Below, one piece after another: positions 1 through 64,000 of a stretch of 64,000 nt of DNA (its first letter is position 1; each line of letters begins with the position of its first letter). The notes beneath the pieces were generated by a model. It made no database searches. It worked only from the letters and a program-made list of their open reading frames with translations, and was not told where the DNA came from. Location of the stretch: contig CAWBQV010000005.1 of assembly GCA_963790975.1 (NCBI GenBank), forward strand, positions 124,948-188,947, read 5' to 3'. The DNA comes from an uncultured Alphaproteobacteria bacterium (GTDB taxonomy: Bacteria > Pseudomonadota > Alphaproteobacteria > Rhizobiales > Xanthobacteraceae). A program made the translations under genes and the position numbers.

Positions 1-193
1 GATCGGAAAAATTGATGTTCGGCGCCGGATGATTGACGATGATGCCCATGGCGCCTTCCGAAGAATGCGCACAGATATAGACCACCGAGCGCGAGAACCG
101 CTCGTCGCCCATCGCCGGCATGGCGATCAGCATCTGGCCGTCGAGATAGCCTCGGCGCCGGCTCTTTTCCGATGTGCCGCGCGGTAATTTCAT
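1..193 (-). CDS. YqgE/AlgH-family (UPF0301) protein, N-terminal fragment; gene continues beyond the left edge
   Basis: Minus-strand ATG at 193..191. My translation [62 protein letters not shown] matches the conserved N-terminus of this family. Confidence 0.7.
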
Positions 194-364
194 AGCAGAA
201 AGGTTAGCCGATCGATCCGTATTTGCAAACGAACGCGCCCGTCAAAAGTTCACGATATCCCACTCGATTGCGGCGACAGGGTGGCTCGACATTAACGTGT
301 CATCGAACTCTAACTCACGATCATGTCAGTGGCGTTGACGCGCGGTTCGCCTTAGACAGCGGCC

Positions 365-1222
365 ATGCCGACATTGCTTCGTTTGACATTTGCCCTCGCC
401 GCGTTGATCTGCCTCGCCGGCATGCCGGCGCGGGCACAAGACGCGTCCGATTGGGATGGGCAAGGCCATACCGCGGCGCGCCTGATCGCCGGTTCAAAGA
501 TCAAAACCGCCGACGCCGAATTTCTGCGCGCCGGTGTCGAAATCAAGCTCGATCCCGGCTGGAAGACCTATTGGCGCGATCCCGGCGATTCGGGAGTGCC
601 GCCGACGCTGGATTTTTCCGGCTCCGACAACGTGAAATCGGTAACGCTGTTGTGGCCCGCGCCGGAACTGTTTCCCGACGGCGCCGGCGGCAATTCGATC
701 GGCTATGTCGATCACGTCATCCTGCCGTTGCATATCGCGCCGACCGACGCGGCCAAACCATCGTCGCTGCAACTCAAGCTCGGCTACGCGGTTTGCGGAA
801 CTTTGTGCGTGCCGGTGGAAGCAAATCTTAAATTGCCGCTCTCCGGCGACGGCGCCGAGGAGGCCGCCCTCGAGAAGGCGGAGATTCGCGTGCCGCGGCG
901 TGTTGCATTGGGCCAGGTCAGCGGCAGTGACGGCAAAGGCCTTGCCATTCTCGCACTGCATGTCGAGCCCGGCGACGCGCATGAGCGCGTCGTGGTCGAG
1001 GTTGCGGCGCCCGCCGGCGCGCCGGTCAGTCTTTTCGTCGAAGGTCCGACGCCGGATTGGTCGCTGCCGGTGCCGCGACAGACCGGCACCGCCGGAGGCA
1101 CGCGGCAATTCACCTTCGATCTCGATGGGCTGCCGCCCGACACCAAGCCCGCGGGCGCGACGCTGACCTTCACCGCCGTTTCCGACGACGACGCCATCGA
1201 GGTTCCGGCCCATCTCGACTAA
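365..1222 (+). CDS. periplasmic DsbD/ScsB N-terminal-domain (thiol:disulfide interchange) protein
   Basis: 285-aa track ORF. Signal-peptide-like MPTLLRLTFALAALICLAGMPARA, then LDPGWKTYWRDPGDSGVPP and GYAVCGTLCVP motifs typical of the DsbD alpha-type domain. Confidence 0.7.
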   Translation: MPTLLRLTFALAALICLAGMPARAQDASDWDGQGHTAARLIAGSKIKTADAEFLRAGVEIKLDPGWKTYWRDPGDSGVPPTLDFSGSDNVKSVTLLWPAPELFPDGAGGNSIGYVDHVILPLHIAPTDAAKPSSLQLKLGYAVCGTLCVPVEANLKLPLSGDGAEEAALEKAEIRVPRRVALGQVSGSDGKGLAILALHVEPGDAHERVVVEVAAPAGAPVSLFVEGPTPDWSLPVPRQTGTAGGTRQFTFDLDGLPPDTKPAGATLTFTAVSDDDAIEVPAHLD

Positions 1223-1288
1223 TTCGCCGGGCACGCTAGTTTGGGCGCCCGAGAAACTTCAACCACCTTATGCGAGAGGATTGAGATC

Positions 1289-1771
1289 ATGGCTATCAAG
1301 GTCGGCGACCGCGTACCCACCGGCAGCTTCATGGTGATGACGGCCGAGGGGCCGAAGCCGAAGACCACGGACGAATTGTTCAAAGGCAAGAAGGTGGTGC
1401 TGTTTGCAGTGCCGGGCGCCTTCACGCCGACCTGCCACAAAAATCACCTGCCGGGCTTCGTCAAGAACGCGGGCGCGATCAAGTCCAAGGGCATCGACAC
1501 GATCGCGGTGACCGGCGTCAACGACGTGTTCGTGATGGATGCCTGGAAGAAAGCTTCCGGCGGCGATGCCATCGAATTTCTGGCCGACGGCAGCGCCAAT
1601 TGGGCCAAAGCATTGGGTCTGGTCGCTGACCTGACCGAACGCGGGCTCGGCGTACGGTCGCAGCGTTACGCCATGGTGGTCGAAGACGGCGTGGTGAAGA
1701 CGCTCAACGTCGAGGACGCGCCGGGCAAAGCCGAGATTTCCGGCGCCGATAATCTGCTGAAGTCGATCTGA
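1289..1771 (+). CDS. Prx5-type atypical 2-Cys peroxiredoxin
   Basis: GAGAGGA Shine-Dalgarno just upstream of ATG 1289. [10 protein letters not shown]...[14 protein letters not shown] peroxidatic-Cys motif. The track ORF start at 1241 is judged an upstream extension. Confidence 0.9.
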
Positions 1772-1788
1772 GGGACATTGGCATCGTC

Positions 1789-1817
1789 GTAGGGGCGGGT
1801 TTCAAACCCGCCCCTAC
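1789..1817. terminator. perfect 11-bp hairpin between convergent prx and rnhA (GTAG-leading, REP-like)
   Basis: GTAGGGGCGGG (1789-1799), loop TTTCAAA, CCCGCCCCTAC (1807-1817). It overlaps the rnhA stop codon at 1814..1816. Confidence 0.55.
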
Positions 1818-2273
1818 GAAAGCCGCCCACGAATTTCCGCGATCGCCTCTTGCACAAGTGCATCGGCGCGCTCGTTGAGGTCGTGACCCGAATGGCCACG
1901 CAGCCAGTGCCAGCGAATTCTGATGCTGGCCGAGTGCGGTCTCGAGACGCTGCCACAGATCGACATTCTTGACCGGCTTCCTGTCCGCGGTGCGCCAGCC
2001 GTTCTTCTTCCAGGTCTTGATCCAGGACGTGATGCCGTCGCGCAGATATTTGCTATCGGTGTGCAGGTCGATCCGGCATGGTCGCTTGAGCGCTTCGAGC
2101 GCGGAGATCGCGGCCATGAGCTCCATGCGATTGTTGGTGGAACTGGCTTCGCCGCCCTTGAGCTCCTTCTCGTGATCGCCAAAGGACAGTATCGCGCTCC
2201 AGCCGCCCGGACCCGGATTGGGCGAGCAACCACCGTCGGTATGAACGACAACGTGCGGCAGTTCGGTACTCAC
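1814..2273 (-). pseudogene. rnhA: ribonuclease HI, reading frame interrupted by one extra base (probably a sequence artefact)
   Basis: GTG start at 2273 overlaps the thrB stop (GTGA). Track ORF 1704..2456 gives [24 protein letters not shown]...[16 protein letters not shown]...[18 protein letters not shown]. The RNase HI C-terminus [22 protein letters not shown] continues in the frame of track ORF 1814..2251. The switch is at GAATTC 1915..1920. Length is 460 nt = 3n+1. Confidence 0.85.
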
Positions 2274-3238
2274 GGCGCGCTCACTCCGTAATCGCGCGCG
2301 CTTTTGATTTTCTGATGGAAGCGAAGCTTGCGCGCATATTCGCGCGGGTCCTTGGGCCGCACCAGCGCGCCGGGCGGCACGTCGAGCCAGTCGACCAGCC
2401 GGGTGAGCAGAAAGCGCAGCGCCGCCCCGCGGGCAAGGAGCGGCAGCTTGTCCCATTCGTCGTGCGACAGCGGCCGCACCTTGGCATAGGCGGCCAACAG
2501 CGCCCGGCCTTTGGTGACGTTATAGGAATGGTCGGACTCAAAGCACCAGGCGTTGAGACAGATGGCGACGTCGTAGGTCAACGTGTCGGTGCAGGCAAAA
2601 TAGAAATCGATTAGACCGGACAGTTTTTCGCCGAGAAAAAACACATTGTCCGGGAACAGGTCGGCGTGGATGACGCCCTGCGGCAGCCCGCGCGGCCAGT
2701 CGCGCTCCAGCACTTCAAGCTCGGCGGCGACCAGCGTCTCGAGATTGCGCTCGACCTTATGCGCGCGCTCGCGACAGCCTTCGTAGAGCTGGCGCCAGCC
2801 GGCGACCGACAGCGAATTCTCACGGCGCATGGGGAAATCGGCGCCGGCGAGATGCAGATGCGCCAGCGCCTCGCCAAGCGCCGCGCAATGGGCCGCGCTC
2901 GGTCGGCGGATCCACAAGCCATCGAGGAAGGTGACGATCGCGGCCGGCCGGCCGGCCAGTTTGCCCAAAAGCTTGCCGGCGCGGTTTTTCACCGGCTGCG
3001 GACAGGTGATGCCGTGGCTCGCCAGATGCTCCATCAGCGCCAGAAAGAACGGCAAATCGCGCTCGGCGACGCGCCGCTCATAGAGCGTGAGGATGTAATT
3101 GCCGCCGTTGGTGTGAACCAGGAAGTTGGAGTTTTCGACGCCCTCGGCAATGCCCTTATAGGCAAGCAGCTCGCCGATGTCGTAACCGGCAAGAAAGCGG
3201 CCAAGTTCCTCCGCCGCGACATCGGTGTAAACCGCCAT
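2270..3238 (-). CDS. thrB: homoserine kinase, type II (aminoglycoside-phosphotransferase fold)
   Basis: [57 protein letters not shown] is the characteristic ThrB type II N-terminus. [11 protein letters not shown] kinase motif. Start taken at the second Met (3238). Confidence 0.85.
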
Positions 3239-3286
3239 GAGGCGCTCCAAAAGTCCATGGCGGATTGCCCGGCATCGGTGCCCGCG

Positions 3287-3892
3287 TCAAGGTGTGCCGC
3301 CGGCAAGCCAGGCGGCGAAGCGGGCATAAAGGTCGGCGGTTTGCGGCCCTCGGTCGCGGTAGATCACGGGCGCCAGCGTGCGGCCCTGCGCATGCGCCAG
3401 CCGAAACGCCATGTAGCGGTACTGCTCCGGATAATGCGCGGTCGAGGCCGCCTCAAACAGCGCATCGAATTTGGGCGACGGCTCGACCGGATCGAGCCGG
3501 TCGCGCTCGTAGATCGCGGCGCGCTCGGCGATCAGCCAGCCGGTGCCGTGGCGTTCCAGCCGGTCGAGAAAGCGCGAGCACGAGGTCAGATCGACTTCGA
3601 CGCCCTCGAATTTCTGCCGCACGCGAATGATGACGGGCGTTTCGGCCACGGCGCGATCCTGCGCGATCTTGATGGCCGGCGCGAACAGATGATGGCGCGA
3701 CCAGTTGTGGCCGGCCTCAAAGCTCGCCCGGCAGCGTTCGACGAATTGCTCGAACGAGCCGCGAAACCACGAGATGGAAATATGGCCGTCGGGCGTGAAT
3801 GTGCCGCGCAGTTCCTGCCATTTGCCCTGGTCGCGATAGATGCCCCAGGCCTGGATCAGTTCGGCGATGGCGAGTTTTTCAGCAAATTCCAT
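3287..3892 (-). CDS. NTF2-like (SnoaL_4-type) protein
   Basis: 201-aa track ORF. MEFAEKLAIAELIQAWGIYRDQGKWQELRGTFTPDG resembles SnoaL-like/NTF2 family N-termini. Function unknown. Confidence 0.55.
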   Translation of the reverse strand: MEFAEKLAIAELIQAWGIYRDQGKWQELRGTFTPDGHISISWFRGSFEQFVERCRASFEAGHNWSRHHLFAPAIKIAQDRAVAETPVIIRVRQKFEGVEVDLTSCSRFLDRLERHGTGWLIAERAAIYERDRLDPVEPSPKFDALFEAASTAHYPEQYRYMAFRLAHAQGRTLAPVIYRDRGPQTADLYARFAAWLAGGTP

Positions 3893-3904
3893 GGCGCCCC
3901 CGGA

Positions 3905-4516
3905 TCACGCGTCATCGACGGGCTGTGTCGCGCGCGCCGACGGGCGCGCCGCGAACGAAGCGTGCCAATTGGCAAGGTGCAAATGGCCCTTGCGCCAATC
4001 TTCATCGGCAAAGCGGAAATCGAGATAAGACAGCGCGCAACCGATGGCGATATGGCCGATGCTGAACGGCATGGTGGTCAGCGCTTCGACTTCGCGTTCC
4101 AGACTGTCCAGCACGGCCGCTTTTCGCGCCGCCGTGCTCGCCATATGGGCGGCCGATGGTTGCGGGCGCTGGCGCTCGTTGCGCAGCGTCACCATCATAT
4201 CGAGAAAGCCGTCGCCGAGCGCTTGGCGGCGCAGCGCAATCATGCGCGCCTTGGACTGTTTCGGGAAAAGCTTCGGCGCGCCGTCGAGCGCGTCGAGATA
4301 TTCGCAGATGACGGGTGAATCATAGATCACCGTGCCGTCGTCGAGCACCAGCGTCGGTATTTTCGACAGCGGATTGTCCTTCATCAATTCCGCGTGCGGC
4401 GTGGTCATTTTCGCGACCGTGCGGATGCAGGTGATGCGATCAGCGACGCCGCGCTCGTGAGCGACGATCATGACCTTGCGCACGAAGGGCGAGCGCGGCG
4501 ACCAGTGCAGCTTCAT
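3905..4516 (-). CDS. glutathione S-transferase
   Basis: MKLHWSPRSPFVRKVMIVAHERG...NPLSKIPTLVLDDGTVIYDSPVICEYLD shows a GST N-terminal thioredoxin-like domain. Start taken at MKLHW (4516). Confidence 0.85.
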   Translation of the reverse strand: MKLHWSPRSPFVRKVMIVAHERGVADRITCIRTVAKMTTPHAELMKDNPLSKIPTLVLDDGTVIYDSPVICEYLDALDGAPKLFPKQSKARMIALRRQALGDGFLDMMVTLRNERQRPQPSAAHMASTAARKAAVLDSLEREVEALTTMPFSIGHIAIGCALSYLDFRFADEDWRKGHLHLANWHASFAARPSARATQPVDDA

Positions 4517-4675
4517 GGTCGATCCTTGGACCAATGCTCTCCCGGCGATGCCATTTTGAGCGCGGATAGTGATGGCGATTTAACAGCCCGGACGCTAGCA
4601 TTCTGCATCATCGTGGCCGGGCGATCCACCGCTCGCCGCCCCGCAACTCCCATCAGCCAACCGGAACATTTCGCA

Positions 4676-5275
4676 ATGGATTACGACCCGCGCAGCGAGC
4701 CGCACAATCTCGCGCATGACCCGACCACGAGCCTTGTCGTGCCGCGACCGATCGGCTGGATCAGCACCATCAGCCCCTCGGGCGTGGTCAATCTCGCGCC
4801 CTACAGTTTCTTCAACATGATCGCCAGCCATCCGCCCTTTGTCATGTTCTCCTCGAATTCGCGCAAGCACTCCCAAGCCCATGCCCAGAGCGGCAACGAA
4901 TTCGTATTCAATCTGGCGACCCACGAGCTGCGCAACGAGATGAACGTCAGCGGCGGCAACTATCCGGAGGATGTCAGCGAACCCGAAGTGGCCAAGCTTG
5001 CCATGACGCCGTCGCGCAAGGTCAAACCACCGCGCGTCGCTAAATCGCCGATCGCGCTCGAATGCATCTACTCGCAAACGGTGAATCTGGTCGGCAGCAA
5101 CGGCAAGAAGCACAATTACGAAATGGTAATCGGCGAAGTCGTCAATGTGCATATCGACGACGCCGTGATCGTCGACGGCTTGATCGATATGGCGCGCATC
5201 CGGGCAATCGGTCGGCTCGGCTATCGCGGCGATTACAGCGTCGTCGACAATATCTTCTTCATGGCGCGAGTGTAG
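4676..5275 (+). CDS. flavin reductase-like FMN-binding protein
   Basis: ATG at 4676 in the frame of track ORF 4394..5275. VVPRPIGWISTISPSGVVNLAPYSFFN is the flavin reductase domain signature. Confidence 0.85.
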   Translation: MDYDPRSEPHNLAHDPTTSLVVPRPIGWISTISPSGVVNLAPYSFFNMIASHPPFVMFSSNSRKHSQAHAQSGNEFVFNLATHELRNEMNVSGGNYPEDVSEPEVAKLAMTPSRKVKPPRVAKSPIALECIYSQTVNLVGSNGKKHNYEMVIGEVVNVHIDDAVIVDGLIDMARIRAIGRLGYRGDYSVVDNIFFMARV

Positions 5276-5370
5276 GGTGGGCATCGCGCGATTGGAATCC
5301 GCGTGGGCAAAATCGTACAGGCGCGATGCCCACGCGGACGGCTAGGCGCGAACGATTTTGCCCACCCTAC
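5272..5370. repeat. REPIN-like nested palindrome doublet (GTAG-type REP family)
   Basis: Outer arms are GTAGGGTGGGCA...TGCCCACCCTAC and inner arms are CGCGTGGGCA...TGCCCACGCG. It lies between convergent genes and has the same architecture as 62869-62969. Confidence 0.75.
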
Positions 5371-6245
5371 GAAGTCAATTTCGCGGCCATAGATACCGCC
5401 TCCTGCAATCCCTTCGCGATCCCACAGCCGGCGGCGGCGAGCGCCTCGAGTTTGGCGCCGGCGCTTTCGCGCGCGCTGCCGACGAGCGCGCCGGAATGCC
5501 CCATCTGCTTTTGCGCCGGCGCATGGCGGCCGACGACCATGGCGATGATGGGCTTGGCGAAGTTTTGCGCCGCTTCGGCAAAAGCATATTCCTTGTCGCC
5601 GCCGATCTCACCGCAGAACAGCACCGCCGTGGTCGCATCGTCGCTGGCGAGCGCTTGCAGATATTCATGCGGATTGCGGCCGATGACGGTGTCGCCGCCG
5701 ATATGGACGACAATGCGCTGGCCGATTCCGGCGAGCGTCAACTGCCGTGCCAAGGCAAGCGCCACCGTGCCGCTGCGCACCACGACCGCGAGGCGTCCCG
5801 GCATGCAGAAGCTCGGCGCGATGGAGCCGAGCAATCCGCGGCCCGGCACGAACAGGCCGAGCGCGTTCGGCCCAATGAGCCAGCTTCCCGCCGCGCGCGC
5901 AGACGTCACGGCGGCAAGCGCATCGTGCACCGGCACATATTCGGCCGCCGCCATGATGGTCGGAATATGCGCGGCTGCGCACGCGGCGATGGCATCGCGC
6001 ACGCCTGCGGCCGGCGTATATATCAGCGCGATGTTCGGCTGTTGCGGGATTTCAGCGATGTGATCGTAAAGCGGCAGACCGTCCATCGCGCCGCCGCCGC
6101 GGCCGAGCGCGACGCCGCCGATGAGCGGCGTGCCGGCGGCGATCATGCCGGCAACCTGATTGCGCGCATAGCGCCCGGTCGGGCTGACCACCGCGACGCG
6201 CCACGGCTCAGGCTCAAGGAACGGCAGCCGCAACTGGCCCGACAT
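5367..6245 (-). CDS. succinyl-CoA synthetase alpha-subunit-like CoA-binding protein
   Basis: 292-aa ORF. GGVALGRGGG, SRSGTL-like RSGTVA and phosphohistidine-loop-like QMGHSGALV motifs are collinear with SucD. Confidence 0.75.
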   Translation of the reverse strand: MSGQLRLPFLEPEPWRVAVVSPTGRYARNQVAGMIAAGTPLIGGVALGRGGGAMDGLPLYDHIAEIPQQPNIALIYTPAAGVRDAIAACAAAHIPTIMAAAEYVPVHDALAAVTSARAAGSWLIGPNALGLFVPGRGLLGSIAPSFCMPGRLAVVVRSGTVALALARQLTLAGIGQRIVVHIGGDTVIGRNPHEYLQALASDDATTAVLFCGEIGGDKEYAFAEAAQNFAKPIIAMVVGRHAPAQKQMGHSGALVGSARESAGAKLEALAAAGCGIAKGLQEAVSMAAKLTS

Positions 6246-6299
6246 GCGCTAATCTCTCGGAAATGGCGCCGGACGGCGCCAGGGAGGAAGCGGCCCATT

Positions 6300-7445
6300 A
6301 TGCGTCTTGCCGAGGTCGACGGAAAAGCCTTGCTGCGCCGCCACGGTCTAGCCGTGCCACGCGGCGTGCTGGTGCCGGCCGGCGACAATCCACCGGACGA
6401 AGCGGCATCCTGGCCCGGATTCTGGCTTAAGGCGCAAATCCTCGAAGGCGGCCGCGGCAAAAGCGGACTGGTCCGGCGCTTCGATAAACTCGCCGATATG
6501 CGCGATGCGCGCCGCCTGATCCTGGCCACGCTCGACGACGCCGATACGCCGCTTCTCCTCGAAGAGGCAGTGCCGATCGCGCGCGAGATTTTTGTTGCGG
6601 TCCGTGTCGACGGCACGGCGCAGCGGCTCGAACTTCTGATCGCGGCGCAGGGCGGCGAGAATGTCGAGCAATCGGCAAAGCTTGCGCGCATCCCGGTCGA
6701 CGACGCGGCAGCGCTGGCGGCGGATGCGATTTTTCCGGCCATCGCCAAGCTGTTTCCACGCGAGCTTGCGGCGCGGCTGGCGCGCTACGCCGCGCGGCTG
6801 CCGGAAATCGCCTGTCAGGAGGATCTTGAGCTTTTGGAGATCAACCCGCTGGCGCTGACGCAAGACGGCAGCCTGATCGCCTGCGATGCCAAAATCGTCC
6901 GCGACGACGCCGCCGGATTCCGCCACGACGCCGACGGGTTTGCCATCAGCCGCGAACTCGCCGAGCGCGCCATGACGCCGCTCGAACGCTCGGCGCGCGA
7001 TCTCGGTTTCCAGCTCGTCGAGACCAAAGGCGACGTCGTTCTCGTCACCTCGGGCGCAGGGCTTGCCATGATGATGATGGATCTGCTGGCCGATCACGGA
7101 TTGCGCGCCGCGACCTTCTTGGACAATCTGCGCGGGGCGCCGGATGAGACCATGACCGAGCGCTTGAAGATCGCTCGCGTACTTGCTGCGCGGCCGAACA
7201 TCAAGGCGATCGTGTTCCAGACCGTGATCGCCTCGCGCTCGCTTGCCGAGCGCGTCGATGCGCTCATCGCCTGGATCGGCGCCGAGCCGCTGCCGAAGCC
7301 GTTATTCGTCGGGCTCGCCGCCGGCCATGCCGCGACCCGCCAGATGAGTATCGAGGCGGCGGTGGAAAAGCTGCGCGCACTGGGCGTTGCCGCCTTCACC
7401 GACCCGGTCGCGCTGGTGCAAGCTGCGGCGCGGGCGGTCGGATAG
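6300..7445 (+). CDS. succinyl-CoA synthetase beta-subunit-like ATP-grasp protein
   Basis: AGGGAGGAAG upstream of ATG 6300. MRLAEVDGKALLRRHGLAVPRG resembles the SucC N-terminus. ELLEINPLA and VTSGAGLAMMMMD ligase-CoA-domain motifs. The long track ORF start (5358) is rejected. Confidence 0.7.
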   Translation: MRLAEVDGKALLRRHGLAVPRGVLVPAGDNPPDEAASWPGFWLKAQILEGGRGKSGLVRRFDKLADMRDARRLILATLDDADTPLLLEEAVPIAREIFVAVRVDGTAQRLELLIAAQGGENVEQSAKLARIPVDDAAALAADAIFPAIAKLFPRELAARLARYAARLPEIACQEDLELLEINPLALTQDGSLIACDAKIVRDDAAGFRHDADGFAISRELAERAMTPLERSARDLGFQLVETKGDVVLVTSGAGLAMMMMDLLADHGLRAATFLDNLRGAPDETMTERLKIARVLAARPNIKAIVFQTVIASRSLAERVDALIAWIGAEPLPKPLFVGLAAGHAATRQMSIEAAVEKLRALGVAAFTDPVALVQAAARAVG

Positions 7446-7477
7446 GACGGCAATTCGCCTGCGGTTTTAGGAGCGAC

Positions 7478-7714
7478 CTAGCTTGCGGCCGCAGCTTCCA
7501 CCTTCTTGCGGAAGCGCCAGAGCTGAAAGCCCTCGCCCTCGATGGCTTTTTCAATCGCCTCGCGGGAAAAATTATGCGGCGGCGCGCTGTCGGGTCCGAC
7601 GGCCCCCGTCACTGTCCACGGCCCGTGCTGCGCCGGCAGCCTGCTGCCGCGCAGATCGCCGGCAAAGGCGTGCAATTCGTTCCTGGTCTCGGACTTGAAG
7701 ATGAAGATACGCAT
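7478..7714 (-). CDS. small hypothetical protein
   Basis: 78-aa track ORF with protein-like composition (MRIFIFKSETRNELHAFAGDLRGSRLP...). No recognisable domain. Confidence 0.45.
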   Translation of the reverse strand: MRIFIFKSETRNELHAFAGDLRGSRLPAQHGPWTVTGAVGPDSAPPHNFSREAIEKAIEGEGFQLWRFRKKVEAAAAS

Positions 7715-7744
7715 GAACTGATCCTTTCTGCCATCTAGAGCGCA

Positions 7745-7835
7745 ATCGCTTCATATCGAAGCGATCGACGCTCCAGTTTTTTTCTTTAAGCATGATCTTT
7801 TCCGAAAACCGGTGTCCACTTTTCGGGATCATGCT
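7745..7835. repeat. composite intergenic hairpin element directly downstream of fdxA
   Basis: Hairpin ATCGCTTC/GAAGCGAT (7745-7765). A longer hairpin AGCATGATC..CCGAAAA..TTTTCGG..GATCATGCT (7789-7835) abuts the fdxA stop. Confidence 0.5.
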
Positions 7836-8171
7836 CTAGTCGCCCTGCCCTGGCGCGGGCGAGAACAACTGGAATTTGTCGGGCTTACCTTCCCACTCCT
7901 TGGCGTCCGCCGGCGGCTCACGCCGCACGGTGATATTCGGCCAGACCCTGGAATATTCGTTGTTGAGGGCGAGCCATTTTTCGAGACCAGGTTCGGTATC
8001 GGCCTTGATGGCGTCCACCGGGCATTCCGTCACGCACACCCCGCAGTCGATGCACTCATCGGGGTGGATCACGAGCATATTCTCGCCCTCGTAAAAGCAA
8101 TCCACGGGGCAAATCTCGACGCAATCCATCAACTTGCAGCGAATGCAGTTGTCGTCGACGACATAAGTCAA
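7836..8171 (-). CDS. fdxA: 7Fe ferredoxin (3Fe-4S/4Fe-4S)
   Basis: TTG start at 8171 gives (M)[54 protein letters not shown], the FdxA Cys pattern. 111 aa. Confidence 0.9.
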
Positions 8172-8370
8172 AATTGTCCGCCATTGTTGTTGAGCGGCGA
8201 GTGCGTTGTCGCAAATTGGATTGAAGGTCCGCCCGCCTTGAGCTGGCGTTTCGGTTGGCGGCACAATGCGCTTTTACCGCGTCAAAGTCGATGATTATGT
8301 CGGTTCGCGCGCAAAACGCGCATGGATTCGCCCGAAAATCGGCTTCCACGCTCCCGAGAGCGGGCGCGGC

Positions 8371-8634
8371 CTAAAAATCCTTGCTGTCGAGATCGTAGGA
8401 GCCTTTGCGGCCGCGCGAATAGACTTTGATCGCGGCGGCGTAAATCCGGTCGCGATTCATATCGAAGGCGTTGAGCAACCCTTTTTCGTCGCGGTTAATA
8501 TTCGGCTGAATGCGCTTGAGCGCCTCTTCAGTCACGAAAAACGACGTCTCCATCGCACTGTCATGTCCCCAGAACCGCACAGCATGCCGCGTCGGATCGT
8601 ACGAGCGGCTTGGATTTGGGAAATTCAGCGGCAT
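8371..8634 (-). CDS. DUF1488-like protein
   Basis: MPLNFPNPSRSYDPTRHAVRFWGHDSAMETSFFVTEEAL resembles DUF1488 proteins. Start taken at the internal Met (8634) so it does not overlap the upstream ORF. Confidence 0.6.
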   Translation of the reverse strand: MPLNFPNPSRSYDPTRHAVRFWGHDSAMETSFFVTEEALKRIQPNINRDEKGLLNAFDMNRDRIYAAAIKVYSRGRKGSYDLDSKDF

Positions 8635-8642
8635 CGCGGCAG

Positions 8643-8934
8643 CTACTTGGCCGCCGCCACCGGCACTTCCACCATGGTCGTTTGACAATCGATGCTGTCG
8701 TAAACGGAGACCTGAACGAGCGGGTAGCCGGTCTTGATCGTCGTTCCGGCCGCGACCGCGGTTTCAGCCGTGGTGTAGGATCCCTTGGTCTGCCGGTCGA
8801 CCTGGAGCAAATACCGGCCGGCCTCGGGCCGCCGGCGTTGCGACAGATGCTGCTCGACCGGCTCGGGAGCAGGATCGCCCGACGACTGCGCCGAGTCGTT
8901 CGAACTCGGGCAGCTTCATCTTTCGCGCCATCAT
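8643..8934 (-). pseudogene. small conserved-looking hypothetical ORF, frame interrupted by one extra base
   Basis: Frame 1 gives MMARKMKLPE. After dropping one T of GAGTTC (plus-strand GAACTC 8902..8907) the frame reads SNDSAQSSGDPAPEPVEQHLSQRRRPEAGRYLLQVDRQTKGSYTTAETAVAAGTTIKTGYPLVQVSVYDSIDCQTTMVEVPVAAAK through to TAG at 8643..8645. Length is 292 nt = 3n+1. Confidence 0.4.
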
Positions 8935-9044
8935 TAATTGCCGCCTGACTGGCTGTGAATTCTGCATATAATCACTGCAACCTTAAGAAGCCATGAGTGC
9001 TGCGAAAGATAGTTGAAGGGGACGATTACCGGCCGGATCCTGCG

Positions 9045-9296
9045 CTAACGAAACCCCTGCCGACGCATTGCGTAAAAGGCCGCGCAAATCGTTCGCCACG
9101 CCTGCGCGATTCCTCCACCAATGTCCCTGCGCGGGCCGGCGAGATCGAAAATGTAATCGCAGCCGTCACCGTTGCAGTAATAAGTACTCATGCCGCGCAG
9201 CTTTTCGGCAGACTCGGCATTTTCATGGGCGCAATCAGGACAAATCAGGAGGATGCGCGCCGCCGATAGAGTTCGCCGGATGTCGCTGCCCCCCAT
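9045..9296 (-). CDS. small zinc-ribbon-like hypothetical protein
   Basis: 83-aa track ORF with CPDC ... CNGDGC cysteine pairs. No other evidence. Confidence 0.4.
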   Translation of the reverse strand: MGGSDIRRTLSAARILLICPDCAHENAESAEKLRGMSTYYCNGDGCDYIFDLAGPRRDIGGGIAQAWRTICAAFYAMRRQGFR

Positions 9297-9479
9297 GAAG
9301 CAATCCTCGATCGCGCAATGCCTTGAGAACGAATCGTACGCAGTCTATCAAAAGGCCGTCATGGAGCGTTGCGGCAACGCGGCTTATCCCGGCAATTATC
9401 TCCTCTCTTGAGCTTGTCGCCCGTCCTTCCGCACCGCAATATGTGCGCTGCGTTGTCGTACGACTGAAATGCTTCCACC

Positions 9480-10307
9480 ATGATCTTCTTTCTCACCAGC
9501 GCGCCGCTGTGGCTTTCCGGCTTGCTCATCGTCGGCGTGGGCACCGCCTTGTCCATGCTCGGCCCGGTTATCGTGCGCCGCTACGTGACGCTCGAACGGC
9601 TGACCGCGAACAATGAGATCGCCGGATTCAAATATGCGGTTGTGGGCGTGCTCTACGCAGTATTGCTCGCCTTCGCCATCATCGTCGTGTGGGAGAAGTT
9701 CAACGATGCCGAGGCCAATGTCGCGCAGGAGGCCGGTGCCGCGGCGACGATCTATCGGCTTTCGCAGGGCATGGGCGAGAAACCCGGAGCGGACATTCGC
9801 GGCACCGTCAGCAACTATCTCAAACTCGCCATCGCCGACGACTGGCCGGCCATGGACCGCGGGACAATGGAAGGAAGCGAACCCGCCCGGCGAGCGCTCG
9901 ACGCGGTCTACTCGGCGCTTCTGACATCCGAACCGGCTGAGCGGGGCGGCAATGCGGTGGTGGTCGAACTCCTGCATCAGCTCGATCTTATGACGGAGGC
10001 ACGCCAATCGCGGCTGATTGCCTCGCAAGGTAACGTCCCCAACGTCGTATGGCTCGTTCTCTTCGGCGGCGCCGTGGTGACGGTCGTATTCACGTTTTTC
10101 TTCGGCACCCGCAATTTGCAGGTGCAGGTCATGATGGCGGGATTGCTCGCGCTCGTGGTTTTTTCCGAGCTCTGGACTGTCGTTGCCATCGAGCGGCCAT
10201 TCACCGGGACGGTTAAGGTCGAGCCCACTGCACTTGCCAATGTGCTGGCGGATTTCGGGACCGATAGCAGCGTTGGCGCCGCCCCGCCAACGCCGCCGCA
10301 GCGATAA
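9480..10307 (+). CDS. DUF4239-like (bestrophin-like) membrane protein
   Basis: 275 aa. Hydrophobic segments at the N- and C-termini with a soluble middle region, an arrangement typical of DUF4239. Confidence 0.65.
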   Translation: MIFFLTSAPLWLSGLLIVGVGTALSMLGPVIVRRYVTLERLTANNEIAGFKYAVVGVLYAVLLAFAIIVVWEKFNDAEANVAQEAGAAATIYRLSQGMGEKPGADIRGTVSNYLKLAIADDWPAMDRGTMEGSEPARRALDAVYSALLTSEPAERGGNAVVVELLHQLDLMTEARQSRLIASQGNVPNVVWLVLFGGAVVTVVFTFFFGTRNLQVQVMMAGLLALVVFSELWTVVAIERPFTGTVKVEPTALANVLADFGTDSSVGAAPPTPPQR

Positions 10308-10451
10308 CCGGGGAAAATCGGGGAGTTTCGGGAGCTTGTCCGGCCCCGCTTGGCACGGCAGTATTGGGGTAAGGCACAAGACCTCGCCAAGAGGCACGAT
10401 CCAGAGGGCAGCGGTTATCGGAGCTGTGCCGGCACGACTTGGGGCGCGCGC

Positions 10452-11294
10452 ATGAAGAGCATTCTCGTTCCGACCGAAAACGGTGCTGCGATGGCGTCGG
10501 CGCTCGATACGGCGCTGCTGCTCGCGCAGAAATTCGACGGCTGCATCGAGGGCTTTCCGCTGCGCCCTGCCGTCGCCGATCTCGTCGCCATGGATCCCGA
10601 CAGCGGGCTCACCATGGTGGCGGTGAAGGAGAACGACGCGGAAATGGTGCGGCAGGCGGAAATGCTGTTCCGCTCGTTCATGGAGAACCATCATATCGCG
10701 CAACGCTCCGGCGACGCCGAAGCCTCGCTGTCGTGGGCGTGGCTCAACGACGCGCCGAGCGGCCACGATTTCGTCGGCAGCTACGGCCGCGTCTTCGACA
10801 TGGTCGTATTGGCGCGGCCGGGCGACGAATGGCAAAGCCCGTCGATGATCACGCTGGAATCCGCTTTGTTCGAAAGCGGACGGCCGGTGCTGATCGCGCC
10901 GCCGGCCTCGCCGCATTCGCTCGCCACCAACATCCTGATCGCCTGGAACAACAGCACCGAGCAGGCGCGCACCATGGCCGACGCCATGCCGCTTCTTCGC
11001 CTCGCCAAGCAGATCACTATTTTGACGGTCGAGGGCGCAACCGTCGCCGGTCCGAGCGGCGAGCAGATGGCGCGTTCGCTGAAACTCAACGGCCTTGCCG
11101 CCGACTGCATCGCCATGAAGCCCGCCGGCAAACGCAGCGCCGGCGAAACCATCCTCACCAAAGCCGATGAACTCGGCTGCGACCTCATCGTCAAAGGCGC
11201 CTATACGCAAAGCCGACTGCGCCAGATGATTTTTGGCGGCACCACGCGGCACATCCTTGCCAACGCCAAGCTGCCGCTGTTGATGGCGCATTGA
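10452..11294 (+). CDS. tandem-domain universal stress protein
   Basis: ATG 10452 (MKSILVPTENG...). C-terminal LIVKGAYTQSRLRQMIFGGTTRHIL is the USP ATP-binding motif. Confidence 0.85.
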   Translation: MKSILVPTENGAAMASALDTALLLAQKFDGCIEGFPLRPAVADLVAMDPDSGLTMVAVKENDAEMVRQAEMLFRSFMENHHIAQRSGDAEASLSWAWLNDAPSGHDFVGSYGRVFDMVVLARPGDEWQSPSMITLESALFESGRPVLIAPPASPHSLATNILIAWNNSTEQARTMADAMPLLRLAKQITILTVEGATVAGPSGEQMARSLKLNGLAADCIAMKPAGKRSAGETILTKADELGCDLIVKGAYTQSRLRQMIFGGTTRHILANAKLPLLMAH

Positions 11295-11743
11295 TCCCGC
11301 AATTGGCATCGCTGTTTCAGGCGCTCGCGCCGTTTTCCTTCGCGCTGCTGCGCGTCGCCGTCGGGCTCGCGCTGGTGCCGCATGGCTTGCGCAACACGTT
11401 CGGCTTTTTCGCCAATACCGGCGTGCGCGCGGCGCTCGATCTGCCGGCGCTGGCAAAGTACCTCGATGAGAACGGCTATCGCCCGGGCAGGTTCTGGGCG
11501 CCGGCGATTTCGATCACGCAGCTCGTCGGCGGACCGCTCCTTGCGCTCGGCTTGTTCACCCGTCCGGTTGCCGCCGCAGTTCTGGTCTTCCTCCTGGTCG
11601 CCAATGTCGAGCGCTGGCGCATCGGCAAGTATTTTTGGAACCAGCTCGGACTCGAATATACGCTGATGTGGACCATCGCCACGTTCTACGTTTTCGTCCA
11701 CGGCGGCGGACCTTATTCGCTCGATCGCGTTATCGGCTGGTAA
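11291..11743 (+). CDS. DoxX-family membrane protein
   Basis: 150 aa with four hydrophobic segments. LLRVAVGLALVPHGL is a DoxX-type motif. The TTG start overlaps the USP stop. Confidence 0.75.
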   Translation: MIPQLASLFQALAPFSFALLRVAVGLALVPHGLRNTFGFFANTGVRAALDLPALAKYLDENGYRPGRFWAPAISITQLVGGPLLALGLFTRPVAAAVLVFLLVANVERWRIGKYFWNQLGLEYTLMWTIATFYVFVHGGGPYSLDRVIGW

Positions 11744-11812
11744 CCCTGCGGGCTGCCACGATATCTGGTCGTGTCATGCCTTTTCGGCGGGGCACACATC
11801 GATTGCGACGCC

Positions 11813-11838
11813 TTTGCAAACGCCCGCGCCTTTGCAAA
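11813..11838. promoter_or_regulatory. two copies of the palindrome TTTGCAAA spaced 18 bp apart, upstream of the cupin gene
   Basis: CGCCTTTGCAAAC occurs twice (TTTGCAAA at 11813-11820 and 11831-11838), about 80 bp upstream of ATG 11916. Confidence 0.25.
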
Positions 11839-11915
11839 CATCTGGCGGAGCCACTATACGTCAAGCAAAGATACGCATAGGGACGCGATCGCCCATACTT
11901 TAAGGAGACAACGCC

Positions 11916-13133
11916 ATGGCCACGGTGACGATGAAGGCCCCTGCCCCGGGCGGGCTTTCCAACAAAGCGCGCGAATTGATGGAGGCCATCAACACCGAGG
12001 CCGGCAAGCATCATGTCTGGGTCCGCACGCAGGCCAATTCGCCGGCGCAGAAACCGTGGTTCAGCGAAACCAGCGGCGAAGGCTCCGGCCAGCTCGGCAC
12101 CGGGCGCGTCGCCGTCAATCAGATGAAGACGCTTCCGCACATGTGGAAGTGGCAGGAATACAGCCCCTACCTCAGTCAGATTTCCGAAATCGCAAGCAAG
12201 GCTGACGTTTCGCCGATCGAATTCGCCGACCGCCAGAGCATTCTGTTGCTCAATCCCGGACTGAACGGCCGCCTGCAAGTGACCAACACCATCCGCTGCG
12301 CCATCTCGATCTACAATCCCGGCGACGTTGCCCCGGTGCATCTGCATTCGCCCAATGCGAGCCGCACCATCCTGTCGAAAAACGGCGGCTATACCGTGGT
12401 CGAAGGCGAGAAGGTGACCGCGAACTACGGCGATCTCATTCTGACGCCGAACGGCACCTGGCACGACCACGGCAACAATTCCGCGGAGCCGGTCGTGTGG
12501 ATCGACACGCTCGACTGGCCGCTGATGGAATTCCTCGACGCCGCCTGGGTCGATCACGACATGCCCGGCGCGCAGGGCAACACCAATGTGCAGTCGGTCA
12601 CCGTGGCCGACGGCTATTCGCGCAGTCTCTACAGCCACGGCGGCATCAAGCCGACATTCGTGAATCACAATCGCGGCGTCGGCCACGATCCGGCGCCGCT
12701 GTTCCATTATCGCGGCGCGGACGTGCTGGACATGCTGCACAGCCTGCGCAACGAGAAGGGCGACGCTTACGAAGGCATCAAGGTCGACTTCGTCAATCCG
12801 GTCACCGGCGAGCCGGTGTTCAAGACGCTCAATTATTCGGCGCAACTGTTACGCCCCGGCGAAGAAACCGAATTCAAGCGCGAGACCGCCGGCACTTATT
12901 ATGTGTGCATCGAAGGCTCCGGCGTCACCGAAGTCGGCGGCAAGCGCTTCGAATGGGGCCACAACGATCTGTTCGTCGTGCCGAACTTTCTGTGGCGGCG
13001 CCATATCAATACCGGCAAGACCGACGCCGTGATCTATTCGGTGTCGGACTCGGCGCTGATGCGCAATATCGGCCAATATTACGCGCAAGGGCGCGCCAAG
13101 AATGGCAAGGTGACGGAACTGGTGCTGCACTAG
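11916..13133 (+). CDS. bicupin protein, gentisate 1,2-dioxygenase-like
   Basis: AAGGAGA Shine-Dalgarno. 405 aa. GDVAPVHLHSPNASR and TPNGTWHDHGN cupin metal-binding motifs. Confidence 0.75.
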   Translation: MATVTMKAPAPGGLSNKARELMEAINTEAGKHHVWVRTQANSPAQKPWFSETSGEGSGQLGTGRVAVNQMKTLPHMWKWQEYSPYLSQISEIASKADVSPIEFADRQSILLLNPGLNGRLQVTNTIRCAISIYNPGDVAPVHLHSPNASRTILSKNGGYTVVEGEKVTANYGDLILTPNGTWHDHGNNSAEPVVWIDTLDWPLMEFLDAAWVDHDMPGAQGNTNVQSVTVADGYSRSLYSHGGIKPTFVNHNRGVGHDPAPLFHYRGADVLDMLHSLRNEKGDAYEGIKVDFVNPVTGEPVFKTLNYSAQLLRPGEETEFKRETAGTYYVCIEGSGVTEVGGKRFEWGHNDLFVVPNFLWRRHINTGKTDAVIYSVSDSALMRNIGQYYAQGRAKNGKVTELVLH

Positions 13134-13142
13134 GCGCATCGT

Positions 13143-13493
13143 TCAGCCGCGGCTTTCGTAGAAATCGCGCGGCATGCACTGGCGTGCCGTTCGCTCCGGC
13201 TTGCCGATATTCGTCGGCGTTTTTCGTAAAATCTTCTGGCGCGTCTCCCACTGCGTCGCGGGCGGCACGCTTTTGAGCGCGCGCTTGAGACAATGGTTCG
13301 GATCGCGACGGCAGGCGCGCAGGCGCCGGCACATCTTCATCCGGCAACGCAGCCACAGCGCAAAGGCGTCGCAATAGCGCCGCTGCTGCCGCGCCCGTTC
13401 CGCCGCATAGCGTTTGGCATAGTCCGCCAGCGCGCGTTTTGGCTTCGCCGTTATTGCCGCCTCACTTGAACGCGTTCCTTGGCGCGTCCGCAT
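13143..13493 (-). CDS. Cys/Arg-rich small protein, paralog of 60101..60454
   Basis: GGAGGA Shine-Dalgarno before ATG 13493. The 40-aa core RRYCDAFALWLRCRMKMCRRLRACRRDPNHCLKRALKSVP aligns without gaps to the second copy (20/40 identical, 5 conserved Cys). Confidence 0.5.
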   Translation of the reverse strand: MRTRQGTRSSEAAITAKPKRALADYAKRYAAERARQQRRYCDAFALWLRCRMKMCRRLRACRRDPNHCLKRALKSVPPATQWETRQKILRKTPTNIGKPERTARQCMPRDFYESRG

Positions 13494-13534
13494 CCTCGTC
13501 CTCCACAATGTCAAACAGCGCACGGATTCTTCCC

Positions 13535-13685
13535 GTCACCACCGGGCACAGCCGTTCGCTGAACGGCGTCGCTTCGCTCGCCTATGCCGGTGGTCCATGC
13601 TGACGTGACGCAACGCCAGCCATTCCTAATTTTGTTTCGGCCTCTTCGCCGCATGGATTGCCGGGTCAAGCCCGGCAATGACGAA
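13535..13685. repeat. two-hairpin composite repeat, copy with a 40-nt insertion in hairpin A
   Basis: GTCACCACCGGG (13535-13546) and CCGGTGGTCCATGCTGAC (13587-13604) are split by a 40-nt insert with its own hairpin GCCGTTC/GAACGGC. The unit ends with the 33-mer ATGGATTGCCGGGTCAAGCCCGGCAATGACGAA (13653-13685). Confidence 0.8.
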
Positions 13686-13706
13686 GAAGAAGGAACGGAC
13701 GAAAGA

Positions 13707-14147
13707 GAAGGAAGCGGAACGCCGGCAGGCGCAGTATTTCATGGCCCGCACGCAAGCGGCGTGCGGGGTGCACCACGGAAGAGGCGGCTTGCGCCGCCCT
13801 CCGCTTGCGGGCGCGCTCACCTGCCGACGTTCCACCACGGTTTTCGCCAGGGAGACTCTCGTCCCCGAGGCTCAGCTCCGGGCCAGGCTTCTCGGAACAC
13901 GGCGTGGCGGGGGTTACTCCGCCGGCGCCGCGCCCGGTTGCAGCGAAGCACCCCGCATGCCGGTCATAGTGCCGGCAGGCATGATGCCCGGGCCGCCCGA
14001 GTGCAGGGCTGATGAGGCCATGCCCGCGGGACACCGCACCCGCCCCATTCCGTCCGGCATCACCCGGACGGTGTCCTATCGGGCAGGATTTGATTCGGTC
14101 ATTTTGTCACCGAAACGGTGACCGACGTCAACGAGAATGTGACGATA
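13707..14147. other. conserved hairpin-dense noncoding module, copy 1 (candidate structured RNA; strand unknown)
   Basis: Collinear nucleotide similarity to 60847-61295 with conserved stems, variable loops, non-3n indels and a compensatory base-pair change. No credible ORF. Confidence 0.4.
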
Positions 14148-14289
14148 CTTTTCCGGGCGATTGGCCTGCACTTTGGGAAAACTGACAGGCCGACCCGATC
14201 CGGTGACAAAAAAGGGGGTGCCGCCACTGGTAACAACGGGCGGCGATATCCTGATTCAGTCAAGCGCAAGGACAATCGCCATTTGACTC

Positions 14290-14382
14290 GTCACCACCGG
14301 GCTTGACCCGGTGGTCCATGCTGACTCGCCGAACGGGCGGGATTGGCGCATGGATTGCCGGGTCAAGCCCGGCAATGACGAA
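14290..14382. repeat. two-hairpin composite repeat unit
   Basis: GTCACCACCGGGCTTGACCCGGTGGTCCATGCTGACTCGCC followed by the identical 33-mer ATGGATTGCCGGGTCAAGCCCGGCAATGACGAA (14350-14382). Confidence 0.85.
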
Positions 14383-14441
14383 TGAAAAAGTGCCGCGCGA
14401 CCTCGTGCGGGCTGTTGGTTCTGTCCGGCTACCTGGGCGTC

Positions 14442-14534
14442 GTCACCACCGGGCTTGACCCGGTGGTCCATGCTGACTCGCCGGACGCGCGGCATTGCCA
14501 TATGGATTGCCGGGTCAAGCCCGGCAATGACGAA
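14442..14534. repeat. two-hairpin composite repeat unit abutting the GIY-YIG stop codon
   Basis: Same 41-nt hairpin-A segment as 14290. Identical 33-mer at 14502-14534. Confidence 0.85.
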
Positions 14535-14822
14535 TCAGACAATCTCGTCCCATAGATCGCGCCAGTCGGGATTCGTCGAGCGGATCAGGTCGATCTTCCA
14601 CCGGCGCGACCAATGTTTGATATTCTTCTCGCGTTGGATTGCGGCGATCGCCGTTGCGTGCTGCTCGTAATAGACGAGCATTTTGACATTGTGTGCATTC
14701 GTAAATCCTTCGACTGCACCTTCGCGATGCTCATAGACGCGGCGAACGAGATCCCGAGTCATGCCGACATAGAGCGTTCCGCGCGGCCGGCTTGCCAATA
14801 TATAGACCCAATAGCTTCTCAT
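14535..14822 (-). CDS. small GIY-YIG nuclease family protein
   Basis: MRSYWVYILASRPRGTLYVGMTRDLVRRVYEHREG...MLVYYE shows the GIY-(10)-YVG, Arg and Glu motifs. The longer track ORF start (14861) lies inside the repeat and is rejected. Confidence 0.85.
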   Translation of the reverse strand: MRSYWVYILASRPRGTLYVGMTRDLVRRVYEHREGAVEGFTNAHNVKMLVYYEQHATAIAAIQREKNIKHWSRRWKIDLIRSTNPDWRDLWDEIV

Positions 14823-14835
14823 GCCGGCCGTCAGC

Positions 14836-14868
14836 ATGGATTGCCGGGTCAAGCCCGGCAATGACGAA
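14836..14868. repeat. fourth identical copy of the 33-nt hairpin-B element
   Basis: ATGGATTGCCGGGTCAAGCCCGGCAATGACGAA, same orientation as the other three, 14 nt upstream of the GIY-YIG start. Confidence 0.85.
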
Positions 14869-14924
14869 ATCAGGGGCTTCTTATCGGACCTCTACCCTGC
14901 GCCGTTTGCACGGAGAGGATGAGC

Positions 14925-14960
14925 GCAAAAGCAAACGGAGCGCGGCACGCCCGCGCTCCG
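14925..14960 (-). terminator. rho-independent terminator of the 14981..15466 gene
   Basis: 10-bp GC stem CGGAGCGCGG/CCGCGCTCCG (14936-14960), followed on the minus strand by TTTGCTTTTGC. Confidence 0.7.
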
Positions 14961-14980
14961 CTGCATTTTAGCTCAGAAGA

Positions 14981-15466
14981 TCAGGCGCCTTTGAGCTTCG
15001 AATTGCATTGGCTGTAATAGCCGCCGCCCTTCATGATCCATTTCAGGCCGCCATTGCCGTTGCTGGTCTTGTTGGCCTTGTACTGATCGAGACAGGTTTC
15101 CATCCGCGCCTTGCCCGCGGAAAGTTTTGAATATTTGGTATCGACCGCGCTCGGGAACACGGCGCTGCCGGTGGCGACCGGCGCGGCCGCAGGTGCAGGC
15201 GCCGGAGCGGGCGCGGCGGCTGGCGCAGAGGCAGTCGCCGGGGCCGGCGCCGCTGCCGCCGGGGCGGCCGGCGCGGCGGTCGCGTCGGAACCGCAATTGG
15301 CCTTGCGGAAGTCGTTCCATTTCATGCCGTTGAGCGTGCCGGCGGTCTTGGCCGCCTTGTACTTGGCGCTGCACTCGGTCATCGAGAGCGCGTGGGCCGA
15401 AGTTCCTTGCAGGGCGACGGCCGCGAGCACTGCGGCGGCACATAATGCGACATAACGCGTGGTCAT
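14981..15466 (-). CDS. secreted protein with two PsiF-like Cys-pair repeats joined by an Ala/Pro linker
   Basis: GAGGAAAC Shine-Dalgarno before ATG 15466. Signal peptide MTTRYVALCAAAVLAAVALQGTSAHA. Repeats ECSAKYKAAKTAGTLNGMKWNDFRKANC and ETCLDQYKANKTSNGNGGLKWIMKGGGYYSQC. Confidence 0.55.
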   Translation of the reverse strand: MTTRYVALCAAAVLAAVALQGTSAHALSMTECSAKYKAAKTAGTLNGMKWNDFRKANCGSDATAAPAAPAAAAPAPATASAPAAAPAPAPAPAAAPVATGSAVFPSAVDTKYSKLSAGKARMETCLDQYKANKTSNGNGGLKWIMKGGGYYSQCNSKLKGA

Positions 15467-15633
15467 GGGGGTTTCCTCGTGTTGCGTGACTGATTTGCGA
15501 ATTGAGTTCCAGGCTCGGGCGGCCGCGGTCGATTCGCCGCGACCGTGACAATTCCGGTCGGCAGCGCAAAGTCTGCCACGGGCATCGCCCGAAGAAAAGC
15601 CGGTGCCAGCGCGGCGCAACATGAAGCCGCGCC

Positions 15634-16386
15634 TTATTTGTGCGCCGCGTGGTCGTAAGGCTTGCCGATCATGTCGGCGCAACCGGCCCGGTTAGCCCAG
15701 TATTCCCAGGCGCGCCAGGTTTCGGGCGAATAGGGCTTGTAGCCGGCGAGACGCGCGGCGATCTCGCCTTTGGACAGCGGCTTCGGCTTGCCCCCCATAC
15801 GCATCGCATCCATCTGGACCCGCGCATTGCGTGGCAAATAGACCGAAAGCCGCACCACCTCGATGATCGAGCGGGCGGCGGAGGCAAAGCCATGGCCGCG
15901 CATCAGTGCCACATTACCGGCGCCCAGAGATTTCGCGAGATCGCGGCCCTGCGCCATGTTGGTGACCAGAAGATTGGTGTCGCCGAATTTCTTGCGAATG
16001 TCCCAGACCGGCACCTTGCCGCCGATGAAGGCGCCGGAATGGATCACCGGTTCGAGCGGTTTGTTGATCAGCCCGAACGGCAGCGTGTCTTCGGCGTGGG
16101 CATGCACGACGGCCATCACGTCGGGCCGCGCCTCGAAAATCGCCGCATGGATATGGCGCTCGAGATAGGGCTGGCGCTTGTCGTTGACCGGCTCGCCCGC
16201 GGCATCGAACTCGATCAGGTCGTGGCGCTCGACCAGTTCCGGCGCGCGCGAGCGCGACAAGAAAAAATGCTTCGGCTTGTCGGGATGCCGGACGCTGATA
16301 TGGCCGTAGGCATCGACCACATCTTCGTGGGACAGGATGCGATTGGCGACGACAAGGTCGCGCAACAGATCGTCGAGTTGGCTCAT
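15634..16386 (-). CDS. class II aldolase/adducin-family protein
   Basis: 250 aa. GHISVRHP...AVVHAHAED...MRGHGF metal-binding His pattern of class II aldolases. Confidence 0.85.
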   Translation of the reverse strand: MSQLDDLLRDLVVANRILSHEDVVDAYGHISVRHPDKPKHFFLSRSRAPELVERHDLIEFDAAGEPVNDKRQPYLERHIHAAIFEARPDVMAVVHAHAEDTLPFGLINKPLEPVIHSGAFIGGKVPVWDIRKKFGDTNLLVTNMAQGRDLAKSLGAGNVALMRGHGFASAARSIIEVVRLSVYLPRNARVQMDAMRMGGKPKPLSKGEIAARLAGYKPYSPETWRAWEYWANRAGCADMIGKPYDHAAHK

Positions 16387-16391
16387 GTCTT

Positions 16392-18101
16392 TCAGTGCAG
16401 CTCTTTGCGCAAAATCTTGCCGATATTGCTCTTCGGCAATTGCTCGACAAATTGGATGATGGTCGGCCTTTTGTAGCCGGCCAAGCGGGCGTGCAGAAAT
16501 TCAGTGAGGTCGGCCTTGTCGAGCGCGGGGTCGCGCTTGATGACAAAAAGCTTCACCGCCTGGCCGGTGCGCGCATCGGGCACGCCGATCACCGCCGCCT
16601 CAAGCACGCCGGGGTCCTGCATGGCGACGTCTTCCACTTCGTTGGGAAACACCTTGAAGCCGGAGACATTGATCATGTCCTTCTTGCGATCGAGCAGCCG
16701 TAAAAATCCGTCGCTGTCGAAGGCGCCGATGTCGCCGGTTTTGAGCCAGCCGTCGGCCGTGAGAACGTTGGCTGTCTCGTCCGGGCGTTGCCAATAGCCG
16801 AGCATGACTTGCGGTCCGTGCACCCAAACTTCGCCCGCTTCGCCGACGGGGAGGATTTTGCCGGCGTCGTCGCGGATGCTCACTTCGGTCGACGGCACCG
16901 GCAGGCCGACGGTGCCGACTTTGGGGGTCATGAACGGATTAATGCAGACAACCGGCGAGGCTTCGGTCAAACCATAGCCTTCGACCAGTGCGCTGCCGGT
17001 GATCGCGCGCCAGTGCCGCGCCACTTCGCTTTGTATCGCCGCGCCGCCGCCGACCGCGACGCGCAGCGCCTTGAAATCCAATTCGGCGAATTCCGGCGTA
17101 TTGACCAGGGCATTGAACAGGGTGTTGACGCCGGACATCCAGGTGATGTTGGCGTGGCGCATGGTGCGAATGAGTCGGTGCAGATCGCGCGGATCGGGAA
17201 TGAGAAAATCCAATCCGCCCATCATGGCGAAGCCTAAGAGGTTCGCCGTCAGGGAGAAGATGTGATAAAGCGGCAGCGGCGTGAGCACCCGTTCGTGCTC
17301 CACTTCGACGCCAGCTCCGATCCAGGACAGGCACTGCAGCGTGTTGGCGACCAGATTGCGGTGCGTCAGCATGGCGCCTTTGGCTACTCCGGTCGTTCCA
17401 CCCGTGTATTGCAGTAAGGCGACGTCGCCTGGGCGCGGCTGCGCATCCTGATAGTGCCCGCCCGGCGGCCGGTTGCAGGCGTCTTGCAGCATCGTGAACT
17501 TCTCGAAGTGCCAGGGCCGCACGCCGTGCGAGAGATAGGTATTGGCGAAATTGAACGCCCAGCGCTTGAGCGTGGGAACCAGATCGCCCAGACGCGACAC
17601 CACGACGTGCCGGATCTTGGTGTCGGCGATGATCTCGACCAGCTTGGACGCGAAATTCTCCATGATCACGATGACGCTGGCGCCGGAATCGGCGAGCTGT
17701 TCCTGCAATTCGCGCGGCGTGTAGAGCGGATTGACATTGACCACCGTGAGCCCGGCGCGCAGCGTGCCGAGAAACGTCACCGGATAAGCCAGCATGTTCG
17801 GCATCATCAGCGCGACGCGATCGCCCGGCTGGCAATTCAACTCCTCGATCAGGAACGCCGCAAAATCCCGGCTGTCGCGCTCCCACTCGGCGTAGCTCAT
17901 CCGCGCGCGCAGGAACTCGAATGCCGGACGCGCGGCATGCTGCCGGCAAGCCTCGATCAGCATGGCCGAGAGCGACGGATAAGCGTCGGGATCGATGGTT
18001 TTGGGCACGCCGGGCGGATAGGAGGCGAACCAGTTGGGCACCGGCGCCGCCTGTGTCTCGGTTTTGGCGGATGCCGCTTCGCCCGGCGTCAGAAGCGTCA
18101 T
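16392..18101 (-). CDS. fadD: long-chain fatty-acid--CoA ligase (AMP-binding)
   Basis: 569 aa. LQYTGGTTGVAKGAMLTHRN AMP-binding motif, GYGLTEASP, WLKTGDIG, and C-terminal PKSNIGKILRKEL. Confidence 0.9.
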   Translation of the reverse strand: MTLLTPGEAASAKTETQAAPVPNWFASYPPGVPKTIDPDAYPSLSAMLIEACRQHAARPAFEFLRARMSYAEWERDSRDFAAFLIEELNCQPGDRVALMMPNMLAYPVTFLGTLRAGLTVVNVNPLYTPRELQEQLADSGASVIVIMENFASKLVEIIADTKIRHVVVSRLGDLVPTLKRWAFNFANTYLSHGVRPWHFEKFTMLQDACNRPPGGHYQDAQPRPGDVALLQYTGGTTGVAKGAMLTHRNLVANTLQCLSWIGAGVEVEHERVLTPLPLYHIFSLTANLLGFAMMGGLDFLIPDPRDLHRLIRTMRHANITWMSGVNTLFNALVNTPEFAELDFKALRVAVGGGAAIQSEVARHWRAITGSALVEGYGLTEASPVVCINPFMTPKVGTVGLPVPSTEVSIRDDAGKILPVGEAGEVWVHGPQVMLGYWQRPDETANVLTADGWLKTGDIGAFDSDGFLRLLDRKKDMINVSGFKVFPNEVEDVAMQDPGVLEAAVIGVPDARTGQAVKLFVIKRDPALDKADLTEFLHARLAGYKRPTIIQFVEQLPKSNIGKILRKELH

Positions 18102-18353
18102 GAATGTTTCCCCGGCACGGCCGAAGCGCCGACAAGGCCGTTGCCGCCATTACCGGTGATTCCGGCAGCGAATGCATGCCGCAAAACGGGTTCCGCGCCG
18201 CAAAGCAGTGGCTCGTACCCGGCATAGTGGCTACTACTTTGCCCGACATACCTTTCGGGCGTCATCGGCTGGCCTTTACGCGCCGGTTCGCGCGGCTCGA
18301 TGCCGGTAAAGGCAAATGGTCGGTCGCCACTCGCCATTTCGTTATTCGCCCTA

Positions 18354-19784
18354 TTATTCCTCGCTCGACGCGAACAGTTGCTTGCCCACGGCGTTGAAGC
18401 GCGCCTTCTGATCGTCGCTCAGCGAGCCGTAGAAGTCCGCAAGCGCCGGCTGCACCGTCTCGACGGCTTGCAGCATCGCCTGCAGGCGATTGCCGATGGC
18501 CGACAACCGGCTCGGCGGCGTTGCCGGCAGTTCGCTCGGGCATGCGGCCTTGATCTTATCCGCCGCCTGCGATGTGGCCGACGTCAGCGCCGCAAGCTTG
18601 GCGCGCTGCGCGTCGTCGGGCTTGACGGCGGCGTCGATCTGATCGGACGGCCACGCCATGATCTTGGCGTCGCATTGCGCGGTCACGCTCGGCGCGGCCC
18701 CCTCGCCTTGCGGCGGCTGCGCCTGTTGCGGCGGCGCCATGTCGTTGAAGCGGGCTTTTTGCTCGTCGCTCAGCGCGACGTAGAACTTGTCGAGCGCCGG
18801 GCTGATGATATTGACGGCGTCGAGGAGCGATTGCAGCCGGCCTTGCATCTGGGTGAGGCGATCGATGGGGGTGAACGCAACGGTAGTCGGACAGTTCGAC
18901 TTGATCTCGTCGCTCGCCTTGACGACGGAGTTGCCGAGATTGTCGAGCAAGACGCTCTGCTGATCGTTGGGCCCGACCGCCGACTGGATCTGGTCGATCG
19001 GCCAGCTCGTGACCTCGGCCGCTTCGTCGGCGCAGCTATGCGCCATGTTTTGCGTCAGGTCCGCCATTCGCGCCGGCGCGCCGGGGCCCTGCACGTATTC
19101 GTCGTAGTCGTAGGGCGAGAAAATGGCGCCATAGATGTCGCCATAACCGTAGGCCCAGAACGGATCGTCGTAACCGTAATCGTAGGGCCACAGCGCGTAA
19201 TAGAAGAAATCGCCGTAGGCATAGGGCCAGAACAGCGGGCCGATCCAGCCGAGATGATGGTACGGGTGCCAGCCGTGGCCGAGGAACGGCCGGAACGCCG
19301 GATCGCCGGCGAAGCGCCGATGCGCCAGGAAGTCGTGCGGGTCACCCCTGAATGCAGCGCGAGCAAGCGGCGTGACATGCGCGCCGGTGACCAAAGGATG
19401 TACGCCCAACGCCAGCGGATGCGCCGTCGTTGCCAACGGATGCGTTCCCAAGGGCGTGACATGGCTGATGTGCGAAGACGGACTGCCGGACGGTCTGGCA
19501 AAGCGCGTCACGTGTGAACTGGAGACATGAGACGTGAAACGCGGGGCGGAGCGAGCGCTGAAATGGGCGCCACCGCCACCGCCGAAATGTCCACCGCCAC
19601 CACCACCGATGTGGCCGCCACCACCACCGCCACCATGTCCGCTGGCATGTCCGCCGCCGCCACCGCCGCCGGGCTTTGCAGCAAGTGCGGGCGCCGCTGC
19701 CAGGCAGAGCGCAAGACTGACCGCACCAAGGCCGGCCGCAATTTTCCGACCGGAAAATCTTCGCGCAGCGTTTGAATCTAACAT
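18354..19784 (-). CDS. periplasmic Spy/CpxP-family (LTXXQ-like) protein with Gly/His and aromatic low-complexity regions
   Basis: AAGGA Shine-Dalgarno before ATG 19784. Signal peptide ...LALCLAAAPALA. (G)nH repeats. Two tandem C-terminal domains ending FYVALSDEQKARFN and FYGSLSDDQKARFN. Confidence 0.65.
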   Translation of the reverse strand: MLDSNAARRFSGRKIAAGLGAVSLALCLAAAPALAAKPGGGGGGGHASGHGGGGGGGHIGGGGGGHFGGGGGAHFSARSAPRFTSHVSSSHVTRFARPSGSPSSHISHVTPLGTHPLATTAHPLALGVHPLVTGAHVTPLARAAFRGDPHDFLAHRRFAGDPAFRPFLGHGWHPYHHLGWIGPLFWPYAYGDFFYYALWPYDYGYDDPFWAYGYGDIYGAIFSPYDYDEYVQGPGAPARMADLTQNMAHSCADEAAEVTSWPIDQIQSAVGPNDQQSVLLDNLGNSVVKASDEIKSNCPTTVAFTPIDRLTQMQGRLQSLLDAVNIISPALDKFYVALSDEQKARFNDMAPPQQAQPPQGEGAAPSVTAQCDAKIMAWPSDQIDAAVKPDDAQRAKLAALTSATSQAADKIKAACPSELPATPPSRLSAIGNRLQAMLQAVETVQPALADFYGSLSDDQKARFNAVGKQLFASSEE

Positions 19785-19971
19785 TTTGGTAATCCTTCGC
19801 ATCACAACGCCACAGCGCGCCGTCGGTTCCGTCGCCTCCGCGACCGTGATGCTGCGATGCACTGTCGCTTGAATATCACAATGTCCGACTGAACCGTGCC
19901 GTACCTGCCCGTCCGAGGGACGCGCGATTGATATTGCAAGACGATCTATGCATGCTGATTTGGGCATGGTT

Positions 19972-19985
19972 ATGATCCAGATCAA
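19972..19985. promoter_or_regulatory. FNR/FixK-like box (aTGAT-CCAG-ATCAA)
   Basis: 9/10 match to TTGAT-N4-ATCAA in the divergent intergenic region between the Spy-like gene and the OMF gene. Confidence 0.3.
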
Positions 19986-20177
19986 ATGCGCTCGCCGGGG
20001 GCGGGAAATCGCGGCGCAGGCGATCGCGATGTGACCGGACTGCCGCCGGGCGCAGTCTGGCGGAGACCGTTTCGCACTGTACGTTTTTAAGCGTTGTCTT
20101 GCGTATTTGGGGCTTCCAGCAATGGGTTACCGGCAGTGCATGCGTTGGCGCATGCCGGTGTGCATCGGGGTAGTAGA

Positions 20178-21785
20178 GTGCGACGCACAGCTTACTCATC
20201 GTCGCAAGCCTGCGCGCCGCTCCACGCAATCATCATTGGATCGTTGATCGGCGGACTGACGCTCGCCGGCTGCGCGGTCGGCCCCAATTATTCGCGTGAA
20301 CCGGCTCCGGTTTCGCAGCAATACAAGGAGCTCAAGGGCTGGAAACTCGCTAATCCAAGCGACGATCGCGATCGCGGCGATTGGTGGACCGCCTACAAGG
20401 ACCGCGGACTCAACGAGCTTCTCCCGCAGGTTGAGATTTCGAACCAGACGGTTGCGGCCCAGGCCGCGGCCTATGAAGAGGCGCGCGCTATTATCAGAGA
20501 AGCCCAAGCCTCGCTGTTTCCGACGGCAACTGCCGGATATGGCGTCACCCGGACGCGTACCGGAGCTCTCGCTGGCACCACCGGCGGCAGCGCCGTCGGA
20601 TTTGGCCTCGGCACGCGATACATCTCGCAATATTCCGCGCCGATCAGCGGCAGCTGGGATATCGACGTCTGGGGCAAAATCCGCCGCCAGGTCGAGAGCA
20701 GCACCGCGGCCGCGCAAGCCAGCGCCGCCGATCTCGACAACGCAAAACTTTCCGCGCAGGCCGCGCTCGCCACTGCCTACTTCAATCTGCGAGCTTCGGA
20801 CTCGCTGATCGATCTGCTCTCGCACACGATCGCGGAATATAAGAAGACCTATGAGATCGTGAATAATCAGTTCAAAGCCGGTTTCTCCGTGACGGCAGGC
20901 GACGTGGCGACCGCCGATGCGCAGATTGCGACCACCGAGGCGCAGCTCTTCAACGTGCGCTCGCAGCGTGCTCAATTCGAGCACGCCATCGCAATTCTGA
21001 TCGGCAGGCCTCCCGCCGAGTTGACGATCGCACCACGCGATCTCGCCTCGGAAGGCATTCCGCGGACTCCGGTGGCGGTTCCTTCGGCACTGCTGGAACG
21101 GCGTCCGGACATTGCCGCCTCGGAGCGGACCATGCAGGCGCAGAACGCGCTCATCGGCGTCGCCGAGGCGGCGTACTTTCCCGACGTCTCGCTGTCCAGC
21201 ATGATCCAATATATCGGGCCTATTCCGCTGCCGTTTTCCGCCGCGCGCTCGATCGAATCCATCGGGGCGAGCGCGACGCAAACCTTGTTCAACGGCGGGC
21301 TCACTTCGGCGCAGGTCGATGCCGCGCGCGCCGTCTATTGGCAGAGCGTGGCCACTTACCGGCAAACGGTGCTCACGGCGTTTCAACAAGTCGAGGATGG
21401 GCTTGCGGCGATCAATTATCTATCGCAGCAGTTGGTTCAGGAACGCCGCGCGGTTGCCGACGAACGCCAAGCGGTGGATGTCTTCCTCAATCAATTTCAG
21501 GCCGGCACAGTCGCCTTTACCACCGTCGTCGTCGCAGAAATCCAGTTGCTCGCCGACGAGGAAGCCGAACTGACGGCGCGCCAGAATCTTTACCTCGCCA
21601 GCGTCAGCCTGATCGACGCGCTCGGCGGCGGCTGGGACACCATATTGTTGCCGGACCAGGTGCAGTTGCAGAAAGACTTCTCGCTGGTGCCGGAACTCGA
21701 ATCGACGACCCCGTTGGCCGTTGAGCTAATTCCCACCATTCAGACGCCATCCAACCCGCAGGGCGCGCCGTCCGGTCCACAATAG
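20178..21785 (+). CDS. RND efflux outer-membrane factor lipoprotein (NodT family)
   Basis: Lipobox LTLAGCAVGPNYSRE. WWTAYKD and LIDALGGGW motifs typical of OMF proteins. Start uncertain (GTG 20178 preferred; the track ORF begins at 20094). Confidence 0.85.
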   Translation: MRRTAYSSSQACAPLHAIIIGSLIGGLTLAGCAVGPNYSREPAPVSQQYKELKGWKLANPSDDRDRGDWWTAYKDRGLNELLPQVEISNQTVAAQAAAYEEARAIIREAQASLFPTATAGYGVTRTRTGALAGTTGGSAVGFGLGTRYISQYSAPISGSWDIDVWGKIRRQVESSTAAAQASAADLDNAKLSAQAALATAYFNLRASDSLIDLLSHTIAEYKKTYEIVNNQFKAGFSVTAGDVATADAQIATTEAQLFNVRSQRAQFEHAIAILIGRPPAELTIAPRDLASEGIPRTPVAVPSALLERRPDIAASERTMQAQNALIGVAEAAYFPDVSLSSMIQYIGPIPLPFSAARSIESIGASATQTLFNGGLTSAQVDAARAVYWQSVATYRQTVLTAFQQVEDGLAAINYLSQQLVQERRAVADERQAVDVFLNQFQAGTVAFTTVVVAEIQLLADEEAELTARQNLYLASVSLIDALGGGWDTILLPDQVQLQKDFSLVPELESTTPLAVELIPTIQTPSNPQGAPSGPQ

Positions 21786-22102
21786 CGGCCGGATTTGGCC
21801 GATTGACCTCGATTTCGCCAAAGCCCCGCCATCAAGGCCGGTTTGAAGGCCCCTACCCTCTGTCCAACCTCTTGATTAAGCGGCCGATTCCGCGGACACT
21901 AGCGGCGCAGAGCAGAGCCTCGCGTGACGCTTGCCAAATGGCCTTTGTGCCGCAAACCGCAGCGCGCCAGCCTGCCAGCACGGGCATTAGCGAATATTCA
22001 TTAGGCGAGCGATGTTGGCGCAATCTATAAAGTCGCAAAACGTCAGTCGATAATGCCGAGATCGATGAACGCCCATCATGGACGAACGAACGCGCAGAAC
22101 GG

Positions 22103-23449
22103 ATGACGAGGCGGCGCCGAGTGCCCGCCGAACCGTGCCGCGACCGGACATATGGACGCGCTGGCGGCCAAAATCCCGAACTCGGCATGGTGCTGGCCGC
22201 GCTGCTCGTCGCCTTCGTGGTCTACGAAGTCGTGCGCTGGGTCATGCCCGGTTCGCCGGCCGGCGGGCGTTTCCCGCAAGGCGCGGCGCAGACCGTCGGC
22301 GCCGGCACTGTCGCAACGAACAATGTCCGCGTCATCGTCAACGCACTCGGCACCGTCACGCCGCTCGCGACGGTGACCGTGCAAACGCAGATCAACGGTC
22401 AGCTTACCGATGTCGGTTTCACCGAAGGGCAACTGGTCAAGAAAGGCGACTTCCTGGCGCAGATCGATCCGCGGCCCTATGAGATCCTGAAAGAGCAATA
22501 TCAGGGCCAGCTCGCCCACGACGAAGGTCTGCTTGCCCAGGCGCAGATGGATCTCACGCGCTACCAGATACTGGCTCAGCAGAATTCAATCGCGAAGCAA
22601 CAGTCCGAGGATCAGGTCTTCATCGTGCAGCAATATGCCGGCTCGGTGAAGCAGGATCAGGGATTGGTCGATGCCGAGGATCTCAATCTCGCTTATTGCC
22701 ACATCGTTTCGCCGGTCACCGGCCGCGTCGGCTTGCGGCTGGTCGATCCGGGGAATTATGTGCAGACCTCGAGCAGCACCGGGATCGCCGTCATCACCCA
22801 GTTGCAGCCGATCACGGTGATCTTCTCCATTCCCGAAGACGATCTGCCGGACATCATGCCGCAATTTAATGCCGGCACGGAGCTCAGCGTCACCGCCTAT
22901 GACCGCGCCAACCTCCACGAGCTTGCCACCGGCAAGGTGGCGGCGGTCGACAACCAGGTCGACACCACCACCGGCACCGTGAGGGTACGCGCGCAGTTCG
23001 ACAATACCGACAATGCTTTGTTTCCGAACCAGTTCGTCAATGCGCGGCTTCTGGTGCAGACGATCGAAAACGCAGTCACGGTGCCGACGTCGGCGATCCT
23101 CAACGGCGCGCCGGGCGCCTATGTCTATGTCATCAACGCCGACAGCACGGTTTCGGTGCAACAGATCACGACCAGGGTCGTTGACGGCAAGCTGACCCAG
23201 GTCACCGCCGGGCTCACCGCCGGCCAGCGCGTTGTCGTCGATGGCACCGATCGCCTGCGCGACGGCCTGCATGTCGTCGTTGCTCCGGAAAACGGTCAGG
23301 ACGCCCCGGCCGCGGGCGGAGCGACGCGGACCCACGGCAGCGGTCAGGGCAGGAATTCCGGCGCCGCGCGAACGAGCCCGCCGGGCGGTAGCGCGCCGAG
23401 CGGCGGCAGTGCGCCGAGCAGCGGGAGCCCGCCGAGTGGCGGTCAGTAA
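22103..23449 (+). CDS. mdtA: RND efflux membrane-fusion protein
   Basis: 448 aa. LGTVTPLATVTVQTQINGQL, SPVTGRVGLRLVDPGNYV and TVPTSAI motifs of HlyD/MdtA-type adaptors. Followed by two RND pumps. Start uncertain (22103 or 22187). Confidence 0.85.
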   Translation: MTRRRRVPAEPCRDRTYGRAGGQNPELGMVLAALLVAFVVYEVVRWVMPGSPAGGRFPQGAAQTVGAGTVATNNVRVIVNALGTVTPLATVTVQTQINGQLTDVGFTEGQLVKKGDFLAQIDPRPYEILKEQYQGQLAHDEGLLAQAQMDLTRYQILAQQNSIAKQQSEDQVFIVQQYAGSVKQDQGLVDAEDLNLAYCHIVSPVTGRVGLRLVDPGNYVQTSSSTGIAVITQLQPITVIFSIPEDDLPDIMPQFNAGTELSVTAYDRANLHELATGKVAAVDNQVDTTTGTVRVRAQFDNTDNALFPNQFVNARLLVQTIENAVTVPTSAILNGAPGAYVYVINADSTVSVQQITTRVVDGKLTQVTAGLTAGQRVVVDGTDRLRDGLHVVVAPENGQDAPAAGGATRTHGSGQGRNSGAARTSPPGGSAPSGGSAPSSGSPPSGGQ

Positions 23450-23473
23450 CGCCCTGGTACGGCGGATTTTGCG

Positions 23474-26400
23474 ATGAACGTCTCGGAACCCTTCATTCTG
23501 CGCCCGGTGGGCACGTCGCTGTTGATGGCGGCGATCATGCTGTCCGGCATGGTCGCCTATTCATTCTTGCCGCTGTCGACCCTGCCTGAAGTCGATTATC
23601 CGACGATCCAGGTGCAGACGCTTTATCCGGGCGCCAGCCCGGAAGTGATGACGTCTTCGGTCACGGCACCGCTGGAGCGGCAATTCGGCCAGATGCCGGG
23701 GCTGAACCAGATGACGTCGGCAAGTTCCGGCGGCGCGTCGGTGATTACGCTGCAATTCAGCCTCGATCTTTCTCTCGACATCGCCGAGCAGGAGGTCCAG
23801 GCCGCGATCAACGCTTCGGGTAATCTGTTGCCGGCCGATCTGCCGGCGCCGCCGATTTACGCCAAGGTCAATCCCGCCGACGCGCCGATCCTGGCGCTCT
23901 CGGTGACGTCGAAAACCCTGGCGCTGACCGATCTCGAGGATTTGAGCGAGACCAGGCTCGCGCAAAAGATCTCGCAACTGACCGGCGTCGGGCTGGTCAG
24001 CGTCAGCGGCGGCCAGCGGCCAGCGGTGCGCATCCAGGTCAATCCGCAGGCGCTCGCGGCCTACGGTCTTGCCGTCGACGACGTCCGCACCACGCTCGGC
24101 AATATGAACGTCAATACGCCGAAGGGTAATTTTGACGGCCCGACCCAGGCCTTGACGATCAACGCCAACGATCAGGTGTCCAGCGCCGAACAATACAGCA
24201 CACTCATCATCGCCTATCGCAACGGCGCGCCGGTCAAGCTGTCGGACGTGGCCACGATCGTCAGCGGCCCAGAGAACACCAAGCTCGGCGCCTGGGCGAA
24301 TACGACGCCGGCGATCATCATCAACGTCCAGCGCCAGCCGGGCGCCAACATCATTCAGGTCGTCGACCGCATTCGGGCGCTGTTGCCGCAGATCACGGCG
24401 ACGCTGCCGACAGCCGCCCAGGTCGACGTACTGAGCGATCGCACCGTGACCATCCGCGCCTCGGTCGCCGATGTGGAATTCGAGCTCAGTCTCGCCATCG
24501 CGCTCGTCGTGCTGGTGATCTTTCTGTTTCTGCGCACGCTGCCAGGCACGATCATTCCGAGCCTGTCGGTACCGTTGTCGCTCGTCGGCACCTTTGGCGC
24601 GATGTATCTGCTCGGCTTCAGCCTCGACAATCTGTCTCTGATGGCGCTGACGATCGCCACCGGCTTCGTCGTCGACGACGCCATCGTCATGATCGAGAAC
24701 ATTGCCCGCTTCGTCGAAGAAGGCATGGACCCGCTCGAAGCGGCGTTGCGCGGCTCGGAGCAGATCGGCTTCACCATCATTTCGCTGACGATCTCGCTGA
24801 TCGCGGTGCTGATTCCGCTGTTGTTCATGGGCGATGTCGTCGGCCGCCTGTTTCATGAATTTTCCATCACGCTCGCGGTTACCATCGTCACATCCGCGGT
24901 CGTCTCGCTGACACTGGTGCCGATGTTGTGCGCCAAGCTTATCCGTCATCGCGCGGTAAGCGAGCGCTCGGCATTCGATCTCAAGGCCGAACAGGTCTTC
25001 AACGCGGTAATCGCACGCTACGACCGGGCGCTGAATTGGGTCTTGGACCGCCAACCGGCCACGCTCTTGGTCGCGGTCGCGACGCTGGCATTAACCGTGT
25101 TGCTCTATGTGCTGATCCCGAAGGGTTTCTTCCCGGTGCAGGATACCGGGATGATCCAGGCCATCACCGAAGCCTCGCAGAGCGTTTCCTATGACGCCAT
25201 GGCGGATCTGCAGAACAATCTCGCCGAAGCGGTCCTGAAGGACCCTGACGTCGTCAATCTAAGCTCGTTCATTGGCGTCGACGGCACCAATGAGACGCTC
25301 AATACCGGCCGCTTCCTGATCTCGCTCAAACCCCACGACGACCGCAGCCTGACCGCAAGCCAGATCATCAACCGTATTCAGGGCGAGGTGTCCGGCGTGG
25401 CCGGCATCACGCTCTACATGCAGCCGGTACAGGATCTGACGATCGACTCGACGCTTAGCCGCGCGCCGTATCATTTCGTGCTCGAAGACGCCAATCCCGG
25501 CGAATTCGCCACTTGGGTGCCGGTGCTGGTGCAGAAGCTGAGCCAATTGCCGCAGCTGACCAATGTGGCAAGCGACCTGCAGGAACAGGGATTGGCCATC
25601 AATCTCGTTATCGACCGGGCGACCGCGAGCCGGTTTGGTATCACGCCGGCGACCATCGACAACGTGCTCTACGACGCCTTCGGACAGCGCATCGTTTCGA
25701 CGATCTATACCCAGTCGAACCAGTATCGCGTGATTTTGGAGGTCGACCCCGATCTGCAGAAGACATTGACGGGCCTTGAGGCGCTTTACTTGCCGTCATC
25801 GTCGTCTTCGACCAACGGGCAGGTGCCGCTGACCGCGATCGGTCATGTCATCCAGCAAGCCTCGCCGCTGTTGATCACGCATTTCGGCCAGTTTCCGGCA
25901 ACGACGATCTCGTTCGACACCGCGCCCGGCTATTCGATCGGCGCGGCTATTACGGCGATCCAGCAGGCGGAGAGCACAGCCGGTCTACCGCTCAGCTTCA
26001 TCACCGCGTTCCAGGGCACTGCGGCGGCGTTTCAGTCGTCGTTGAGCAACGAGGTGTTCCTGATCCTCGCCGCCGTGGTGGCGATGTATATCGTGCTGGG
26101 CGTGCTCTACGAGAGCTTCGTGCATCCGGTCACGATCCTGTCGACCTTGCCGTCGGCGGGCGTCGGCGCGCTGTTGTCATTGATGGTGCTGCAATACGAC
26201 CTCGACGTCATCGCCATCATCGGCATCATTCTCCTGATCGGCATCGTCAAGAAAAACGCGATCATGATGATCGACTTTGCGCTTGAGGCCGAACGGGTCG
26301 AGGGATTGGCGCCGCGTGCCGCAATCCATCAGGCCTGCCTGTTGCGATTCCGCCCAATCACGATGACCACGATGGCCGCCATCCTCGGCGCCTTGCCGCT

Positions 26401-26602
26401 GATGCTGGGAACGGGAACCGGCTCCGAACTGCGTCAGCCGCTCGGTGTCGCCATCGTCGGCGGCTTGATCGTCAGCCAGATGCTGACGCTGTTCACTACG
26501 CCCGTCATCTATCTCTACTTCGACCGGCTGGCCATACGATTCATCGGGCGCGGGCCTTCGAACCCGATGAACCCGCTCATTCCGGAAGCGCCGGCCGAAT
26601 GA
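23474..26602 (+). CDS. mdtB: RND multidrug efflux permease
   Basis: 1042 aa. [19 protein letters not shown]-terminus. [16 protein letters not shown] and [16 protein letters not shown] motifs. Confidence 0.9.
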
Positions 26603-29600
26603 ATATTTCCGCACCCTTCATACACCGGCCGGTGGCGACCACACTGCTTACACTCGGCATCGCGCTGGCGGGTTTTCTCGCCTTCCTGAAATTGCCGGTC
26701 GCGCCGTTGCCGCAAGTCGATTATCCGACGATTTCGGTCGGCGCCCAGCTTCCCGGCGCCAGCCCGGAGACGGTGGCGACCAGCGTCGCCGAGCCGCTCG
26801 AGCGCCATCTCGGGCAAATCGCCGACGTCACCGAAATGACCTCGCAGAGCGGCATCGGACAGACCCGCATCACGCTGCAATTCGATCTCAACCGCGACAT
26901 CGACGGCGCGGCGCGCGACGTGCAGGCCGCCATCGTCGCCGCCCGCGCGGATCTGCCGTCGAGCCTGAAATCCAATCCGACCTATCGCAAGGTCAATCCG
27001 GCCGACGCGCCGATCCTCATCCTGGCTATGACGTCGAAGACGCTGACGCAAGGCCAGATGTACGACGCGGCCAGCAACGTCTTTCAGCAAGAGCTGTCGC
27101 AGATCAGCGGCATCGGCCAGGTCATCATCGGAGGCTCGGCGCTACCCGCGGTCCGCGTCGAGCTCAATCCGCAGGCGCTGTTCAAATACGGCGTCGGGCT
27201 GGAAGACATACGCGCCGCCCTGGCATCCGCCAATGCCAACAGCCCAAAGGGCACCATCGACGACGGCGATCGCCGCTATCAGGTCTACACCAACGATCAG
27301 TCGACCAAGGCCGCCGATTATATTCCGCTCGTCGTTGCCTATCGCAACGGCGCGGCGGTGCAATTGTCGGACGTCGCCGACATTCAGGATTCGGTCGAGG
27401 ACGTCCGCAATCTCGGACTGTCGCAAGGGCAGCCGTCGGTGCTGATCATCCTGTTCCGCCAGCCCGGCGCCAATATCATCGACGCCATCGACAGCGTGAA
27501 GGCCGAATTGCCGCAGCTGGAAGCGGCGATGCCGGCCGATGTCAACGTCACCATCGCCATCGACCGCAGCACCACGATCCGGCAATCGCTGCGCGATACC
27601 GAACTGACGCTGTTGATCGCCATTACTTTGGTGACGCTCGTCGTCTATCTGTTCCTGCGCAATCTCAGCGCTACGCTCATTCCGTCCGTCGCGGTGCCGG
27701 TTTCCATATTGGGCACCTTCGGCACCATGTATCTGTTCGGCTACAGCCTCGACATCCTGTCGCTCATGGCGCTCACCATCGCGACCGGCTTCGTGGTCGA
27801 CGACGCCATCGTCGTGCTGGAGAACGTTTCGCGCCACCTCGAGGCCGGCATGACGCGCATGGAGGCGGCGCTGCTGGGCGCGCGCGAAGTCGGATTTACC
27901 GTGCTGTCGATCAGTCTGTCGCTGATCGCGGTATTCCTCCCCATCCTGCTGATGGGTGGCATCCTCGGCCGGCTGTTTCGCGAATTTACCGTCACGCTCT
28001 CGATGGCCATTCTCATTTCGCTGGCGATTTCGCTGACCACCACGCCGATGATGTGCGCGTTCTTTCTGCGCCACACGCCGGGGGAGCAAACCCGGCGGCG
28101 CAACGGCTTGTTCGAGCGTGTTCTGTCCGGTTACGAGCGCTCGCTCGCCTGGGCGCTGCAGCATAGCCGGATCGTGCTTTGTATTTTCCTCGGCGCCATC
28201 GCGCTCAACATCGTGCTGTTCTACGTCGTGCCGAAGGGATTTTTCCCAGAGGAAGACACCGGACGGATGATCGGCTCGCTGCAAGCCGATCAAAGCGTCT
28301 CGTTCAAGCTGATGACTCAGAAGCTGCGGCAGATGATGGCCATCGTGCAGGCCGATCCCGCTGTCGAGCATGTCGTCGGCTATACCGGCGTAGGCAGCGG
28401 CGGCGGCTTCGGGCAGATCAATACCGGCTCCGTGTTCGTATCATTAAAGCCGCTCTCGGAGCGGCCGGGCATGGACCAGGTGATCGCGCGGCTGCGGCCA
28501 AAACTCGCCCAGGTTCCGGGCGGGCGGCTGTTTCTGACCGGGGTCCAGGATATCCGCGCCGGCGGCCGGCAAAGCAACGCCGAATACCAATACACGCTGC
28601 AGGCCGACGATGCCGATCTGTTGTTCCAATGGACGCCGCTTCTCGTCCAGGCGCTCGAACATTCCTCGGTGATGACCGACGTGAGCTCCGATCAGCAGCA
28701 ACGCGGACTGGAATCCGACCTCATCATCGACCGCCCCACCGCGTCGCGCTTCGGCATCACGCCGGCGCAGATCGACAACACGCTGTACGACGCATTCGGC
28801 CAGCGTCAGGTGTCCGTCATTTATAGCGCGATCAACCAGTACCACGTCGTCATGGAGATCGACCCGCGCTATACGCAGTATCCAGCGTCGATGCGCGATA
28901 TCTACGTGTCGACGTCGGGCGGCGGCGCCTCAGGGAGCGCAACATCGAACCTGCCGCAGGGGACCGTGACCGCGCCCGTCACATCGTCCGCGACGGAGTC
29001 CGCAACCTCGACGGCCGCGGCAAACGCCAATAACAATTCGGCACGCAACGCTGCCATCAATTCGCTGGCCAATACCGGCAAGAGCAGCACGTCGTCGGGC
29101 GCCGCGGTTTCGACCGCGGTGGAGACGATGGTGCCGCTCGCCGCATTCAGCCATTACAATGCCGGCAATGCGCCGCTATCGGTCAATCACCAGGGCTTGT
29201 TCGTGGCCGCCACCATTTCGTTCAATCTGGCGCCGGGCGCGGCGCTGGGCGACGCCGCAACCGAAATCGACAACGCGATCAAGCAAATCCGCATGCCGGT
29301 GTCGATTCACGGCAGCCTCGCCGGCACGGCGCAGGTGTTTCAACAATCGCTTAACAACGAGCCGGTCCTGATCGCAGCCGCGATCGCCGCCGTCTATATT
29401 CTTCTCGGCGTACTCTACGAGAGCTATATCCACCCGATCACGATCCTTTCGACGCTGCCGTCGGCGGGCGTCGGCGCGATATTGGCGCTGATGCTGTTCA
29501 ACACCGAATTCAGCATCATCGGATTGATCGGCGTCATCCTGCTCATCGGCATCGTCAAGAAGAATGCCATCATGATGATCGATTTCGCCATCGAGGCGAA

Positions 29601-29907
29601 ACGCGCGCATAATCTCAATTCGCGTGACGCCATCTTCGAAGCCTGCCGCTTACGGTTCCGCCCGATCATGATGACCACCACGGCCGCGATCCTCGGCGCG
29701 GTACCGCTGGCGGTGAGTTTCGGCAATGGCGGAGAAATCCGCCGGCCGCTCGGCATCTCGATCGTCGGCGGGCTCCTGATCAGTCAATTGCTGACGCTTT
29801 ACACGACGCCGGTGCTTTACCTGTACCTGGATCGGCTCGGCCAGTGGGCGCTGGCGACGCGAAGCCGGTTGTTGCCGGGGCTGTTCGGCGCGCCCGAGGC
29901 CGGTTAG
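26599..29907 (+). CDS. mdtC: RND multidrug efflux permease with a low-complexity periplasmic insertion
   Basis: 1102 aa. ATGA overlap with mdt[18 protein letters not shown]. Same RND motifs. Extra Ser/Thr/Ala/Asn-rich segment encoded about 28906-29130. Confidence 0.9.
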
Positions 29908-29941
29908 CGCGGTTTTCGCGCGGAAATTTTTGGCAATCTGC

Positions 29942-30268
29942 TTAGCGGATATAGAGCGGCGTGCGGCTATAGCAGCACGGCTCGGTTCCCGTCTGCACCA
30001 GCGGACCGAGCAGAGCGCGCAAGCGATGGACGTCGGCGCGCGCCGCGACGATTTGCGGGCCCTTCACACCTTCGTCGACGTCCGGATTGGCTTCCAGGTG
30101 GTTGATCAGCTTGACGTCGTCATAGAGGGCATCGCGGATGCACCAGTAACAAGGCGGCGCCTCGACCTGCCCAAATTCCTTTTGCCCCAAATCTTGGGCC
30201 ACGGCTGTCGATGCCACGCCGACAAAAGCGAGCAGGCTACACAGTGCAAGGATCCGGCGCATTGCCAA
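29942..30268 (-). CDS. small secreted hypothetical protein
   Basis: 108-aa ORF with signal peptide MAMRRILALCSLLAFVGVASTAVAQ and four Cys residues. Confidence 0.45.
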   Translation of the reverse strand: MAMRRILALCSLLAFVGVASTAVAQDLGQKEFGQVEAPPCYWCIRDALYDDVKLINHLEANPDVDEGVKGPQIVAARADVHRLRALLGPLVQTGTEPCCYSRTPLYIR

Positions 30269-30421
30269 ACTCCGGGGAACGAACGCGCATCATAGCCATA
30301 GCGCGGCCGTGAAGGAATGCCATTGCGCGATGTGCGACCGGTTAACTGCGCAATGGTGCGACAGGCCGCATAAAGCCTATGATGGCGGCCACAGAAGTCG
30401 CCGAAACGGGGAGGAAATGCG

Positions 30422-32059
30422 ATGAACGGGGCCGAGGTTATTGCCGAAATCCTCAAGCGCGAAGGCACGGAATTCCTGTCGTGCTATCCGCGTAACCCCG
30501 TGATCGAGCCCTGCGCGGCGCTCGATATCCGCCCGATCCTGTGCCGGCAGGAGCGCGTCGGGGTCGGCATCGCCGATGGCTTTTCGCGGATCAAGCGCGG
30601 CAAACGCAACGGCGTTTTCGCCGCCCAAGCAGGTCCGGGCATCGAGAATGCCTTCCCCGGCGTGGCGCAGGCGTTCTCCGAGAACGTGCCGCTCCTTGTC
30701 ATTGCCGGCGGCATGCCGCTGTCGCGGCAATATGTGCGGCCGGCGTTCCGGGCCGCCGACGTGCTTCGGCCCGTGACCAAATGGTCGGCGCTGGCGCATA
30801 CGGCGCAGGAGCTGCCGGATCTGCTGCGGCGCGCCTATCAGGCCATGCGCAGCGGCAAGGTCGGCCCGGTCCTGATCGAAGTGCCGGACGAGGTTTTCGC
30901 GGCTGAATTCAAGGGCACGCTCGATTACGTGCCGGTGCCGGTGCAGCGCGCTGCGCCCGATCCCGACGCGATTAAGAAAGCCGTCGAGATGCTGCTGGCG
31001 GCGAAGAATCCGATCCTATGGGCTGGCCAAGGCGTGCACTACGCCGAGGCCGCCGAGCAACTTGCGGCGCTTGCCGAAATGCTGCCGGCGCCGGTGGTCG
31101 CCACCAATCCCGGAAAGAGCGCCATCCCCGACAGCCATCCGCTGGCGCTCGGCGCGGCGACGCGCTCGCGATCGAAACCGTTTGCCGATTTCATGGGCCG
31201 CGCCGATCTCGTCCTGGCAATCGGTTCGAGCCTGACGGTGACCAATTTCGGGCCGTCGGTGCCGCCCGGCAAGACCATTATTCATTCCAGCAATGAAGCC
31301 TCCGACATCAACAAGGAATATCGCGCCGATCATGCAGTGGTCGGCGACGCGGCTTTGGTCATCGACGCGCTGATCGCCGAACTGCGCCGCAAGAAACCCG
31401 GCGGCGGCGGCAACGCGCTGACCGCGCTCAAGGAGGATATCGCCGCCGGCAAAAAAGCGTGGCGCGAGGAATGGTCGAAGCATCTGGATTCCGACGAAGT
31501 GCCGATCAACCAGTATCGCGTGATCCGCGACATGATGCGCACGCTCGATCGCGACAACGTCATCATCACTCACGATTCCGGAAGTCCGCGCGAGCAACTG
31601 TTGCCGTTCTGGGAGACCACGCGCGCCGGCTCCTACATGGGCTGGGGCAAGTCGACCCAGCTCGGCTATGGGCTCGGCATCACCATGGGCGCAAAACTCG
31701 CCGCGCCGGACAAGATGTGCATCAACGTCATGGGCGACGCCGCCATCGGCATGACCGGCATGGATATCGAGACCGCGGCGCGAAACCGCATCGCCATCCT
31801 CACCGTCGTCTTCAACAACGGCGTGATGGCGGCCGAACGCGACGTGCTCAAACTCTCGACCAAGAAATACGGCGCGCTTACCGTCAGCGGCAATTACGCC
31901 AAAGTGGCGCAGGGTCTCAATGTCGACTCGGCGCGCGTCGAGCGGCCGGCCGATATCGTCCCGGCGCTCAAGGATGCCGCCGCAGTCACCGAAAGCGGCG
32001 TGCCGTTCCTGCTCGAATTCGTCGTCAAGGAAGGCTACGACTTCTCGCGTTACGCCTGA
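30422..32059 (+). CDS. thiamine-diphosphate-dependent enzyme (acetolactate synthase-like family)
   Basis: GGGGAGGAAA Shine-Dalgarno. 545 aa. N-terminal PYR domain (GAEVIAEILKREGTEFLSCYP) and C-terminal GDAAIGMTGMDIETAARN...NNG ThDP-binding motif. Confidence 0.85.
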   Translation: MNGAEVIAEILKREGTEFLSCYPRNPVIEPCAALDIRPILCRQERVGVGIADGFSRIKRGKRNGVFAAQAGPGIENAFPGVAQAFSENVPLLVIAGGMPLSRQYVRPAFRAADVLRPVTKWSALAHTAQELPDLLRRAYQAMRSGKVGPVLIEVPDEVFAAEFKGTLDYVPVPVQRAAPDPDAIKKAVEMLLAAKNPILWAGQGVHYAEAAEQLAALAEMLPAPVVATNPGKSAIPDSHPLALGAATRSRSKPFADFMGRADLVLAIGSSLTVTNFGPSVPPGKTIIHSSNEASDINKEYRADHAVVGDAALVIDALIAELRRKKPGGGGNALTALKEDIAAGKKAWREEWSKHLDSDEVPINQYRVIRDMMRTLDRDNVIITHDSGSPREQLLPFWETTRAGSYMGWGKSTQLGYGLGITMGAKLAAPDKMCINVMGDAAIGMTGMDIETAARNRIAILTVVFNNGVMAAERDVLKLSTKKYGALTVSGNYAKVAQGLNVDSARVERPADIVPALKDAAAVTESGVPFLLEFVVKEGYDFSRYA

Positions 32060-32505
32060 GCGCCGGTCGCCGTCTGCTCGTTAGTCGCGACCGTATGCAA
32101 CAGCGAGCGCAGCTCCTTGGCGCGTTTGGAGCCGAACGCAGCCTCGAACCGCGTCTGCGCCTCCTGCCAGCCTTTGCGCCCGGCATGAAATCGGGCGACG
32201 CCCACGCCGGTCAGGCGCAATTCCTTGCGGCGGCGGTCGGATTTTCCCGGACCGACCGCGATCAAACCATCGCGCTGCAACGGCAGGATATTGCGCCCGA
32301 GCGTGGTGCGGTCCATCACCAGTTCGGCGGCCAGCGCGTTGATTGTCATCGAGCCTTTGCGTTGCAGCCTTGCAAGAATCGAATACTGGGTCGTGCGCAA
32401 GCCGCTCGGCGCGAGGAATTGGTCATAGAATTGCGTGACATGCCGCGTCGCCTGACGCAGCGCCAGACAATTGCATGCTGCCGGGTTGGTCGAATCCAGA
32501 GCCAT
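32050..32505 (-). CDS. MarR-family transcriptional regulator
   Basis: 151 aa. LRTTQYSILARL...MTINALAAELVMDRTTLGRNILPLQRDGLI winged-helix region. The 3' end overlaps the convergent ThDP gene by 10 nt. Confidence 0.85.
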   Translation of the reverse strand: MALDSTNPAACNCLALRQATRHVTQFYDQFLAPSGLRTTQYSILARLQRKGSMTINALAAELVMDRTTLGRNILPLQRDGLIAVGPGKSDRRRKELRLTGVGVARFHAGRKGWQEAQTRFEAAFGSKRAKELRSLLHTVATNEQTATGAQA

Positions 32506-32529
32506 CGGACTGCCTCGGGGTGCCGCTTG

Positions 32530-32553
32530 ATATAGGCGTATATACGCCTATAT
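32530..32553. promoter_or_regulatory. perfect 24-bp palindrome, probable MarR operator
   Basis: ATATAGGCGTATATACGCCTATAT is its own reverse complement. It lies in the 82-bp marR/MATE divergent intergenic region. Confidence 0.55.
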
Positions 32554-32587
32554 GCTGGCTCGTTCAATGGGCAGCCTTGGATGAACC

Positions 32588-34051
32588 GTGGGGAGCGGCC
32601 AAATGTCCTCGCAAACTCTTGCATCGGCCGAACCGCTTGCGGCCGCGCCTGCGATCGGCTCACCTGACAAAGTCCGCTACGACCCGCGCACGCGCGCCCT
32701 GATCGAGGGGCCGATTGTCGCAACGCTGGTGCGGCTCGCCGGGCCGAATATGGTGGTGATGCTGGCGCAGTCTTCGGTCGGTCTGATCGAAACCTATTTC
32801 GTCGGTAAGCTCGGCACCGATCCGCTCGCCGGCGTTGCGCTGGTTTTTCCTCTTTTGATGCTAATGCAGATGATGTCGGCCGGCGCGATGGGCGGCGGCA
32901 TGTCGTCGGCGATCGCGCGCGCGCTCGGCGGCGGCCGCCGCGACGATGCCAACGCGCTGGCGCTGCACGCGCTGGTCATCGCGATTGTGTTCGGTCTTGC
33001 CTTCACTGTCACGTTCCTTGCCGGCGGCCGCTGGCTTTACACGGAGATGGGCGGCTCCGGCGCTTCGCTTGAGGCGGCGACGACCTATTCCCATGTCGTC
33101 TTTGCCGGCGCCATCCTGGTGTGGCTGTTCAATTCGCTCGCCAATGTGATCCGCGGCACCGGCAATATGCTGTTCCCTGCTTTGGTCGCCGTAAGCGGCG
33201 TCGTCGTCCTCATCCCGTTGTCGGCCGCCCTGATCTTCGGTTTCGATCCGTTGCCAAAGCTCGGCGTCGCCGGCGGCGCGGTCGCGGTCCTTCTGTATTA
33301 TGCAGCCGGGGTCGTCGTGCTCGCGGCCTATCTGCGATCGGGCCGCAGCGTGGTGCGGCTGGCGATCGAGGGCGTGCGTCTGCGTTGGGCGTTGTTTGCC
33401 GACATCCTTCGCGTCGGCGCGGTCGCGGCGCTGATCACGGTGCAGACCAATCTCACCATCGCCATCGCAACCGGTCTCGTCGGCGCCTTCGGTCCCGCGG
33501 CGATTGCCGGTTACGGCACAGCGTCGCGGCTCGAATATCTGCTTATTCCGCTGGTCTTCGGTTTGGGCGGTCCGCTGGTCGCCATGGTGGGAACCAATAT
33601 CGGCGCCGGGCGGCAGGATCGCGCTTTGCGCGTGGCATGGATCGGCGCCGCCATCGCCGCAGGGCTGTGCGAACTGATCGGTTTAGCCGCCGCTGCGGCG
33701 CCGCGCGCCTGGCTGTCGCTGTTTGGCAGCGAGCCCGCAATGATCGACGCCGGGACGCGCTACCTGCATGCCGTCGGGCCGGCCTATGGGCTGTTCGGGC
33801 TTGGCATGGCGCTCTACTTCGCCTCGCAGGGCGCCGGTCACTTGCTGTGGCCGTTTCTCGCCAACATGGTGCGCCTGATCATCGCCGCCGGTGGCGGCTA
33901 TCTTGCCTTGCAATGGAGCGGCAATCTGACCGATGTTTTCATTGCCTTGGCGGTAGCGCTTGCAGCCTTCGGCCTGATCAATGCGGTGGCGGTCGCGGGA
34001 GGCGCATGGTTCAAGACCAGCGCGCACGGTCCACAGGGCCTCAAACAATGA
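32588..34051 (+). CDS. MATE-family efflux transporter
   Basis: 487 aa, about 12 hydrophobic segments. GPIVATLVRLAGPNMVVMLAQSSVGLIETYFVGKLG is a MATE N-terminal motif. Start at 32588 or ATG 32603. Confidence 0.85.
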   Translation: MGSGQMSSQTLASAEPLAAAPAIGSPDKVRYDPRTRALIEGPIVATLVRLAGPNMVVMLAQSSVGLIETYFVGKLGTDPLAGVALVFPLLMLMQMMSAGAMGGGMSSAIARALGGGRRDDANALALHALVIAIVFGLAFTVTFLAGGRWLYTEMGGSGASLEAATTYSHVVFAGAILVWLFNSLANVIRGTGNMLFPALVAVSGVVVLIPLSAALIFGFDPLPKLGVAGGAVAVLLYYAAGVVVLAAYLRSGRSVVRLAIEGVRLRWALFADILRVGAVAALITVQTNLTIAIATGLVGAFGPAAIAGYGTASRLEYLLIPLVFGLGGPLVAMVGTNIGAGRQDRALRVAWIGAAIAAGLCELIGLAAAAAPRAWLSLFGSEPAMIDAGTRYLHAVGPAYGLFGLGMALYFASQGAGHLLWPFLANMVRLIIAAGGGYLALQWSGNLTDVFIALAVALAAFGLINAVAVAGGAWFKTSAHGPQGLKQ

Positions 34052-34503
34052 CCGTTCACTATCTGGAAGATTTTGCCGCCGGGCAGGTATTCAACACCGG
34101 CCGGCACCGCGTCGACAAAGAACAGATCTTTGCCTTCGCGCGGCAATTCGATCCGCAACCGTTCCACACCGACGAAGAAGCCGCACGCAAATCGCCGTTT
34201 CAGGGCTTGGCGGCAAGCGGCTGGCACACCGCCGCGATGACCATGCGGCTGATGGTCGATGGCGAATTCAAGCCGGCCGGCGGCATTCTCGGCGTCGGCT
34301 TTGACGATTTGAGCTGGCCGCGTCCGGTTCGTGCCGGCGACGAATTGCATGCGCAAAGCGAAATACTGGACGTGCGGCCGTCCAAATCGAAACCCGACCG
34401 CGGCATGATCCGGGTGCGCACCACGACGTTCAATCAGAACAATGAACCGGTGATGATGTTTACCGGCAATCTCTTGGTGCCGAAGCGTCCCGCGTCTCAA
34501 TAG
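34048..34503 (+). CDS. MaoC-like (R)-hydratase/dehydratase
   Basis: ATGA overlap with the MATE stop. FARQFDPQPFHTDEEAARKSPFQGLAASGWHT hot-dog hydratase motif. Confidence 0.85.
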   Translation: MTVHYLEDFAAGQVFNTGRHRVDKEQIFAFARQFDPQPFHTDEEAARKSPFQGLAASGWHTAAMTMRLMVDGEFKPAGGILGVGFDDLSWPRPVRAGDELHAQSEILDVRPSKSKPDRGMIRVRTTTFNQNNEPVMMFTGNLLVPKRPASQ

Positions 34504-34512
34504 GAATCCCAC

Positions 34513-35448
34513 ATGCGTATTCTGGTCATCGGCGCCGGCGCGATCGGCGGCTATTTCGGCGGCAGGCAGCTGCAAGCCGGCCGCGACGTGACGTTCCTGG
34601 TGCGGCCGCGGCGCGCCGCGCAGCTTGCCAAGACCGGCCTCGTCGTCCGCAGCAGGCTCGGCGACGCCGAGCTGCCAAACCCGCCCACAATCACGGCCGA
34701 CGCGCTGGGCGAGCCGTTCGATCTCGTCCTGTTGAGCTTGAAAGCCTATGACCTCGCCGCCGCGATCGAGTCCTTCGCGCCCGCCGTCGGCCCGAACACG
34801 GCGATCTTGCCGCTGCTCAACGGCATGGCTCACCTGGACACGCTTGCGCAGCGTTTCGGCCGCGGGGCGGTGCTGGGCGGGCAATGCGTTATTTCCCTGA
34901 CGCTCGATCCCGAGGGCAGGATTCTCCACCTCAACGACACGCACTTTCTGTCATTCGGCGAAATCGACGGCTCGCTGTCGCCGCGCGCCGAGGCGATCGC
35001 CGCGACATTCTCCGGCGCCAACTTCGAATCGCGGTTGAGCAGAACGATTTTGCAGGAAATGTGGGAGAAGTGGTCGTTCATCGCGACCGCGGCCGCCACC
35101 ACCTGCCTGATGCGGGCGCCGTTCGGCGACGTCGTCGCCGCCGGTGGCGGCGAATACACGACCGGGCTTTATGACGAGTGCTGCGCCATCGCCACCGCAA
35201 ACGGTTTTCCGCCAAGCGAAGCCGCAACGCAACGCTCGCGCGCCATGATCACCGCGCCGGGGTCGCTGATCGCCGCCTCGATGATGCGGGATATCGAGCA
35301 TTACGCGCCGATCGAGGGCGATCATATCGTCGGCGATCTGTTGCGGCGCGGCGGCGATGCATCCGGCGAATTTCCGCTGCTGCGGATTGCCTATGCGCAT
35401 TTGCGGACTTATGAAGCGCGCCGCATGCGCGAAGCGGCCAAGACCTGA
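34513..35448 (+). CDS. panE: 2-dehydropantoate 2-reductase (ketopantoate reductase family)
   Basis: MRILVIGAGAIGGYFGG Rossmann N-terminus. 311 aa, ApbA/PanE-like layout. Confidence 0.75.
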   Translation: MRILVIGAGAIGGYFGGRQLQAGRDVTFLVRPRRAAQLAKTGLVVRSRLGDAELPNPPTITADALGEPFDLVLLSLKAYDLAAAIESFAPAVGPNTAILPLLNGMAHLDTLAQRFGRGAVLGGQCVISLTLDPEGRILHLNDTHFLSFGEIDGSLSPRAEAIAATFSGANFESRLSRTILQEMWEKWSFIATAAATTCLMRAPFGDVVAAGGGEYTTGLYDECCAIATANGFPPSEAATQRSRAMITAPGSLIAASMMRDIEHYAPIEGDHIVGDLLRRGGDASGEFPLLRIAYAHLRTYEARRMREAAKT

Positions 35449-35523
35449 GCCAGGAGTTGATCCGAGCCCTGTTGTCTGGGACTTTCAAAACACCACATAA
35501 TTGTTCTGCATAGCGAGGGCGTC

Positions 35524-35763
35524 ATGGCAAAGATCACCTATCATATAGTCGAGCACGACGGCGGTTGGGCCTACAAGGTCGACGGCGTATTCTCCGAGCC
35601 CTTCCCGTCCCACGACGCGGCCCGCGCCGCGGCGCTGCGCGTCGCCGAAGAGCAGCACGTGCCGGGCGAAACCCGCGCCATCTCGTGGGAAGACAAGAGC
35701 GGCAAGTGGCACGAAGAGCTGGCGCGCGGCGACGATCGGCCCGAGACCGACGTCGAGGGCTAA
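35524..35763 (+). CDS. DUF2188-like small protein
   Basis: ITYHIVEHDGGWAYKVDGVFSEPFPSHDAARAAA resembles the DUF2188 core. Confidence 0.55.
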   Translation: MAKITYHIVEHDGGWAYKVDGVFSEPFPSHDAARAAALRVAEEQHVPGETRAISWEDKSGKWHEELARGDDRPETDVEG

Positions 35764-35884
35764 AACGACCGCCGGGAGGGAACGGCCATGCGAGTCAGCT
35801 CCGCGCCGTAACAGCGCCGTCGCAAAGGCCCTGTTGAATTGCGGCCTTCGCCTGTATCGTGTGCGGGTTGTGGAACGCCGGGAC

Positions 35885-37579
35885 GTGAATAATAAATCCT
35901 GCCAGATCGTCGAGACCGCGCTAAGCGGTTATGAGCTGCTCAACAATCCGCTGCTCAACAAGGGCACGGCGTTCACCGACGTCGAACGCGACGAGTTCGA
36001 CCTGCACGGGCTATTGCCGCCGCACGTCGCGGAACTCGACTATCAGGTCCAGCGCCGGCTCGAGGCGTTTCGCGGACAGGCGAGCGATATCCAGCGCTAC
36101 GTGTTCCTGCGCGGCTTGCAGGATACCAACGAGATTCTGTTCTACGCGCTGTTAACCCGCAACATCGAAGAGCTGATGCCGATCGTCTATACGCCGACGG
36201 TCGGCCTTGGCTGCGAACTGTTCAGCCATCTGTTCCGCAGGCCGCGCGGCCTGTTTCTGAGCATTCCGCACAAGGACTTGATACGCCGCATCATTGGCCA
36301 TCCATGCTTCGACGGCGTCGAGGCCATCGTCGTCTCCGACGGCGAGCGCATCCTCGGCCTCGGCGACCAGGGCGCCGGCGGCATGGGTATTCCGATCGGC
36401 AAGCTGTCGCTCTACACCGCCTGCGCCGGTCTGCATCCGGCGACGACGCTGCCGGTCATTCTCGACGTCGGCACCGACAACAAGGAGCATCTGGCCGATC
36501 CGCTCTATATCGGCTGGCAGCACGAGCGCGTGCGCGGCGCGCAATACGACGAGCTGGTCGAGATTTTTGTCAGCGCCGTGCGCCAGCGCTGGCCGCATGT
36601 GCTCCTGCATTGGGAGGATTTTGCCATCGGTAACGCCAACCGGCTGTTGACGCGCTACCGCGATCAATTGTGCACCTTCAATGACGACATCCAGGGCACC
36701 GCCGCCATCGCGGTCGGCACGCTGCTCAGCGCCATCAATGTCACCGGCGTGCCGTTGATCGAGCAGCGCGTTGCAGTGTTCGGCGCCGGCTCGGCCGGCA
36801 CCGGCATATGCAGTTTGTTGCTTCGTGCCATGATCGATGCCGGCTTAAGCGAGAGCGAGGCGCGCGGCCGATTCTATCTCGTCGACCGCCAGGGCCTGTT
36901 AGTCGAGGGCATGCCCGATCAGCAGCCGTTCCAGTCGGCCTTCGACCAGCGGCGCGACCGCGTCGCCTCATGGACGCTCGAAGCGCCCGGCCGCATCGGC
37001 CTTGCCGACGTCATCGCCAACGCGCATCCGACGGTGCTGATCGGCACATCCGGGCGAGCGCATGCCTTCACCGAACCGCTGGTTCGCGCCATGGCCAAGC
37101 ATGTGCGGCGGCCGGTGATTTTTCCACTGTCGAATCCGACCGAACGCGCCGAAGCGACGCCGCAAGACCTTTTTGACTGGACGGAGGGTCGCGCCGTGAT
37201 CGGCACCGGCAGTCCGTTTCCGCCGATCAAGCGCGACGGCAAGATGTTCCGCGTCGACCAAACCAACAATGCCTATGTCTATCCGGGCATCGGCCTTGGC
37301 GCGATCGTAACTGACGCGCGCCGCATTTCGGACGCCATGTTCCTCGCCGCGGCACGGACAATTGCCGAAGCGTCGCCGGCCAAACGCGACCCGCAAGCCA
37401 ATCTGCTGGCGCCGCTCGTCGAAATACGCAGGCTCTCATTCCATGTCGCGCTTGCGGTGGCGAGGCAGGCTCAAGCCGAGGGTCTTTCCGCTGCGATGTC
37501 GGACGAAGCCCTCACCGCTGCCATTCGCGCCAAGATGTGGGAGCCGAATTATGCGCCCTATCGGCGCCTTCGCGGCTGA
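35885..37579 (+). CDS. NAD-dependent malic enzyme
   Basis: LLNNPLLNKGTAFTDVERDEFDLHGLLPP, VYTPTVG and VVSDGERILGLGDQGAGGMGIPIGKL are malic-enzyme signatures. Start uncertain (GTG 35885; the track ORF begins at 35834). Confidence 0.9.
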   Translation: MNNKSCQIVETALSGYELLNNPLLNKGTAFTDVERDEFDLHGLLPPHVAELDYQVQRRLEAFRGQASDIQRYVFLRGLQDTNEILFYALLTRNIEELMPIVYTPTVGLGCELFSHLFRRPRGLFLSIPHKDLIRRIIGHPCFDGVEAIVVSDGERILGLGDQGAGGMGIPIGKLSLYTACAGLHPATTLPVILDVGTDNKEHLADPLYIGWQHERVRGAQYDELVEIFVSAVRQRWPHVLLHWEDFAIGNANRLLTRYRDQLCTFNDDIQGTAAIAVGTLLSAINVTGVPLIEQRVAVFGAGSAGTGICSLLLRAMIDAGLSESEARGRFYLVDRQGLLVEGMPDQQPFQSAFDQRRDRVASWTLEAPGRIGLADVIANAHPTVLIGTSGRAHAFTEPLVRAMAKHVRRPVIFPLSNPTERAEATPQDLFDWTEGRAVIGTGSPFPPIKRDGKMFRVDQTNNAYVYPGIGLGAIVTDARRISDAMFLAAARTIAEASPAKRDPQANLLAPLVEIRRLSFHVALAVARQAQAEGLSAAMSDEALTAAIRAKMWEPNYAPYRRLRG

Positions 37580-37764
37580 GGCGACGGCCCAATTCACCCG
37601 CGCCGGCCTTGCAACTGCCTCTGAAGAATAAGAAGAATTTCACCCCAGCGATTGCTGTTTAGAACTCGTATAACAAACAGACTGCCGTAGTTTTTAATTA
37701 TTATAATTCCGTTCGACTGCGAAAATACAGTTCAGCATTGACAGCTATACTTGTGATGCTACGA

Positions 37765-37780
37765 AGATATTGAAATATCT
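37765..37780. promoter_or_regulatory. 7-2-7 perfect palindrome AGATATT-GA-AATATCT, candidate operator upstream of the TonB-dependent receptor
   Basis: Lies in a locally AT-rich 200-bp intergenic island, about 42 bp upstream of the receptor ORF. A TTGACA hexamer at 37738-37743 lies just upstream. Confidence 0.4.
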
Positions 37781-37821
37781 ACAGTTTTTTATGGTTCTAA
37801 ACTGGGTTCAGGGGCATTCGG

Positions 37822-40219
37822 GTGTTGCAATTAATCGGACACGGCAAGCCGCTTCGTCTGACGATCCGGCGCGTCGCCGCGATGTCAGTGCTTGCGATCG
37901 TGGCCCTAGTCGGCGCGCTTGTGAAAAGCTCCGCGCAAGACGCCAACACTCCGGCGACAACGCCCACCACATCTCCATCCGCAACGTCTCCGGCCGCAAC
38001 GTCTCCGTCAACCGCGGCTCCGCCCACGACGCCTCCATCCGCAACATCACCGTCTGCCGCGCCGGCCGGAGGACACCTGCCACAGATCGTGGTGACCGCA
38101 CCGAAGAATAAGCAAAGGCCAAAGGCGACCGCCGCGGCGCCGCCACCGCCGCAGCAACCAGGCGGGCCAACGCCCGCGCAGGCGGCTCTGGACAATAAGA
38201 TGACGGGGCTCGATCAGGCGCGGGACAATCTGCTGCCGAAAATCGGCGCCTCGACTTACACCGTCAGCCGCACCGCGATCGAGAGAATGCCCCAAGCCGA
38301 CAACACGCCGATCGACAAAATCATTCTGCAGATGCCGGGCGTGTCCTACGATTCGGCGGTCTCCAATCCTGATTTCCACGTCCGCAACGAATACGCCAAC
38401 GTGCAATTTCGGATCAACGGCGTCGTTGTTCCCGAAGGCGTTTCCGGCCTCGGCCCGTTTATCGACACCAATTTCATCGGCAGCATGTCGCTGCTCACCG
38501 GCGCGCTGCCCGCCGAATACGGTCTGCGCACCGCCGGCGTGCTCGATATCACGAGCCGGGCATTTGCCGAGCCGGGTGGCGACATCAGCGTCTATGGCGG
38601 CAGCCGGCAGACATTTACGCCGAGCTTCGATTACGGCGGCAGCTTCGGCAACTCCGAATACTTTGTCACCGCGCGCGGCAATTGGAGCGGCCTCGGGCTC
38701 GAAAATCCGACGCCGAGCTTGAACGCGAATCATGACGACACCCAGCAAGGCAAGTTCTTCGGCTATGCCTCGACGCTGCTCGACGAATCGACCCGCTTCA
38801 GCGTGATCACGGCCGCGTCTTACAGCGCGTTCCAGATTCCGAATAATCCGGGCCAGATGCCGCTCGGCGATTTTCCCTTTGGCGCGGCGGTGACAAATTT
38901 CGATTCAACGACGCTCAACGAAAACGAATACGATTCTTACTACGTCACCATGGCAACGCTGCAAAAGCACGGCACCGATGGTGATGCGCAGCTTGCGGTC
39001 TTTTCCCGCTATGCCGAAGTTCACTTCGTGCCCGATATATTCGGCGACATGGTGTTCAACGACGTCGCCTCCGACGTCATCCGGCAAAGCACGCTGACCG
39101 GCATGCAGGGCGACGCCTCGTATATCGTGAACAACCAGCACACGCTGCGCGGCGGGTTCGCGGTGAGCGGCGAGCAAACCAACGTCACCAACGTTTCCAC
39201 CGTCATGCCCGGCGATATCGGCGCGGTCACGGGACCGCCGTTCAACGTTACCGATCAAGCCTCGCTGCTCGGCTGGAACATTGGCACCTACGTCCAGGAC
39301 GAATGGAAGCTCACCAACCAACTAACGCTGAACATCGGCCTGCGCTTCGACCAACTGTATCAGTTCGTCGATGCCAACCAGCTCAGCCCGCGCTTCGGTT
39401 TCGTCTACAAGCCGTTCGAGGGCACCAGCTTTCACGCCGGCTACGCGCGTTATTTTACGCCGCCCTATCAGGCGCAGGCTACGCAGTCCAACATCGCGCT
39501 GTTCGCCAACACGACCAATCAGCCCGACATTTTCCAGGCGGATCCGGTCAAGCCCGAACGCTCGCACTATTTCGACGCCGGCATCGACCAGACGGTGCTG
39601 CCCGGCCTCGATATGGGGATCGATGCCTATTACAAGATGGCGAAGGACATGATCGATGACGGCCAGTTCGGCCAGGCCGTAGTGTTGACGCAGTTCAATT
39701 ATGCACGCGGCTACAGCGAGGGCGCGGAGTTCAAGCTCAAATATCACGAAGGCAACTTCTACGCCTATGCCAACTTCGCCTACAACATAACCCGCGCGAT
39801 CGACGTGGAGTTCGAACCAGTATCTCTTTGACGCCGCGACCTTTGCCTATTTGCAAAATAATTATCACTACACCGACGACATGCAGCGCATGACCGGCTC
39901 GGCCGGCGTATCGTACCGTTTCCCCGATACGACGGTGGTGACCGCAGACATGATCTACGGCAGCGGTCTGCGCACGGGGGATTTGTCCGACGGCGTCGAT
40001 CCTAACTCGGAGCACACGACGGCCTATGCCGTGATCAATACCGGCATCTCGCATGACTTCCGCTGGGCGGCCAATGCCAAGCCGGTCACCGTGCGGTTCG
40101 ACGTCGTCAACCTGTTCGACCAGGTCTACGAGCTTCGCGACGGCTCCGGCATCGGCGTGTTCGCGCCACAGTTCGGCCCGCGGCGCGGTTACTATATGGG
40201 CCTGTCGCAAAAGCTGTGA
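37822..40219 (+). pseudogene. TonB-dependent receptor, frame interrupted by one extra base (probably a sequence artefact)
   Basis: Track ORFs 37822..39831 and 39851..40219 are the two parts of one receptor (plug motifs, and a C-terminal beta-barrel ending ...RGYYMGLSQKL). Removing one T of GAGTTC (39808-39813) joins ...ITRAIDVE to SNQYLFDAATFAYLQNNYHYTDD. Length is 2398 nt = 3n+1. Confidence 0.85.
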
Positions 40220-40229
40220 TGAGAATTTC

Positions 40230-41714
40230 CTAGGCCGCACTGCTGGCGACGGCCCGATTTATTAGCATCGCGCGCACCGCCGTAAGCACGTCGTCGATCG
40301 CATCACGCCGATAGGCCCATTTCGGATCGTCGAGCGGCGGATAGACGACCATTGTGGCGTTGGCTTCGAAAAACAAAATGTCGCCTTCGCCGTTCACCGC
40401 AAAATCGATGCCGCCATAATCGAGATGGAGCGCGGCGCGAATGCGTTCGAGCGCGGCCATGCCGCGGCCTCCGATCGTATCCGCCATGTTATCCAGGAAG
40501 GCTGAATCCTCGGCGCGATTTTGCGGGGAATCCGCCATGTCGGCGGTGAAATAATGAACCTTCCAGCCGCGCGAAATCGCAAGGTGCAACGGATAGATTT
40601 TGCGATCGACAAACATGACGCGATATTTGCGGAACATCCCCTGCCCGTCTCGCGCGTCAAGCTCCTCGATCAGCCACACCTCGTCGCCGGGAATTTGCGC
40701 CACCGCCGCGTCGAGATGCCTTGCACTTTCGACACGCATGAAATGCCGGCCGGTATGGAAGCCGGGCGCACGCAGGAGCAGTGGAAAAGCAAATCCGGCC
40801 CCGGCAATAACAGCGGCGGCCTGCGCACCGCGCAGCCGATGCAGCAGCACACGCGCCATGCGCGGCGCCACGATATGCGGCAGGCCGCGCAACCGCTCGG
40901 CATTCGCCGCCCGTCCGGTTTCGAGTACCGCGCGCGGATGATTGATTACCGGCCGGCGCGTTCGGTTGAGCACAGAGGCGGCGGCTTCCAAGCCATCGCG
41001 GCATAAATCGGCATCGCCGATGCCGTTGAAGACGAGATCGTGCGCCGGCAGCGCCACGTTCGGGTCGTTATATTCGGTCACCAGCACGGTGGTCCGGAAA
41101 AAACGATCGTCGAGCAGCGCGCTCGCCGGGATGTTGCCGCCTGCCGCTGAAACGAGATGCAGGACCGCAACAGGCGGTCCGTCGCCGCGATAAGGCAGCG
41201 CCGTGAGAAAGTGGTTCGTAAAACCCTTGTCGCGATGCGTCCGCGTGCCGGCAGTGTCACCGATCTCGGCAAGGAGATTGCCGAGGCCGCGATGCGCATG
41301 GATGTGATCGGGATCCACGGCGAGTGCGGTTTCGAAGTGGATGCAGGCTTGCGCATGATCGCCGAGCAACAACAAGAGATTGCCCAGATTGACGTGCCCG
41401 TTGGGATTGCGCGGATGGTGCCGCACCGCCTCGCCGAACAGCGTGCGCGCGGCTTCACGATAGCCGGCATTGAGAACCAGCGTGCCGAAATCGTTCAAAG
41501 CGCCGAAATCAGTCGGGTTGCGCCGGATGAGCTCGAGATAGTCTTGCTTTGCCGCTTCGAACTCGCCCTGCTCGCGCAGCAGGCCGGCGCGCTGGAAGCG
41601 GGCCGCGATCGCGTCCGGATCGTGCTCCAGCACGCGGCCGAGCTCCTCGATCTGGACACGTGCGGTGCGGCGCGGACTTTGGCTCACGGTTGTTGCGGTC
41701 CTCGGCTCAGGCAC
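40230..41714 (-). CDS. TPR-repeat protein with C-terminal ATP-grasp-like domain
   Basis: 494 aa. N-terminal TPR-like repeats (ARFQRAGLLREQGEFEAAKQDYLELIRRNP...). C-terminal YRVMFVDRKIYPLHLAIS...LDYGGIDFAVNGEGDILFFEANATM resembles RimK/glutathione-synthetase-type ATP-grasp folds. Confidence 0.65.
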   Translation of the reverse strand: MPEPRTATTVSQSPRRTARVQIEELGRVLEHDPDAIAARFQRAGLLREQGEFEAAKQDYLELIRRNPTDFGALNDFGTLVLNAGYREAARTLFGEAVRHHPRNPNGHVNLGNLLLLLGDHAQACIHFETALAVDPDHIHAHRGLGNLLAEIGDTAGTRTHRDKGFTNHFLTALPYRGDGPPVAVLHLVSAAGGNIPASALLDDRFFRTTVLVTEYNDPNVALPAHDLVFNGIGDADLCRDGLEAAASVLNRTRRPVINHPRAVLETGRAANAERLRGLPHIVAPRMARVLLHRLRGAQAAAVIAGAGFAFPLLLRAPGFHTGRHFMRVESARHLDAAVAQIPGDEVWLIEELDARDGQGMFRKYRVMFVDRKIYPLHLAISRGWKVHYFTADMADSPQNRAEDSAFLDNMADTIGGRGMAALERIRAALHLDYGGIDFAVNGEGDILFFEANATMVVYPPLDDPKWAYRRDAIDDVLTAVRAMLINRAVASSAA

Positions 41715-41800
41715 GGCGAATCAGCCGCCGAATTAGAACAAAATTTACCATGACGGAGGACGATTCAAAGGCAGCACAAACCAGCCAAAAAGGCGCCGTC

Positions 41801-42952
41801 ATGGGAAAAATCGAAACCGCCGAGCGGATCACCCTTGGCGATCCGGTGCCGTGGTTCGGCGGGCCGCTCCTTGGCGAGGGCGCCTTCAATCTCCAAGTCG
41901 CGGCCGGCCGCTGGATCGCGCTGAGCTTTTTGGGCTCGCCGGCCAATCCGAAGGCAAAGCAGGAACTGGCCGCGCTCCTTAGCGACACCGATCTGTTCGA
42001 CGAAGATCGCATCGTTTTCTATGGCGTGCTGACCGCGCCGCCGGACGATCCGGCGCATTTCCTCAAGCTCTGCACGCCCGAGATCGGCTTCATCGCCGAT
42101 TATGACGGCGCCATCAGCCGCGCCTACGGCGCCGCCGACATGCCGCGCACCATCGTGCTCGACCCGATGTTGCGCGCGGTTGCCAATATTGCTTGGGACC
42201 ATGCTGGCGGACACATCGAGACGGTGCGCAGCGTGTTGCAAAGCCTGCCCGCGGTCGACGATTCCGCCGGCGTGCCCTTGACCGCGCCAGTGCTCATCGT
42301 GCCGCGCGTTCTGGACTTCACGCTGTGCGACTTCCTGGTGCAGTTTTACGAACAGCTCGGCGGCAAGGATTTCGGCTTTCTCCTCGACAGCGCCGGCAAC
42401 ACGGCGACCGTCGTCGATTACCGGCTCAAGCGCCGCAACGATCTCGGCGTCGTGCATCCGGACATACGTGACGCCATACGCGGCCAGATCGTCCGCCGTC
42501 TCGTTCCAGCGGTGGAGCGGTTTTTCCAGTTCTCGGCAACCCGCATGGATCGCTATATCGTCGCCTGCTACGACAGCGAACTCGGCGGGCATTTCCATCG
42601 CCACCGCGACAATGTCAACGCTGGCGCGCAGCACCGCCGTTTTGCCGTCACCATCAATCTCAACAAGGATTATGACGGCTGCGAACTGACCTTTCCGGAA
42701 TTCGGCCGCCGCGCTTACCGCGCGCCGCATGGCGGCGCCGTCGTGTTCTCCTGCGGCGCGCTGCATCAGGTCACGCCGGTGACACGCGGCCGGCGCTACG
42801 CCTTCCTCGCCTTCCTCTACGGCGAGGCCGACGCGGCGCTGCGCGAGAAAAACAACGCCAAGATCGTGCAAAGCGAATTCCGCTACGCCGGCGGCGCGTC
42901 TGATCGGTTGTTCCCCAAGGACGAACTCGCCGCCGAGCGCCGCGCCAGCTAA
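41801..42952 (+). CDS. fusion of a redoxin/AhpC-TSA-like domain and a 2OG-Fe(II) oxygenase domain
   Basis: N-terminal half (GRWIALSFLGSPANP...RTIVLDPMLRV) is thioredoxin-fold-like but has no CxxC. C-terminal half has the HRHRD (HxD) and ALHQVTPVTRGRRYAF (His, Arg) facial-triad and 2OG-binding motifs. Start at 41801 (AAAGG Shine-Dalgarno) or 41750. Confidence 0.65.
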   Translation: MGKIETAERITLGDPVPWFGGPLLGEGAFNLQVAAGRWIALSFLGSPANPKAKQELAALLSDTDLFDEDRIVFYGVLTAPPDDPAHFLKLCTPEIGFIADYDGAISRAYGAADMPRTIVLDPMLRAVANIAWDHAGGHIETVRSVLQSLPAVDDSAGVPLTAPVLIVPRVLDFTLCDFLVQFYEQLGGKDFGFLLDSAGNTATVVDYRLKRRNDLGVVHPDIRDAIRGQIVRRLVPAVERFFQFSATRMDRYIVACYDSELGGHFHRHRDNVNAGAQHRRFAVTINLNKDYDGCELTFPEFGRRAYRAPHGGAVVFSCGALHQVTPVTRGRRYAFLAFLYGEADAALREKNNAKIVQSEFRYAGGASDRLFPKDELAAERRAS

Positions 42953-43200
42953 GAAGCCGCAGAATAATCGAGAATAATTCCGCCGGCCGTTACCGACTTG
43001 CCATCGCGGAATTCCCGGCTTATATCGAATCCGTTCTGGGGATGGAGTTCCCCCGTAACCGCCATTCGGCTGATGACTCCTGCCGGGCGCTTGGCGTCGG
43101 TAGGAGTTTTCTTTTGCTCCCACTGTCTCCAAGACTGTTTATGTGACCGTTCGAAACGGGCGCGAGCCCTGTTGCGAGCGATCGCGCCGCGCATAGGAGA

Positions 43201-44424
43201 ATGACGATGACGCCGGTCTGGACATTGTTCACGCTGTGGATTGGTCTCGCGCTGATCGCGGGCCTGCTGTCGTATTGGCTTAAGGTTTCCACCGCACTCA
43301 CCGAAATCTGCGTCGGCACAGCGGCGCAGCTCATCCTCGGCACCGCGTTCGGAGCGACCGTGCTCGGCGGCGACGAGGGCTGGATCAAATTCCTCGCCGG
43401 CATCGGCGCCATTCTGCTGACCTTCCTCGCCGGCGCCGAACTTGATCCGGTGGTTTTCAAAAAACGCTGGAAAGAGGCGACCGCGCTCGGCCTTGTCGGC
43501 TTCTTCTTCCCGTTTTTCGGCTGCGCCGCAGCGGCGCATTACGTTCTCGGCTGGGAGGTGATGCCGAGCTGGCTTGCCGGCGTCGCGCTCTCTACCACGT
43601 CGGTCGCCGTGGTCTACGCCGTGATGGTCGAATACGGGCTCAACAAGACCGAATACGGCAAGCTGGTGCTGGCCGCCTGTTTCATCAACGACCTTGGTAC
43701 CGTGCTGGCGCTGGGTTTCATCTTCGCGCCGTTCACGCTGCACACTCTGATCTTTGCCGGGGCGGCGGTCGCGGTGTTCGCGGTGCTGCCCTGGGTGGCG
43801 CCGTGGTTTAACGGCAAGTTCGGCAATCGGCCCTCCGAGATGGAGATAAAATTCCTGCTGTTTTGCCTGTTGGGCCTCGGCGCGCTCGCCGGCTGGGCCG
43901 ACAGCGAAGCGGTGCTGCCGGCCTACATCATCGGCATGATGCTCGCCGGCACTGTCGGCAAGGATCATGTTCTGGTCCGCCGCATGCGCGGGATGACCTT
44001 CGGCTTGCTCACCCCGTTCTATTTCATCCGCGCCGGCTCGTTTGTCTCGATCCCGGCGCTGATCGCGGCACCGTTTGCGTTTTTCTTCATGCTGGCCGCC
44101 AAGATGGTGAGCAAGTTCTTCGGCGTCTATCCGGTGACGCGAATCTACAAGACGCCCAATCCGGAGGCGATGTACACGACGCTGCTGATGTCGACCGGGC
44201 TCACCTTCGGCACCATCTCATCGCTGTTCGGGCTGTCGCATGGTATCATCACGCAATCGCAGTATTCGATCCTGGTCGCCGGCGTGATCGGCAGCGCGGT
44301 GATCCCCACCCTGATCGCCAACGCTTTTTACCTGCCGCATCATTTGCTGCCGCAGGAGGAGGAAGAGGTCGAGCGGGTCTTGAGCGAGCCCACGGGCGCG
44401 GTGGATTTGCCACAGGCCGAGTGA
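43201..44424 (+). CDS. cation:proton antiporter (CPA family)
   Basis: AGGAGA Shine-Dalgarno. 407 aa, highly hydrophobic. LLTFLAGAELD and ALSTTSVAVV motifs of Na+/H+ exchanger family proteins. Confidence 0.85.
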   Translation: MTMTPVWTLFTLWIGLALIAGLLSYWLKVSTALTEICVGTAAQLILGTAFGATVLGGDEGWIKFLAGIGAILLTFLAGAELDPVVFKKRWKEATALGLVGFFFPFFGCAAAAHYVLGWEVMPSWLAGVALSTTSVAVVYAVMVEYGLNKTEYGKLVLAACFINDLGTVLALGFIFAPFTLHTLIFAGAAVAVFAVLPWVAPWFNGKFGNRPSEMEIKFLLFCLLGLGALAGWADSEAVLPAYIIGMMLAGTVGKDHVLVRRMRGMTFGLLTPFYFIRAGSFVSIPALIAAPFAFFFMLAAKMVSKFFGVYPVTRIYKTPNPEAMYTTLLMSTGLTFGTISSLFGLSHGIITQSQYSILVAGVIGSAVIPTLIANAFYLPHHLLPQEEEEVERVLSEPTGAVDLPQAE

Positions 44425-44493
44425 TGTCGCAGGATAAAAATCCTGAACGGCAGTGGACGCGAACAAAAGACGTAAATAAGGGGAGACGCCGCC

Positions 44494-45303
44494 ATGGATT
44501 TGGCGATGACGGGCAAGAAGGCGATCGTCACCGGGGCAAGCGAAGGCATCGGCAAGGCGATTGCGCGCGCGCTGGCCAAAGAAGGCGCCGATGTCGCGAT
44601 CTGTGCACGGCGGAAGGAGCCGCTCGAAGCCGCCGCCGCCGAGATCGCCAGGGAGAGCGGACGCAAGATTTTTGCCATCACCGCGGACCTGACCAAGCCG
44701 CAAGACGCGGAGAATTTCTGCAACAAGGCGCATGCGGCGCTGGGGCGGATCGACATCCTGGTCAACAATGCCGGCTCCGCGCCGGGCGGCGTCCTCGAAC
44801 ATTTGAGCGAAGACGATTGGGCGAAAGCGCTGCAGCTCAAATTCATGGGCTATGTGCGCTGCATGAAGCACGTGCTGCCGATCATGCAAAAACAGAAGAA
44901 GGGCCGCGTCGTCAATCTGATCGGCAATGACGGCGTCAAAGTCTCGTACTGGGAGATTGCGCCGGGCGCCGCCAACGCCGCGGGGCAGAATTTGACCAAG
45001 TCGCTGGCGAGCCAATACGGCAAGCACAATATCAGCTTCGTCGCCGTCAACCCCGGCCCGGTGCGCACCGAGCGCTGGGCCGGCCTGGTCAAGGCGATGG
45101 CGCGCGACATGAAGCTTTCCTACGAGGACGCCGACAAGCTCGCGCCGGCCTCGATCCCGCTCGGCCGCATCGCCGAGAGCGAAGAAGTCGCCAATCTCGT
45201 CACTTTTCTCGCCTCCGACCTCGCCTTCTTCGTCAATGGCACCATGATCGAAATCGACGGCGGTCAGGACAAGGTGCTGATGGACCGCATGCGGGACCGG
45301 TAA
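44494..45303 (+). CDS. SDR-family oxidoreductase
   Basis: KKAIVTGASEGIGKAIA (TGxxxGxG), NNAG, and a YxxxK-type region. 269 aa. Confidence 0.9.
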   Translation: MDLAMTGKKAIVTGASEGIGKAIARALAKEGADVAICARRKEPLEAAAAEIARESGRKIFAITADLTKPQDAENFCNKAHAALGRIDILVNNAGSAPGGVLEHLSEDDWAKALQLKFMGYVRCMKHVLPIMQKQKKGRVVNLIGNDGVKVSYWEIAPGAANAAGQNLTKSLASQYGKHNISFVAVNPGPVRTERWAGLVKAMARDMKLSYEDADKLAPASIPLGRIAESEEVANLVTFLASDLAFFVNGTMIEIDGGQDKVLMDRMRDR

Positions 45304-45479
45304 TTAACGCGCATAATCGCGTCCTGAACGCGCGCCCTGCGGAATCGATTCAATTTTAGGCGATCTTCAATCTCATTTGAGTGGATCGCGCACGTCAATT
45401 TTAGAAAATTTCAGTGACATTGCTCCCCATCGGGAACCGGCGTGTTGCACGCGCCGCGATTGCCCGAGGGGGAAGCGTT

Positions 45480-45767
45480 ATGAACGATTTCTTGGCTACC
45501 TGGTTCGAGGCCGTGCGGTTCACCTGCGAGGCGCAGAGCGTCATTTCGGCCCGCCTGATGCTGTTCGCCTCCGGCGCGCCGAATGCCGCCGAAGAGGCCA
45601 CCCGCATGATTTCGGAAAAAATCGAAGCCTTCACCGTCGCCGGCATGGCGGCCGAACGGGCGCTGTCCGACGGGCTCGGCATCTATGTCGCGGCCGAGCG
45701 CGCCTATTCGCCGCTGCAGGCGTGCGTGCATGCCAATAGCGGCCGGCTCCTTCACGCCTATCACTAA
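45480..45767 (+). CDS. small hypothetical protein
   Basis: GGGGAAG Shine-Dalgarno before ATG 45480. MNDFLATWFEAVRFTCEAQSVISARLMLFASG... has protein-like composition. No recognised domain. Confidence 0.45.
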   Translation: MNDFLATWFEAVRFTCEAQSVISARLMLFASGAPNAAEEATRMISEKIEAFTVAGMAAERALSDGLGIYVAAERAYSPLQACVHANSGRLLHAYH

Positions 45768-45782
45768 CGCAGAAGCCTCGCC

Positions 45783-45861
45783 GTCATTGCGAGCGAAGCG
45801 AAGCAATCCAGCTCGGTGCGAAGGAGCTGGATTGCTTCGTCGCTACACTCCTCGCAATGAC
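45783..45861. repeat. nested inverted-repeat element (GTCATTGCGAG family)
   Basis: Outer arms are GTCATTGCGAG/CTCGCAATGAC and inner arms are GAAGCAATCCAGCTC/GAGCTGGATTGCTTC. A partial copy GTCATTGCGAGCG lies at 60073-60085. Confidence 0.65.
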
Positions 45862-45875
45862 GAAGTGAAACGAAT

Positions 45876-45902
45876 GAGGACGGGCGCCTAGAACCCGTCC
45901 TC
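45876..45902 (-). terminator. hairpin downstream of degP
   Basis: GAGGACGGG/CCCGTCCTC 9-bp stem with a 9-nt loop, 60 nt past the degP stop. The minus-strand tail ATTCGTTTCAC is moderately T-rich. Confidence 0.5.
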
Positions 45903-45962
45903 AGACGAACGACCTGCCGACATCAGCCGGGAGACCACGGCCGCGCCGGCAGGCCGAACACT

Positions 45963-47621
45963 TCACGCATTACCGAGCGGCAGCGCCACGAAGCGGGTGG
46001 CGTCGCCCATTTTCACGCGCATCAGCACTTCATGCTTGCCTTGCGCCGCGGCGTCCTTGAGCGCGCTGCGCACATCGCCGGCATTGGCGACGGGTTTGCC
46101 GCCGACGTCGAGGATGACGTTGCCGGTGGCAAAACCTTCGTCGGCCGCCGGCCCGTTGGGATCGACCGCGGTGACCACGACGCCCTGGCTGCCGGCGCCG
46201 GACACTTCGCTCGCCGGCGCCACTTGCAGGCCGAGATGCGGTACGCCGCCGGTCGGCTGCGCGGCGCCGGTATCGGCATTAGCCTGCCGCTGCTCGTTCG
46301 GCATCTGCTGCAGCGTCAACGACACCGTCTTCTGTTGACCCTGGCGGATGATGTCGAGCTTGACGGACGAATCCGGCGCCAGCATGCCGATGGTGCGGGC
46401 GAGATCGCGGGCGTCCTTCACCGGCGTGCCGTTGACCGTGGTGATGACGTCGCCGGACTGGATGCCGGCCGCCGCGGCGGGACTGCCGTTCTGCGGCTGG
46501 TCGACCAGCGCGCCTTGCGCCTTCGTCAAGCCGAGGCTGTCGGCGATGCCGGCGGTCACCGGCTGGATCGAAACGCCGAGCCAGCCGCGCGTGACATGGC
46601 CGGACTTCTCCAGTTCGGCCACCACCGCTTTCGCGGTATCGGCCGGGATGTCGAAGCCGATGCCGACCGAACCGCCAGACGGCGAATAGATCGCAGTGTT
46701 GACGCCGATCACGTAGCCCTCGACGTCGAACGCCGGTCCGCCGGAATTACCCTTGTTGATGGGCGCGTCGATCTGGATGTAGTCGTCATAGGGCCCCGCG
46801 CCGATGTCGCGGCCGCTGGCGGAAACAATGCCCGCCGTCACGGTGCCGCCGAGACCGAACGGATTACCGACGGCGACCACCCAGTCGCCGACTTTCGGCG
46901 GCGTGCTGGCGAATTGCACGTAAGGGAAGTCGCTCTTGCCGTCGACCTTGATCACGGCGAGGTCGGTCTTGGGATCGGTGCCGATGACTCTGGCCGTGTA
47001 GATCGAGCCGTCATCGGTCGTGACCTGCACCGATTTGGCGTGATCGACGACGTGATTGTTGGTCACGGCATAGCCGTCCGGCGAGATGAAGAAGCCGGAG
47101 CCTTCGCCGACAATGGTTTGATGGCGTTGCGGCGAATTCTGGCCTTGCTGGCCTTGCTGGCCTTGCTGGCCTTGCTGGCCTTGCTGGCCTTGCTGGCCTT
47201 GCTGGCCTTGCTGGCCTTGCTGGCCTTGCTGGCCTTGCTGGCCGAACTGATCGCCGAATTGCTGGAAGAATTTGTCGAACGGCGAGCCCGGCTGGGCGGG
47301 GATGGCCTGCTGGTCGTCGCCGTTATTGCCGTTGCCGTCGCCGCCATCCTGCATCATCGCCGGCTCGGCGGAGGCGGGGATTTTGACCCGCACCGAGATC
47401 ACCGCGGGTTTCACTTTGGTGACGAGGTCGGCGAAACCGGCCGGATGATCGAGCGTCGCGTCGGCCGCGCTCGCGGTCGGGGTGGCGAAGCCGGTCGGCC
47501 AGTAGTTACTCAGGCCGGCAAGCAACAGCGCCGCGCCGATGCCGGCGACGGACGCCAAAAGCTTGATGCGCCGGGCCGTGAGGACCCTGGCTTTACGTGA
47601 ATCGGGATTGTCCTGCGTCAT
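45963..47621 (-). CDS. degP: Do/DegP/HtrA-family periplasmic serine protease with two PDZ domains
   Basis: GGAGAC Shine-Dalgarno before ATG 47621. GSGFFISPDGYAVTNNHVV (His), DLAVIKV (Asp) and GNSGGPAF (Ser) catalytic motifs. Two PDZ-like regions. Confidence 0.9.
   Translation of the reverse strand: MTQDNPDSRKARVLTARRIKLLASVAGIGAALLLAGLSNYWPTGFATPTASAADATLDHPAGFADLVTKVKPAVISVRVKIPASAEPAMMQDGGDGNGNNGDDQQAIPAQPGSPFDKFFQQFGDQFGQQGQQGQQGQQGQQGQQGQQGQQGQQGQQGQQGQNSPQRHQTIVGEGSGFFISPDGYAVTNNHVVDHAKSVQVTTDDGSIYTARVIGTDPKTDLAVIKVDGKSDFPYVQFASTPPKVGDWVVAVGNPFGLGGTVTAGIVSASGRDIGAGPYDDYIQIDAPINKGNSGGPAFDVEGYVIGVNTAIYSPSGGSVGIGFDIPADTAKAVVAELEKSGHVTRGWLGVSIQPVTAGIADSLGLTKAQGALVDQPQNGSPAAAAGIQSGDVITTVNGTPVKDARDLARTIGMLAPDSSVKLDIIRQGQQKTVSLTLQQMPNEQRQANADTGAAQPTGGVPHLGLQVAPASEVSGAGSQGVVVTAVDPNGPAADEGFATGNVILDVGGKPVANAGDVRSALKDAAAQGKHEVLMRVKMGDATRFVALPLGNA
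47141..47239. repeat. 11 perfect tandem copies of a 9-bp unit (GGCCTTGCT) inside degP, encoding (QQG)11
   Basis: Counted directly: the units run 47141-47239 and are followed by a partial unit GGCC. Confidence 0.95.
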
Positions 47622-48050
47622 GACATAGTCTCCATCGATGGCTGTGGCCCAGCGGCCGTTGCCGGTACATTTGGGGCATGCCGGCTTACAACGACCTGAC
47701 CGGCGCATTAATTCGGAGAAAGTTTTGCCGACGCGCTTGCGCCGCCGGCGCGGCGGCCGGCGCGTCGAAAAAAATTGCCAGCGACGTTGACGCCGATGGC
47801 GGCGGCAAGAGTCCGCTTGGACCCGGCATCGCAGTCGCGGAGCCAGACCTCACAACGACTGCCTAATAATTGGGCGGCGACTGCCTAGGAGGCCTCTGGA
47901 CCGCATTCGGTGCCGCACGGCCGTCACAACACATCCGTCAAATCAATGGCTTGCGCTGCGGCAACGGCGGCGCGCCGCGTGGCACGCCGCTTGCGGAAGA
48001 GTGTGCAAGCCAACAATGCGCGAGCCATTGCGCCAACCTGGGAGGCTTCA

Positions 48051-49667
48051 ATGAAGCGCCGCGACTTCCTCAAATCCGTAACAGCGCTCACCGCCGCGGC
48101 CGCCGTTCCGGCGCCCGCCGTTTGGTCGCCGGCCAAGGCCCAAGCCCGCAACGAGACACTGCTGCTTGTCACCGAGAACGGCCCCAACAATCTCGACATT
48201 CATGGCGTCGGCACCAACCGGCCCGGCTATGAGGCGTCGTGGAATTGCTACGACCGGCTGATCACGCATCCGAAGAAAACGCTGTCCGACGGCTCGCTGT
48301 CTTACGACCGCGACAATTTCGAGCCCGAGCTCGCCGAGGACATGAATGTCGGCGACATGTCGGTCACCTTCAAGCTGAAGAAGAGCGCCAAATTTCAGGA
48401 CGGCACGCCGGTCACCGCCAATGACGTGAAATGGTCGTTCGACCGCGCCGTGTCGGTCGGCGGCTTTCCTACGGTGCAGATGAAAGTCGGCTCGCTCACC
48501 AGCAAGGATCAGTTCGTCGTCGTCGACGACGCGACCTTCCGCGTCGATTTTCTGAAAAAAGACCGGCTCACCGTTCCCGATCTCGCGGTGATCGTGCCCG
48601 GCATCTACAATTCCGCACTGGTGAAGTCGAAGGCGACCGATCAGGATCCGTGGGGCCTGGAATATACCAAGCTCAATACCGCAGGCTCCGGCGCCTTCAA
48701 GGTGACGAGCTGGCAGCCCGGCACCGAAGTCGTCTACGAGCGCAACGATGACTGGGTTGGCGGCAAGCTGCCGCAACTGAAGAAAGTCATCTGGCGCACC
48801 ATCCCCTCAGGCGGCAACCGCCGCGCTTTGATGGAGCGCGGCGACGCCGACATCTCGTTCGATTTGCCCCCCAAGGACTTCACCGAGATGAAGCAGGAGG
48901 GCAAGCTCAAGATGATCTCCAATCCGATCGGCAACGGCATGTATAGCGTGGAAATGAATGTCGTGAACCCGCCGTTCAACAATCCGAAAATCCGCCAGGC
49001 CGTGGCCTTCGCGATCCCGTATCAGAACATCGTCGACTCGGCGATGTTCGGCAATTGCAATCCGCTGTTCGGCGGCCCCTCGAATACCGTCTCGACCATC
49101 GCCTGGCCGCAGGCCACCGGCTATGCCACCAATATCGACAAAGCCAAGGCGGTCATCGCCGACGCCGGCGGCGCCCCCATCGACACCACCATCTCATTCG
49201 ACCTCGGCGACGCGGTGAAATGCGAACCGGTCGCCGAATTGCTGCAGGAGAGTCTCGGCCATATCGGCATCACCTCGACCATCAACAAAGTGCCGGGCGC
49301 GAACTGGCGCAGCGAGATGGCCAAGAAGACCATGCCGCTGATGATCAACTTCTTCTCGGGCTGGCTCGATTATCCGGAATACTTCTTCCTGTGGTGCTAT
49401 TCCGGCCAGAACGCGATCTTCAACACGCCGAGCTACGTCAACCCGGCCATGGATGCGCTGATCAACGGCGCCCGTGACGCCGCCGCCACTGGCGACAACG
49501 CCAAATACGCGACCGACGTCGAGGGCTTCATTTCCATGGCGTATACGGACGTGCCGCGCGTGCCGCTGTTTCAGCCGTATCTGAACGTCGCGACCCAGGG
49601 CAACATTTCCGGCTACTCCTACTGGTTCCATCGCCAGGTCGACTATCGCTCGATCGTGAAAGCGTGA
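48051..49667 (+). CDS. ABC transporter substrate-binding protein, family 5 (peptide/nickel type), Tat signal
   Basis: GGGAGG Shine-Dalgarno before ATG 48051. MKRRDFLKSVTALTAAAAVPAPAVWSPAKA twin-arginine signal. 538 aa. Confidence 0.9.
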   Translation: MKRRDFLKSVTALTAAAAVPAPAVWSPAKAQARNETLLLVTENGPNNLDIHGVGTNRPGYEASWNCYDRLITHPKKTLSDGSLSYDRDNFEPELAEDMNVGDMSVTFKLKKSAKFQDGTPVTANDVKWSFDRAVSVGGFPTVQMKVGSLTSKDQFVVVDDATFRVDFLKKDRLTVPDLAVIVPGIYNSALVKSKATDQDPWGLEYTKLNTAGSGAFKVTSWQPGTEVVYERNDDWVGGKLPQLKKVIWRTIPSGGNRRALMERGDADISFDLPPKDFTEMKQEGKLKMISNPIGNGMYSVEMNVVNPPFNNPKIRQAVAFAIPYQNIVDSAMFGNCNPLFGGPSNTVSTIAWPQATGYATNIDKAKAVIADAGGAPIDTTISFDLGDAVKCEPVAELLQESLGHIGITSTINKVPGANWRSEMAKKTMPLMINFFSGWLDYPEYFFLWCYSGQNAIFNTPSYVNPAMDALINGARDAAATGDNAKYATDVEGFISMAYTDVPRVPLFQPYLNVATQGNISGYSYWFHRQVDYRSIVKA

Positions 49668-49674
49668 CGGCCTC

Positions 49675-49698
49675 CCTCTCCCCGTACGCGGGGAGAGG
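49675..49698 (+). other. intercistronic 10-bp hairpin between the SBP and first permease genes
   Basis: CCTCTCCCCG-TACG-CGGGGAGAGG in the 44-nt gap between 49667 and 49712. Confidence 0.5.
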
Positions 49699-49711
49699 TG
49701 GAGAAGTGTAA

Positions 49712-50725
49712 ATGCTGACGACTTCTCTCAAACGCCTCATCACCGTGATTCCGACGCTGATCGGCGTCATCATCGTGACGTTCCTGCTGACGCGCGTGTT
49801 GCCGGGCGATCCGGCGGTGTATTTCGCCGGTCCCGCGGCGACGCCGCAATCGATTGCCGATATCCGCAAATCGCTCGGCCTCGACCAGTCGCTGCCCAAG
49901 CAGTTTTTGCACTATGTCGACGACCTCGCCCACGGCAATCTCGGCAATTCGCTCGCCACCGGCCAGCCAGTGACGGCCGAAATCGTCTCGCGGTTGCCGG
50001 CGTCGGCCGAGCTGACGCTGTTCGGGCTGATCATCTCGATGGTGATCGCCATTCCGCTCGGCATCCTCGCCGCGGTCAAGCAAGGCTCCTGGATCGATCA
50101 TACCTGCCGCATCGTGGCGACGGCAGGCGTCTCGTTGCCGGTGTTCTTCACCGGGCTCCTCTTGATCTACCTGTTCTACTTCCGGCTCGGCTGGGCACCG
50201 GCGCCGCTCGGCCGGCTCGACGTTTTCTTCGACGCGCCGCCGCGCGTGACCGGCTTCTATCTGGTCGACAGCCTGCTCGCGGGCGAGCCCGGGATATTCC
50301 TGGCGAGCCTCAAGCAGCTCATCCTGCCGGGGCTGACGCTCGCCATTTTCTCGCTGGCGCCGATCGCGCGCATGACGCGGGCCTCGATGCTGGCGGTGCT
50401 GTCCGCGGATTTCGTGCGCACCGCACGCGCCAGCGGACTGTCGTCCTACACCGTGGTCATGACCTATGCGTTCCGCAATGCCATGCTGCCGGTCATCACC
50501 ACGCTCGGCATGGTGTTCTCGTTTCTGCTCGGCGCCAATGTGCTGGTCGAGAAGGTGTTCGCCTGGCCCGGCATCGGCTCGTTCGCGGTCGAGGCGCTGA
50601 TCGCGTCGGACTTCGCACCGGTGCAGGGTTTTGTGCTCACCATGGCGGTGATGTACGTCGCGCTCAATCTGTTGATCGACGTTCTTTACGGCGTCGTCGA
50701 TCCTCGCGTGAGGCTTGAGGGATGA
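49712..50725 (+). CDS. ABC transporter permease (DppB/OppB-like)
   Basis: 337 aa. MLTTSLKRLITVIPTLIGVIIVTFLLTRVLPGDP is a typical N-terminus for this family. Confidence 0.9.
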   Translation: MLTTSLKRLITVIPTLIGVIIVTFLLTRVLPGDPAVYFAGPAATPQSIADIRKSLGLDQSLPKQFLHYVDDLAHGNLGNSLATGQPVTAEIVSRLPASAELTLFGLIISMVIAIPLGILAAVKQGSWIDHTCRIVATAGVSLPVFFTGLLLIYLFYFRLGWAPAPLGRLDVFFDAPPRVTGFYLVDSLLAGEPGIFLASLKQLILPGLTLAIFSLAPIARMTRASMLAVLSADFVRTARASGLSSYTVVMTYAFRNAMLPVITTLGMVFSFLLGANVLVEKVFAWPGIGSFAVEALIASDFAPVQGFVLTMAVMYVALNLLIDVLYGVVDPRVRLEG

Positions 50726-51606
50726 CCGATATCGCAGTAGCGCCCCGGCCTCCAAGCGGACTTGCCGCGCTCATCCGTCATGGCCGCTATGTCATTTCCG
50801 AAAATCCGGTCACCGGGCTTGCCTTCGGCCTGTTCGTGCTGATCCTGATCGCAGCCGTGATCGGACCCTGGATCGTGCCCTACGATCCGCTGGCGAGCGC
50901 AGCCTCGGCGACGCTCAAGCCGCCGTCGCTCGAACACTGGTTCGGCACCGACCAACTTGGCCGCGACGTCTTCAGCCGCGTCGTGGTCGCGGCGCGCCTC
51001 GACGCCACCATCGCCATCGCTTCCGTCGCGCTGGTGTTCCTGATGGGCGGGCTGGCCGGTGTCGCCGCCGGCTATTACGGCGGCTGGACCGACCGTATCG
51101 TCAGCCGTATCGCCGACACCATCATGGCGTTCCCGCTGTTCGTGCTCGCCATGGGCATCGTCGCGGCGCTCGGCAACACGGTGCAAAACATCGTGCTGGC
51201 GACCGCGATCATCAATTTTCCGCTCTATGCGCGCATCGCCCGCGCCGAGGCCAATATCCGCCGCGAGGCCGGCTATGTCGAAGCCGCGCGGCTCTCGGGC
51301 AACAGCGAATGGCGTATCCTGACCTTCCAGATTCTGCCCAATGTCTTTCCGATCCTGGTGGTGCAGATGTCGCTGACCATGGGCTACGCCATCCTCAATG
51401 CTGCGGGCCTGTCCTTCATCGGGCTTGGCGTGCGGCCGCCGACGCCGGAATGGGGCATCATGGTCGCCGAAGGCTCCGCCAATATCATTTCCGGCGAATG
51501 GTGGATCGCGTTCTTTCCCGGCGCCGCGTTGATGGTCGCGGTGTTCTGCTTCAATCTGCTCGGCGACGGCTTGCGCGACCTGGTCGACCCCAGGAGACGG
51601 ACATGA
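50722..51606 (+). CDS. ABC transporter permease (DppC/OppC-like)
   Basis: 294 aa. 4-nt overlap with the upstream gene. HWFGTDQLGRDVFSRV motif. Confidence 0.9.
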   Translation: MTDIAVAPRPPSGLAALIRHGRYVISENPVTGLAFGLFVLILIAAVIGPWIVPYDPLASAASATLKPPSLEHWFGTDQLGRDVFSRVVVAARLDATIAIASVALVFLMGGLAGVAAGYYGGWTDRIVSRIADTIMAFPLFVLAMGIVAALGNTVQNIVLATAIINFPLYARIARAEANIRREAGYVEAARLSGNSEWRILTFQILPNVFPILVVQMSLTMGYAILNAAGLSFIGLGVRPPTPEWGIMVAEGSANIISGEWWIAFFPGAALMVAVFCFNLLGDGLRDLVDPRRRT

Positions 51607-52604
51607 CAGCCGCGCTTTCTGTCGAAGGCTTAAGCGTCGAATTCCGCACCCGCTCCGGCATTGTGCGCGCGCTCGATAATGTCAGTTTCAGCGTCGACAA
51701 AGGCGAGACCATCGCACTGGTCGGCGAATCCGGATCGGGCAAATCGGTCACCGCCTATGCGGTGATGGGCATTCAGGATCCGGCCGGCCGTGTCACCGCC
51801 GGCCGCGCCATGCTCGGCGATCTCGATCTGCTCTCGGCCAAGCCCGGCAAGCTTGCGCAGGTGCGCGGCCACGACATCGCGATGATTTTTCAGAACCCGC
51901 GCACCGCGCTCAATCCGATCCGCACAGTCGGCCGCCAGATCGCCGACGTGCTGATGCGTCACGGCAAGGTGTCGCGCGCCGATGCGCCGGCAAAGGCAGT
52001 CGACATGCTGCGCGCGGTCGGCATCACCGATCCGGAGCGGCGGACCAAAGCCTATCCGTTCGAAATGTCGGGCGGCATGTGCCAGCGCGTCATGATCGCG
52101 ATCGCGCTTGCGGCAAAACCATCGGTGCTGATCGCCGACGAGCCGACCACCGGGCTGGATGTCACCACGCAGGCGGTGATCATGGATCTGGTCAACGATC
52201 TCGCCAAAGAGATGGGCATGGCGACGGTCTTCATCACCCACGATCTGGCGCTCGCCGGCCAGCGCTCCGCGCGCATCGTGGTCATGCATGCCGGCCACGT
52301 CGTCGAGAACGCGCCGACCGCCGAACTGTTCGCCAATCCGCGCCATCCTTATACCGCCGAGCTGATAGCGGCGACGCCGGACTCGGCGCAACATCTCGAC
52401 GAGCTCGCGTCGATTCCCGGCTCGCTGCCCGATCTGCGCCGCACCGATCTGCCGGCGTGCCGCTATTCCGAGCGCTGCCCGCGCAAGCTTGCCGCCTGCG
52501 CGCAACCGCTGCCGCGGCCGGCGCCGGGCGAAAGCCATATCGTCGCCTGCTGGAATCCGCTGCCCGAACGGACCATCGCGGCGCCGAAAGTGAGCGCGGC
52601 ATGA
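51603..52604 (+). CDS. ABC transporter ATP-binding protein (DppD-like)
   Basis: ATG 51603 overlaps the upstream stop. Walker A GESGSGKS, signature MSGGMCQRV, Walker B VLIADEPTTGLD. Confidence 0.9.
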   Translation: MTAALSVEGLSVEFRTRSGIVRALDNVSFSVDKGETIALVGESGSGKSVTAYAVMGIQDPAGRVTAGRAMLGDLDLLSAKPGKLAQVRGHDIAMIFQNPRTALNPIRTVGRQIADVLMRHGKVSRADAPAKAVDMLRAVGITDPERRTKAYPFEMSGGMCQRVMIAIALAAKPSVLIADEPTTGLDVTTQAVIMDLVNDLAKEMGMATVFITHDLALAGQRSARIVVMHAGHVVENAPTAELFANPRHPYTAELIAATPDSAQHLDELASIPGSLPDLRRTDLPACRYSERCPRKLAACAQPLPRPAPGESHIVACWNPLPERTIAAPKVSAA

Positions 52605-53635
52605 CAACTTTGCTCGACGTTGCCGAAGTCTCGAAAGTGTTTCCGGTCGCCGGCGGCCCGGGCGCCTGGACGCGGCTGAAGCGGCGCATCGCCGGTGGCG
52701 TCGAGAAGCTGCCGAAAGTCTATGCCGTCGACAATGTCAGCTTTACCGTCGAGCAAGGCGAGACGGTTGGCCTCGTCGGCGAATCCGGCTGCGGCAAATC
52801 GACTTTGGTGCGTGCGCTGACCCGCCTGATCGACGTCAGCGACGGCATCGTCAAGCTCGGCGCGCGCGAAGTGTCGGTCAAGCCGGCCCGCGTATTCGCC
52901 CGCGACCGCGATCGCGCCCGCATTCAGATGGTGTTTCAGGACGCCGGCGAAAGCGTCAACCCACGCTTCACCGCGTTCGACGCCATCGCCGATCCGCTGC
53001 GCCGGCTGCGCAAATTGCGCGGCAAGGCGCTCACCGAGCGCGTCGAGACCGTGGCGAGCCAATGCGGGCTGCCGCTCGCGCTATTGCCGCGTTATCCGCA
53101 TCAATTGTCCGGCGGCCAGCGCGCCCGCGTCGGCATTGCGCGCGCCATTGGGGTCGAGCCCGAACTCCTTGTGCTCGATGAGCCGACCGCGGCGCTCGAC
53201 GTTTCGGTTCAGGTCGTGATTCTTAAATTGTTGCAACGCCTGCAGAAAGAATTCGGCATGAGCTATCTGTTCGTGTCGCACGATCTTTCGGTGGTGCGGC
53301 TGCTGTGCAACCGCGTGCTGGTGATGTATCTCGGCAAGATCGTGGAATCCGGCCCGGCCGACGAAGTCTTCGAGCATCCGCTGCATCCTTATACCCAGGC
53401 GCTGGTCGCCGCGGTGCCGCGGCTGCATGACGATGGCGTCGCACGGTTGCGCCTGATCGGCGAGCCGCGCAGCCCCGTCGATCCCGATCCGAATGTGTGC
53501 CGCTTCTACGGCCGCTGCCCGCGCGGCACCGATGCCTGCAAGACCACCATGCCGGCGCTGCGCAGTTTCGGCGCGCATCAGGTCGCCTGCCATTTCGCCG
53601 AGGAATTTTTGCCGCAGCAAAAAGCCGCGTCATGA
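52601..53635 (+). CDS. ABC transporter ATP-binding protein (DppF-like)
   Basis: ATGA overlap. Walker A GESGCGKST, signature LSGGQRARV, Walker B LLVLDEPTAALD. Confidence 0.9.
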   Translation: MTTLLDVAEVSKVFPVAGGPGAWTRLKRRIAGGVEKLPKVYAVDNVSFTVEQGETVGLVGESGCGKSTLVRALTRLIDVSDGIVKLGAREVSVKPARVFARDRDRARIQMVFQDAGESVNPRFTAFDAIADPLRRLRKLRGKALTERVETVASQCGLPLALLPRYPHQLSGGQRARVGIARAIGVEPELLVLDEPTAALDVSVQVVILKLLQRLQKEFGMSYLFVSHDLSVVRLLCNRVLVMYLGKIVESGPADEVFEHPLHPYTQALVAAVPRLHDDGVARLRLIGEPRSPVDPDPNVCRFYGRCPRGTDACKTTMPALRSFGAHQVACHFAEEFLPQQKAAS

Positions 53636-53901
53636 AACGCAAGACCGCAAAAAAAGCCAAGCCGGCAAAAACCGAGCCGGCCGCGCGGCATAAGAAGCCA
53701 CCGCATAGCGCTCCCGCGCCCGCGGGGCAAGACGAAGCGGCGCTGGTGGCGGCGGCCGCGCAGGCGCTGTCGCTGACGCTCGATCCGTCCTGGGAGGCCG
53801 GCGTCACATTCAATCTGCACCTGATCCTGCGCCATGCGGCTTTGGTCGAGGAATTCGCTTTGCCCGACGACGCCGAACCCGCGCCGATATTCCATGCTTG
53901 A
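53632..53901 (+). CDS. AtzG-like small protein (DUF4089) with a basic N-terminal extension
   Basis: ATGA overlap with the ATPase stop. The C-terminal ALVAAAAQALSLTLDPSWEAGVTFNLHLILRHAALVEEFALPDDAEPAPIF matches the DUF4089/AtzG pattern as I recall it. Confidence 0.65.
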   Translation: MKRKTAKKAKPAKTEPAARHKKPPHSAPAPAGQDEAALVAAAAQALSLTLDPSWEAGVTFNLHLILRHAALVEEFALPDDAEPAPIFHA

Positions 53902-55298
53902 TACGCCCGCCGCCGATTTCGATTTCGCCACCGCGGCCGACATCGCCGCAGCGGTCACTTCGGGCCGGGCGAGTGCCGTCGCCGTGGTCGAGGCGGCGCT
54001 GGCGCGCATCCGCGAGCGCGACCCGGTGCTCAATTCGTTTACCGCGGTGACCGACGAGCGTGCGCTCCTTCGCGCCCAGGCGATCGATGCCACACGCGAG
54101 CGCGGCGAGCCGGCCGGCCCGCTCGCCGGCGTGCCGTTCGCGGTCAAGAATCTGTTCGACGTCGCCGGCCTGCCGACGCTCGCCGGCTCGAAAATCAACC
54201 GCGACGATCCGCCCGCCAGCCGCGACGCCGCTCTGATCGAGCGGCTGGAAGCCGCCGGCGCCATTCTTCTCGGCGCGCTCAATATGGGCGAATACGCCTA
54301 CGACTTCACCGGCGAGAATATTCACGACGGCCCCTCGCGCAATCCGCACGATCACAACCGCATGGCCGGCGGCTCGTCCGGCGGGTCCGGCGCCGCGGTC
54401 GGCGGCGGAACTCGTGCCGCTTGCGCTCGGCTCCGACACCAACGGCTCGATCCGGGTGCCGTCGTCGCTGTGCGGCATCTTTGGGCTTAAACCCACTTAC
54501 GGCCGGCTCACCCGCGCGCGGACGTTTCCGTTTGTCGCGAGCCTCGACCATCTCGGCCCGTTCGCGCGCAGCGCGCGCGATCTCGCGCTCGCCTATGACG
54601 CCATGCAGGGTTTCGATCCTGACGATGCCGCCTGCGCCGATCGTCCCGCCGATCCGGTGACGCCGCTTCTCGACCTCGGCGCCGACGGTTTGCGCGTTGC
54701 CGTCGCGTCGGATTATTTCAAATGCAAGAGCGGCGAGGCCTGCTACGCCATCGACCGCGTCGCCTCAGCCCTCGGCGCCAATCGCGACATCGAAATTCCA
54801 CAGGCCGAGCGCGCCCGCTCGGCGGCATTCATCATCACCGCGACCGAAGGCGCGAGCCTGCATCTCGACCGGCTGCGCAAGCGTGCGCCGGATTTCGATC
54901 CCGCCGTGCGCGACCGCTTGCTTGCCGGCGCCATGGCGCCGGCCGCGCTGACGGTGAAGGCGCAGAAATTCCGCCGCTGGTACCACGAGCAGGTTTTGCA
55001 GCTGTTCAAGGAGGTTGACGCAATTCTGGCTCCGGCGACGCCATGCACCGCGCCGTTGATCGGGCAAAAAACCTTCATGCACGGCGACGTCGAATTGCCG
55101 GTGCGCGCCAATCTCGGCCTCTATACGCAGCCGATTTCCTTCATCGGCCTGCCGGTGGTGGCCGTGCCGGTGCCGCTTTCGCCGCTGCCGATCGCGGTCC
55201 AGATCATCGCCGCGCCCTGGCGCGAGGACGTGGCGCTGCGGCTCGCGCACGCGCTCGAACGCAAGGGCGTGGTCGCAGCGATGCGGCCGGCGATGTAA
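53894..55298 (+). pseudogene. AtzE-like amidase-signature amidohydrolase, frame interrupted by one extra base (probably a sequence artefact)
   Basis: Track ORFs 53834..54490 and 54414..55298. The amidase signature GGSSGGSGAAVGGG | LVPLALGSDTNGSIRVPSSLCGIFGLKPTYGR is split at GAACTC 54408-54413. Length is 1405 nt = 3n+1. Confidence 0.85.
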
Positions 55299-55350
55299 CT
55301 TCGTCCCGCCCGCGATAGCGGGGGCTGACAATTCCATCGAGGAGATAATA

Positions 55351-55737
55351 ATGCAGCTCGACCTGCCGGAGGTCGTCGCCGAAGTTAAAGTTGCGTTCGA
55401 GCGCTACGAAAAGGCTTTGGTATCGAACGATGTCGCGGCGCTCGACGCGCTATTTCATCACGATGCGCGCACCATTCGTTACGGCAGCGAGGAGAATCTC
55501 CATGGCATCGACGAGATCAAGGCGTTTCGCGCCGCGCGATCACCGGCCGGTCTTGCGCGCACTTTGTCCAAAACCGTCATCAGCACTTACGGCCGCGATT
55601 TCGCCGTGGCTTCGACGCTCTTCTATCGTCCTACGACACCCGGCAGAGTCGGCCGGCAGATGCAGACCTGGGTGCGTTTCCCGCAAGGCTGGCGCGTCGT
55701 CGCCGCGCATGTGAGTGTCATCGACGAATCGAAGTAG
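55351..55737 (+). CDS. AtzH-like NTF2-fold protein (DUF3225)
   Basis: GAGGAGA Shine-Dalgarno. VAFERYEKALVSNDVAALDALFHHDARTIRYGSEENLHGIDEIKAFRAAR...TWVRFPQGWRVVAAHVS matches the AtzH-like family pattern as I recall it. Confidence 0.75.
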   Translation: MQLDLPEVVAEVKVAFERYEKALVSNDVAALDALFHHDARTIRYGSEENLHGIDEIKAFRAARSPAGLARTLSKTVISTYGRDFAVASTLFYRPTTPGRVGRQMQTWVRFPQGWRVVAAHVSVIDESK

Positions 55738-55753
55738 CCGCCGGGCGGTGCGC

Positions 55754-56851
55754 ATGGGGTGGAAGTGCATTGTCGTGGTTGTCTGCTGGACGCTCGCCGC
55801 CATGAGCGTGGCGCGGGCGGACGGTCCGTTTGTCCTGCAGCCGCTGCGCGTGCCGCTGGGCGGCGATTTGGGCACGCTCGAAGCCCTGTTCGTCCGCCCG
55901 AGCGGGCCAGGCCGCTATCCGCTGGCGCTGATCGCGCATGGCTCGCCGCGGTCGCCGGCCGAGCGGCCCGGCATGACGCCGCTCGGGCTGCTGCCGCAGG
56001 CGCTGGAATTTGCCCGGCGCGGCTGGGCCGTGGTGATCGTGATGCGCCGCGGCTATGGCGGCTCCGACGGCGGCTGGGCGGAAACTTTCGGCGGCTGCGC
56101 CAATCCCGATTACACCGATGCCGGGTTCGCCGGCGCCGACGATCTCAAGACCACGCTCGAATTTGTCTCGCACCGGCCTGACGTCGACCCGGCGCGGCTG
56201 ATCGCGGTCGGCGTGTCGGCGGGCGGCTTCGCCACCGTCGCACTCACCGCCGATCCGCCGCCCGGTCTCGTCGCCGCGATCAGTTTTGCCGGCGGCCGCG
56301 GCTCGGAGGAAACCGACAAAGTGTGCCGGCCGGACCGGCTGATCGACGCCTTCCAAGCCTTCGGCAAACGCTCGCGCGTGCCGATGCTGTGGGTCTATGC
56401 TGAAAACGATCATTTCTTCGGACCGGCTTTGGCGCAGCAGCTCAAGGCGGCGTTCACCGCGGGCGGCGGCAATGTCGATTTCGTCGCCGCGCCGGCGTTC
56501 GGCAGCGACGGCCACACGCTGTTTTCGCCGGCCGGCATCGCGGCCTGGACGCCCTATGTCGAACAATTCCTGCAAGCGCAGAACCTGACAATGCGCGCGG
56601 AGCCGTTGCCGCTGCCGCCGCCCTCGATCACCGCGCCGCCGCAGCTCGGCGCCAACGGCCAGGACGCTTTTGCGACATTTCTGATCGACGCGCCACACAA
56701 GGCGTTCGCGCTGGCCCCGGACGGTCATTTCGGCTGGAAGAGCGGCATGCGGACCGTCGAAGCGGCGCGCGCGGCCGCGCTTAAATTCTGTCAGCAGAGC
56801 GCAAAGAATTGCAGCGTGATGTTTGTCGACGATGCGGCGGTGGCGCATTGA
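55754..56851 (+). CDS. secreted alpha/beta hydrolase (dienelactone-hydrolase-like) with C-terminal DUF4189-like domain
   Basis: Signal peptide MGWKCIVVVVCWTLAAMSVARA. GVSAGG nucleophile-elbow motif. C-terminal AFALAPDGHFGWKSG...AAALKFCQQSAKNCSV resembles DUF4189. Confidence 0.7.
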   Translation: MGWKCIVVVVCWTLAAMSVARADGPFVLQPLRVPLGGDLGTLEALFVRPSGPGRYPLALIAHGSPRSPAERPGMTPLGLLPQALEFARRGWAVVIVMRRGYGGSDGGWAETFGGCANPDYTDAGFAGADDLKTTLEFVSHRPDVDPARLIAVGVSAGGFATVALTADPPPGLVAAISFAGGRGSEETDKVCRPDRLIDAFQAFGKRSRVPMLWVYAENDHFFGPALAQQLKAAFTAGGGNVDFVAAPAFGSDGHTLFSPAGIAAWTPYVEQFLQAQNLTMRAEPLPLPPPSITAPPQLGANGQDAFATFLIDAPHKAFALAPDGHFGWKSGMRTVEAARAAALKFCQQSAKNCSVMFVDDAAVAH

Positions 56852-56857
56852 TCGTCA

Positions 56858-58213
56858 CTATTCCAGCACGCCGAGCGGCAGGCCGGTCGAAGCCTGGAAT
56901 TGCCGGCCGACCGACGCCAGCATCGCGTCTTGCCCGCCCGGCGCAAGCAAAGTGACGCCGAACGGCAGTCCGTCCGGGCGCATCGAGGACGGTAGCGCGA
57001 GCCCGCACAGATCGAGCAGGTTGGCGAAATTGGTGTAGGTGCCGAGCTTGCTGTTGAGCGCGATCGGATCGGCCAAAACTTGCTCGATCGTGTAGATCGT
57101 CGGCGCCGTCGGCAGTATCAGCGCGTCGATGGCGCGGAACGCGCGGTCGCGCATGCGGCGGAATCTTTCGAGCTTGTAGAACGCTGTGAACGCATCGGCG
57201 GCAGTGGCCTTGGCACCGGCGGCAATGATCTGCCGCGTCACCGGATGAATGGCGTCCGGCGAAGACGCGAGCAAGTCTTTGATGGTGAGATAACGCTCGG
57301 CCACCCAAGGCCCGTCATAAAGAAGCTTCGCCGTGGCATGGAACGGTTCCATATCCACTTCGACGATGCTCGCGCCGAGACCGGCCAAGGACTTGAGCGC
57401 CGCGTCGTAAGCGGCGGCGGCAAGCTTGTCGCCGAAGAACAGCCGCTGCGCGGCAAGCGGCACGCCGAGCTTGATGCCCCGCGGCACCGGTCCGACGGCG
57501 CCCAAGGGACGCGAACGCGAATAAGGATCGGCCTCGTCCGGACCGGCGATGACAGCAAGCGTCGCAATCGCGTCATCCACCGTGAGTGCGAAAACCGAAA
57601 CGCAATCGAGCGTGCGGCAGGCCGGCACGACGCCAGCAGTCGAGACCATGCCAAGGCTCGGCTTCAACCCGACGATATTGGCAAATGCGGCGGGCACACG
57701 GCCCGATCCCGCGGTGTCGGTGCCGAGCGCGACAGGCGCGATGCCGGCGCCGACGGCGAGCGCGGCGCCGGTGCTCGATCCGCCCGGAATGAATTTTGCG
57801 TCGAACAGGTTGCGGCCGATGCCGTAAGGCGTGCGCACGCCGACAAGGCCGGTGGCGAACTGGTCGAGATTGGTCTTGCCAAGAATGATCGCGCCGGCCG
57901 CGCGCAGCCGCGCCACGGCGATTGCGTCCTTTTTGGCGCGATAGAGAAAAGCCGGACAGGCGGCGGTGGTCGGCAGGCCTTCGACGTCGATATTGTCCTT
58001 CACCGTGACCGGGATGCCGTAGAGCGGCAGCGCCTTGTCGCCGCCGGCAAGCGCTTTGGCTTCGGCGAGAACGTCTTTCTCGTCGCGTAACGTTATAAAG
58101 ATCGCCGGATCGTCATGGGCGCGGATGCGCGCGTAGCTGCGCGCGACGACGTCCGCGGGCGTCACCGCGCCGCTCCGATAGGCGTTGAGGATTGCGGCGA
58201 CCGTCTCGGTCAC
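56858..58213 (-). CDS. amidase-signature amidohydrolase
   Basis: 451 aa. GIPVTVKDNIDVEGLPTTAACPAF, GGSSTGAALAVGAG and ALGTDTAGSGRVPAAFANIVGLKPSLG motifs. Confidence 0.9.
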   Translation of the reverse strand: MTETVAAILNAYRSGAVTPADVVARSYARIRAHDDPAIFITLRDEKDVLAEAKALAGGDKALPLYGIPVTVKDNIDVEGLPTTAACPAFLYRAKKDAIAVARLRAAGAIILGKTNLDQFATGLVGVRTPYGIGRNLFDAKFIPGGSSTGAALAVGAGIAPVALGTDTAGSGRVPAAFANIVGLKPSLGMVSTAGVVPACRTLDCVSVFALTVDDAIATLAVIAGPDEADPYSRSRPLGAVGPVPRGIKLGVPLAAQRLFFGDKLAAAAYDAALKSLAGLGASIVEVDMEPFHATAKLLYDGPWVAERYLTIKDLLASSPDAIHPVTRQIIAAGAKATAADAFTAFYKLERFRRMRDRAFRAIDALILPTAPTIYTIEQVLADPIALNSKLGTYTNFANLLDLCGLALPSSMRPDGLPFGVTLLAPGGQDAMLASVGRQFQASTGLPLGVLE

Positions 58214-58220
58214 TTCGCGC

Positions 58221-60014
58221 TCACTTCACCGGCGCGGCATCGGGAATGAAGCGCTGGCCGAACACCGGCTCCTTATACGGCGTCGGCGGCAATTCCCAGG
58301 CGCCGGTCGACGGCGGGCGCACTTCGGCGTCGACATGCACGTCGATGACGAACGGCTTGTTGGCCTTGACCGCGTGCTCGAGTGCGCCGCGGAAATCCTG
58401 CGACTTGGTCACGGTCAGCGCGTCGACGCCGGTGGCCTTGGCCCAGGCGGCAAAATCCGGATTGAACGGTTTGTTGTTGGGGCCTTCATGGAACATGGTG
58501 CCGTATTCGCGGCCGCCGAACATGCCGAGCTGAATGTCGCGGATCGAGACCCAGCCGAAATTGTTCCAGATCACCCACACCACCGGGATGTTGTATTCGA
58601 CCGCGGTGCACAGCACGTGCGGCACCATGGTGAAGCAGCCGTCGCCGGTGACCGCGACCACCGGCCGGTCCGGCGCCGCAAGTTTTGCGCCGAGCGCGCC
58701 GCAGGCGCCAAAACCCATGGCGGAAAAGCCCCAGGAGTTGAGCATGGTCTGCGGCTTCCGCGCGTTCCAGAACTGCATGTACCAGTTGTGGCTGACGCCG
58801 ACGTCGCAGCAGATGATGGCGTCCGGCGGCAGCACCGCCTGGCAATCGGCGACCACCCGCTCGGGCCGCAGCGGCGAAGTGTGCAGCTCGAAATTCGGAG
58901 CCACGAATTTTTCCCATTCGGCGCGCCATTTGGCGATGTCGGCGAGCCATTCCTTGGTGGCGCCGAGTTTTACCCGGCGGCGTTCGAGTTCGGCGAGAAG
59001 CTGGCGCAGAAACGTGCGCGCGTCGGCAAGAAGGCCGAGGTCCGGCGGATAATTGCGGCCGAGCTCGGCCGGATCGACGTCGGCATGGATGAGTTTGGTG
59101 TGCGGGAAATTCCACGAATAGCCCGGCATCCATGACGAGGCCGAGCGGTCGTCGAAGCGTGCGCCGATGGCAATGACGAGATCGGCGCGGCGGCCGGCTT
59201 CGTTGGCGGGAAACGCGCCGTTACGCCCGATGAAGCCGAGCGACAGCGCATCGGTCATGTCGAGGCAGCCCATGCCGTTGGGCGAGGAGATCACCGGGAT
59301 GCCGAGCTTTTTGGCGAACTCGGTCAGTTCGCGGCTCGCTTCCGACAGCGTCACGCCGTGGCCGATGAAGAGCACCGGCCGCTGTGCGGCAAGGATCATA
59401 TCGAGCGCGCAGGAAATCTCCTCGGGCGAGGCGCCGCTGCGTTGTGCGTTGAGCGGCGGCGCCGCCGGCGGCAGCTCGACCTCGTCCTCCTCCTGGAACA
59501 CGTTGAACGGCACGTCGATATTCACCGGTCCGGGCCGGCCCGACAGCATCGTCGTCATCGCCTGGCGCAACGCGAGCGGCAGCATGTCGACGCGGGTCGG
59601 CTGAAAGCTGCGCTTGACCACCGGACGAATGACATTGACGAAATCGGCCTGGAAATGCCGGTTGATCTCCTGGAACGGGCTGCGGTTGAACTGCGACGTC
59701 GGCACGTTGGCGGTGATGGCCAGAAGCGCCGAGGAATCCGTCAGCGCACAGGCGAGCGGCATCACGATATTGGCGGAGCCCGGCCCGCACGAGGTCAGCG
59801 TCGCCACCGGCTTGTGGCGCACGCGGAAATAGGCGTCCGCCATATGAGCCGCGACCTGCTCGTGGCGCGGCGAAACGAGCTTGATGCGGTCACGCGCCTG
59901 GTAGAGCGGATCGAGCATGCCGACATTGCCATGCCCGCAAATGCCGAAGACATAGGGAATGTCGTTCTCGATCAGATATTCGGTGATCAGTTCGGCGCCC
60001 TTCATGCGAGGCAT
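58221..60014 (-). CDS. thiamine-diphosphate-dependent enzyme (acetolactate synthase large-subunit-like)
   Basis: AGGAG Shine-Dalgarno before ATG 60014. MPRMKGAELITEYLIENDIPYVFGICGHGNVG PYR domain. GDGCFTMVPHVLCTAVEYNIPVVWVIWNN ThDP motif. The longer track ORF start (60371) is rejected. Confidence 0.85.
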   Translation of the reverse strand: MPRMKGAELITEYLIENDIPYVFGICGHGNVGMLDPLYQARDRIKLVSPRHEQVAAHMADAYFRVRHKPVATLTSCGPGSANIVMPLACALTDSSALLAITANVPTSQFNRSPFQEINRHFQADFVNVIRPVVKRSFQPTRVDMLPLALRQAMTTMLSGRPGPVNIDVPFNVFQEEDEVELPPAAPPLNAQRSGASPEEISCALDMILAAQRPVLFIGHGVTLSEASRELTEFAKKLGIPVISSPNGMGCLDMTDALSLGFIGRNGAFPANEAGRRADLVIAIGARFDDRSASSWMPGYSWNFPHTKLIHADVDPAELGRNYPPDLGLLADARTFLRQLLAELERRRVKLGATKEWLADIAKWRAEWEKFVAPNFELHTSPLRPERVVADCQAVLPPDAIICCDVGVSHNWYMQFWNARKPQTMLNSWGFSAMGFGACGALGAKLAAPDRPVVAVTGDGCFTMVPHVLCTAVEYNIPVVWVIWNNFGWVSIRDIQLGMFGGREYGTMFHEGPNNKPFNPDFAAWAKATGVDALTVTKSQDFRGALEHAVKANKPFVIDVHVDAEVRPPSTGAWELPPTPYKEPVFGQRFIPDAAPVK

Positions 60015-60100
60015 CGTCACTCCTGTCGGCTCACGGTCTTTCCCGCGGCCCGTTTCTAGCACGGTCCAAACCGTCATTGCGAGCGCGACTAATCGCACAA

Positions 60101-60454
60101 TTACGACTCGGCTTGAGTTTTGGCGCGGGTTTTCTGATTCTTCGCATCGTGCAGGCAAAGCGAATAGTGCGCATAGTGGTGGGCCATTCGGATGAAGCGG
60201 TCGGCATTTGCGGACGCCTCGGCCAGCATCCGATCGTGCGCGGCAACGCCGGCGTCGTACGGAACGCTCTGCCATCGGCTTTGCAGACAAGCGCCCTGAT
60301 CCCCCCTGCATCGCCTGGCGCTGCGGCACGGCCTGTACCGGCAGTCGCGCCAGAACGCGAACATGTCGCAATATTTCCGCGCGACGATCGCGCAGGCGGC
60401 GTCATGGCGCGCCTGCCATTCGTGCGGCGACAGCTTCTCTTCGCTTTTGCTCAT
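60101..60454 (-). CDS. Cys/Arg-rich small protein, paralog of 13143..13493
   Basis: AAGGAG Shine-Dalgarno before ATG 60454. Core RKYCDMFAFWRDCRYRPCRSARRCRGDQGACLQSRWQSVP shares the C-x8-C-x4-C-x5-C-x6-C pattern with the first copy. Confidence 0.5.
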   Translation of the reverse strand: MSKSEEKLSPHEWQARHDAACAIVARKYCDMFAFWRDCRYRPCRSARRCRGDQGACLQSRWQSVPYDAGVAAHDRMLAEASANADRFIRMAHHYAHYSLCLHDAKNQKTRAKTQAES

Positions 60455-60846
60455 GGCAATAGTTCTCCTTCTCGCGATGCATTTCTTCATCCCGCCCCGC
60501 GCTAGCGGGAAAGCCACGTCGAAAACAGCGTTTGGAGATGACGAATTTTTCAAGGTAGGGATTGGCATCGTTAGCCCGTCACAGCGAGGCATTGAAGCCG
60601 CATTTTGGCTGGCGAGGTAGAGGCGAGCCATTCGACGTAACGCATCCTGAGTACGCACTTTCGTCCGTGGTTCGGTGCGGGGGGCGGGAAGGCCACAATC
60701 CGATTCAGGCGTCGCGTCGAGTGGCCTACTTTAGCGGATATCGCTATACCCCCCCGCTATCGCGGGGGCGGATAATTCTTCACCGTTCTCGCGACGCATT
60801 CGCGCCCGAGGTTTTGCAAAAGGAAATTTCAAGAACCTCCCAAAAA

Positions 60847-61295
60847 GAAGGGAGGCGAAGCGCCGAAAGGCGCATCCAACCATTGGCCGCGTCAGGGTGA
60901 CGGGCGTTGCCGCCCATCCAACCGTCGCCGCGGCGCGCGTCCAGCGGGACGCGCTCGCCTTTCGGCGCTCCACCGCGGCTCTCGCCGGAGGCTTTTGGCC
61001 CTACTGGCTCAGCTCCAGGCCATGCTTCCTGGGACGTGGATCCAGCGGGCGTTACCCGCCATCACCTGTCCCAGTCCAGGGACAGCACCTCCCGCGCCGG
61101 CCGTAGTACCGGCGTGAATGATGCCCGGAGCCGCCCGGGCGCGGCTCGTAACGCCGCGCGCGGGGACCGCCCTCGTTCCACTTTCGAAAGTACCCTCGCG
61201 AAAGTACCCTCGCGAAAGGCCCCTCCGTGAACGAGATGGGGGATTGTATCCGATATGGTGACGGATGTCAAGAGAGTGTCACTAATAAAGTGACA
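60847..61295. other. conserved hairpin-dense noncoding module, copy 2 (candidate structured RNA; strand unknown)
   Basis: Collinear with 13707-14147. It contains the GNRA-capped stem GCGCC-GAAA-GGCGC, a GCGGG-CGTTA-CCCGC hairpin, a GCCGG-8nt-CCGGC hairpin and a 3' GTCAC/GTGAC hairpin. No credible ORF. Confidence 0.4.
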
Positions 61296-61306
61296 AGGCG
61301 CAACCC

Positions 61307-61947
61307 GTAGGATGGGTAGAGCGTAGCGAAACCCATCATCTTTCTATCGGCCCATCATCGCTCCCCGAAACCGCGCTCATTGTCCACCGCATCTCCCGCC
61401 CAGTCGAGCGGATAGACGCCAAGCCGCACCATGCGATGAAACGACGAATACGGCCAATCTCTCACTCGGCTGACATGTCCATGCTTCACCGGATTGAAAA
61501 GAATGTAATCGACGTGCCGCGCGAGATCCGCTTCGTCGCGCAACGTGTGCTCCCAATAGCGCCGCTGCCAGATGCCGCGCTCGGCTTTGCCGGCGCGGCT
61601 CTCTGAAATCCGCTCGCCTGCCGGCAGAGCGCGGGAGAATGCCGATTTGATCTGCCGCCAGCGCAGCGCAAAGTCAGCATCATCTTGCGGCAATGTCCAA
61701 ACCGCATGCAGATGATCGGGCAGGACAACGATCGCGTCGATTTCGAACGGATGGCGCCGCCGCACTTCACGGAATGCTTGGCGCAGCAAATCGATGTAAT
61801 CGGTAAGCAGACGCAGCCGCCGTTCGGCGAGATTTACCGTGAAGAAAAAGCTGCCGCCGGAAATAAAATTGCGTCGATAGTTGGTCATCGCCTCAGCATT
61901 GCAAAACCGCCGAGGCGATGGGTTTCGCTTCGCTCTACCCATCCTAC
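61307..61947 (-). mobile_element. REP-RAYT-REP unit (REPtron-like)
   Basis: GTAGGATGGGTAGAGCGTAGCGAAACCCATC (61307-61337) and its inverted copy GATGGGTTTCGCTTCGCTCTACCCATCCTAC (61917-61947) flank the transposase gene. Confidence 0.75.
61355..61888 (-). CDS. REP-associated tyrosine transposase (RAYT, IS200/IS605-like Y1 HUH enzyme)
   Basis: MTNYRRNFISGGSFFFTVNL...VVLPDHLHAVW (HUH motif)...RGIWQRRYWEH...HVDYILFNPVKHG (catalytic Tyr region). Start at the internal Met 61888; the longer track ORF runs into the REP. Confidence 0.8.
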   Translation of the reverse strand: MTNYRRNFISGGSFFFTVNLAERRLRLLTDYIDLLRQAFREVRRRHPFEIDAIVVLPDHLHAVWTLPQDDADFALRWRQIKSAFSRALPAGERISESRAGKAERGIWQRRYWEHTLRDEADLARHVDYILFNPVKHGHVSRVRDWPYSSFHRMVRLGVYPLDWAGDAVDNERGFGER

Positions 61948-61962
61948 GGGCTGCGCGCCTTT

Positions 61963-62025
61963 GCCCACCCTACAACTACTGCCGCGCATATCCGCGTGGG
62001 CTTCGCTGCGCTCAGCCCACCCTAC
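61963..62025. repeat. cluster of GTAG-type REP arms
   Basis: GCCCACCCTAC at 61963-61973 and 62015-62025, with CGCGTGGGC at 61993-62001. These are the same arm sequences as in the REPIN doublets. Confidence 0.7.
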
Positions 62026-62113
62026 GTGCTGGTGGCCAAGTCGGCTACGGCCGACTTTTTTGCCGCCCCCTTCGAGGGCCGCTGCGAGGCGACCTCAGGG
62101 TGACGGATTACAG

Positions 62114-62839
62114 TTACTTGCCGCGCCGCTTCACCCGGCGCGCGAGATAATCGAAATTGATCTGGAATTGCTCGGGCCGGGTGATGTCGTCGCGCAGTTT
62201 CTCGATGTCGGCGCGCGGAAATTCCGGCGCCACTTCGCCGGCGGTTTCCGCGATCAACTGCACCATGGCGCCGTTCTCCAGCATGATGGTGCCGATGACG
62301 GCTTCCGCAATGGTGGCGCCGGTGACCACGACGCCGTGGTTCTTCAACAATACGCCGCGGCCGAAGCCGAGTGCGCGCGCCACGCCCGCGCCCATGGCGG
62401 GACTGCGGATCAGATTGATGGTGTCGGTATAGGTGCCGAGCGCCTCGTAGAACAGCGCGCCGGGCTGGCTGTAGCATTTGAGCGTGCGGCCGGTCGACGA
62501 CAGCGCGGTCGAATAGGTCGGATGGGTGTGAATGACGCAATTGACGTCGGGCCGCGCCTTAAGAATCTCGGAATGGATAAAGACCTCGCTGTGCCGGCGC
62601 GCGGTGCCTGAGACGACATTGCCGTCGAGATCAATGGTAAGAATATTTTGCATCGTGATCTCGTCGAGACCGATGCTGTGCGCCTTCATGAAGAAGAGTT
62701 TTGGATTGTCGGGCAGGCGAAACGAAATATGGCCGCGGGTGAAATCGTCCTGGCCCTCGGCGACCAGCACTTTTCCGGCGGCTATCAGGTCTTGCTTGAT
62801 CGCCTTATGCGAGGCTTTCTCCCGGTTCGACTTGAGCAT
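62114..62839 (-). CDS. class II aldolase/adducin-family protein
   Basis: GHISFRLP...CVIHTHPTY...LKNHGVV metal-binding His pattern. Start at 62839 or 62848. Confidence 0.85.
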   Translation of the reverse strand: MLKSNREKASHKAIKQDLIAAGKVLVAEGQDDFTRGHISFRLPDNPKLFFMKAHSIGLDEITMQNILTIDLDGNVVSGTARRHSEVFIHSEILKARPDVNCVIHTHPTYSTALSSTGRTLKCYSQPGALFYEALGTYTDTINLIRSPAMGAGVARALGFGRGVLLKNHGVVVTGATIAEAVIGTIMLENGAMVQLIAETAGEVAPEFPRADIEKLRDDITRPEQFQINFDYLARRVKRRGK

Positions 62840-62868
62840 TGCCCTCACCCGTTCTGCGAATTCAGGCC

Positions 62869-62969
62869 GTAGGGTGGGTAAAATCGTTCGCTCCGGCTCA
62901 CCGCGTGGGCATTGCGCTCGACGATTTTGCCCACGCGGTTAGAGAGCGCGAGCGCAATGCCCACCCTAC
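62869..62969. repeat. REPIN-like nested palindrome doublet, twin of 5272-5370
   Basis: GTAGGGTGGGTAAAATCG...CGCGTGGGCATTGCG...CGATTTTGCCCACGCG...GCAATGCCCACCCTAC. Confidence 0.75.
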
Positions 62970-63061
62970 ACAACCGCGAATTCAACACGCAACAGAACAG
63001 GGAATTGCGGGCGCCTCAAGAGGGAATTTCGCGCGAAAAAAGCGGCGCCGCGCGGCGACGC

Positions 63062-64000
63062 TTAGGCTGCCGATTTCGCAGCCGCCGATTTCGCGGCCAC
63101 CGATTTCGCAGCATTTGCCGCGCGGTCGGGCGGCGTGTTGCCGTGGATGAGGTCGTGAATCGCGGACAGTTTTTCGACCACCGGCGGCGACAGGATGAAG
63201 GGATAGATATCGAGAAGCCCCATGGTCCGGTTGAGGCTGTTGAGCGCGTTGCTCAACGGCAGCCAGGTTTCGATCAGCGGCAAGGCCTCGCGTACTTTGT
63301 ACGGATCGAAATCGACCTGGGCGTCGAGTTCGCCCGGCCGCGCCAGCCGCGGATGCACATACATGCCGAAGGCGCGGGCCATTTCCAGCGTATCGACAAT
63401 GTGCAGGTAATGCGCCCAGGTTTCGGCGAAATCCTCCCATGGATGCGACGTCGCATAGGCGCTGATGAAATTCTCCTGCCAGTTGGCGACGGCGCCGTTG
63501 GCGTAATAGTCGTCCAGCGCCTGGCCGTAATCGGCGGTCTCGTCGCCGAAGATCTTGCGGCATGCCACCAATAGTCCGCCGTCGCGCACCAACACGTCCC
63601 AGAAATAATGGCCGACCTCGTGGCGGAAATGACCGAGCAGTGTGCGATAGGGCTCGTGCATGGTGGTGCGCCGCTTCTCGCGCTCGGCGTCGTCGGCTTC
63701 CTCGAGCGCGAGCGTGATCAGGCCGTTGTCGTGGCCGGTCATGACGCGGGGGCCGTCGACGTGCTTCGGGCTCGCCAGAAAATCGAACACCAGGCGTTCG
63801 CCGCCATTGTCGCCCTTTTCGTCGAGCGGCAGATCGAGCTTCATCAGCGTGTAGAACAACCGGCGCTTGGCGAGCTCGATCTTGCGCCAGGCGACGACAT
63901 TGTCGGCAACGCGCGTGTCGGGAATGGTCCGGTTATGCCGGCAGGCCGCGCAATAGCTATCGGGCGCGTCGGCCTCGATCATCCAGTTGCAAACCTCGAA
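63062..64000 (-). CDS. putative zinc-binding metallopeptidase (HExxH), N-terminus beyond the right edge
   Basis: HFRHEVGHYFWD (HExxH) and SHPWEDFAETWAHYLH motifs. The frame stays open to the window end (..FEVCNWMIEADAPDSYCAACRHN). The C-terminal AAKS repeats are encoded by 3 x 15-nt tandem repeats at 63067-63111. Confidence 0.65.
   Translation of the reverse strand, partial: FEVCNWMIEADAPDSYCAACRHNRTIPDTRVADNVVAWRKIELAKRRLFYTLMKLDLPLDEKGDNGGERLVFDFLASPKHVDGPRVMTGHDNGLITLALEEADDAEREKRRTTMHEPYRTLLGHFRHEVGHYFWDVLVRDGGLLVACRKIFGDETADYGQALDDYYANGAVANWQENFISAYATSHPWEDFAETWAHYLHIVDTLEMARAFGMYVHPRLARPGELDAQVDFDPYKVREALPLIETWLPLSNALNSLNRTMGLLDIYPFILSPPVVEKLSAIHDLIHGNTPPDRAANAAKSVAAKSAAAKSAA

Follow-up and report, generated by a model that had tools for sequence, protein, structure and literature searches.

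Consensus errors associated with Dcm (CCWGG) are known from enterobacterial nanopore assemblies. Errors associated with Dam (GATC) are cited in a study on Brucella (PMC12392509). This study and a second one describe nanopore assembly errors at GANTC in Brucella (PMC12392509) and in agrobacteria (PMC12710330), both of them CcrM-bearing Alphaproteobacteria. According to these studies, the errors hit only some occurrences of the motif, consist mainly of substitutions with few events per genome, and are lowered by methylation-aware models (PMC12392509, PMC12710330). Duplication of an A or T at GANTC is not described in the available text of either source (PMC12392509, PMC12710330), and a literature search for PacBio-specific insertion errors at m6A gave nothing usable.

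We analyzed a stretch of 64,000 nt (C5:124948-188947), referred to as the window, which is part of a 4.61-Mb, 62% G+C, 9-contig assembly (G000). Database names on near relatives of one protein encoded in the window suggest Xanthobacteraceae. The frame breaks found here resemble the Brucella and agrobacterial nanopore errors in that they concern the same motif in CcrM-encoding hosts, lie at or next to the methylated base, affect a subset of the motif occurrences and fall mostly in coding sequence. Unlike those errors, which are described mainly as substitutions, the breaks in this genome are one-base duplications of A or T that result in +1 frameshifts, with 45 candidate sites of which at least 28 were confirmed by homology. 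The likeness to Dam- and Dcm-associated errors is that the modified base of a resident methyltransferase would shift the signal and would be systematically miscalled by an unaware model; the errors differ in motif, enzyme and usual type.

Two further comparisons concern real biology. Genuine pseudogenes, for example those of host-restricted bacteria, are also annotated as frameshifted ORFs. Genuine decay, however, involves mixed lesions, multiple lesions per gene and relaxed conservation, whereas here we observed one lesion type at one motif, with both halves of the interrupted genes matching families. Programmed +1 frameshifting (as in prfB) shares with the present cases that the full protein needs a +1 shift. 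Programmed sites are nevertheless conserved in orthologues and have a slippery or stop context, whereas here the orthologues are in frame and only the GANTC-derived hexamer is common to the sites.

Four interrupted reading frames in the window

The initial annotation had described four frame breaks in the window, each as a one-base insertion whose removal turns the site into GANTC. All four were found at the break sites listed in Table 1. Each of them is a net +1 insertion, each restores to GANTC, and at every site the would-be GANTC has its A (or the opposite T) twice.

Table 1. Coordinates of interrupted genes, break sites and other features. Positions without a contig name are those of the window.
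Feature	Coordinates	Strand	Description
rnhA (RNase HI)	1814..2273	-	two frames, one extra base
rnhA break site	1915..1920		GAATTC, one A (sense strand) extra; restored CAG ATT CGC contains GATTC
Small ORF	8643..8934	-	restored 95 aa, MARKMKLPE/SNDSAQ... (slash, break point); broken near the N-terminus
Small-ORF break site	8902..8907		GAACTC (sense-strand GAGTTC), one base extra; sense strand restores to GAGTC
TonB-dependent receptor	37822..40219	+	ORFs of 669 aa and 122 aa
TonB-receptor break site	39808..39813		GAGTTC, one T extra; restores to GAGTC
AtzE-family amidase (1-carboxybiuret hydrolase)	53894..55298	+	break inside the amidase signature
Amidase break site	54408..54413		GAACTC, one A extra; restored GGA CTC contains GACTC
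Overlap C3/C7	C3:137774-148614 / C7:27179-37982		10.8 kb; 98.6% identity; 31 gap openings
Overlap C1/C7	C1:1-4977 / C7:1-4980		5 kb; 99.2% identity; 11 gap openings
Overlap C6/C9	C6:2444-10611 / C9:161870-170025		8.2 kb; 99.3% identity; 14 gap openings
Overlap C4/C6	C4:1-6297 / C6:140112-146441		6.3 kb; 95.2% identity; 67 gap openings
Aconitase +1 insertion	C2:1022286		break at GACC[A]ATCTG or similar; non-GANTC, validated
PHO4 phosphate transporter +1 insertion	C2:284575		break within an A-run; non-GANTC, validated
~404-bp repeat, example copies	C5:12448-12851; C1:478231-478634; C2:126088-126491; C6:10208-10611		outside the window

The upstream frame of rnhA runs from ...VVVHTDGGC... through ...ALGQHQ and then turns into nonsense, and the next frame continues to the stop. 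The first frame holds up to the codon CAG and the new one sets in with ATT, which places the extra base at one of the two A's (CAG-A-ATT). Removal of one base from GAATTC yields a 152-aa protein that matches Pfam RNase_H (PF00075) over residues 8-144 (4.8e-46). In all 12 same-genus genomes with a match rnhA is uninterrupted and reads HQ[I/V/L][R/K/H]WHW at the break point, while the genome under study gives two separate matches (1-119 and 117-152). The proposal that the frame switches at GAATTC and that a one-base deletion restores RNase HI is therefore borne out by both the Pfam match and the 12 uninterrupted orthologues. These orthologues are only 72-82% identical, and GATTC is not conserved among them.

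The restored small ORF (MARKMKLPE/SNDS...GRYLLQVDRQTKGSY...) is collinear with uninterrupted ORFs in four genomes of the same genus (G011, G010, G005 and G004). A Pfam scan of the 95-aa product returned no matches; its conservation is confined to the genus and its function is unassigned. Directly downstream lies an ORF of 105 aa on the same strand (window 8371-8688; MSNDHGGSAGGGGQ...FWGHDSAMETSFFVTEEALKRIQ...), the function of which is also unassigned.

Restoration of the TonB-dependent receptor gives a protein of 798 aa, in which a single alignment to the barrel family PF00593 (residues 333-764) spans the junction. Between its signal peptide and plug domain, this receptor carries an unusually long stretch rich in Pro, Thr, Ser and Ala (window 37822-38300).

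In the restored amidase, the Pfam family Amidase (PF01425) aligned over residues 51-465 and thus across the junction. Counted from its MLDTP start, the protein has exactly 467 aa, a length shared by most of the 120 homologues listed, among which the best identity was 96%. The two nearest homologues (96% and 93%, from other populations) are in frame. In them, GGGCTC takes the place of the window's GGAACTC, and they are evidence for the reading frame but not for GANTC. Metagenome contigs were also scanned for exact matches to the allele at this site, both with the extra A and lacking it, and contained neither. For rnhA, the amidase and the small ORF, the orthologues each have a single reading frame, and programmed +1 frameshifting was rejected on this basis.

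The amidase gene lies in an AtzG-like / AtzE / AtzH-like arrangement preceded by two ABC ATPases (window 53400-55300, and L017), which is the same in the closest metagenomic relatives. This neighbourhood is a nitrogen salvage cluster of the cyanuric-acid/biuret type.

Frame-restoring hexamers across the genome

A codon log-likelihood model was trained on long ORFs, and all same-strand ORF pairs that can be fused by a single-base indel were listed. Among the stringent candidates, GAANTC or GANTTC was present within 15 nt of the inferred switch in 18 of 59 +1 cases and in 3 of 67 -1 cases, with a background of 5.6%. When the stringent set was limited to wrong-frame tails longer than 45 nt, the motif was found at 13 of 43 (+1) versus 2 of 27 (-1) switches, against a background of 7%. 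An unbiased ranking of hexamers near the ab initio +1 switches put GAACTC/GAGTTC first, with 9 observed versus 0.54 expected (p = 7e-9); overlapping words came next, and GAAGTC/GACTTC was observed 5 times versus 0.6 expected. The same ranking near -1 switches gave no comparable signal.

In a targeted scan we then asked for each hexamer occurrence whether the reading frame becomes strongly coding on both sides once the doubled base is deleted. This was the case for 48 of 24,630 GAANTC/GANTTC strand-sites (45 physical sites) and for 75 of 136,000 control sites, the controls being 16 hexamer classes with one outer or inner base changed. The excess over controls is 3.5-fold (Fisher p = 1.6e-10) and reaches ∼10-fold for GAACTC/GAGTTC. 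Expressed per 1000, frame-restoring sites amounted to 6.3 for GAACTC, 4.9 for GAGTTC, 2.4 for GACTTC, 2.1 for GATTTC, 1.6 for GAAGTC and 0.3 for GAATTC, with 0.45-1.4 for the one-base-off controls ([ACT]AACTC 0.6, GAACT[AGT] 0.45). No excess was seen when a motif base was changed or when G, N or C was doubled: the values were 0 for GACCTC and 0.36 for GAGGTC (both with N doubled), 0.43 for GGANTC (G doubled) and 0.21 for GANTCC (C doubled). The enrichment of frame breaks at GA-A-NTC / GAN-T-TC, and at these words only, matches the prediction that motif-linked breaks would exceed those at control hexamers.

The ab initio scan has a false-positive floor of ∼0.5 per 1000 hexamers, in the controls of this genome and in the same-genus genome G010 alike, and three sites in the 45-site list showed opposite-strand shadow hits. 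The motif sites are dispersed over the contigs at ∼10 per Mb. Only ∼1% of GACTC-type sites are affected, which implies that the error depends on context and does not strike uniformly.

The sequence around 37 of the sites outside the window was repaired, translated and scanned against Pfam. In 24 of these 37 restored proteins, and in three of the four in the window, a single Pfam domain alignment spans the repair point. The families concerned are UvrD_C, ACR_tran, CobT_C, DUF502, NUDIX, UDPG_MGDP_dh_N, ApbA_C, FtsX, Response_reg, DctP, HATPase_c, GDP_Man_Dehyd (two genes), MC_hydratase, ADH_zinc_N_2, Csd3_N2, peroxidase (KatG), Cytochrom_C_2, Kelch, Metallophos, DNA_ligase_A_M (LigD ligase), ZnuA, NAPRTase and HpcH_HpaI. 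Two further junctions lie between domains of one known architecture, namely trigger factor (FKBP_C + Trigger_C) and PAS_7 + MCPsignal. The rest of the 37 sites comprise shadows from the opposite strand, junctions between genes, and proteins lacking a family assignment. Together with the four window genes, this brings the number of homology-supported events to at least 28. With the exception of DctP, no second lesion was found near the junction in the Pfam-supported restored genes. True pseudogenes or gene decay were rejected as an explanation, given that there is one lesion type only and that Pfam domains align across the repaired junctions.

Assembly noise, CcrM and same-genus genomes

A BLAST search of the assembly against itself revealed that ends of contigs overlap the ends of other contigs; each overlap contains 11-67 one-base indels and has an identity of 95-99% (Table 1). 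These overlapping, indel-rich ends have the look of untrimmed long-read contigs that are poorly polished at their ends, and they reflect either such poor polishing or strain variants. Through them, C3-C7-C1, C9-C6 and C6-C4 can probably be joined. The C3/C7 overlap, where one copy has GAACTC and the other GACTC, was considered as an example of the artefact and dismissed, as the GAACTC copy has the better ORF with a proper start. This discordance favours GAACTC as the correct version, and some GAANTC sites are not errors.

Insertions of one base also occur outside GANTC, and those in aconitase, in a PHO4 transporter and, several times, in a Liv-type cluster were validated with Pfam. Aconitase is unlikely to be a true pseudogene, so its break again points to consensus error. 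Genuine -1 events were few, for example in ThiC at a run of six C's; most -1 candidates turned out to be normal boundaries between neighbouring genes (pdhA/pdhB and ruvC/ruvA, for example) and were rejected. Breaks thus cluster at GANTC above a general, insertion-biased noise, and the motif is a hot spot but not their sole source. The initial annotation had stressed that four out of four breaks lie at the motif, which holds for the window; genome-wide, the motif accounts for only about one third to one half of the real +1 breaks. The 23S rRNA gene, compared with those of three relatives, contains no single-base insertion specific to this genome, but it offers few sites, and with a per-site rate of only ∼1% this result is uninformative.

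The Liv-type branched-chain amino-acid ABC transporter cluster (C6:38900-42100) has several frame breaks within ∼3 kb, none of them at GANTC; GGCGGC[G]CTGAGC is an example. It may be a local stretch of low quality or a real decaying operon. On C1, a 4.9-kb segment that is not an rRNA operon is present twice (C1:729828-734727 and C1:784372-789289), the two copies differing by 25 indels. Relative to the second copy, the first has 87 substitutions and 22 one-base deletions, and long ORFs (728 and 395 aa) are intact only in the second copy, being broken in the first. Decay after duplication or bad polishing of this region may account for the first copy. Its broken ORFs are unrelated to GANTC, and the duplicate was set aside as an example of the motif effect.

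A MITE-like repeat of ∼404 bp occurs on six contigs, where 25 copies or more are scattered that share 99-100% identity. Its copies vary mainly by one-base indels, and GTAAGC versus GTAGC divides the family ∼14 to 8. The repeat was considered as an internal control and dropped as ambiguous, with GAAATC in nearly all copies and GAATC in one.

Contig C2 carries an ORF of 380 aa with a Pfam N6_N4_Mtase match (219 bits) that aligns end to end with Caulobacter CcrM (PDB 6PBD; 526 bits, E = 4.5e-157). Judged by this alignment, the ORF is a full-length CcrM orthologue. The 4.61-Mb genome contains 7,527 GANTC sites, and the methylated positions would make up ∼0.3% of its bases.

Two genomes of the same genus were put through the targeted scan with an unchanged codon model. 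Of G010 (320 contigs, 93% complete), 1.18 Mb were covered; there was no excess at the motif, with 5 of 6,326 test sites versus 16 of 32,180 controls. GAACTC/GAGTTC scored at 1 of 1,320 sites in this genome, whereas the rate found in G000 would give 7.4 (Poisson P = 0.005; Fisher p = 0.017). From the floor of ∼0.5 per 1000 in G010 it follows that most control hits in G000 are false positives and that the motif excess is real. A 400-kb sample of G011 (9 contigs, 74% 'complete') had 2.8 per 1000 at controls, five times higher, and 5.7 per 1000 at test sites, which is a ∼2-fold excess at the motif over a high overall frameshift rate. The signature tracks assembly type, as judged from contig counts only, and not phylogeny.

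Origin of the extra bases

In our judgement the extra bases are very probably consensus or base-calling errors at methylated GANTC, and represent neither the DNA of the organism nor gene decay. The genome-wide scan, the CcrM gene, the conservation of the interrupted genes, the noise in the assembly and the pattern in G010 agree with this explanation, which the initial annotation had already preferred, with the genes themselves intact. The assembly most likely derives from native-DNA single-molecule long reads, an origin that we infer because it has 9 contigs with untrimmed, overlapping, indel-rich ends. CcrM would methylate the adenine of GANTC on both strands (m6A), and this m6A, and not the bare sequence context, would disturb the raw single-molecule signal. 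At a minority of sites, depending on context, most reads or the polisher may then call the methylated A (or the opposite T) twice. GANTC would in this way become GAANTC or GANTTC, which within genes amounts to a +1 frameshift, and the most affected site would be GA/CTC.

The strong dependence of the effect on N and on the strand, with GAACTC and GAATTC at opposite ends of the range, is k-mer-like and would fit an artefact of sequence context as such, in which the k-mers around words like GACTC/GAGTC are wrongly modelled by the base-caller or polisher, whether the adenine is methylated or not. We regard this as improbable because the excess is gone once an outer base of the motif is changed, as in [ACT]AACTC and GAACT[AGT], because the doubling is restricted to the methylated A/T and never involves G, N or C, and because the motif is the exact target of the methyltransferase that the genome encodes. 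Moreover, published work links GANTC errors to methylation-unaware models (PMC12392509, PMC12710330). Chance alone, with random insertion errors of which four happened to fall next to GANTC-like words, draws on the fact that random +1 insertions do exist outside GANTC (aconitase, PHO4, Liv-type cluster) and that contig ends are noisy. Such a coincidence, which had been called unlikely from the start, is hardly credible when the methylated positions are such a small share of all bases. The genome-wide scan refutes it: the excess is position-specific and significant both against control hexamers and in the unbiased ranking, and -1 candidates are not enriched.

The extra bases are present in the deposited sequence, and their signature is highly specific to the methylated position, which would also be seen if they were real. 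In that case CcrM sites would be a mutational hot spot, for instance through slippage of a polymerase or of repair at m6A or hemimethylated GANTC, and dozens of genes would have been inactivated in this strain. This we hold to be very unlikely. At least 28 conserved genes, including those for RNase HI, UvrD, KatG, trigger factor, ZnuA, CobT and AcrB, would each have acquired one lesion with no secondary decay, and relatives are intact at every examined site. The fragmented same-genus genome G010 lacks the signature, the few-contig G011 is noisier still, and the assembly contains other obvious consensus errors. To our knowledge, no methylation-directed mutational mechanism of this kind has been described. 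Even less plausible to us is the specific version in which a polymerase, in replication or repair, would respond to m6A or hemimethylated GANTC by adding an extra T across from the modified A, with recent inactivation of dozens of genes in this lineage. Given the conserved genes, the other consensus errors and the absence of the pattern in G010, mutagenesis targeted to CcrM sites, which the initial annotation had named as the alternative, is possible in a formal sense only; if it were true, it would be a new kind of methylation-directed mutagenesis.

Since the breaks are almost certainly a long-read artefact, the genes are to be treated as intact and the assembly needs polishing. This result is of practical and not of biological value: in this public assembly, 28 genes or more would be annotated as pseudogenes, although they are very probably intact. 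Among them are rnhA, uvrD, katG, the trigger factor gene, znuA, cobT, an acrB-type pump gene and, from a biuret/cyanuric-acid pathway, the AtzE amidase gene. This biases the pseudogene counts, the estimates of completeness and the metabolic reconstructions obtained for this assembly and for comparable long-read assemblies of Alphaproteobacteria. An automatic rule could flag or correct +1 breaks at GA-A-NTC / GAN-T-TC in a CcrM-encoding genome. As a by-product, the signature would indicate active CcrM methylation.

The density of GANTC per Mb was 1632 in the whole of G000 and 1435 in the sample of G011, the few-contig assemblies, versus 2097 in the sample of the fragmented G010, and most control pentamers differ little between them. 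The lower density could hint at further miscalls, for example substitutions, that destroy GANTC in long-read assemblies, or at variation between species or samples.

Follow-up and report, generated by a model that had tools for sequence, protein, structure and literature searches.

Large and intricate bacterial RNAs with dozens of covarying base pairs are rare, and most of them are ribozymes, riboswitches or RNP scaffolds; OLE, ROOL, GOLLD and raiA are large bacterial RNAs that are still unsolved. The locus described here occurs twice in a 64-kb stretch of DNA (the window) from an uncultured member of the Xanthobacteraceae, and consists of a structured RNA gene of about 400 nt followed on the same strand by a small, basic, Cys-rich open reading frame (ORF). 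Judged from sequence, both the RNA and the protein are new, and none of the properties by which known protein or RNA families were tested was found in either. The nearest analogies would be OLE with its Oap proteins and RNase P RNA with RnpA, and these are analogies of function only.

The OLE RNA of Bacillota and its partners OapA, OapB and OapC resemble the present pair in having a large, ornate and conserved RNA with a small partner gene directly downstream, found in one lineage. However, the present locus gave no Rfam match to OLE and no Pfam match to the Oap families; its RNA is ~400 nt rather than ~610 nt, is multi-copy and often lacks the protein gene, and its protein is Cys-rich and predicted to be soluble and all-alpha. 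In the RNase P system (RNase P RNA and RnpA) and the tmRNA system (tmRNA and SmpB), a very basic protein of ~120 aa likewise works with an RNA of ~400 nt that has GNRA loops and long-range helices, but the genes are non-adjacent, single-copy and universal, RnpA and SmpB have alpha/beta or beta folds that lack Cys clusters, and no Rfam or Pfam match to either system was obtained here.

Two further groups of systems are comparable in part. Bacterial sRNA genes are frequently located beside the gene of their regulator, as in OxyR/OxyS and GcvA/GcvB. In OxyS/OxyR, GcvB/GcvA and SgrS/SgrR, as here, a noncoding RNA gene with an operator-like promoter adjoins a gene of regulator size, and sensing through Cys residues is conceivable; those regulators are LysR or other helix-turn-helix proteins of ~300 aa that are usually divergently encoded, whereas the present protein has no recognisable DNA-binding domain and is encoded downstream on the same strand. 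WhiB-like and Rrf2/IscR proteins are small, helical and basic, and the four close invariant Cys of the present family (C-x4-C-x5-C-x6-C) are spaced much as in the cluster loop of IscR (C-x5-C-x5-C). Against this likeness, neither PF02467 nor Rrf2 was matched in Pfam, the WhiB motif C-xn-C-x2-C-x5-C is absent, the lineage is another one and no structural match was found.

Two paralogous genes in the window

ORF1 and ORF2 (Table 1) are, by sequence, paralogues and the only matches of the family HMM within the window. Their 40-residue cores align ungapped with 20/40 identities when recounted on the translations, in agreement with the original prediction, which had been made from this DNA alone, and the Shine-Dalgarno sequence that it assigned to ORF1 is present. 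It had also held that the parts flanking the core are unrelated, which is wrong: BLASTP of the full proteins (E=2e-12) gives a gapless alignment of 82 residues with 27 identities, and the family profile of 123 positions is covered from 5 to 110 by ORF1 and from 4 to 122 by ORF2.

Table 1. Positions of the genes and elements of both loci in the window.
Feature	Position	Strand	Description and evidence
ORF1, type-1 subfamily	13143..13493	minus	116 aa, Cys-rich, pI 11.3; family HMM E=7.7e-43; ATG 13493-13491, TGA 13145-13143 (span counts the stop codon)
ORF1 Shine-Dalgarno, GGAGGA	13499..13504	minus	5 nt upstream of the ATG; read directly
RNA copy 1, divergent type 1	13700..14096	minus	nhmmer match 14149-13698, E=5.7e-79; row 1 of alignment A4; taken from the predicted start past the promoter as far as the pyrimidine-rich tail that follows the long-range helix; ends inferred (~15 nt)
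Promoter-like region, RNA copy 1	14103..14131	minus	TTGACG, 17 nt, GACAAA; weak -10; aligned to the family promoter
ORF2, type-2 subfamily	60101..60454	minus	117-aa paralogue, pI 9.2; family HMM E=9.3e-53; ATG from 60454, TAA 60103-60101; AAGGAG at 60470-60465
Hairpin element, model R1	60764..60816 (stem 60810-60788)	minus	cmsearch 44.2 bits, E=1.7e-12
RNA copy 2, type 2	60825..61236	minus	nhmmer match 61330-60839, E=3.2e-109; row 2 of alignment A4; ends inferred
Sigma-70-type promoter, RNA copy 2	61243..61271	minus	TTGACA, 17 nt, TACAAT; 11/12 consensus matches
Palindrome GTCACTTTATTAGTGAC, putative operator	61278..61294	minus	directly upstream of the copy-2 -35

Locus 2 is typical of the family: its promoter is strong, the palindrome and the trailing hairpin are present, and its protein is a consensus type-2 member. 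Locus 1 looks partly eroded, given its weak -10 element, the absence of the hairpin (covariance-model search with R1) and the replacement of the consensus G63 by R; a REP-like insertion, whose 32-mer lies at 13652-13683, also separates its RNA and ORF. A near-identical contig, L180, has 100% identity to locus 1 in the RNA and in the first half of the ORF, and all ten differences from ORF1, three of them synonymous, fall in the 3' half, where the consensus G63 is restored in L180. Taken at face value, this pattern indicates a recombination breakpoint within the gene. For a test of selection on ORF1 itself, L180 offers too few differences, the ten positions being clustered past the apparent breakpoint.

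A large family of small basic Cys-rich proteins

The ORF is a real gene of a large, previously undescribed family of small basic Cys-rich proteins. A word-indexed search returned 167 sequences related to ORF1 and 94 related to ORF2, all annotated as 'hypothetical' and mostly of 110-135 aa, and when 1.84 billion cluster representatives (clustered at 50% identity) were searched with the family profile, 553 clusters were assigned to the family at E<=1e-3 and 146 at E<=1e-10. In 22 phylogenetically independent pairs dN/dS is 0.52 overall, 0.41 in the core and 0.57 in the flanks (p=5e-25); non-synonymous changes are thus far below the neutral expectation, and purifying selection is clear but moderate. 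These homologues, clusters and dN/dS values bear out the original view that both ORFs are genuine, and they speak against two objections raised with it, namely that homologues might not extend beyond the two copies and that Ka/Ks might lie near 1.

Among 328 core-covering sequences, W47, C50, C55, C61 and C68 (ORF1 numbering) are conserved at 99%, C41 at 97%, Y40 and G63 at 95% and L69 at 94%, and a sixth Cys close to the C-terminus is kept inside each subfamily. The family motif reads R-x-Y-C-D-x-F-x2-W-R-x-C-x4-C-R-x4-C-x-G-D-x3-C-L, with the Cys spaced as C-x8-C-x4-C-x5-C-x6-C, and the medians of the same sequences are a pI of 10.0, a net charge of +13 and six Cys. ORF1 is itself an atypical member, off the family consensus at L48 (R in 86%), R63 (G in 95%) and T84 (A in 84%).

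AlphaFold2 returned an all-helical model for ORF1 (40-sequence alignment; pLDDT 79, pTM 0.66) and the same helical topology for the family member P0034 (94-sequence alignment; pLDDT 81.5, pTM 0.65). Neither paralogue matched any family in Pfam or NCBIfam at E<=10, the best PHROG matches had E>=0.075 only, PADLOC gave none, a PDB sequence profile search gave nothing at E<=10, Foldseek found no match to the PDB at E<5 with either model, and the first model had no match at E<1 among the viral folds of BFVD. RnpA, SmpB, ProQ/FinO, Hfq and CsrA were not matched in Pfam, in the PDB profiles or by Foldseek with both models, nor did Pfam, NCBIfam, the PDB profiles or Foldseek yield a known metal-binding signature or RNA-binding fold. 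The domain, which the original prediction had not recognised, thus has no match in Pfam, NCBIfam, PHROG, PADLOC, the PDB or Foldseek, and the libraries searched assigned it no unrelated, well-known function. A zinc-knuckle-like geometry, which had been suggested as a check, finds no support: the CxxC pair of zinc knuckles and ribbons is absent from ORF1, ORF2 and the family consensus, and the predicted fold is all-alpha. Literature searches turned up neither the protein family nor the RNA. The family is a new one of small (~110-125 aa), basic proteins that are predicted to be all-alpha.

A scan of 185,579 species-representative genomes with one nine-residue pattern gave 46 family loci, all from metagenome-assembled genomes (MAGs) and none from a cultured strain, an absence that holds for the pattern-matching members only. 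Eleven of these loci are labelled Xanthobacteraceae, 32 'uncultured Alphaproteobacteria', two (in one MAG) 'Proteobacteria bacterium' and one 'uncultured beta proteobacterium'. A cyclophilin-like gene behind the ORF, or fused to it, is recurrent in one subclade only. Other apparent fusions were rejected as functional clues: the long proteins P0248 and P0299 are gene-caller read-throughs in which a translation of the RNA is fused onto the ORF, and the C-terminal DUF559 of P0271 lies on a long, probably over-called ORF.

No family member was found on viral contigs or plasmids, and an origin from phages or plasmids was rejected on this ground. The same absence speaks against the pair being a toxin-antitoxin system, an anti-phage defence system or part of a mobile element, with the RNA as antitoxin or guide and the protein as effector. 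Such a role might be read from the presence of several copies per genome in varied contexts, near REP elements, a RAYT-like transposase and IS elements, and from the frequent loss of the protein gene. However, PADLOC and PHROG are without a match, the RNA is a single structured unit of ~400 nt free of the tandem repeats typical of type III antitoxins, homology between copies begins at the promoter with no terminal repeats, and the age of the paralogues (33% identity) argues against recent mobility. We regard this explanation as scarcely credible.

A new class of structured RNA

The regions upstream of the ORF at both window loci align with each other and with the upstream regions of homologues from other samples. 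In an alignment of 39 sequences, 11 helices with 87 predicted pairs were identified, in which standard pairs occupy 97.2% of the cells, compared with 39-45% in slid controls (3' partners moved by 1-3 columns); compensatory changes on both sides occur in 47 pairs, against 12-20 in the slid controls, and none of 500 column shuffles reached the observed values of pairing or compensation. The RNA is 360-440 nt long and rich in GNRA loops; what is inserted in individual copies is always an entire hairpin, and the 3' domain is closed off by a long-range helix of 17 pairs. It ends in a pyrimidine-rich tail, which in type 1 is CUUCCUUC followed by Us and in type 2 is a CCUCCC/GGGAGG hairpin (60855-60836 in RNA copy 2) followed by a U-rich stretch. 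A protein-coding origin of the conservation was ruled out, since the insertions and deletions are whole hairpins that are not limited to multiples of three bases and 47 pairs are compensatory.

At the gathering threshold, Rfam 15 gave a sole match in the whole window, an unrelated fluoride riboswitch, and E-value searches with four RNA copies (both window copies, L004 and L067) gave chance-level matches or miRNA-like long-hairpin matches outside the core. The RNA module itself matched none of the OLE, ROOL, GOLLD, raiA, HEARO, RNase P, 6S or riboswitch families. From its covariation the upstream module is, in our judgement, a genuine structured RNA gene of a new class.

Promoter of the RNA gene and possible regulation by the protein

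Across the family the RNA is preceded by a conserved sigma-70-like promoter, TTGACA-17-TAC(A/G)xx; that of RNA copy 1 was not called by a consensus promoter scan. The palindrome before the -35 of copy 2, GTCACTTTATTAGTGAC, is the window version of a family-wide imperfect palindrome, CGTCnC-T5-n3-GnGACG, and an extra CGTCyC box sits within the promoter spacer. Both the palindrome and the spacer box are kept in type-1, type-2 and RNA-only copies.

The retention of these boxes in all three kinds of copy would be accounted for if the protein were a small redox- or metal-sensing transcription regulator that acts on CGTCnC/GnGACG boxes and controls the RNA genes, ORF-less copies included, in trans. 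It is basic and has invariant Cys able to sense redox state or metal, sRNA genes often adjoin the gene of their regulator, and one ORF could in this way serve several RNA copies. Yet the boxes look alike in loci of both types despite a protein identity of only ~33%, Pfam, NCBIfam and Foldseek gave no helix-turn-helix or other DNA-binding domain, and a position downstream on the same strand, behind a hairpin, is an unusual arrangement of regulator and target. A regulatory role of this kind is, in our view, unlikely.

Linkage of the ORF to the RNA

Seen from the ORF, the RNA lies upstream on the same strand at 38 of the 44 assessable genome loci (those of the 46 with enough upstream sequence); the remaining six comprise two with a 3' remnant of the RNA only and four without any RNA. 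Loci retrieved via P0020 and P0034 likewise have the RNA upstream, and the divergent members P0268, P0320, P0346 and P0284 have it upstream on the same strand in otherwise unrelated genomic contexts. The spacing from RNA to ORF is ~200 to 400 nt, and apart from the RNA the ORF has no consistent gene neighbour. Distances between the RNAs are correlated with those between the proteins (Mantel r=0.70; no higher value in 2000 permutations), the type-2 RNA cluster contains all 11 type-2 proteins plus one outlier, L055, and both types occur together, with one locus each, in at least five MAGs. The co-divergence and the MAGs with both types point to a unit that was duplicated whole and whose halves diverged together. 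The link between ORF and noncoding module claimed in the original prediction is thus confirmed by the 38 loci, by the divergent members with enough upstream sequence and by the co-divergence. Conserved adjacency and co-evolution, two marks of a partner locus, are both present, a likeness by functional analogy only; the pairing is suggestive of a new partnership between RNA and protein.

Seen from the RNA, the association is much looser. A metagenome scan with an RNA-only pattern gave at least 120 loci, and among the matches listed a family ORF follows 18 of the 69 copies that have enough downstream sequence, leaving 51 without it; a broader HMM added no further ORFs to these 18. The partnership is real but asymmetric (RNA at 38/44 ORF loci, ORF at 18/69 RNA copies among the matches listed), which speaks against an obligate pairing of one RNA with one ORF. 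RNA-only and ORF-linked copies are interleaved in the RNA tree, even within clusters less than 20% divergent, and L122 and L129, which share one 1.18-Mb contig, are one of each kind. Homology of the RNA-only loci to the ORF-linked L004 starts at the promoter; in L172 and L099 it reaches the ORF start codon and then ends, and in L067 it ends ~20 nt short of the start codon. In L179 the ORF is cleanly deleted and synteny continues downstream, and L135 retains an ORF remnant of 23 codons. The idea of another conserved gene downstream of the RNA-only copies was rejected, as the long ORFs at that position are artefacts of high GC content, opposite to real genes that run convergently.

The structure is maintained in the absence of the ORF. 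Thirty-three RNA-only copies (among the matches listed) show 97.4% pairing, against 42-47% in slid controls, and 33 compensatory pairs, against 6-15. As these copies keep the structure and interleave with ORF-linked ones, the protein is not needed in cis, and perhaps not at all; the presence of the ORF at 18 of 69 copies, the retained structure and the clean ORF deletions together point to the RNA as the primary gene and the protein as a dispensable accessory. Conversely, the RNA-less ORF pair L024/L027 has a dN/dS of 0.34, and such selection without an RNA in cis is consistent with action in trans. With the RNA functional alone, the ORF lost many times and L024/L027 under selection, the dependence is asymmetric and not strictly in cis.

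These observations weigh heavily on the idea that the RNA is a cis-acting leader, such as a riboswitch-like sensor or an attenuator, that controls the ORF. The position of the RNA upstream on the same strand, and the terminator-like 3' domain and hairpin between it and the ORF Shine-Dalgarno sequence, are what a leader would have, but 51 of the 69 RNA copies (among the matches listed) lack the ORF and yet keep the structure by compensatory changes, and the next gene is convergent or unrelated in the ORF-less examples inspected. REP-like elements moreover insert freely between RNA and ORF, their spacing varies from ~200 to 400 nt, and an RNA of ~400 nt with 11 helices is far beyond known aptamer size. 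A leader function is therefore largely refuted, and we consider it very improbable.

The frequent loss of the ORF with retention of the RNA would also be expected if the linkage were positional only, the ORF having a function unrelated to the RNA, being expressed by read-through from a strongly transcribed RNA gene or from a promoter beside it, and simply being duplicated and co-inherited with it. ORFs without RNA at L011, L024, L031 and L034 would fit such a relationship, the cyclophilin-like neighbour or fusion in one subclade hints at a function at the protein level, and co-divergence is expected of any linked gene pair. It is harder to reconcile with the order, strand and spacing, which are kept across the 553-cluster family, including members of ~25-30% identity in unrelated contexts, or with the fact that no other gene is consistently found with the ORF. 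We consider a purely positional linkage rather unlikely.

A hairpin between RNA and ORF

A short hairpin, AAAACUCG-G-(G/A)(C/U)GC-loop-GC(G/A)(C/U)C-G-CGAG-AACG, whose stem positions covary, follows the RNA core at a median distance of ~110 nt. At window locus 2 it lies ~20 nt past the 3' end of the RNA and ~310 nt before ORF2. Among the matches listed it is found after 37 of 53 ORF-linked and 27 of 34 RNA-only copies, and it is also present at the RNA-less ORF loci L024, L026, L027 and L031. At several loci the ORF Shine-Dalgarno sequence forms the 3' flank of this hairpin (GCGAGAACGGGAGAG-N7-ATG), so that transcripts with the ribosome-binding site of the ORF there also contain the hairpin.

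REP-like palindromes insert between the RNA core and the hairpin. The spacer was rejected as a conserved extension of the RNA, since what is broadly kept is the hairpin of ~45 nt with its flanks and the remainder is REP-like or lineage-specific. Mimicry of an RNA-core helix by the hairpin, as a means of autoregulation, was likewise rejected: searches with its covariance model turned up no further site in any core, and without such a twin there is no evidence for target mimicry.

Proposed role of the protein

We tentatively favour, though with some reserve, a role of the protein as an accessory that binds metal and nucleic acid and partners the RNA or the hairpin behind it, is made from read-through transcripts and can act in trans. 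The ancestral locus comprised, on one strand, a promoter with operator-like boxes, the structured RNA with its hairpin, and the ORF 200-400 nt further on, and this unit was duplicated into at least two types in which RNA and protein then diverged jointly. In this reading the RNA is the primary, self-sufficient gene, and the protein an accessory that depends on it. Transcripts reading through the hairpin into the ORF would be the source of the protein, RNA and ORF presumably being co-transcribed. The invariant Cys cluster may hold a metal ion or an Fe-S cluster, and the basic surface may bind the RNA or the trailing hairpin, whereby the protein would stabilise, chaperone or modulate the RNA; it could also serve ORF-less RNA copies in trans. 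The grounds for the proposed binding of RNA or metal are composition (a pI of ~10 and the invariant Cys) and genomic linkage. Several points count against an accessory partner of this kind: CxxC pairs, known metal-binding signatures and known RNA-binding folds were not found, 51 of the 69 RNA copies (among the matches listed) do without the ORF, the hairpin has no twin in the RNA core, locus 1 of the window looks partly eroded, selection at a dN/dS of 0.5 is loose for a cofactor that docks tightly, and co-divergence also follows from the co-inheritance of neighbours.

A more far-reaching form of the proposal, which we think doubtful, is a new redox- or metal-responsive RNP in which a multi-copy RNA of ~400 nt, possibly catalytic or serving as a scaffold, is tuned in its activity or stability by a dedicated small protein with a Cys4-bound metal or Fe-S cluster, with the hairpin as docking or autoregulatory site.

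Significance

This new class of ornate RNA brings its own experimental handle in the form of a lineage-specific protein that accompanies it throughout a very diverse family, and a protein family with a Cys/Trp signature and no detectable relative is a candidate for a new metal- or nucleic-acid-binding fold. The hosts are uncultured Alphaproteobacteria of soil, which abound in metagenomes from forest, bog and agricultural land, and the RNA-protein pair may reflect a physiology that is missing in the cultured models.

Repeats and a transposase gene around the two RNA copies

A REP-like 32-mer, CGTCATTGCCGGGCTTGACCCGGCAATCCATG, occurs four times in the window, with no occurrence expected by chance. 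The copies are all grouped around RNA copy 1 and border a GIY-YIG ORF, whose first codons are supplied by the 32-mer itself. The promoter of RNA copy 2 is adjoined on its upstream side by a Y1 transposase gene, the product of which is probably a REP-associated RAYT. Palindromic elements of ~90 nt, which differ from the REP-like 32-mer of the window and score in Rfam as miRNA-like hairpins, are inserted right behind the RNA 3' end and also elsewhere at three other loci (L004, L067 and L122).

Comparison of the sister contig L180 with window positions 12950-14270 revealed 100% identity across ~945 nt, a stretch that takes in the RNA, the REP and the ORF's 5' half, followed by ~4% divergence from the middle of ORF1 onwards, a pattern that points to a recombination breakpoint within the ORF1 gene.

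Gene calls and annotation

The GC-rich RNA module is translated as protein by gene callers and in ORF lists, as in the database proteins P0248 and P0299 and three window ORFs; database proteins starting "...LDWD..." are such RNA translations joined to the real family ORF. P0099, a 94-aa protein with 63% identity to ORF1, bears the JGI name "site-specific recombinase XerC", which looks like a mis-annotation. In three MAG contigs (L041, L046 and L040) the family ORFs are broken over different reading frames, which marks them as pseudogenes or as products of faulty long-read assembly. The Cys-rich ORF of one subclade has a cyclophilin-like gene (PF04126) immediately 3' of it or fused with it. At 57.9 bits (E=1.8e-13), a fluoride riboswitch of the crcB motif is the only element in the window that passed the Rfam gathering threshold.

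Coordinates of the features (window positions unless a locus is named)
Feature	Position	Strand
R1 hairpin	60764-60816; also loci L010-L159	-
Operator-like boxes	61278-61294; equivalent position in ~100 RNA loci	-
REP-like 32-mer	13652-13683, 14349-14380, 14501-14532, 14835-14866	-
GIY-YIG ORF, 108 aa	14535-14861	-
IS200-like Y1 transposase, 195 aa, PF01797	61355-61942	-
~90-nt palindromic elements	L004 5743-5829; L067 794-926, 1070-1289; L122 131-217	
Translated RNA module	13666-14034	-
Translated RNA module	13584-14012	+
Translated RNA module	60907-61230	+
Cyclophilin-like	L001 6409-6780; L009, L014, L018, L028, L031, L059, L166; proteins P0284, P0323	
Fluoride riboswitch	43029-43089	+

Conserved elements flanking the RNA core

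A hairpin described by covariance model R1 lies 3' of the RNA core in ~70-80% of copies, with or without an ORF, and its stem shows compensatory changes; it may be a terminator, a processing site or a protein-binding site. Operator-like boxes mark the promoter side: upstream of the -35 element stands the imperfect palindrome CGTCnC-T5-n3-GnGACG, and the promoter spacer contains a CGTCyC box. These boxes are kept across all RNA types and imply a putative transcription factor.

Follow-up and report, generated by a model that had tools for sequence, protein, structure and literature searches.

The window (the whole 64-kb stretch of DNA that was analysed) contained two non-coding stretches, which aligned collinearly over ~450 nt. 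In the core of this alignment, 13807-14030 matched 60944-61164 with 71% identity over 229 nt (BLASTN, E 5e-18), in agreement with the collinear homology described in the original prediction. No third copy was found in the window by BLASTN. A family profile matched copy 1 at 14131..13699 (nhmmer, E 9e-70) and copy 2 at 61272..60841 (E 1.5e-100), both on the minus strand. Each copy was followed on that strand by an ORF for a small Cys/Arg-rich protein. The features of the two loci were as follows.

13143..13493, minus strand: ORF1 (P0095), 116-aa paralogue of ORF2, Shine-Dalgarno GGAGGA, companion of RNA copy 1
13653..13683, plus strand: REP-like 31-mer between RNA copy 1 and ORF1, outside the RNA, with three further exact copies in the window
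13699..14096, minus strand: RNA copy 1, family-1 type, ~398 nt, putative transcription start site (TSS) ~14096 (nhmmer and structure mapping)
14103..14131, minus strand: putative promoter of copy 1, -35 TTGACG (14131..14126), 17-nt spacer, weak -10 GACAAA (14108..14103)
14143..14139 and 14122..14118: GTCAC pentamers of copy 1
60101..60454, minus strand: ORF2 (P0001), 117-aa Cys/Arg-rich protein, Shine-Dalgarno AAGGAG, facultative downstream companion of RNA copy 2
60469..60800, no strand assigned: MITE-like insertion of 317 bp between RNA copy 2 and ORF2, outside the RNA (repeats; comparison with locus L008)
60839..61236, minus strand: RNA copy 2, family-2 type, ~398 nt, from the putative TSS ~61236 to a U-rich tail (nhmmer; comparative structure mapped to the window)
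61243..61271, minus strand: putative promoter of copy 2, -35 TTGACA (61271..61266), 17-nt spacer, -10 TACAAT (61248..61243)
61294..61290, 61282..61278 and 61262..61258: GTCAC/GTGAC pentamers of copy 2

The earlier view that these stretches hold no credible ORF also stood. The family alignment was devoid of codon periodicity (variability 0.204/0.196/0.172 by position mod 3), and the distinct gap runs, sorted by length mod 3, numbered 89/51/41, showing that the indels were not multiples of three. No reading frame common to both window copies was found. A degenerate or frameshifted protein gene, for example the 147-aa ORF on the plus strand or the 122-aa ORF on the minus strand, might be suspected from the long stop-free stretches on both strands (median 66-88% of the length), which are expected at 63% G+C. 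The lack of periodicity and of a shared frame, together with the strong RNA-type covariation and G.U asymmetry described below, reduced this interpretation to a negligible probability. The two stretches are two copies of a structured non-coding RNA gene, ~395 nt long, on the minus strand.

Fold, strand and promoter of the RNA

About 170 family sequences were assembled, and the nhmmer profile recovered all copies. The fold consisted of 13 helices, four of them long-range. The helices of both copies were taken from the comparative structure, mapped to the window (all minus strand).

P1: copy 2, 61236..61230 / 61178..61171; copy 1, 14088..14081 / 14045..14038
P2: copy 2, 61204..61196 / 61188..61181; copy 1, 14072..14048
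P3: copy 2, 61170..61166 / 60979..60975; copy 1, 14037..14033 / 13841..13837
P4: copy 2, 61164..61134; copy 1, 14031..13996
P5: copy 2, 61133..61116 / 61025..61010; copy 1, 13995..13979 / 13888..13873
P6: copy 2, 61114..61095; copy 1, 13977..13958
P7: copy 2, 61093..61079; copy 1, 13956..13943
P8: copy 2, 61074..61065 / 61039..61029; copy 1, 13937..13928 / 13902..13892
P9: copy 2, 61060..61044; copy 1, 13923..13907
P10: copy 2, 61008..60984; copy 1, 13871..13846
P11: copy 2, 60974..60956 / 60872..60854; copy 1, 13836..13818 / 13731..13713
P12: copy 2, 60954..60935; copy 1, 13816..13789
P13: copy 2, 60934..60886; copy 1, 13788..13745

P1 and P2 formed a domain at the 5' end, P3 to P10 a central multi-helix core with nearly invariant junction nucleotides, and P11 to P13 a three-way junction at the 3' end. 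Hairpin expansions occurred at fixed sites: an optional 65-nt insert followed P9, and the tips of P12 and P13 were variable.

In 42 genome-derived copies, the 118 pairs of the fold were 91.4% paired, and 62 of them changed on both sides. None of 500 shuffles matched these double-sided changes, and slid controls were 40-46% paired. The result was replicated in 73 independent metagenome copies, in which 92.5% were paired and 70/118 pairs changed on both sides (0/500 shuffles equalled the observed value; slid controls, 38-45% paired). P11, whose two strands are each self-complementary, competes with two local hairpins, and covariation of the pairs 538/699, 545/692, 547/690 and 548/689 favoured P11.

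The strand was indicated by the wobble pairs. On the minus strand, the consensus fold contained 532 G.U and U.G against 81 A.C and C.A combinations; on the reverse strand the numbers were 79 and 276. The minimum free energy (MFE) was lower on the ORF strand in 42/42 sequences. For copy 2, the MFE z score was -4.84 on the minus strand vs -3.95 on the plus strand, and for copy 1 it was -3.80 vs -2.00. The single-sequence MFE structure of copy 2 recovered most of the comparative helices.

These results changed the picture of the original prediction, which had described the module on the plus strand. Its collinearity, non-coding nature and paralogous ORFs were confirmed; its strand, quoted stem, hairpin replacement and 3' block were not. 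The stems read by eye were mostly not actual helices. The supposed compensatory stem, CCGGG/CTCGG in one copy and CCAGG/CCTGG in the other, gave a covariation of 0.043 compared with 0.039 in shuffles, 82/500 of which were as high (75 copies). Its two halves belong to separate long-range helices, P8 and P5, both of which covary. The apparent replacement of CCGG-8nt-CCGG by CTGTCCC-6nt-GGGACAG arose from misalignment: both copies keep the CCGG hairpin as P6 (13977..13958 and 61114..61095), and the CTGTCCC motif is made up of the 3' strand of P7 and the 5' strand of P8.

What had been taken as a 3' block of the RNA (GGTGAC.. GTGAC/GTCAC) corresponded to a conserved sigma70-type promoter. A reading of repeats on the plus strand only can thus turn a promoter into a '3' block', which bears on how such first-stage findings should be read. 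The promoter of copy 2 scored 11/12 in the promoter scan; that of copy 1 was not called by the simple scan and was read off the sequence and aligned with the family promoter. The family consensus, from 131 copies anchored on the -35 hexamer among 137 with enough upstream sequence, was TTGACA, GTCNC at spacer positions 4-8, and then GT-TACAT, with 17 nt between TTGACA and TACAT. The promoter was conserved upstream of P1 across the family, at a fixed distance. From these sequences, each copy would be transcribed on the minus strand from its own promoter. The conserved GTCNC/GNGAC pentamers around -35 probably form an operator. At the 3' end, the 19-bp long-range helix P11 was followed by a C/U-rich and then a U-rich tail, where the transcript would end; the simple scan called no canonical intrinsic terminator at the ends of the two window copies. 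The family thus showed an own conserved promoter, and covariation beyond controls with strand asymmetry, as is generally required of an independently transcribed structured RNA gene.

A 5'-3' closing helix or pseudoknot between AAGGA and UCCUU was also noticed. The GGA/UCC part was invariant, and one position differed complementarily between the RNA families. This pairing is tentative: its register slid from copy to copy, and purine/pyrimidine composition could be enough to account for it.

The Cys-rich ORF, other neighbours and mobile elements

The paralogy proposed for the two flanking minus-strand ORFs was upheld (ORF1 vs ORF2, 33% identity, E 7e-12). The protein family shares the motif RRYCDxFxxWRxCxxKxCRxxxxCxGDxxxCL. 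It had no sequence match in Pfam, NCBIfam, PHROG or PDB, and a profile search gave 1017 relatives (clusters), all unnamed. An AlphaFold model (pLDDT 81) was all-helical; a Foldseek search with it returned no PDB fold match, and the model therefore offered no functional clue.

The RNA was found upstream of the ORF on the same strand in 50/55 ORF loci, 43 of them full length, and the two ORF subfamilies were associated with different RNA clusters. Eight MAGs hold two ORF loci each, like this window. In the four MAGs with loci in the RNA clustering, the pair consisted of one family-2 and one family-1 cassette. On the other hand, the ORF was absent from the locus in 50/61 metagenome copies for which 900 nt or more of downstream sequence was available. 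The coupling of the module to the ORF, as originally proposed, thus held in one direction: the ORF nearly always occurs with the RNA, and most RNA copies occur without the ORF. The association is real but one-sided. Having been lost in most copies, the ORF is not an obligatory cis partner.

The next downstream gene was on the same strand in 22 and convergent in 17 of the 39 callable copies. Ten same-strand neighbours represented ten Pfam families (UbiD, luciferase-like, GFO/IDH/MocA, TctC, aminotransferase, CMD, TyrRS, glyoxalase, inositol monophosphatase and fumarase). When the ORFs flanking 120 metagenome loci were clustered all against all, no family recurred in more than four loci. The promoter was retained in ORF-less copies, and pairing was kept at 92.3% in these, 91.8% in copies with a convergent neighbour and 92.2% in ORF-linked copies. 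This suggested a stand-alone RNA gene and not a riboswitch, a leader, a MITE or an IS end.

A riboswitch or cis leader was rejected as a general explanation, the RNA not being a same-strand 5' UTR throughout and its downstream genes not being functionally coherent. A narrower version confines the cis role to the Cys-rich ORF, for which the RNA would serve as a riboswitch, as an attenuator or as an autoregulatory leader to which the ORF product binds. Recognition of a ligand or of the protein by the large fold would then govern read-through at a terminator formed by P11 and the U-tail, and the ORF-less copies would be orphans. The consistent position of the RNA upstream of the ORF agrees with this, as does the gap between them, which is as short as ~65 nt (in L008) and shows no visible sigma70 promoter. 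The competition of P11 with the two local hairpins could provide a switch, a conserved GGGAGG further downstream can pair with the CCUCCC tail in family 2, and in family 1 the RNA-ORF spacer contains another terminator-like hairpin (GGCAGG-CCCCACC-CCUGCC with U's after it). However, most copies have no ORF to control, many face a convergent gene or one of ten unrelated families, and promoter and structure are kept equally well there. The RNA is also better conserved (71% nucleotide identity) than the protein (33% amino-acid identity), and covariation supports P11 over the local hairpins. We consider this version unlikely.

The RNA does resemble riboswitches, T-box and ribosomal-protein leaders in its same-strand position ahead of the ORF, in loci that have the ORF, in its terminator-like 3' end (a long G+C helix and a U-rich tail) and in the possibility of mutually exclusive pairings. 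It differs from them in that most copies have no cis gene and the downstream genes are unrelated or convergent, in its own operator-like promoter architecture, and in its size, about twice that of the largest common riboswitch aptamers.

That the module belongs to a selfish or mobile element (MITE, IS end, REP-like repeat, or transposon guide or ribozyme RNA) was suggested by the variable flanks of the copies, by the presence of two copies within 64 kb, and by the REP, RAYT, MITE and IS1595 elements beside or inside several copies. These elements proved to be separate insertions with their own repeats. The MITE-like insertion carries TTCTCGCGAyGCATT as a direct repeat (60469 and 60786), along with inverted arms of 21 nt (60489-60509 / 60753-60773). 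The GIY-YIG and RAYT genes, said originally to follow the module, lie upstream of the RNA promoters and belong to REP-type repeats; they are coincidental neighbours, unrelated to the RNA. The IS1595 transposases in L007/L019, L016 and L032 interrupt the RNA and do not flank it.

The conserved unit itself runs from promoter to U-tail, not between the ends of a MITE or IS element. Its copies share 70-80% identity and carry compensatory changes, a sign that purifying selection has acted on the fold over a long time and not of recent transposition. No transposase, integrase or nuclease family recurred next to it, and there was one copy per locus in ~1 Mb of flanking sequence. Synteny was seen for the family-2 copies, which precede ORF-gltX-gltA in several MAGs. 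Plasmid, phage and viral collections gave no matches (below). A mobile origin is thus very improbable. A MITE, IS end or REP identity was rejected on the boundaries and compensatory changes, and a guide or accessory RNA of a mobile nuclease (HEARO-IscB, TnpB omega-RNA, IS110 bridge RNA) on the lack of constant effector or transposase adjacency among the 120 metagenome loci.

Family range, related RNAs and possible function

Homologues outside the source genome were found at 50 genome loci and at least 120 metagenome loci. The family is common in uncultured soil Xanthobacteraceae, a host clade that had no cultured member in the genomes and samples searched, and is abundant in peat and forest-soil metagenomes.

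In Rfam 15 (4227 models), no family matched either window copy at the gathering threshold or at E up to 10, where only sub-threshold noise from miRNA-type hairpins appeared. The models include RNase P, tmRNA, SRP, 6S, riboswitches, HEARO, OLE, ROOL, GOLLD, raiA, group I/II introns, and alphaproteobacterial and Bradyrhizobium sRNAs. Ten further member loci likewise matched no family; a single weak sub-threshold match (Atu_C7 in L142, 19 bits vs a gathering score of 45) overlapped the RNA. ARAGORN found no tRNA or tmRNA genes in the whole window. BLASTN gave no match to either copy in plasmid collections or to copy 2 in phage collections, a pattern scan of viral contigs found none, and the literature searched contained nothing relevant to the RNA family. 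The family was thus previously undescribed, being absent from Rfam 15, the plasmid, phage and viral collections and the literature searched. With its abundant homologues elsewhere and its covariation replicated in an independent set, this bore out the original suggestion of an undescribed structured RNA. The sole gathering-level Rfam match in the window was an unrelated fluoride riboswitch.

The RNA was compared with OLE, ROOL, GOLLD, raiA and HEARO (IscB omega-RNA) from general knowledge of these classes and the Rfam test above. It is like them in being several hundred nt long and multi-domain, with long-range helices and near-invariant junctions, and in its variable hairpin expansions at fixed sites. 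Like them it is restricted in lineage yet abundant environmentally, and has neighbours that do not reveal its function. It differs in that no covariance model of these classes matched it and in its host clade of uncultured soil Xanthobacteraceae. ROOL and GOLLD are often prophage-associated, whereas this RNA is not; nor does it have the adjacent IscB/HNH gene of HEARO or the oapA-like membrane-protein operon of OLE. Its sole recurrent neighbour is the uncharacterised Cys-rich protein of ~115 aa.

Our best guess, at no more than even confidence, is a folded RNA or ribonucleoprotein (RNP) that acts in trans, with the Cys-rich protein as its facultative partner. The RNA would act on its own in trans and not as a cis-regulator, most likely as the core of a small RNP or as a protein- or ligand-binding RNA. 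The ancestral cassette may have carried the small basic Cys-rich gene 60-400 nt downstream, where it has no recognisable promoter of its own: inspection by eye revealed no convincing sigma70 or sigma54 promoter for it in the RNA-ORF spacer. The ORF would probably be expressed by read-through from the RNA promoter, and this makes its product the best candidate for a dispensable partner. The RNP is our choice among several options, and the RNA-protein binding is putative.

A bolder form of this proposal seems possible but doubtful. The RNA would represent a new class of large functional RNA, ribozyme-like or the obligatory core of a new RNP, that is confined to soil Xanthobacteraceae and has a dedicated partner in a new family of small basic Cys-rich (Zn- or Fe-S-binding) proteins. 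One transcription factor would control it through the GTCNC operator, and its biochemical activity would be one not yet known for bacterial RNAs. Bacterial RNAs of several hundred nt with such conserved covarying structure are rare, and those of solved function are mostly ribozymes, RNP cores, guide RNAs or self-assembling structures. Here such an RNA recurs next to genes of a large protein family (>1000 clusters) without annotation, Pfam domain or structural relative. The strand, boundaries, promoter, 13-helix model and ~170 sequences are now available for direct experiments on the RNA and the protein.

A quite different role, and a decidedly improbable one in our judgement, is that of a trans base-pairing sRNA, whose C/U-rich 3' tail (CCUCCCUCC, CUUCCUU or CCUCCUUUCU) would mask the ribosome-binding sites of targets. 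The tail resembles the anti-Shine-Dalgarno end of 16S rRNA, and the large fold would provide scaffolding and stability. The near invariance of the tail in 115 copies, outside the covarying helices, speaks for this role, as do the two or more paralogous copies per genome behind one operator-like promoter motif, and anti-Shine-Dalgarno sRNAs such as AbcR and CcsR are known in Alphaproteobacteria. However, 395 nt with 13 conserved helices and invariant junctions exceeds the needs of a seed scaffold. The tail may also pair internally with the conserved 5' AAGGA/AGGGA element, and the core CCUCC is not kept in most family-1 copies (CUUCC).

The CcsR ('cuckoo') RNAs of Rhodobacter are coupled to, and co-transcribed with, a small DUF1127 ORF. 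They are hairpin RNAs of ~80-100 nt that follow the ORF and carry the motif in their loops. The present RNA is similar in being alphaproteobacterial, physically coupled to a small ORF, equipped with a C/U-rich CCUCC-type motif and present in several paralogous copies. In contrast, it is one 395-nt multi-domain RNA that precedes the ORF and carries the motif in its 3' tail, it had no Rfam match, and its ORF is not DUF1127.

RsmY/RsmZ and Qrr are multi-copy regulatory RNAs of 100-150 nt with a shared upstream operator and repeated short protein-binding loops. The family is like them, and like sRNA families in general, in having at least two diverged paralogues per genome behind the same operator-like promoter motif. 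The occurrence of one motif around -35 in all copies suggested a common transcription factor, as in RsmY/RsmZ and Qrr. The repeated GGA-loop architecture, on the other hand, is replaced here by a single large fold of tertiary appearance.

Homology of the two copies and novelty of the RNA

The two stretches that had been predicted to be related were indeed homologous in a collinear alignment (A1). BLASTN found 71% identity over 229 nt of the core (13807-14030 versus 60944-61164, E 5e-18) and no third copy within the 64-kb window. A profile made from relatives matched two places in the 64 kb and no others:

14131..13699 (-), RNA copy 1 with its upstream sequence, E 9e-70
61272..60841 (-), RNA copy 2 with its upstream sequence, E 1.5e-100

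The region had also been described as non-coding. Variability across the family by position modulo three was flat (0.204/0.196/0.172), the distinct gap runs were distributed 89/51/41 by length modulo three, and no reading frame was common to copies 1 and 2, all of which bore this out. With flat variability and no common frame, the chance that the region is a coding remnant is negligible.

No Rfam 15 family matched the RNA, and ARAGORN found nothing. There were no matches in plasmids, phages or viral contigs, and no relevant description in the literature searched. The "ornate" large bacterial RNAs are alike in size, complexity and environmental abundance, but the RNA belongs to none of them. 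The Rhodobacter CcsR RNAs are likewise coupled to a small ORF and have a CCUCC-type motif, but they differ in size, order and architecture. The defining features of a MITE or IS end, and those of a riboswitch, were lacking. At the level of sequence comparison, the structured RNA family is real, had not been described before and is new in both sequence and structure. The original prediction thus held, with strand and anatomy corrected. Few large bacterial RNAs covary this strongly, and here the RNA is linked to a protein family that is large and lacks annotation.

Fold, strand and promoter

The structure was derived by RNAalifold on 42 genome-derived copies (alignment A3). It comprised 13 main helices in three domains:

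5' domain: P1-P2
Central domain: closed by P3 (GCGGU/GCCGC), with hairpins P4, P6, P7, P9 and P10 and long-range P5 (15 bp) and P8
3' three-way junction: closed by P11 (19 bp), enclosing P12 and P13

Standard pairs made up 91.4% of the 4871 pair cells, and 62 of the 118 pairs had changed on both sides. On none of five measures did any of 500 shuffles do as well, and pairing fell to 40-46% when partners were slid by 1-3 columns. The structure was also projected onto 73 independent metagenome copies (A4), which had no part in deriving it. Pairing was 92.5%, with both-side changes in 70 pairs (580 cells); again 0 of 500 shuffles was as good, and slid partners gave 38-45%. We regard the fold as established by these comparisons. 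The compensatory stem of the original prediction covaried no better than shuffles, and its two sides are parts of P8 and P5.

Each strand of P11 is self-complementary (CGCC-GAAA-GGCG and GCGCC-UUUC-GGCGC). Pair 538/699, outside these local hairpins, covaries (A:U in 22 sequences, G:C in 17), and CGCCGAUAGACG and CGCCGUCAAGCG break the local hairpin yet keep A:U with the P11 partner strand. This favoured the long-range duplex over two local hairpins.

The data were compatible with a closing helix, and 5' AAGGA/AGGGA may possibly pair with 3' UCCUU/UCCCU to close the RNA. An optional insert of ~65 nt follows P9, and the tips of P12 and P13 are variable. Copy 2 carries a 14-nt tandem duplication (CUUUCGCGAGGGUA) in P2 (61190-61225, -), present also in the near-identical L001 and L002 and absent from other family-2 copies.

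The RNA strand was shown to be the minus strand by promoter, base-pair asymmetry and folding energy. Under the consensus fold there were 532 G.U+U.G versus 81 A.C+C.A, and the ratio flipped (79 versus 276) when the reverse complement was folded. The MFE was lower on the RNA strand in 42 of 42 sequences. MFE z for the window copies was -4.84 (minus strand) versus -3.95 (plus strand) for copy 2 and -3.80 versus -2.00 for copy 1, and minus-strand folds were more stable by 15-31 kcal/mol. GNRA and UUCG tetraloops are present on this strand. What had been read as a conserved block at the 3' end of the element turned out to be a sigma70-type promoter sequence on the minus strand:

61271..61243 (-), promoter of copy 2, TTGACA-17-TACAAT (promoter scan, 11 of 12)
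14131..14103 (-), weaker promoter of copy 1, TTGACG-17-GACAAA (aligned to that of copy 2)
61294..61258 and 14143..14118 (-), GTCNC/GNGAC pentamers, at the same positions in ~130 loci

The -35 hexamer served as anchor for 131 of the 137 family members with sufficient upstream sequence. Across these the consensus ran TTGACA, GTCNC (fixed, positions 4-8 of the spacer) and GT-TACAT, with an additional GNGAC/GTCAC pentamer just 5' of -35. The pentamers look like a candidate operator common to all copies, probably of one regulator acting on all of them. At every RNA promoter they flank the -35 region and extend into it; the family-2 pentamers are arranged as an inverted repeat, e.g. AGAGACAAA-N9-TTTGTCTCT in locus L086.

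Relation to the Cys-rich ORF

The Cys/Arg-rich minus-strand ORFs adjoining the two copies (ORF1, 13143..13493; ORF2, 60101..60454) were true paralogues as predicted (33% identity, E 7e-12). They belong to a protein family with 94 and 167 clusters in separate searches and 1017 in a profile search, all "hypothetical"; every named source was an uncultured Xanthobacteraceae. The protein profile, run on 185,579 species genomes, gave 55 loci, all in MAGs, of which 54 were titled Xanthobacteraceae or unclassified (Alpha)proteobacteria; the exception, L054, was titled Stellaceae. The RNA lay upstream on the same strand at 50 of the 55, full length at 43. Of the five without a match, one has just 165 nt upstream and two keep 3' remnants. 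An exact pattern from a conserved RNA segment matched at least 120 metagenome contigs, and 120 of the 120 matches listed were full-length-type copies. Across these loci the host range is narrow and uncultured.

Where the ORF was present it nearly always had the RNA upstream, but the converse failed. Among the metagenome matches listed, 61 had at least 900 nt downstream; 11 had the ORF and 50 had none anywhere in the locus. The next gene, called from GC3-supported ORFs in these matches, shared the RNA's strand in 22 loci and converged on it in 17. Ten same-strand neighbours represented ten unrelated Pfam families, and clustering of all flanking ORFs gave no neighbour family recurring in more than four loci. 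One RNA cluster (at least 80% identity) includes loci with the ORF and syntenic relatives in which it has been lost or REP-type repeats stand in its place. ORF-less copies retain the promoter, and pairing was 92.3% in these, 91.8% in copies with convergent neighbours and 92.2% in ORF-linked copies. The RNA is therefore a stand-alone gene under its own selection. Judged from these loci, it is independent of downstream genes, and its link to the protein is one-sided.

A leader or attenuator of the ORF would fit the small gap (~65 nt in L008), but is unlikely: the RNA persists without any cis target, and an attenuator would not need its size, its invariant junctions or its domain organisation. 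Nor would a seed scaffold, which makes a base-pairing sRNA of anti-Shine-Dalgarno type, using the conserved C/U-rich tail, still less probable. From the same properties we infer an RNA that folds and acts in trans, most likely as the core of an RNP or by binding a protein or ligand.

The best candidate for its partner would be the Cys-rich basic protein. Its ORF is the only recurrent neighbour, and its two subfamilies track two RNA clusters. Eight MAGs have two ORF loci; the four of them in the RNA clustering each carry one cassette per type, as in the window. The protein has five conserved Cys (C-x8-C-x4-C-x5-C-x6-C) and a confident, all-helical predicted model, and neither a PDB sequence search nor a structure-model search found a known relative.

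No convincing ORF promoter was found in the RNA-ORF spacer. Since the gap can also be short, the ORF is probably expressed by read-through from the RNA promoter. A conserved hairpin right before the Shine-Dalgarno (CUCGGGCGC-loop-GCGCCGCGAGAAsGGAGA) and a TTTTTGCAA motif 5' of it occur in both ORF subfamilies (L008 and family-1 loci, L036, L037, L043, L055 and others). Family-1 spacers add a hairpin resembling a terminator, GGCAGG-CCCCACC-CCUGCC, then U's. These elements may govern expression of the ORF independently of the RNA.

Mobile elements and neighbouring features

Insertions lengthened both window spacers, that of copy 1 by a REP sequence and that of copy 2 by a MITE-like element. The latter is missing from the orthologous L008 spacer; it carries TTCTCGCGAyGCATT as a direct repeat (60469 and 60786) together with inverted arms of 21 nt (60489-60509/60753-60773).

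60469-60800, 317-bp MITE-like insertion between RNA copy 2 and ORF2
13653-13683, 14350-14380, 14502-14532, 14836-14866 (+), four exact copies of a REP-like 31-nt sequence (ATGGATTGCCGGGTCAAGCCCGGCAATGACG)
14535-14861 (-), small GIY-YIG ORF between two ATGGATTGCCGGGTCAAGCCCGGCAATGACG copies
61355-61942 (-), IS200-like/RAYT (Y1_Tnp) ORF beside RNA copy 2

Inverted partners lie near the ATGGATTGCCGGGTCAAGCCCGGCAATGACG copies, one of which is between RNA copy 1 and ORF1. The GIY-YIG nuclease, offered earlier as an associated gene, is a coincidental neighbour, since its ORF sits among these copies. The RAYT gene, said to follow copy 2, lies 5' of the RNA promoter, bracketed by a 40-nt inverted repeat (61298-61337 and 61917-61956, 95% complementary). 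That the RNA itself belongs to a mobile element is very unlikely.

IS1595-family elements interrupted the RNA gene in three independent loci:

L007/L019, ~440-2330, IS1595-family transposase element
L016, ~1028-2739, IS1595-family transposase element
L032, ~1058-2650, IS1595-family transposase element

L016 and L032, of different RNA subfamilies and with opposite IS orientation, both broke at profile 224-237, which may reflect a target preference for this gene.

In other MAGs (L004, L005, L007), gltX and citrate synthase come after the family-2 cassette of RNA plus ORF; in the window and in L080, which has the RNA without the ORF, a thiamine-diphosphate enzyme comes next instead. The window also contains a fluoride riboswitch, unrelated to the RNA family:

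43029-43089 (+), crcB motif, RF01734, 57.9 bits versus gathering 34, E 1.8e-13

Follow-up and report, generated by a model that had tools for sequence, protein, structure and literature searches.

The window analysed here, a stretch of DNA of 64,000 nucleotides, carries on its minus strand an open reading frame whose predicted product is rich in cysteine and arginine and which lies downstream of a conserved module of several hundred nucleotides. This locus raises two questions, whether the frame is a protein-coding gene at all and, if it is, what binds it to the module in front of it. The features on which the first question turns are as follows.

60101..60454, minus strand: coding sequence of the Cys/Arg-rich protein (paralogue 2), 117 aa, stop codon included; from homologues, codon pattern and AlphaFold2 (AF2) model
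60465..60470, minus strand: Shine-Dalgarno site AAGGAG, 10 nt 5' of the ATG; kept at the orthologous loci L049, L052 and L053
60073..60085, plus strand: REP-like fragment GTCATTGCGAGCG, 16 nt past the stop codon; also present 3' of the orthologue in L049
13143..13493, minus strand: coding sequence of paralogue 1, 116 aa; AF2 model with the same helix order

The frame runs from an ATG at 60454-60452 to a TAA at 60103-60101 and encodes a protein of ~13.5 kDa. The original prediction had described a cysteine core of the form C-x8-C-x4-C-x5-C-x6-C, which is found at C29, C38, C43, C49 and C56, and had placed the real start at ATG 60454, holding the longer listed frame of 60101..60658 to be overextended. 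Both statements about the start stand, as the MSK with which most homologues open falls at this ATG. An AAGGAG Shine-Dalgarno site had also been proposed 8 nt upstream of the start; the site is there at 60470-60465, but the gap that separates it from the ATG (AACTATTGCC) measures 10 nt. The repeat GTCATTGCGAGCG reported beyond the stop codon was likewise located on the plus strand, and it occurs in only two copies in the whole window.

A word-indexed search returned 94 close homologues of the protein, all of them unnamed or annotated as “hypothetical”, and the named sources among them are Xanthobacteraceae MAGs. Differences between the frame and its orthologues at L049, L052 and L053 number 11/5/25, 18/19/38 and 17/14/31, respectively, at codon positions 1/2/3, and this excess of change at third positions, together with the intact relatives, shows that the gene is real. 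Frame-disrupted orthologues, which the original prediction had named as a possible refutation, were looked for, and no internal stop was present in any of the more than 100 core-profile hits among the genomes of the family. Apparent stops inside some hits were considered as signs of pseudogenes and rejected, being the natural stop codons of shorter proteins of the paralogue-1 type that the long profile overruns. High-GC genomes yield many long spurious frames, and the frame could on that account be untranslated and conserved only at the level of RNA or DNA; with differences clustered at third codon positions, a cysteine pattern that stays invariant across proteins down to 20% identity, a Shine-Dalgarno site and ATG conserved in all genera and confident AF2 models, we consider this reading scarcely credible.

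The protein belongs to a sizeable family, referred to here as the Cys4 family. The frames at 13143..13493 and 60101..60454 are a Cys/Arg-rich paralogue pair, as had been proposed, with 33% identity over 82 aa by BLASTP (E 1e-12). Searching 1.84 billion cluster representatives with the family profile at a cut-off of E <= 1e-3 gave 375 clusters (50% identity) with a usual length of 100-170 aa. Members, at ~100-170 aa, share the core W-x2-C-x4-C-[RK]R-x3-C-x-G-[DE]-x3-C, every feature of which the window frame possesses. Conservation was read from two alignments, of 43 sequences (A5) and of 82 sequences (A6). Only the four cysteines corresponding to C38, C43, C49 and C56 are invariant in distant members; in A6, conservation reaches at least 90% at C29, at the tryptophan three residues N-terminal of C38 and at the glycine that follows C49. 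Across the family, the stretch that the cysteines enclose abounds in arginine and lysine. The two window proteins have pI values of 9.2 and 11.3, and neither has a hydrophobic segment, which argues that both are cytoplasmic and soluble.

AlphaFold2 predicts an all-helical structure for the product of 60101..60454 (pLDDT 82.8, pTM 0.74) and, from an alignment distinct from that of paralogue 2, a comparable one for paralogue 1 (pLDDT 85.3, pTM 0.72). Both models present their elements in the same order, in that a long N-terminal helix is succeeded by two short ones that surround the cysteines and then by three more. Scans of the protein against Pfam (E <= 1), NCBIfam, PHROGs and PADLOC gave no match, and no PDB sequence matched the family profile. 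Foldseek returned nothing below E = 2 for the model against PDB and BFVD, and zero matches against PDB for the model of paralogue 1. No RNA-binding fold or domain was recognised in the protein by Pfam, the PDB profile search or Foldseek. A literature search for the RNA motif described below or for a Cys-rich partner in Xanthobacteraceae or Bradyrhizobium found no description of either.

As four invariant cysteines lie within 19 residues of a cytoplasmic protein, the most likely function of C38, C43, C49 and C56, together with C29 in most members, is to hold a metal centre, be it zinc or an iron-sulfur cluster. Their spacing, C-x4-C-x5-C-x6-C, is unlike any known metal-site motif and fits neither zinc-ribbon knuckles nor WhiB. 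Zinc-ribbon and treble-clef fingers are built from two CxxC (or CxxH) knuckles on beta-hairpins, and an assignment to this class was rejected on the grounds that there is no CxxC pair, that the AF2 models are all-helical and that there is no match in Pfam or PDB. A secreted disulfide-rich peptide was rejected as well, the protein having neither a signal peptide nor a hydrophobic segment.

The second question concerns what stands upstream. The original prediction had placed a conserved module on the minus strand in front of the gene, and this module proved to be the greater part of a structured RNA gene, the elements of which, with those of its junction to the coding sequence, are listed below.

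60783..61236, minus strand: structured RNA gene, copy 2; from the nhmmer profile and covariance model R1 (102 bits), the transcribed part inferred to lie between the -10 box and the terminal hairpin
13700..14140, minus strand: structured RNA gene, copy 1, 5' of paralogue 1; from module comparison and the nhmmer profile
61243..61271, minus strand: promoter TTGACA-17 nt-TACAAT; 11 of 12 consensus positions, kept across RNA copies
60956..60974, minus strand: 5' strand of a long-range helix; covariation and RNAalifold
60854..60872, minus strand: 3' strand of the same helix; covariation and RNAalifold
60836..60855, minus strand: hairpin CCUCCC-loop-GGGAGG directly 3' of the long helix; in nearly all copies and genera
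60783..60811, minus strand: terminal hairpin CUCGG-GCGC-loop-GCGU-CGCGAG, then AACGG; kept after 10 of 10 RNA copies of the same genome and in distant genera
60481..60782, minus strand: poorly conserved spacer that separates the terminal motif from its second copy; orthologous loci in a five-way alignment
60467..60480, minus strand: second copy of the RNA terminal motif GCRYCGCGAGAASG, overlapping the Shine-Dalgarno site; 14-mer count in the window

The modules in front of the two paralogues are about 67% identical over ~450 nt. Structure was tested on the long-range helix, in which GGUGGAGCGCCGAAAGGCG (60974-60956) pairs with CGCCUUUCGGCGCUUCGCC (60872-60854). Over 30 sequences drawn from many genera, paired cells make up 96.9% and compensatory change is seen in 8 of 16 pairs; none of 500 shuffles scored as high, slid registers were only 35-58% paired, and RNAalifold independently predicted the same helix. 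Beyond it, the CCUCCC hairpin and the terminal element (60811-60783), a hairpin followed by GCGAGAACG whose outer stem exchanges U-A for C-G between genera, are both conserved, and the RNA therefore reaches ~65 nt further 3' than the module as first drawn. Rfam models run against both module copies, at gathering thresholds and at E <= 10, gave only chance-level matches of microRNA type. Elsewhere in the window, the only Rfam match at gathering level is a fluoride riboswitch (crcB motif) at 43029-43089 on the plus strand (57.9 bits), and a perfect 9-bp tandem array, (GGCCTTGCT)n, occupies 47100-47261 with about 12 copies.

The promoter is the sole sigma-70-like site in 59900-61500, and it probably drives not only the RNA gene but also the coding sequence behind it. 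Several local peculiarities of this copy were observed around it. The 5' part of the RNA contains a 14-nt tandem duplication at 61185-61218 (CGAAAGTACCCTCG x2.4, read on the plus strand), absent from the orthologous copies L049, L052, L053 and L004. Directly 5' of the -35 box lies an inverted repeat, TGTCAC-N7-GTGACA (61277-61295), the arms of which co-vary in orthologues (GTCTC...GAGAC) and which for that reason is perhaps a hairpin or insulator instead of a fixed protein-binding site. Directly upstream of the promoter is a RAYT-like (IS200/IS605-type) transposase frame at 61355-61942, and REP-type sequences are inserted between the RNA hairpins in several copies of the same genome.

The interval between module and gene had been described as 390 nt of repeat-rich spacer, a description that requires refinement at both ends. 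The first ~65-100 nt belong to the conserved 3' extension of the RNA, which runs to about 60783 or perhaps 60750, and the last ~14 nt (60480-60467) repeat the terminal motif of the RNA. This motif, GCRYCGCGAGAASG, occurs twice in 64 kb, at 60797-60784 in the terminal element and at 60480-60467, with 0.03 occurrences expected by chance, and the ribosome-binding site of the gene is thus a second copy of the RNA 3' end. At 18 loci in other genera, a good Shine-Dalgarno site and ATG stand 30-70 nt past the terminal RNA hairpin, which has no U-run. The ~300 nt between the two motif copies, which include a GC hairpin at 60749-60771, are probably an insertion into an originally compact junction. The minus strand between RNA and coding sequence contains neither a promoter-like nor a terminator-like pattern. 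This anatomy fits a single transcript of the kind that the original prediction had suggested for testing, in which RNA and coding sequence would be co-transcribed from the RNA promoter with the module as a long 5' leader.

In the linkage test, the module nhmmer profile was run on every locus with a homologue of the coding sequence, in the same genus, in other genera of the family and on metagenome contigs. The RNA was found upstream on the same strand at 48 of the 52 loci, and at 48 of the 49 that could be assessed (~98%), at a median distance of ~200 nt (range 63-622, with one at 1498). Of the four loci without a match, three are truncated by the end of a contig, and the fourth is truly solo (L032, also L067; G001:C2:2536394-2536675, minus strand), being the only copy of the coding sequence without an RNA, with no R1 match within 4.3 kb upstream; this copy could tell whether the Cys4 protein is expressed and retained alone. 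Given about 11 RNA copies in 4.6 Mb, chance would produce such adjacency with a probability of about 1e-3 per locus. Newly found distant coding sequences show the same order, each with an R1 match 200-400 nt upstream on the same strand.

The surroundings of the pair vary. A close orthologue (P0002) retains the neighbours seen in the window, a ThDP enzyme and an amidase, whereas in P0023 and P0030 the coding sequence lies upstream of gltX and citrate synthase with the RNA still present, and a third conserved gene was sought beside RNA and coding sequence without any being found to recur. As the neighbourhoods differ and no third gene recurs, RNA and coding sequence form a conserved unit whose parts move together. 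Beyond the family, a core match was obtained in 16 genomes from other families of the order; among the loci checked, the RNA is clearly upstream at one (L058, 65 bits) and weakly so at three others. It is near certain that the frame at 60101..60454 is a real gene and that it is linked to the RNA.

How far the two depend on each other was read from 151 genomes sampled evenly across the GTDB family and scored for the RNA with covariance model R1, which covers the RNA 3' domain, and for the coding sequence with core profile A5. The RNA was detected in 84 genomes from 39 genera, with copy numbers that rise to at least 22 per genome, and the coding sequence in 62 genomes from 31 genera, with 1-5 copies each. 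The RNA is present in all 62 genomes with the coding sequence, and the coding sequence is missing from each of the 67 RNA-free genomes (Fisher p 6e-24). The reverse does not hold, the coding sequence being absent from 22 of the 84 RNA-bearing genomes, some of which have from 13 to at least 22 RNA copies. In the genome from which the window comes, the coding sequence follows 2 of about 10 full RNA copies, leaving 8 of 10 without it.

A dependence in this one direction, and an order of promoter, non-coding RNA and small frame that is also the layout of ToxIN, would be expected of a type III-like toxin-antitoxin system, the class of ToxIN, CptIN and TenpIN, in which the RNA, made upstream from the same promoter, neutralises a toxic protein. 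We regard this as very improbable. Neither PADLOC nor Pfam gave a toxin match, nor did Foldseek, and the predicted fold is all-helical, unlike known ToxN/AbiE-type RNases; in addition, the RNA is large, structured and multi-copy and is not a tandem-repeat array, TRF finding in it only the 14-nt duplication.

The RNA gene itself behaves as a dispersed repeat, via mobility or gene conversion. In two genomes of the sample (G002 and G100; loci L061-L066), RNA genes are 95-97% identical over ~440-650 nt, promoter and 3' extension included, between flanks that are unrelated; a brief look for terminal repeats at the edges of the near-identical copies in G002 brought up nothing clear. Many R1 matches in other genomes sit at contig ends. 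In the window's own genome (G000), the copies are only ~70% alike.

Individual copies in this genome deserve description in their own right. One appears to be split by an insertion of ~26 kb (C1:767476-794347), its 5' part (profile positions 2-163) lying at 794347-794191 on the minus strand with a P4-type tyrosine integrase gene no more than ~170 nt beyond it, and its 3' part (positions 149-415) at 767772-767476 on the minus strand. The two parts overlap by ~15 nt, which could be an attachment core; if so, the RNA gene would serve as an integration site for islands in the manner of a tRNA gene. Partial 5' copies at C1:46091-45932 and C2:1921582-1921728 end at the same profile position (~163-166), each with a related integrase gene after it. 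Finally, two near-identical copies, sister to the copy of paralogue 1, lie at C3:138321-138770 and C7:37438-36990, and the gene ~50 nt past their terminal elements encodes not the Cys protein but an ABC substrate-binding protein; both contigs may represent a single region that is duplicated or mis-split.

Two further explanations draw on these copies. The first holds that the unit of RNA and coding sequence is the autonomous member of an RNA-gene family that is mobile or amplifies itself, that the copies without the coding sequence are non-autonomous and that the protein spreads or maintains them. Such a logic would resemble that of RAYT with REPINs, or of group II introns with and without a reading frame. 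The identity of RNA copies between unrelated flanks in G002 and G100, the repeat-like position of many matches at contig ends, the ratio of 1-5 coding sequences to many RNA copies and the occurrence of the unit in different neighbourhoods are all in keeping with it. Against it stands a 117-aa all-helical protein without a nuclease, recombinase or reverse-transcriptase motif; terminal inverted repeats or target duplications were not seen at copy boundaries in a brief look, the ~70% likeness of copies within the window's genome speaks against recent spread there, and the high identity elsewhere could stem from gene conversion. We consider this account quite improbable.

The second takes the RNA to be a portable promoter and leader, a cis-acting cassette for expression or regulation, with the Cys protein as its commonest cargo and functioning without it, for instance as a regulator of the WhiB-like kind that senses redox state or metal. 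That adjacency reflects nothing beyond shared use of a promoter could be the case. Other genes do start soon after RNA copies that lack the coding sequence, in the same orientation, among them the ABC substrate-binding protein gene at C3:138770 and C7:36990 and an L,D-transpeptidase gene at C2:701601, the RNA occurs without the coding sequence in 22 genomes, and a small helical protein with four cysteines would suit a WhiB-like cargo. An independent cargo should, however, sometimes be found under other promoters, and the coding sequence stands alone at 1 of 49 loci and in none of the RNA-free genomes. Across genera, the coding sequence is the only gene that is repeatedly met behind the RNA, and the protein has neither a Pfam Whib match nor the WhiB cysteine spacing. 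On balance, we judge a portable leader unlikely.

The reading that we prefer, with a probability of roughly 55%, is that the Cys4 protein is a basic, all-helical metalloprotein, encoded by the 3' cistron of the RNA transcript, that works as a partner of the RNA family; its metal binding, RNA binding and co-transcription are what we infer from sequence and models. That the protein works with the RNA is suggested by the nesting of coding-sequence occurrence within RNA occurrence, by its placement on the presumed RNA transcript and by the 1-5 coding sequences that face many RNA copies. Transcription would start at the strong promoter of the ~450-nt structured RNA gene and run on into the coding sequence as its 3' cistron. 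The protein, functionally dependent on the RNA family, would then bind the RNA as a partner, chaperone or regulator, and, being made from a few “master” copies, would act both on its own copy and on the many copies elsewhere in the genome that have no coding sequence. Several observations count against this reading, namely the existence of the RNA without the coding sequence in 22 of the 84 RNA-bearing genomes and in most copies of the window's genome, the one coding sequence without an RNA within 4.3 kb, a cysteine spacing that is that of no known metal site, and a protein in which no RNA-binding fold or domain was recognised. Direct binding of the RNA by the protein, as a separate proposition, is plausible at somewhat less than even odds.

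Taken together, an orphan protein and an undescribed large folded RNA, paired in dozens of genomes of soil bacteria, point to a new RNA-protein partnership. In its widest and more tentative form, which we would put below even direct binding, the proposal is of a new ribonucleoprotein system of the Xanthobacteraceae and other Rhizobiales, comprising a multi-copy RNA of ~450-500 nt of which 1-5 master copies co-encode a Cys4 metalloprotein of new fold that would bind or remodel all copies, with RNA genes that may be mobile and may serve as island integration sites. Large structured bacterial RNAs without an assigned function are rare, and a dedicated partner protein is the usual way into their biology. 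Here, an orphan protein family is tied to its RNA more tightly than are most known pairs, at ~98% of loci and with no member in RNA-free genomes, and the pair offers a testable handle on both molecules. Several of the carriers are complete single-contig genomes and may be cultured isolates. The wider questions are how a promoter-bearing RNA gene reaches 20 or more copies per genome and why so few of these copies keep the protein gene.

Known systems resemble this one in different respects. The OLE RNA of Bacillota, with oapA, oapB and oapC, is a large structured non-coding RNA beside the gene of a protein believed to work with it, and the function of that partnership was found only via gene adjacency. 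OLE RNA and its partner genes are cited as context in PMC12286853. The likeness lies in an RNA gene that adjoins the gene of a putative partner, with no relation in sequence or fold to the Cys4 pair; OapA is a membrane protein whereas the Cys4 protein is soluble and basic, and OLE is single-copy whereas the Cys4-linked RNA is multi-copy. The Rfam OLE model (RF01071) matched neither module copy at the gathering threshold or at E <= 10. In Rhodobacter sphaeroides, the sRNAs CcsR1-4 are co-transcribed with the small DUF1127 protein CcaF1, which binds RNA. This is again an alphaproteobacterial combination, on one transcript, of a small basic protein with structured RNAs that carry C/U-rich motifs of CCUCC type, co-transcription being in our case predicted. 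There, however, the coding sequence comes first and the RNAs are short hairpins, while here the coding sequence comes last and the RNA measures ~450 nt; CcaF1 has no cysteine motif, and the Cys4 protein has no Pfam DUF1127 match.

The remaining comparisons concern one half of the system or its layout. WhiB-like (Wbl) proteins have the pattern C-Xn-C-X2-C-X5-C, a G[VI]WGG turn and a [4Fe-4S] cluster, bind sigma factor A and are to our knowledge confined to Actinobacteria. Like the Cys4 protein, they are small (~80-120 aa in their case) helical proteins of the cytoplasm that have four invariant cysteines and a basic region. Identity with this family (PF02467) was rejected, given the absence of any Pfam hit at E <= 1, the spacing C-x4-C-x5-C-x6-C, a host in the Rhizobiales and a gene tied to an RNA. 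RAYT/REPIN systems share the arrangement of one or a few protein genes always flanked by a dispersed repeat with many protein-less copies, but they pair an HUH/Y1 transposase (RAYT) with short DNA hairpins (REPINs), whereas the repeat of the present system is an RNA gene with a promoter and its protein lacks any enzyme motif. ToxIN has the same succession of promoter, non-coding RNA and coding sequence, from which the present system departs in its multi-copy RNA and in lacking both a repeat array and homology to toxins. None of these systems is related to the present one by sequence or fold; the closest in logic are OLE RNA/OapA and CcsR/CcaF1, and the WhiB-like proteins resemble the Cys4 protein in general type.
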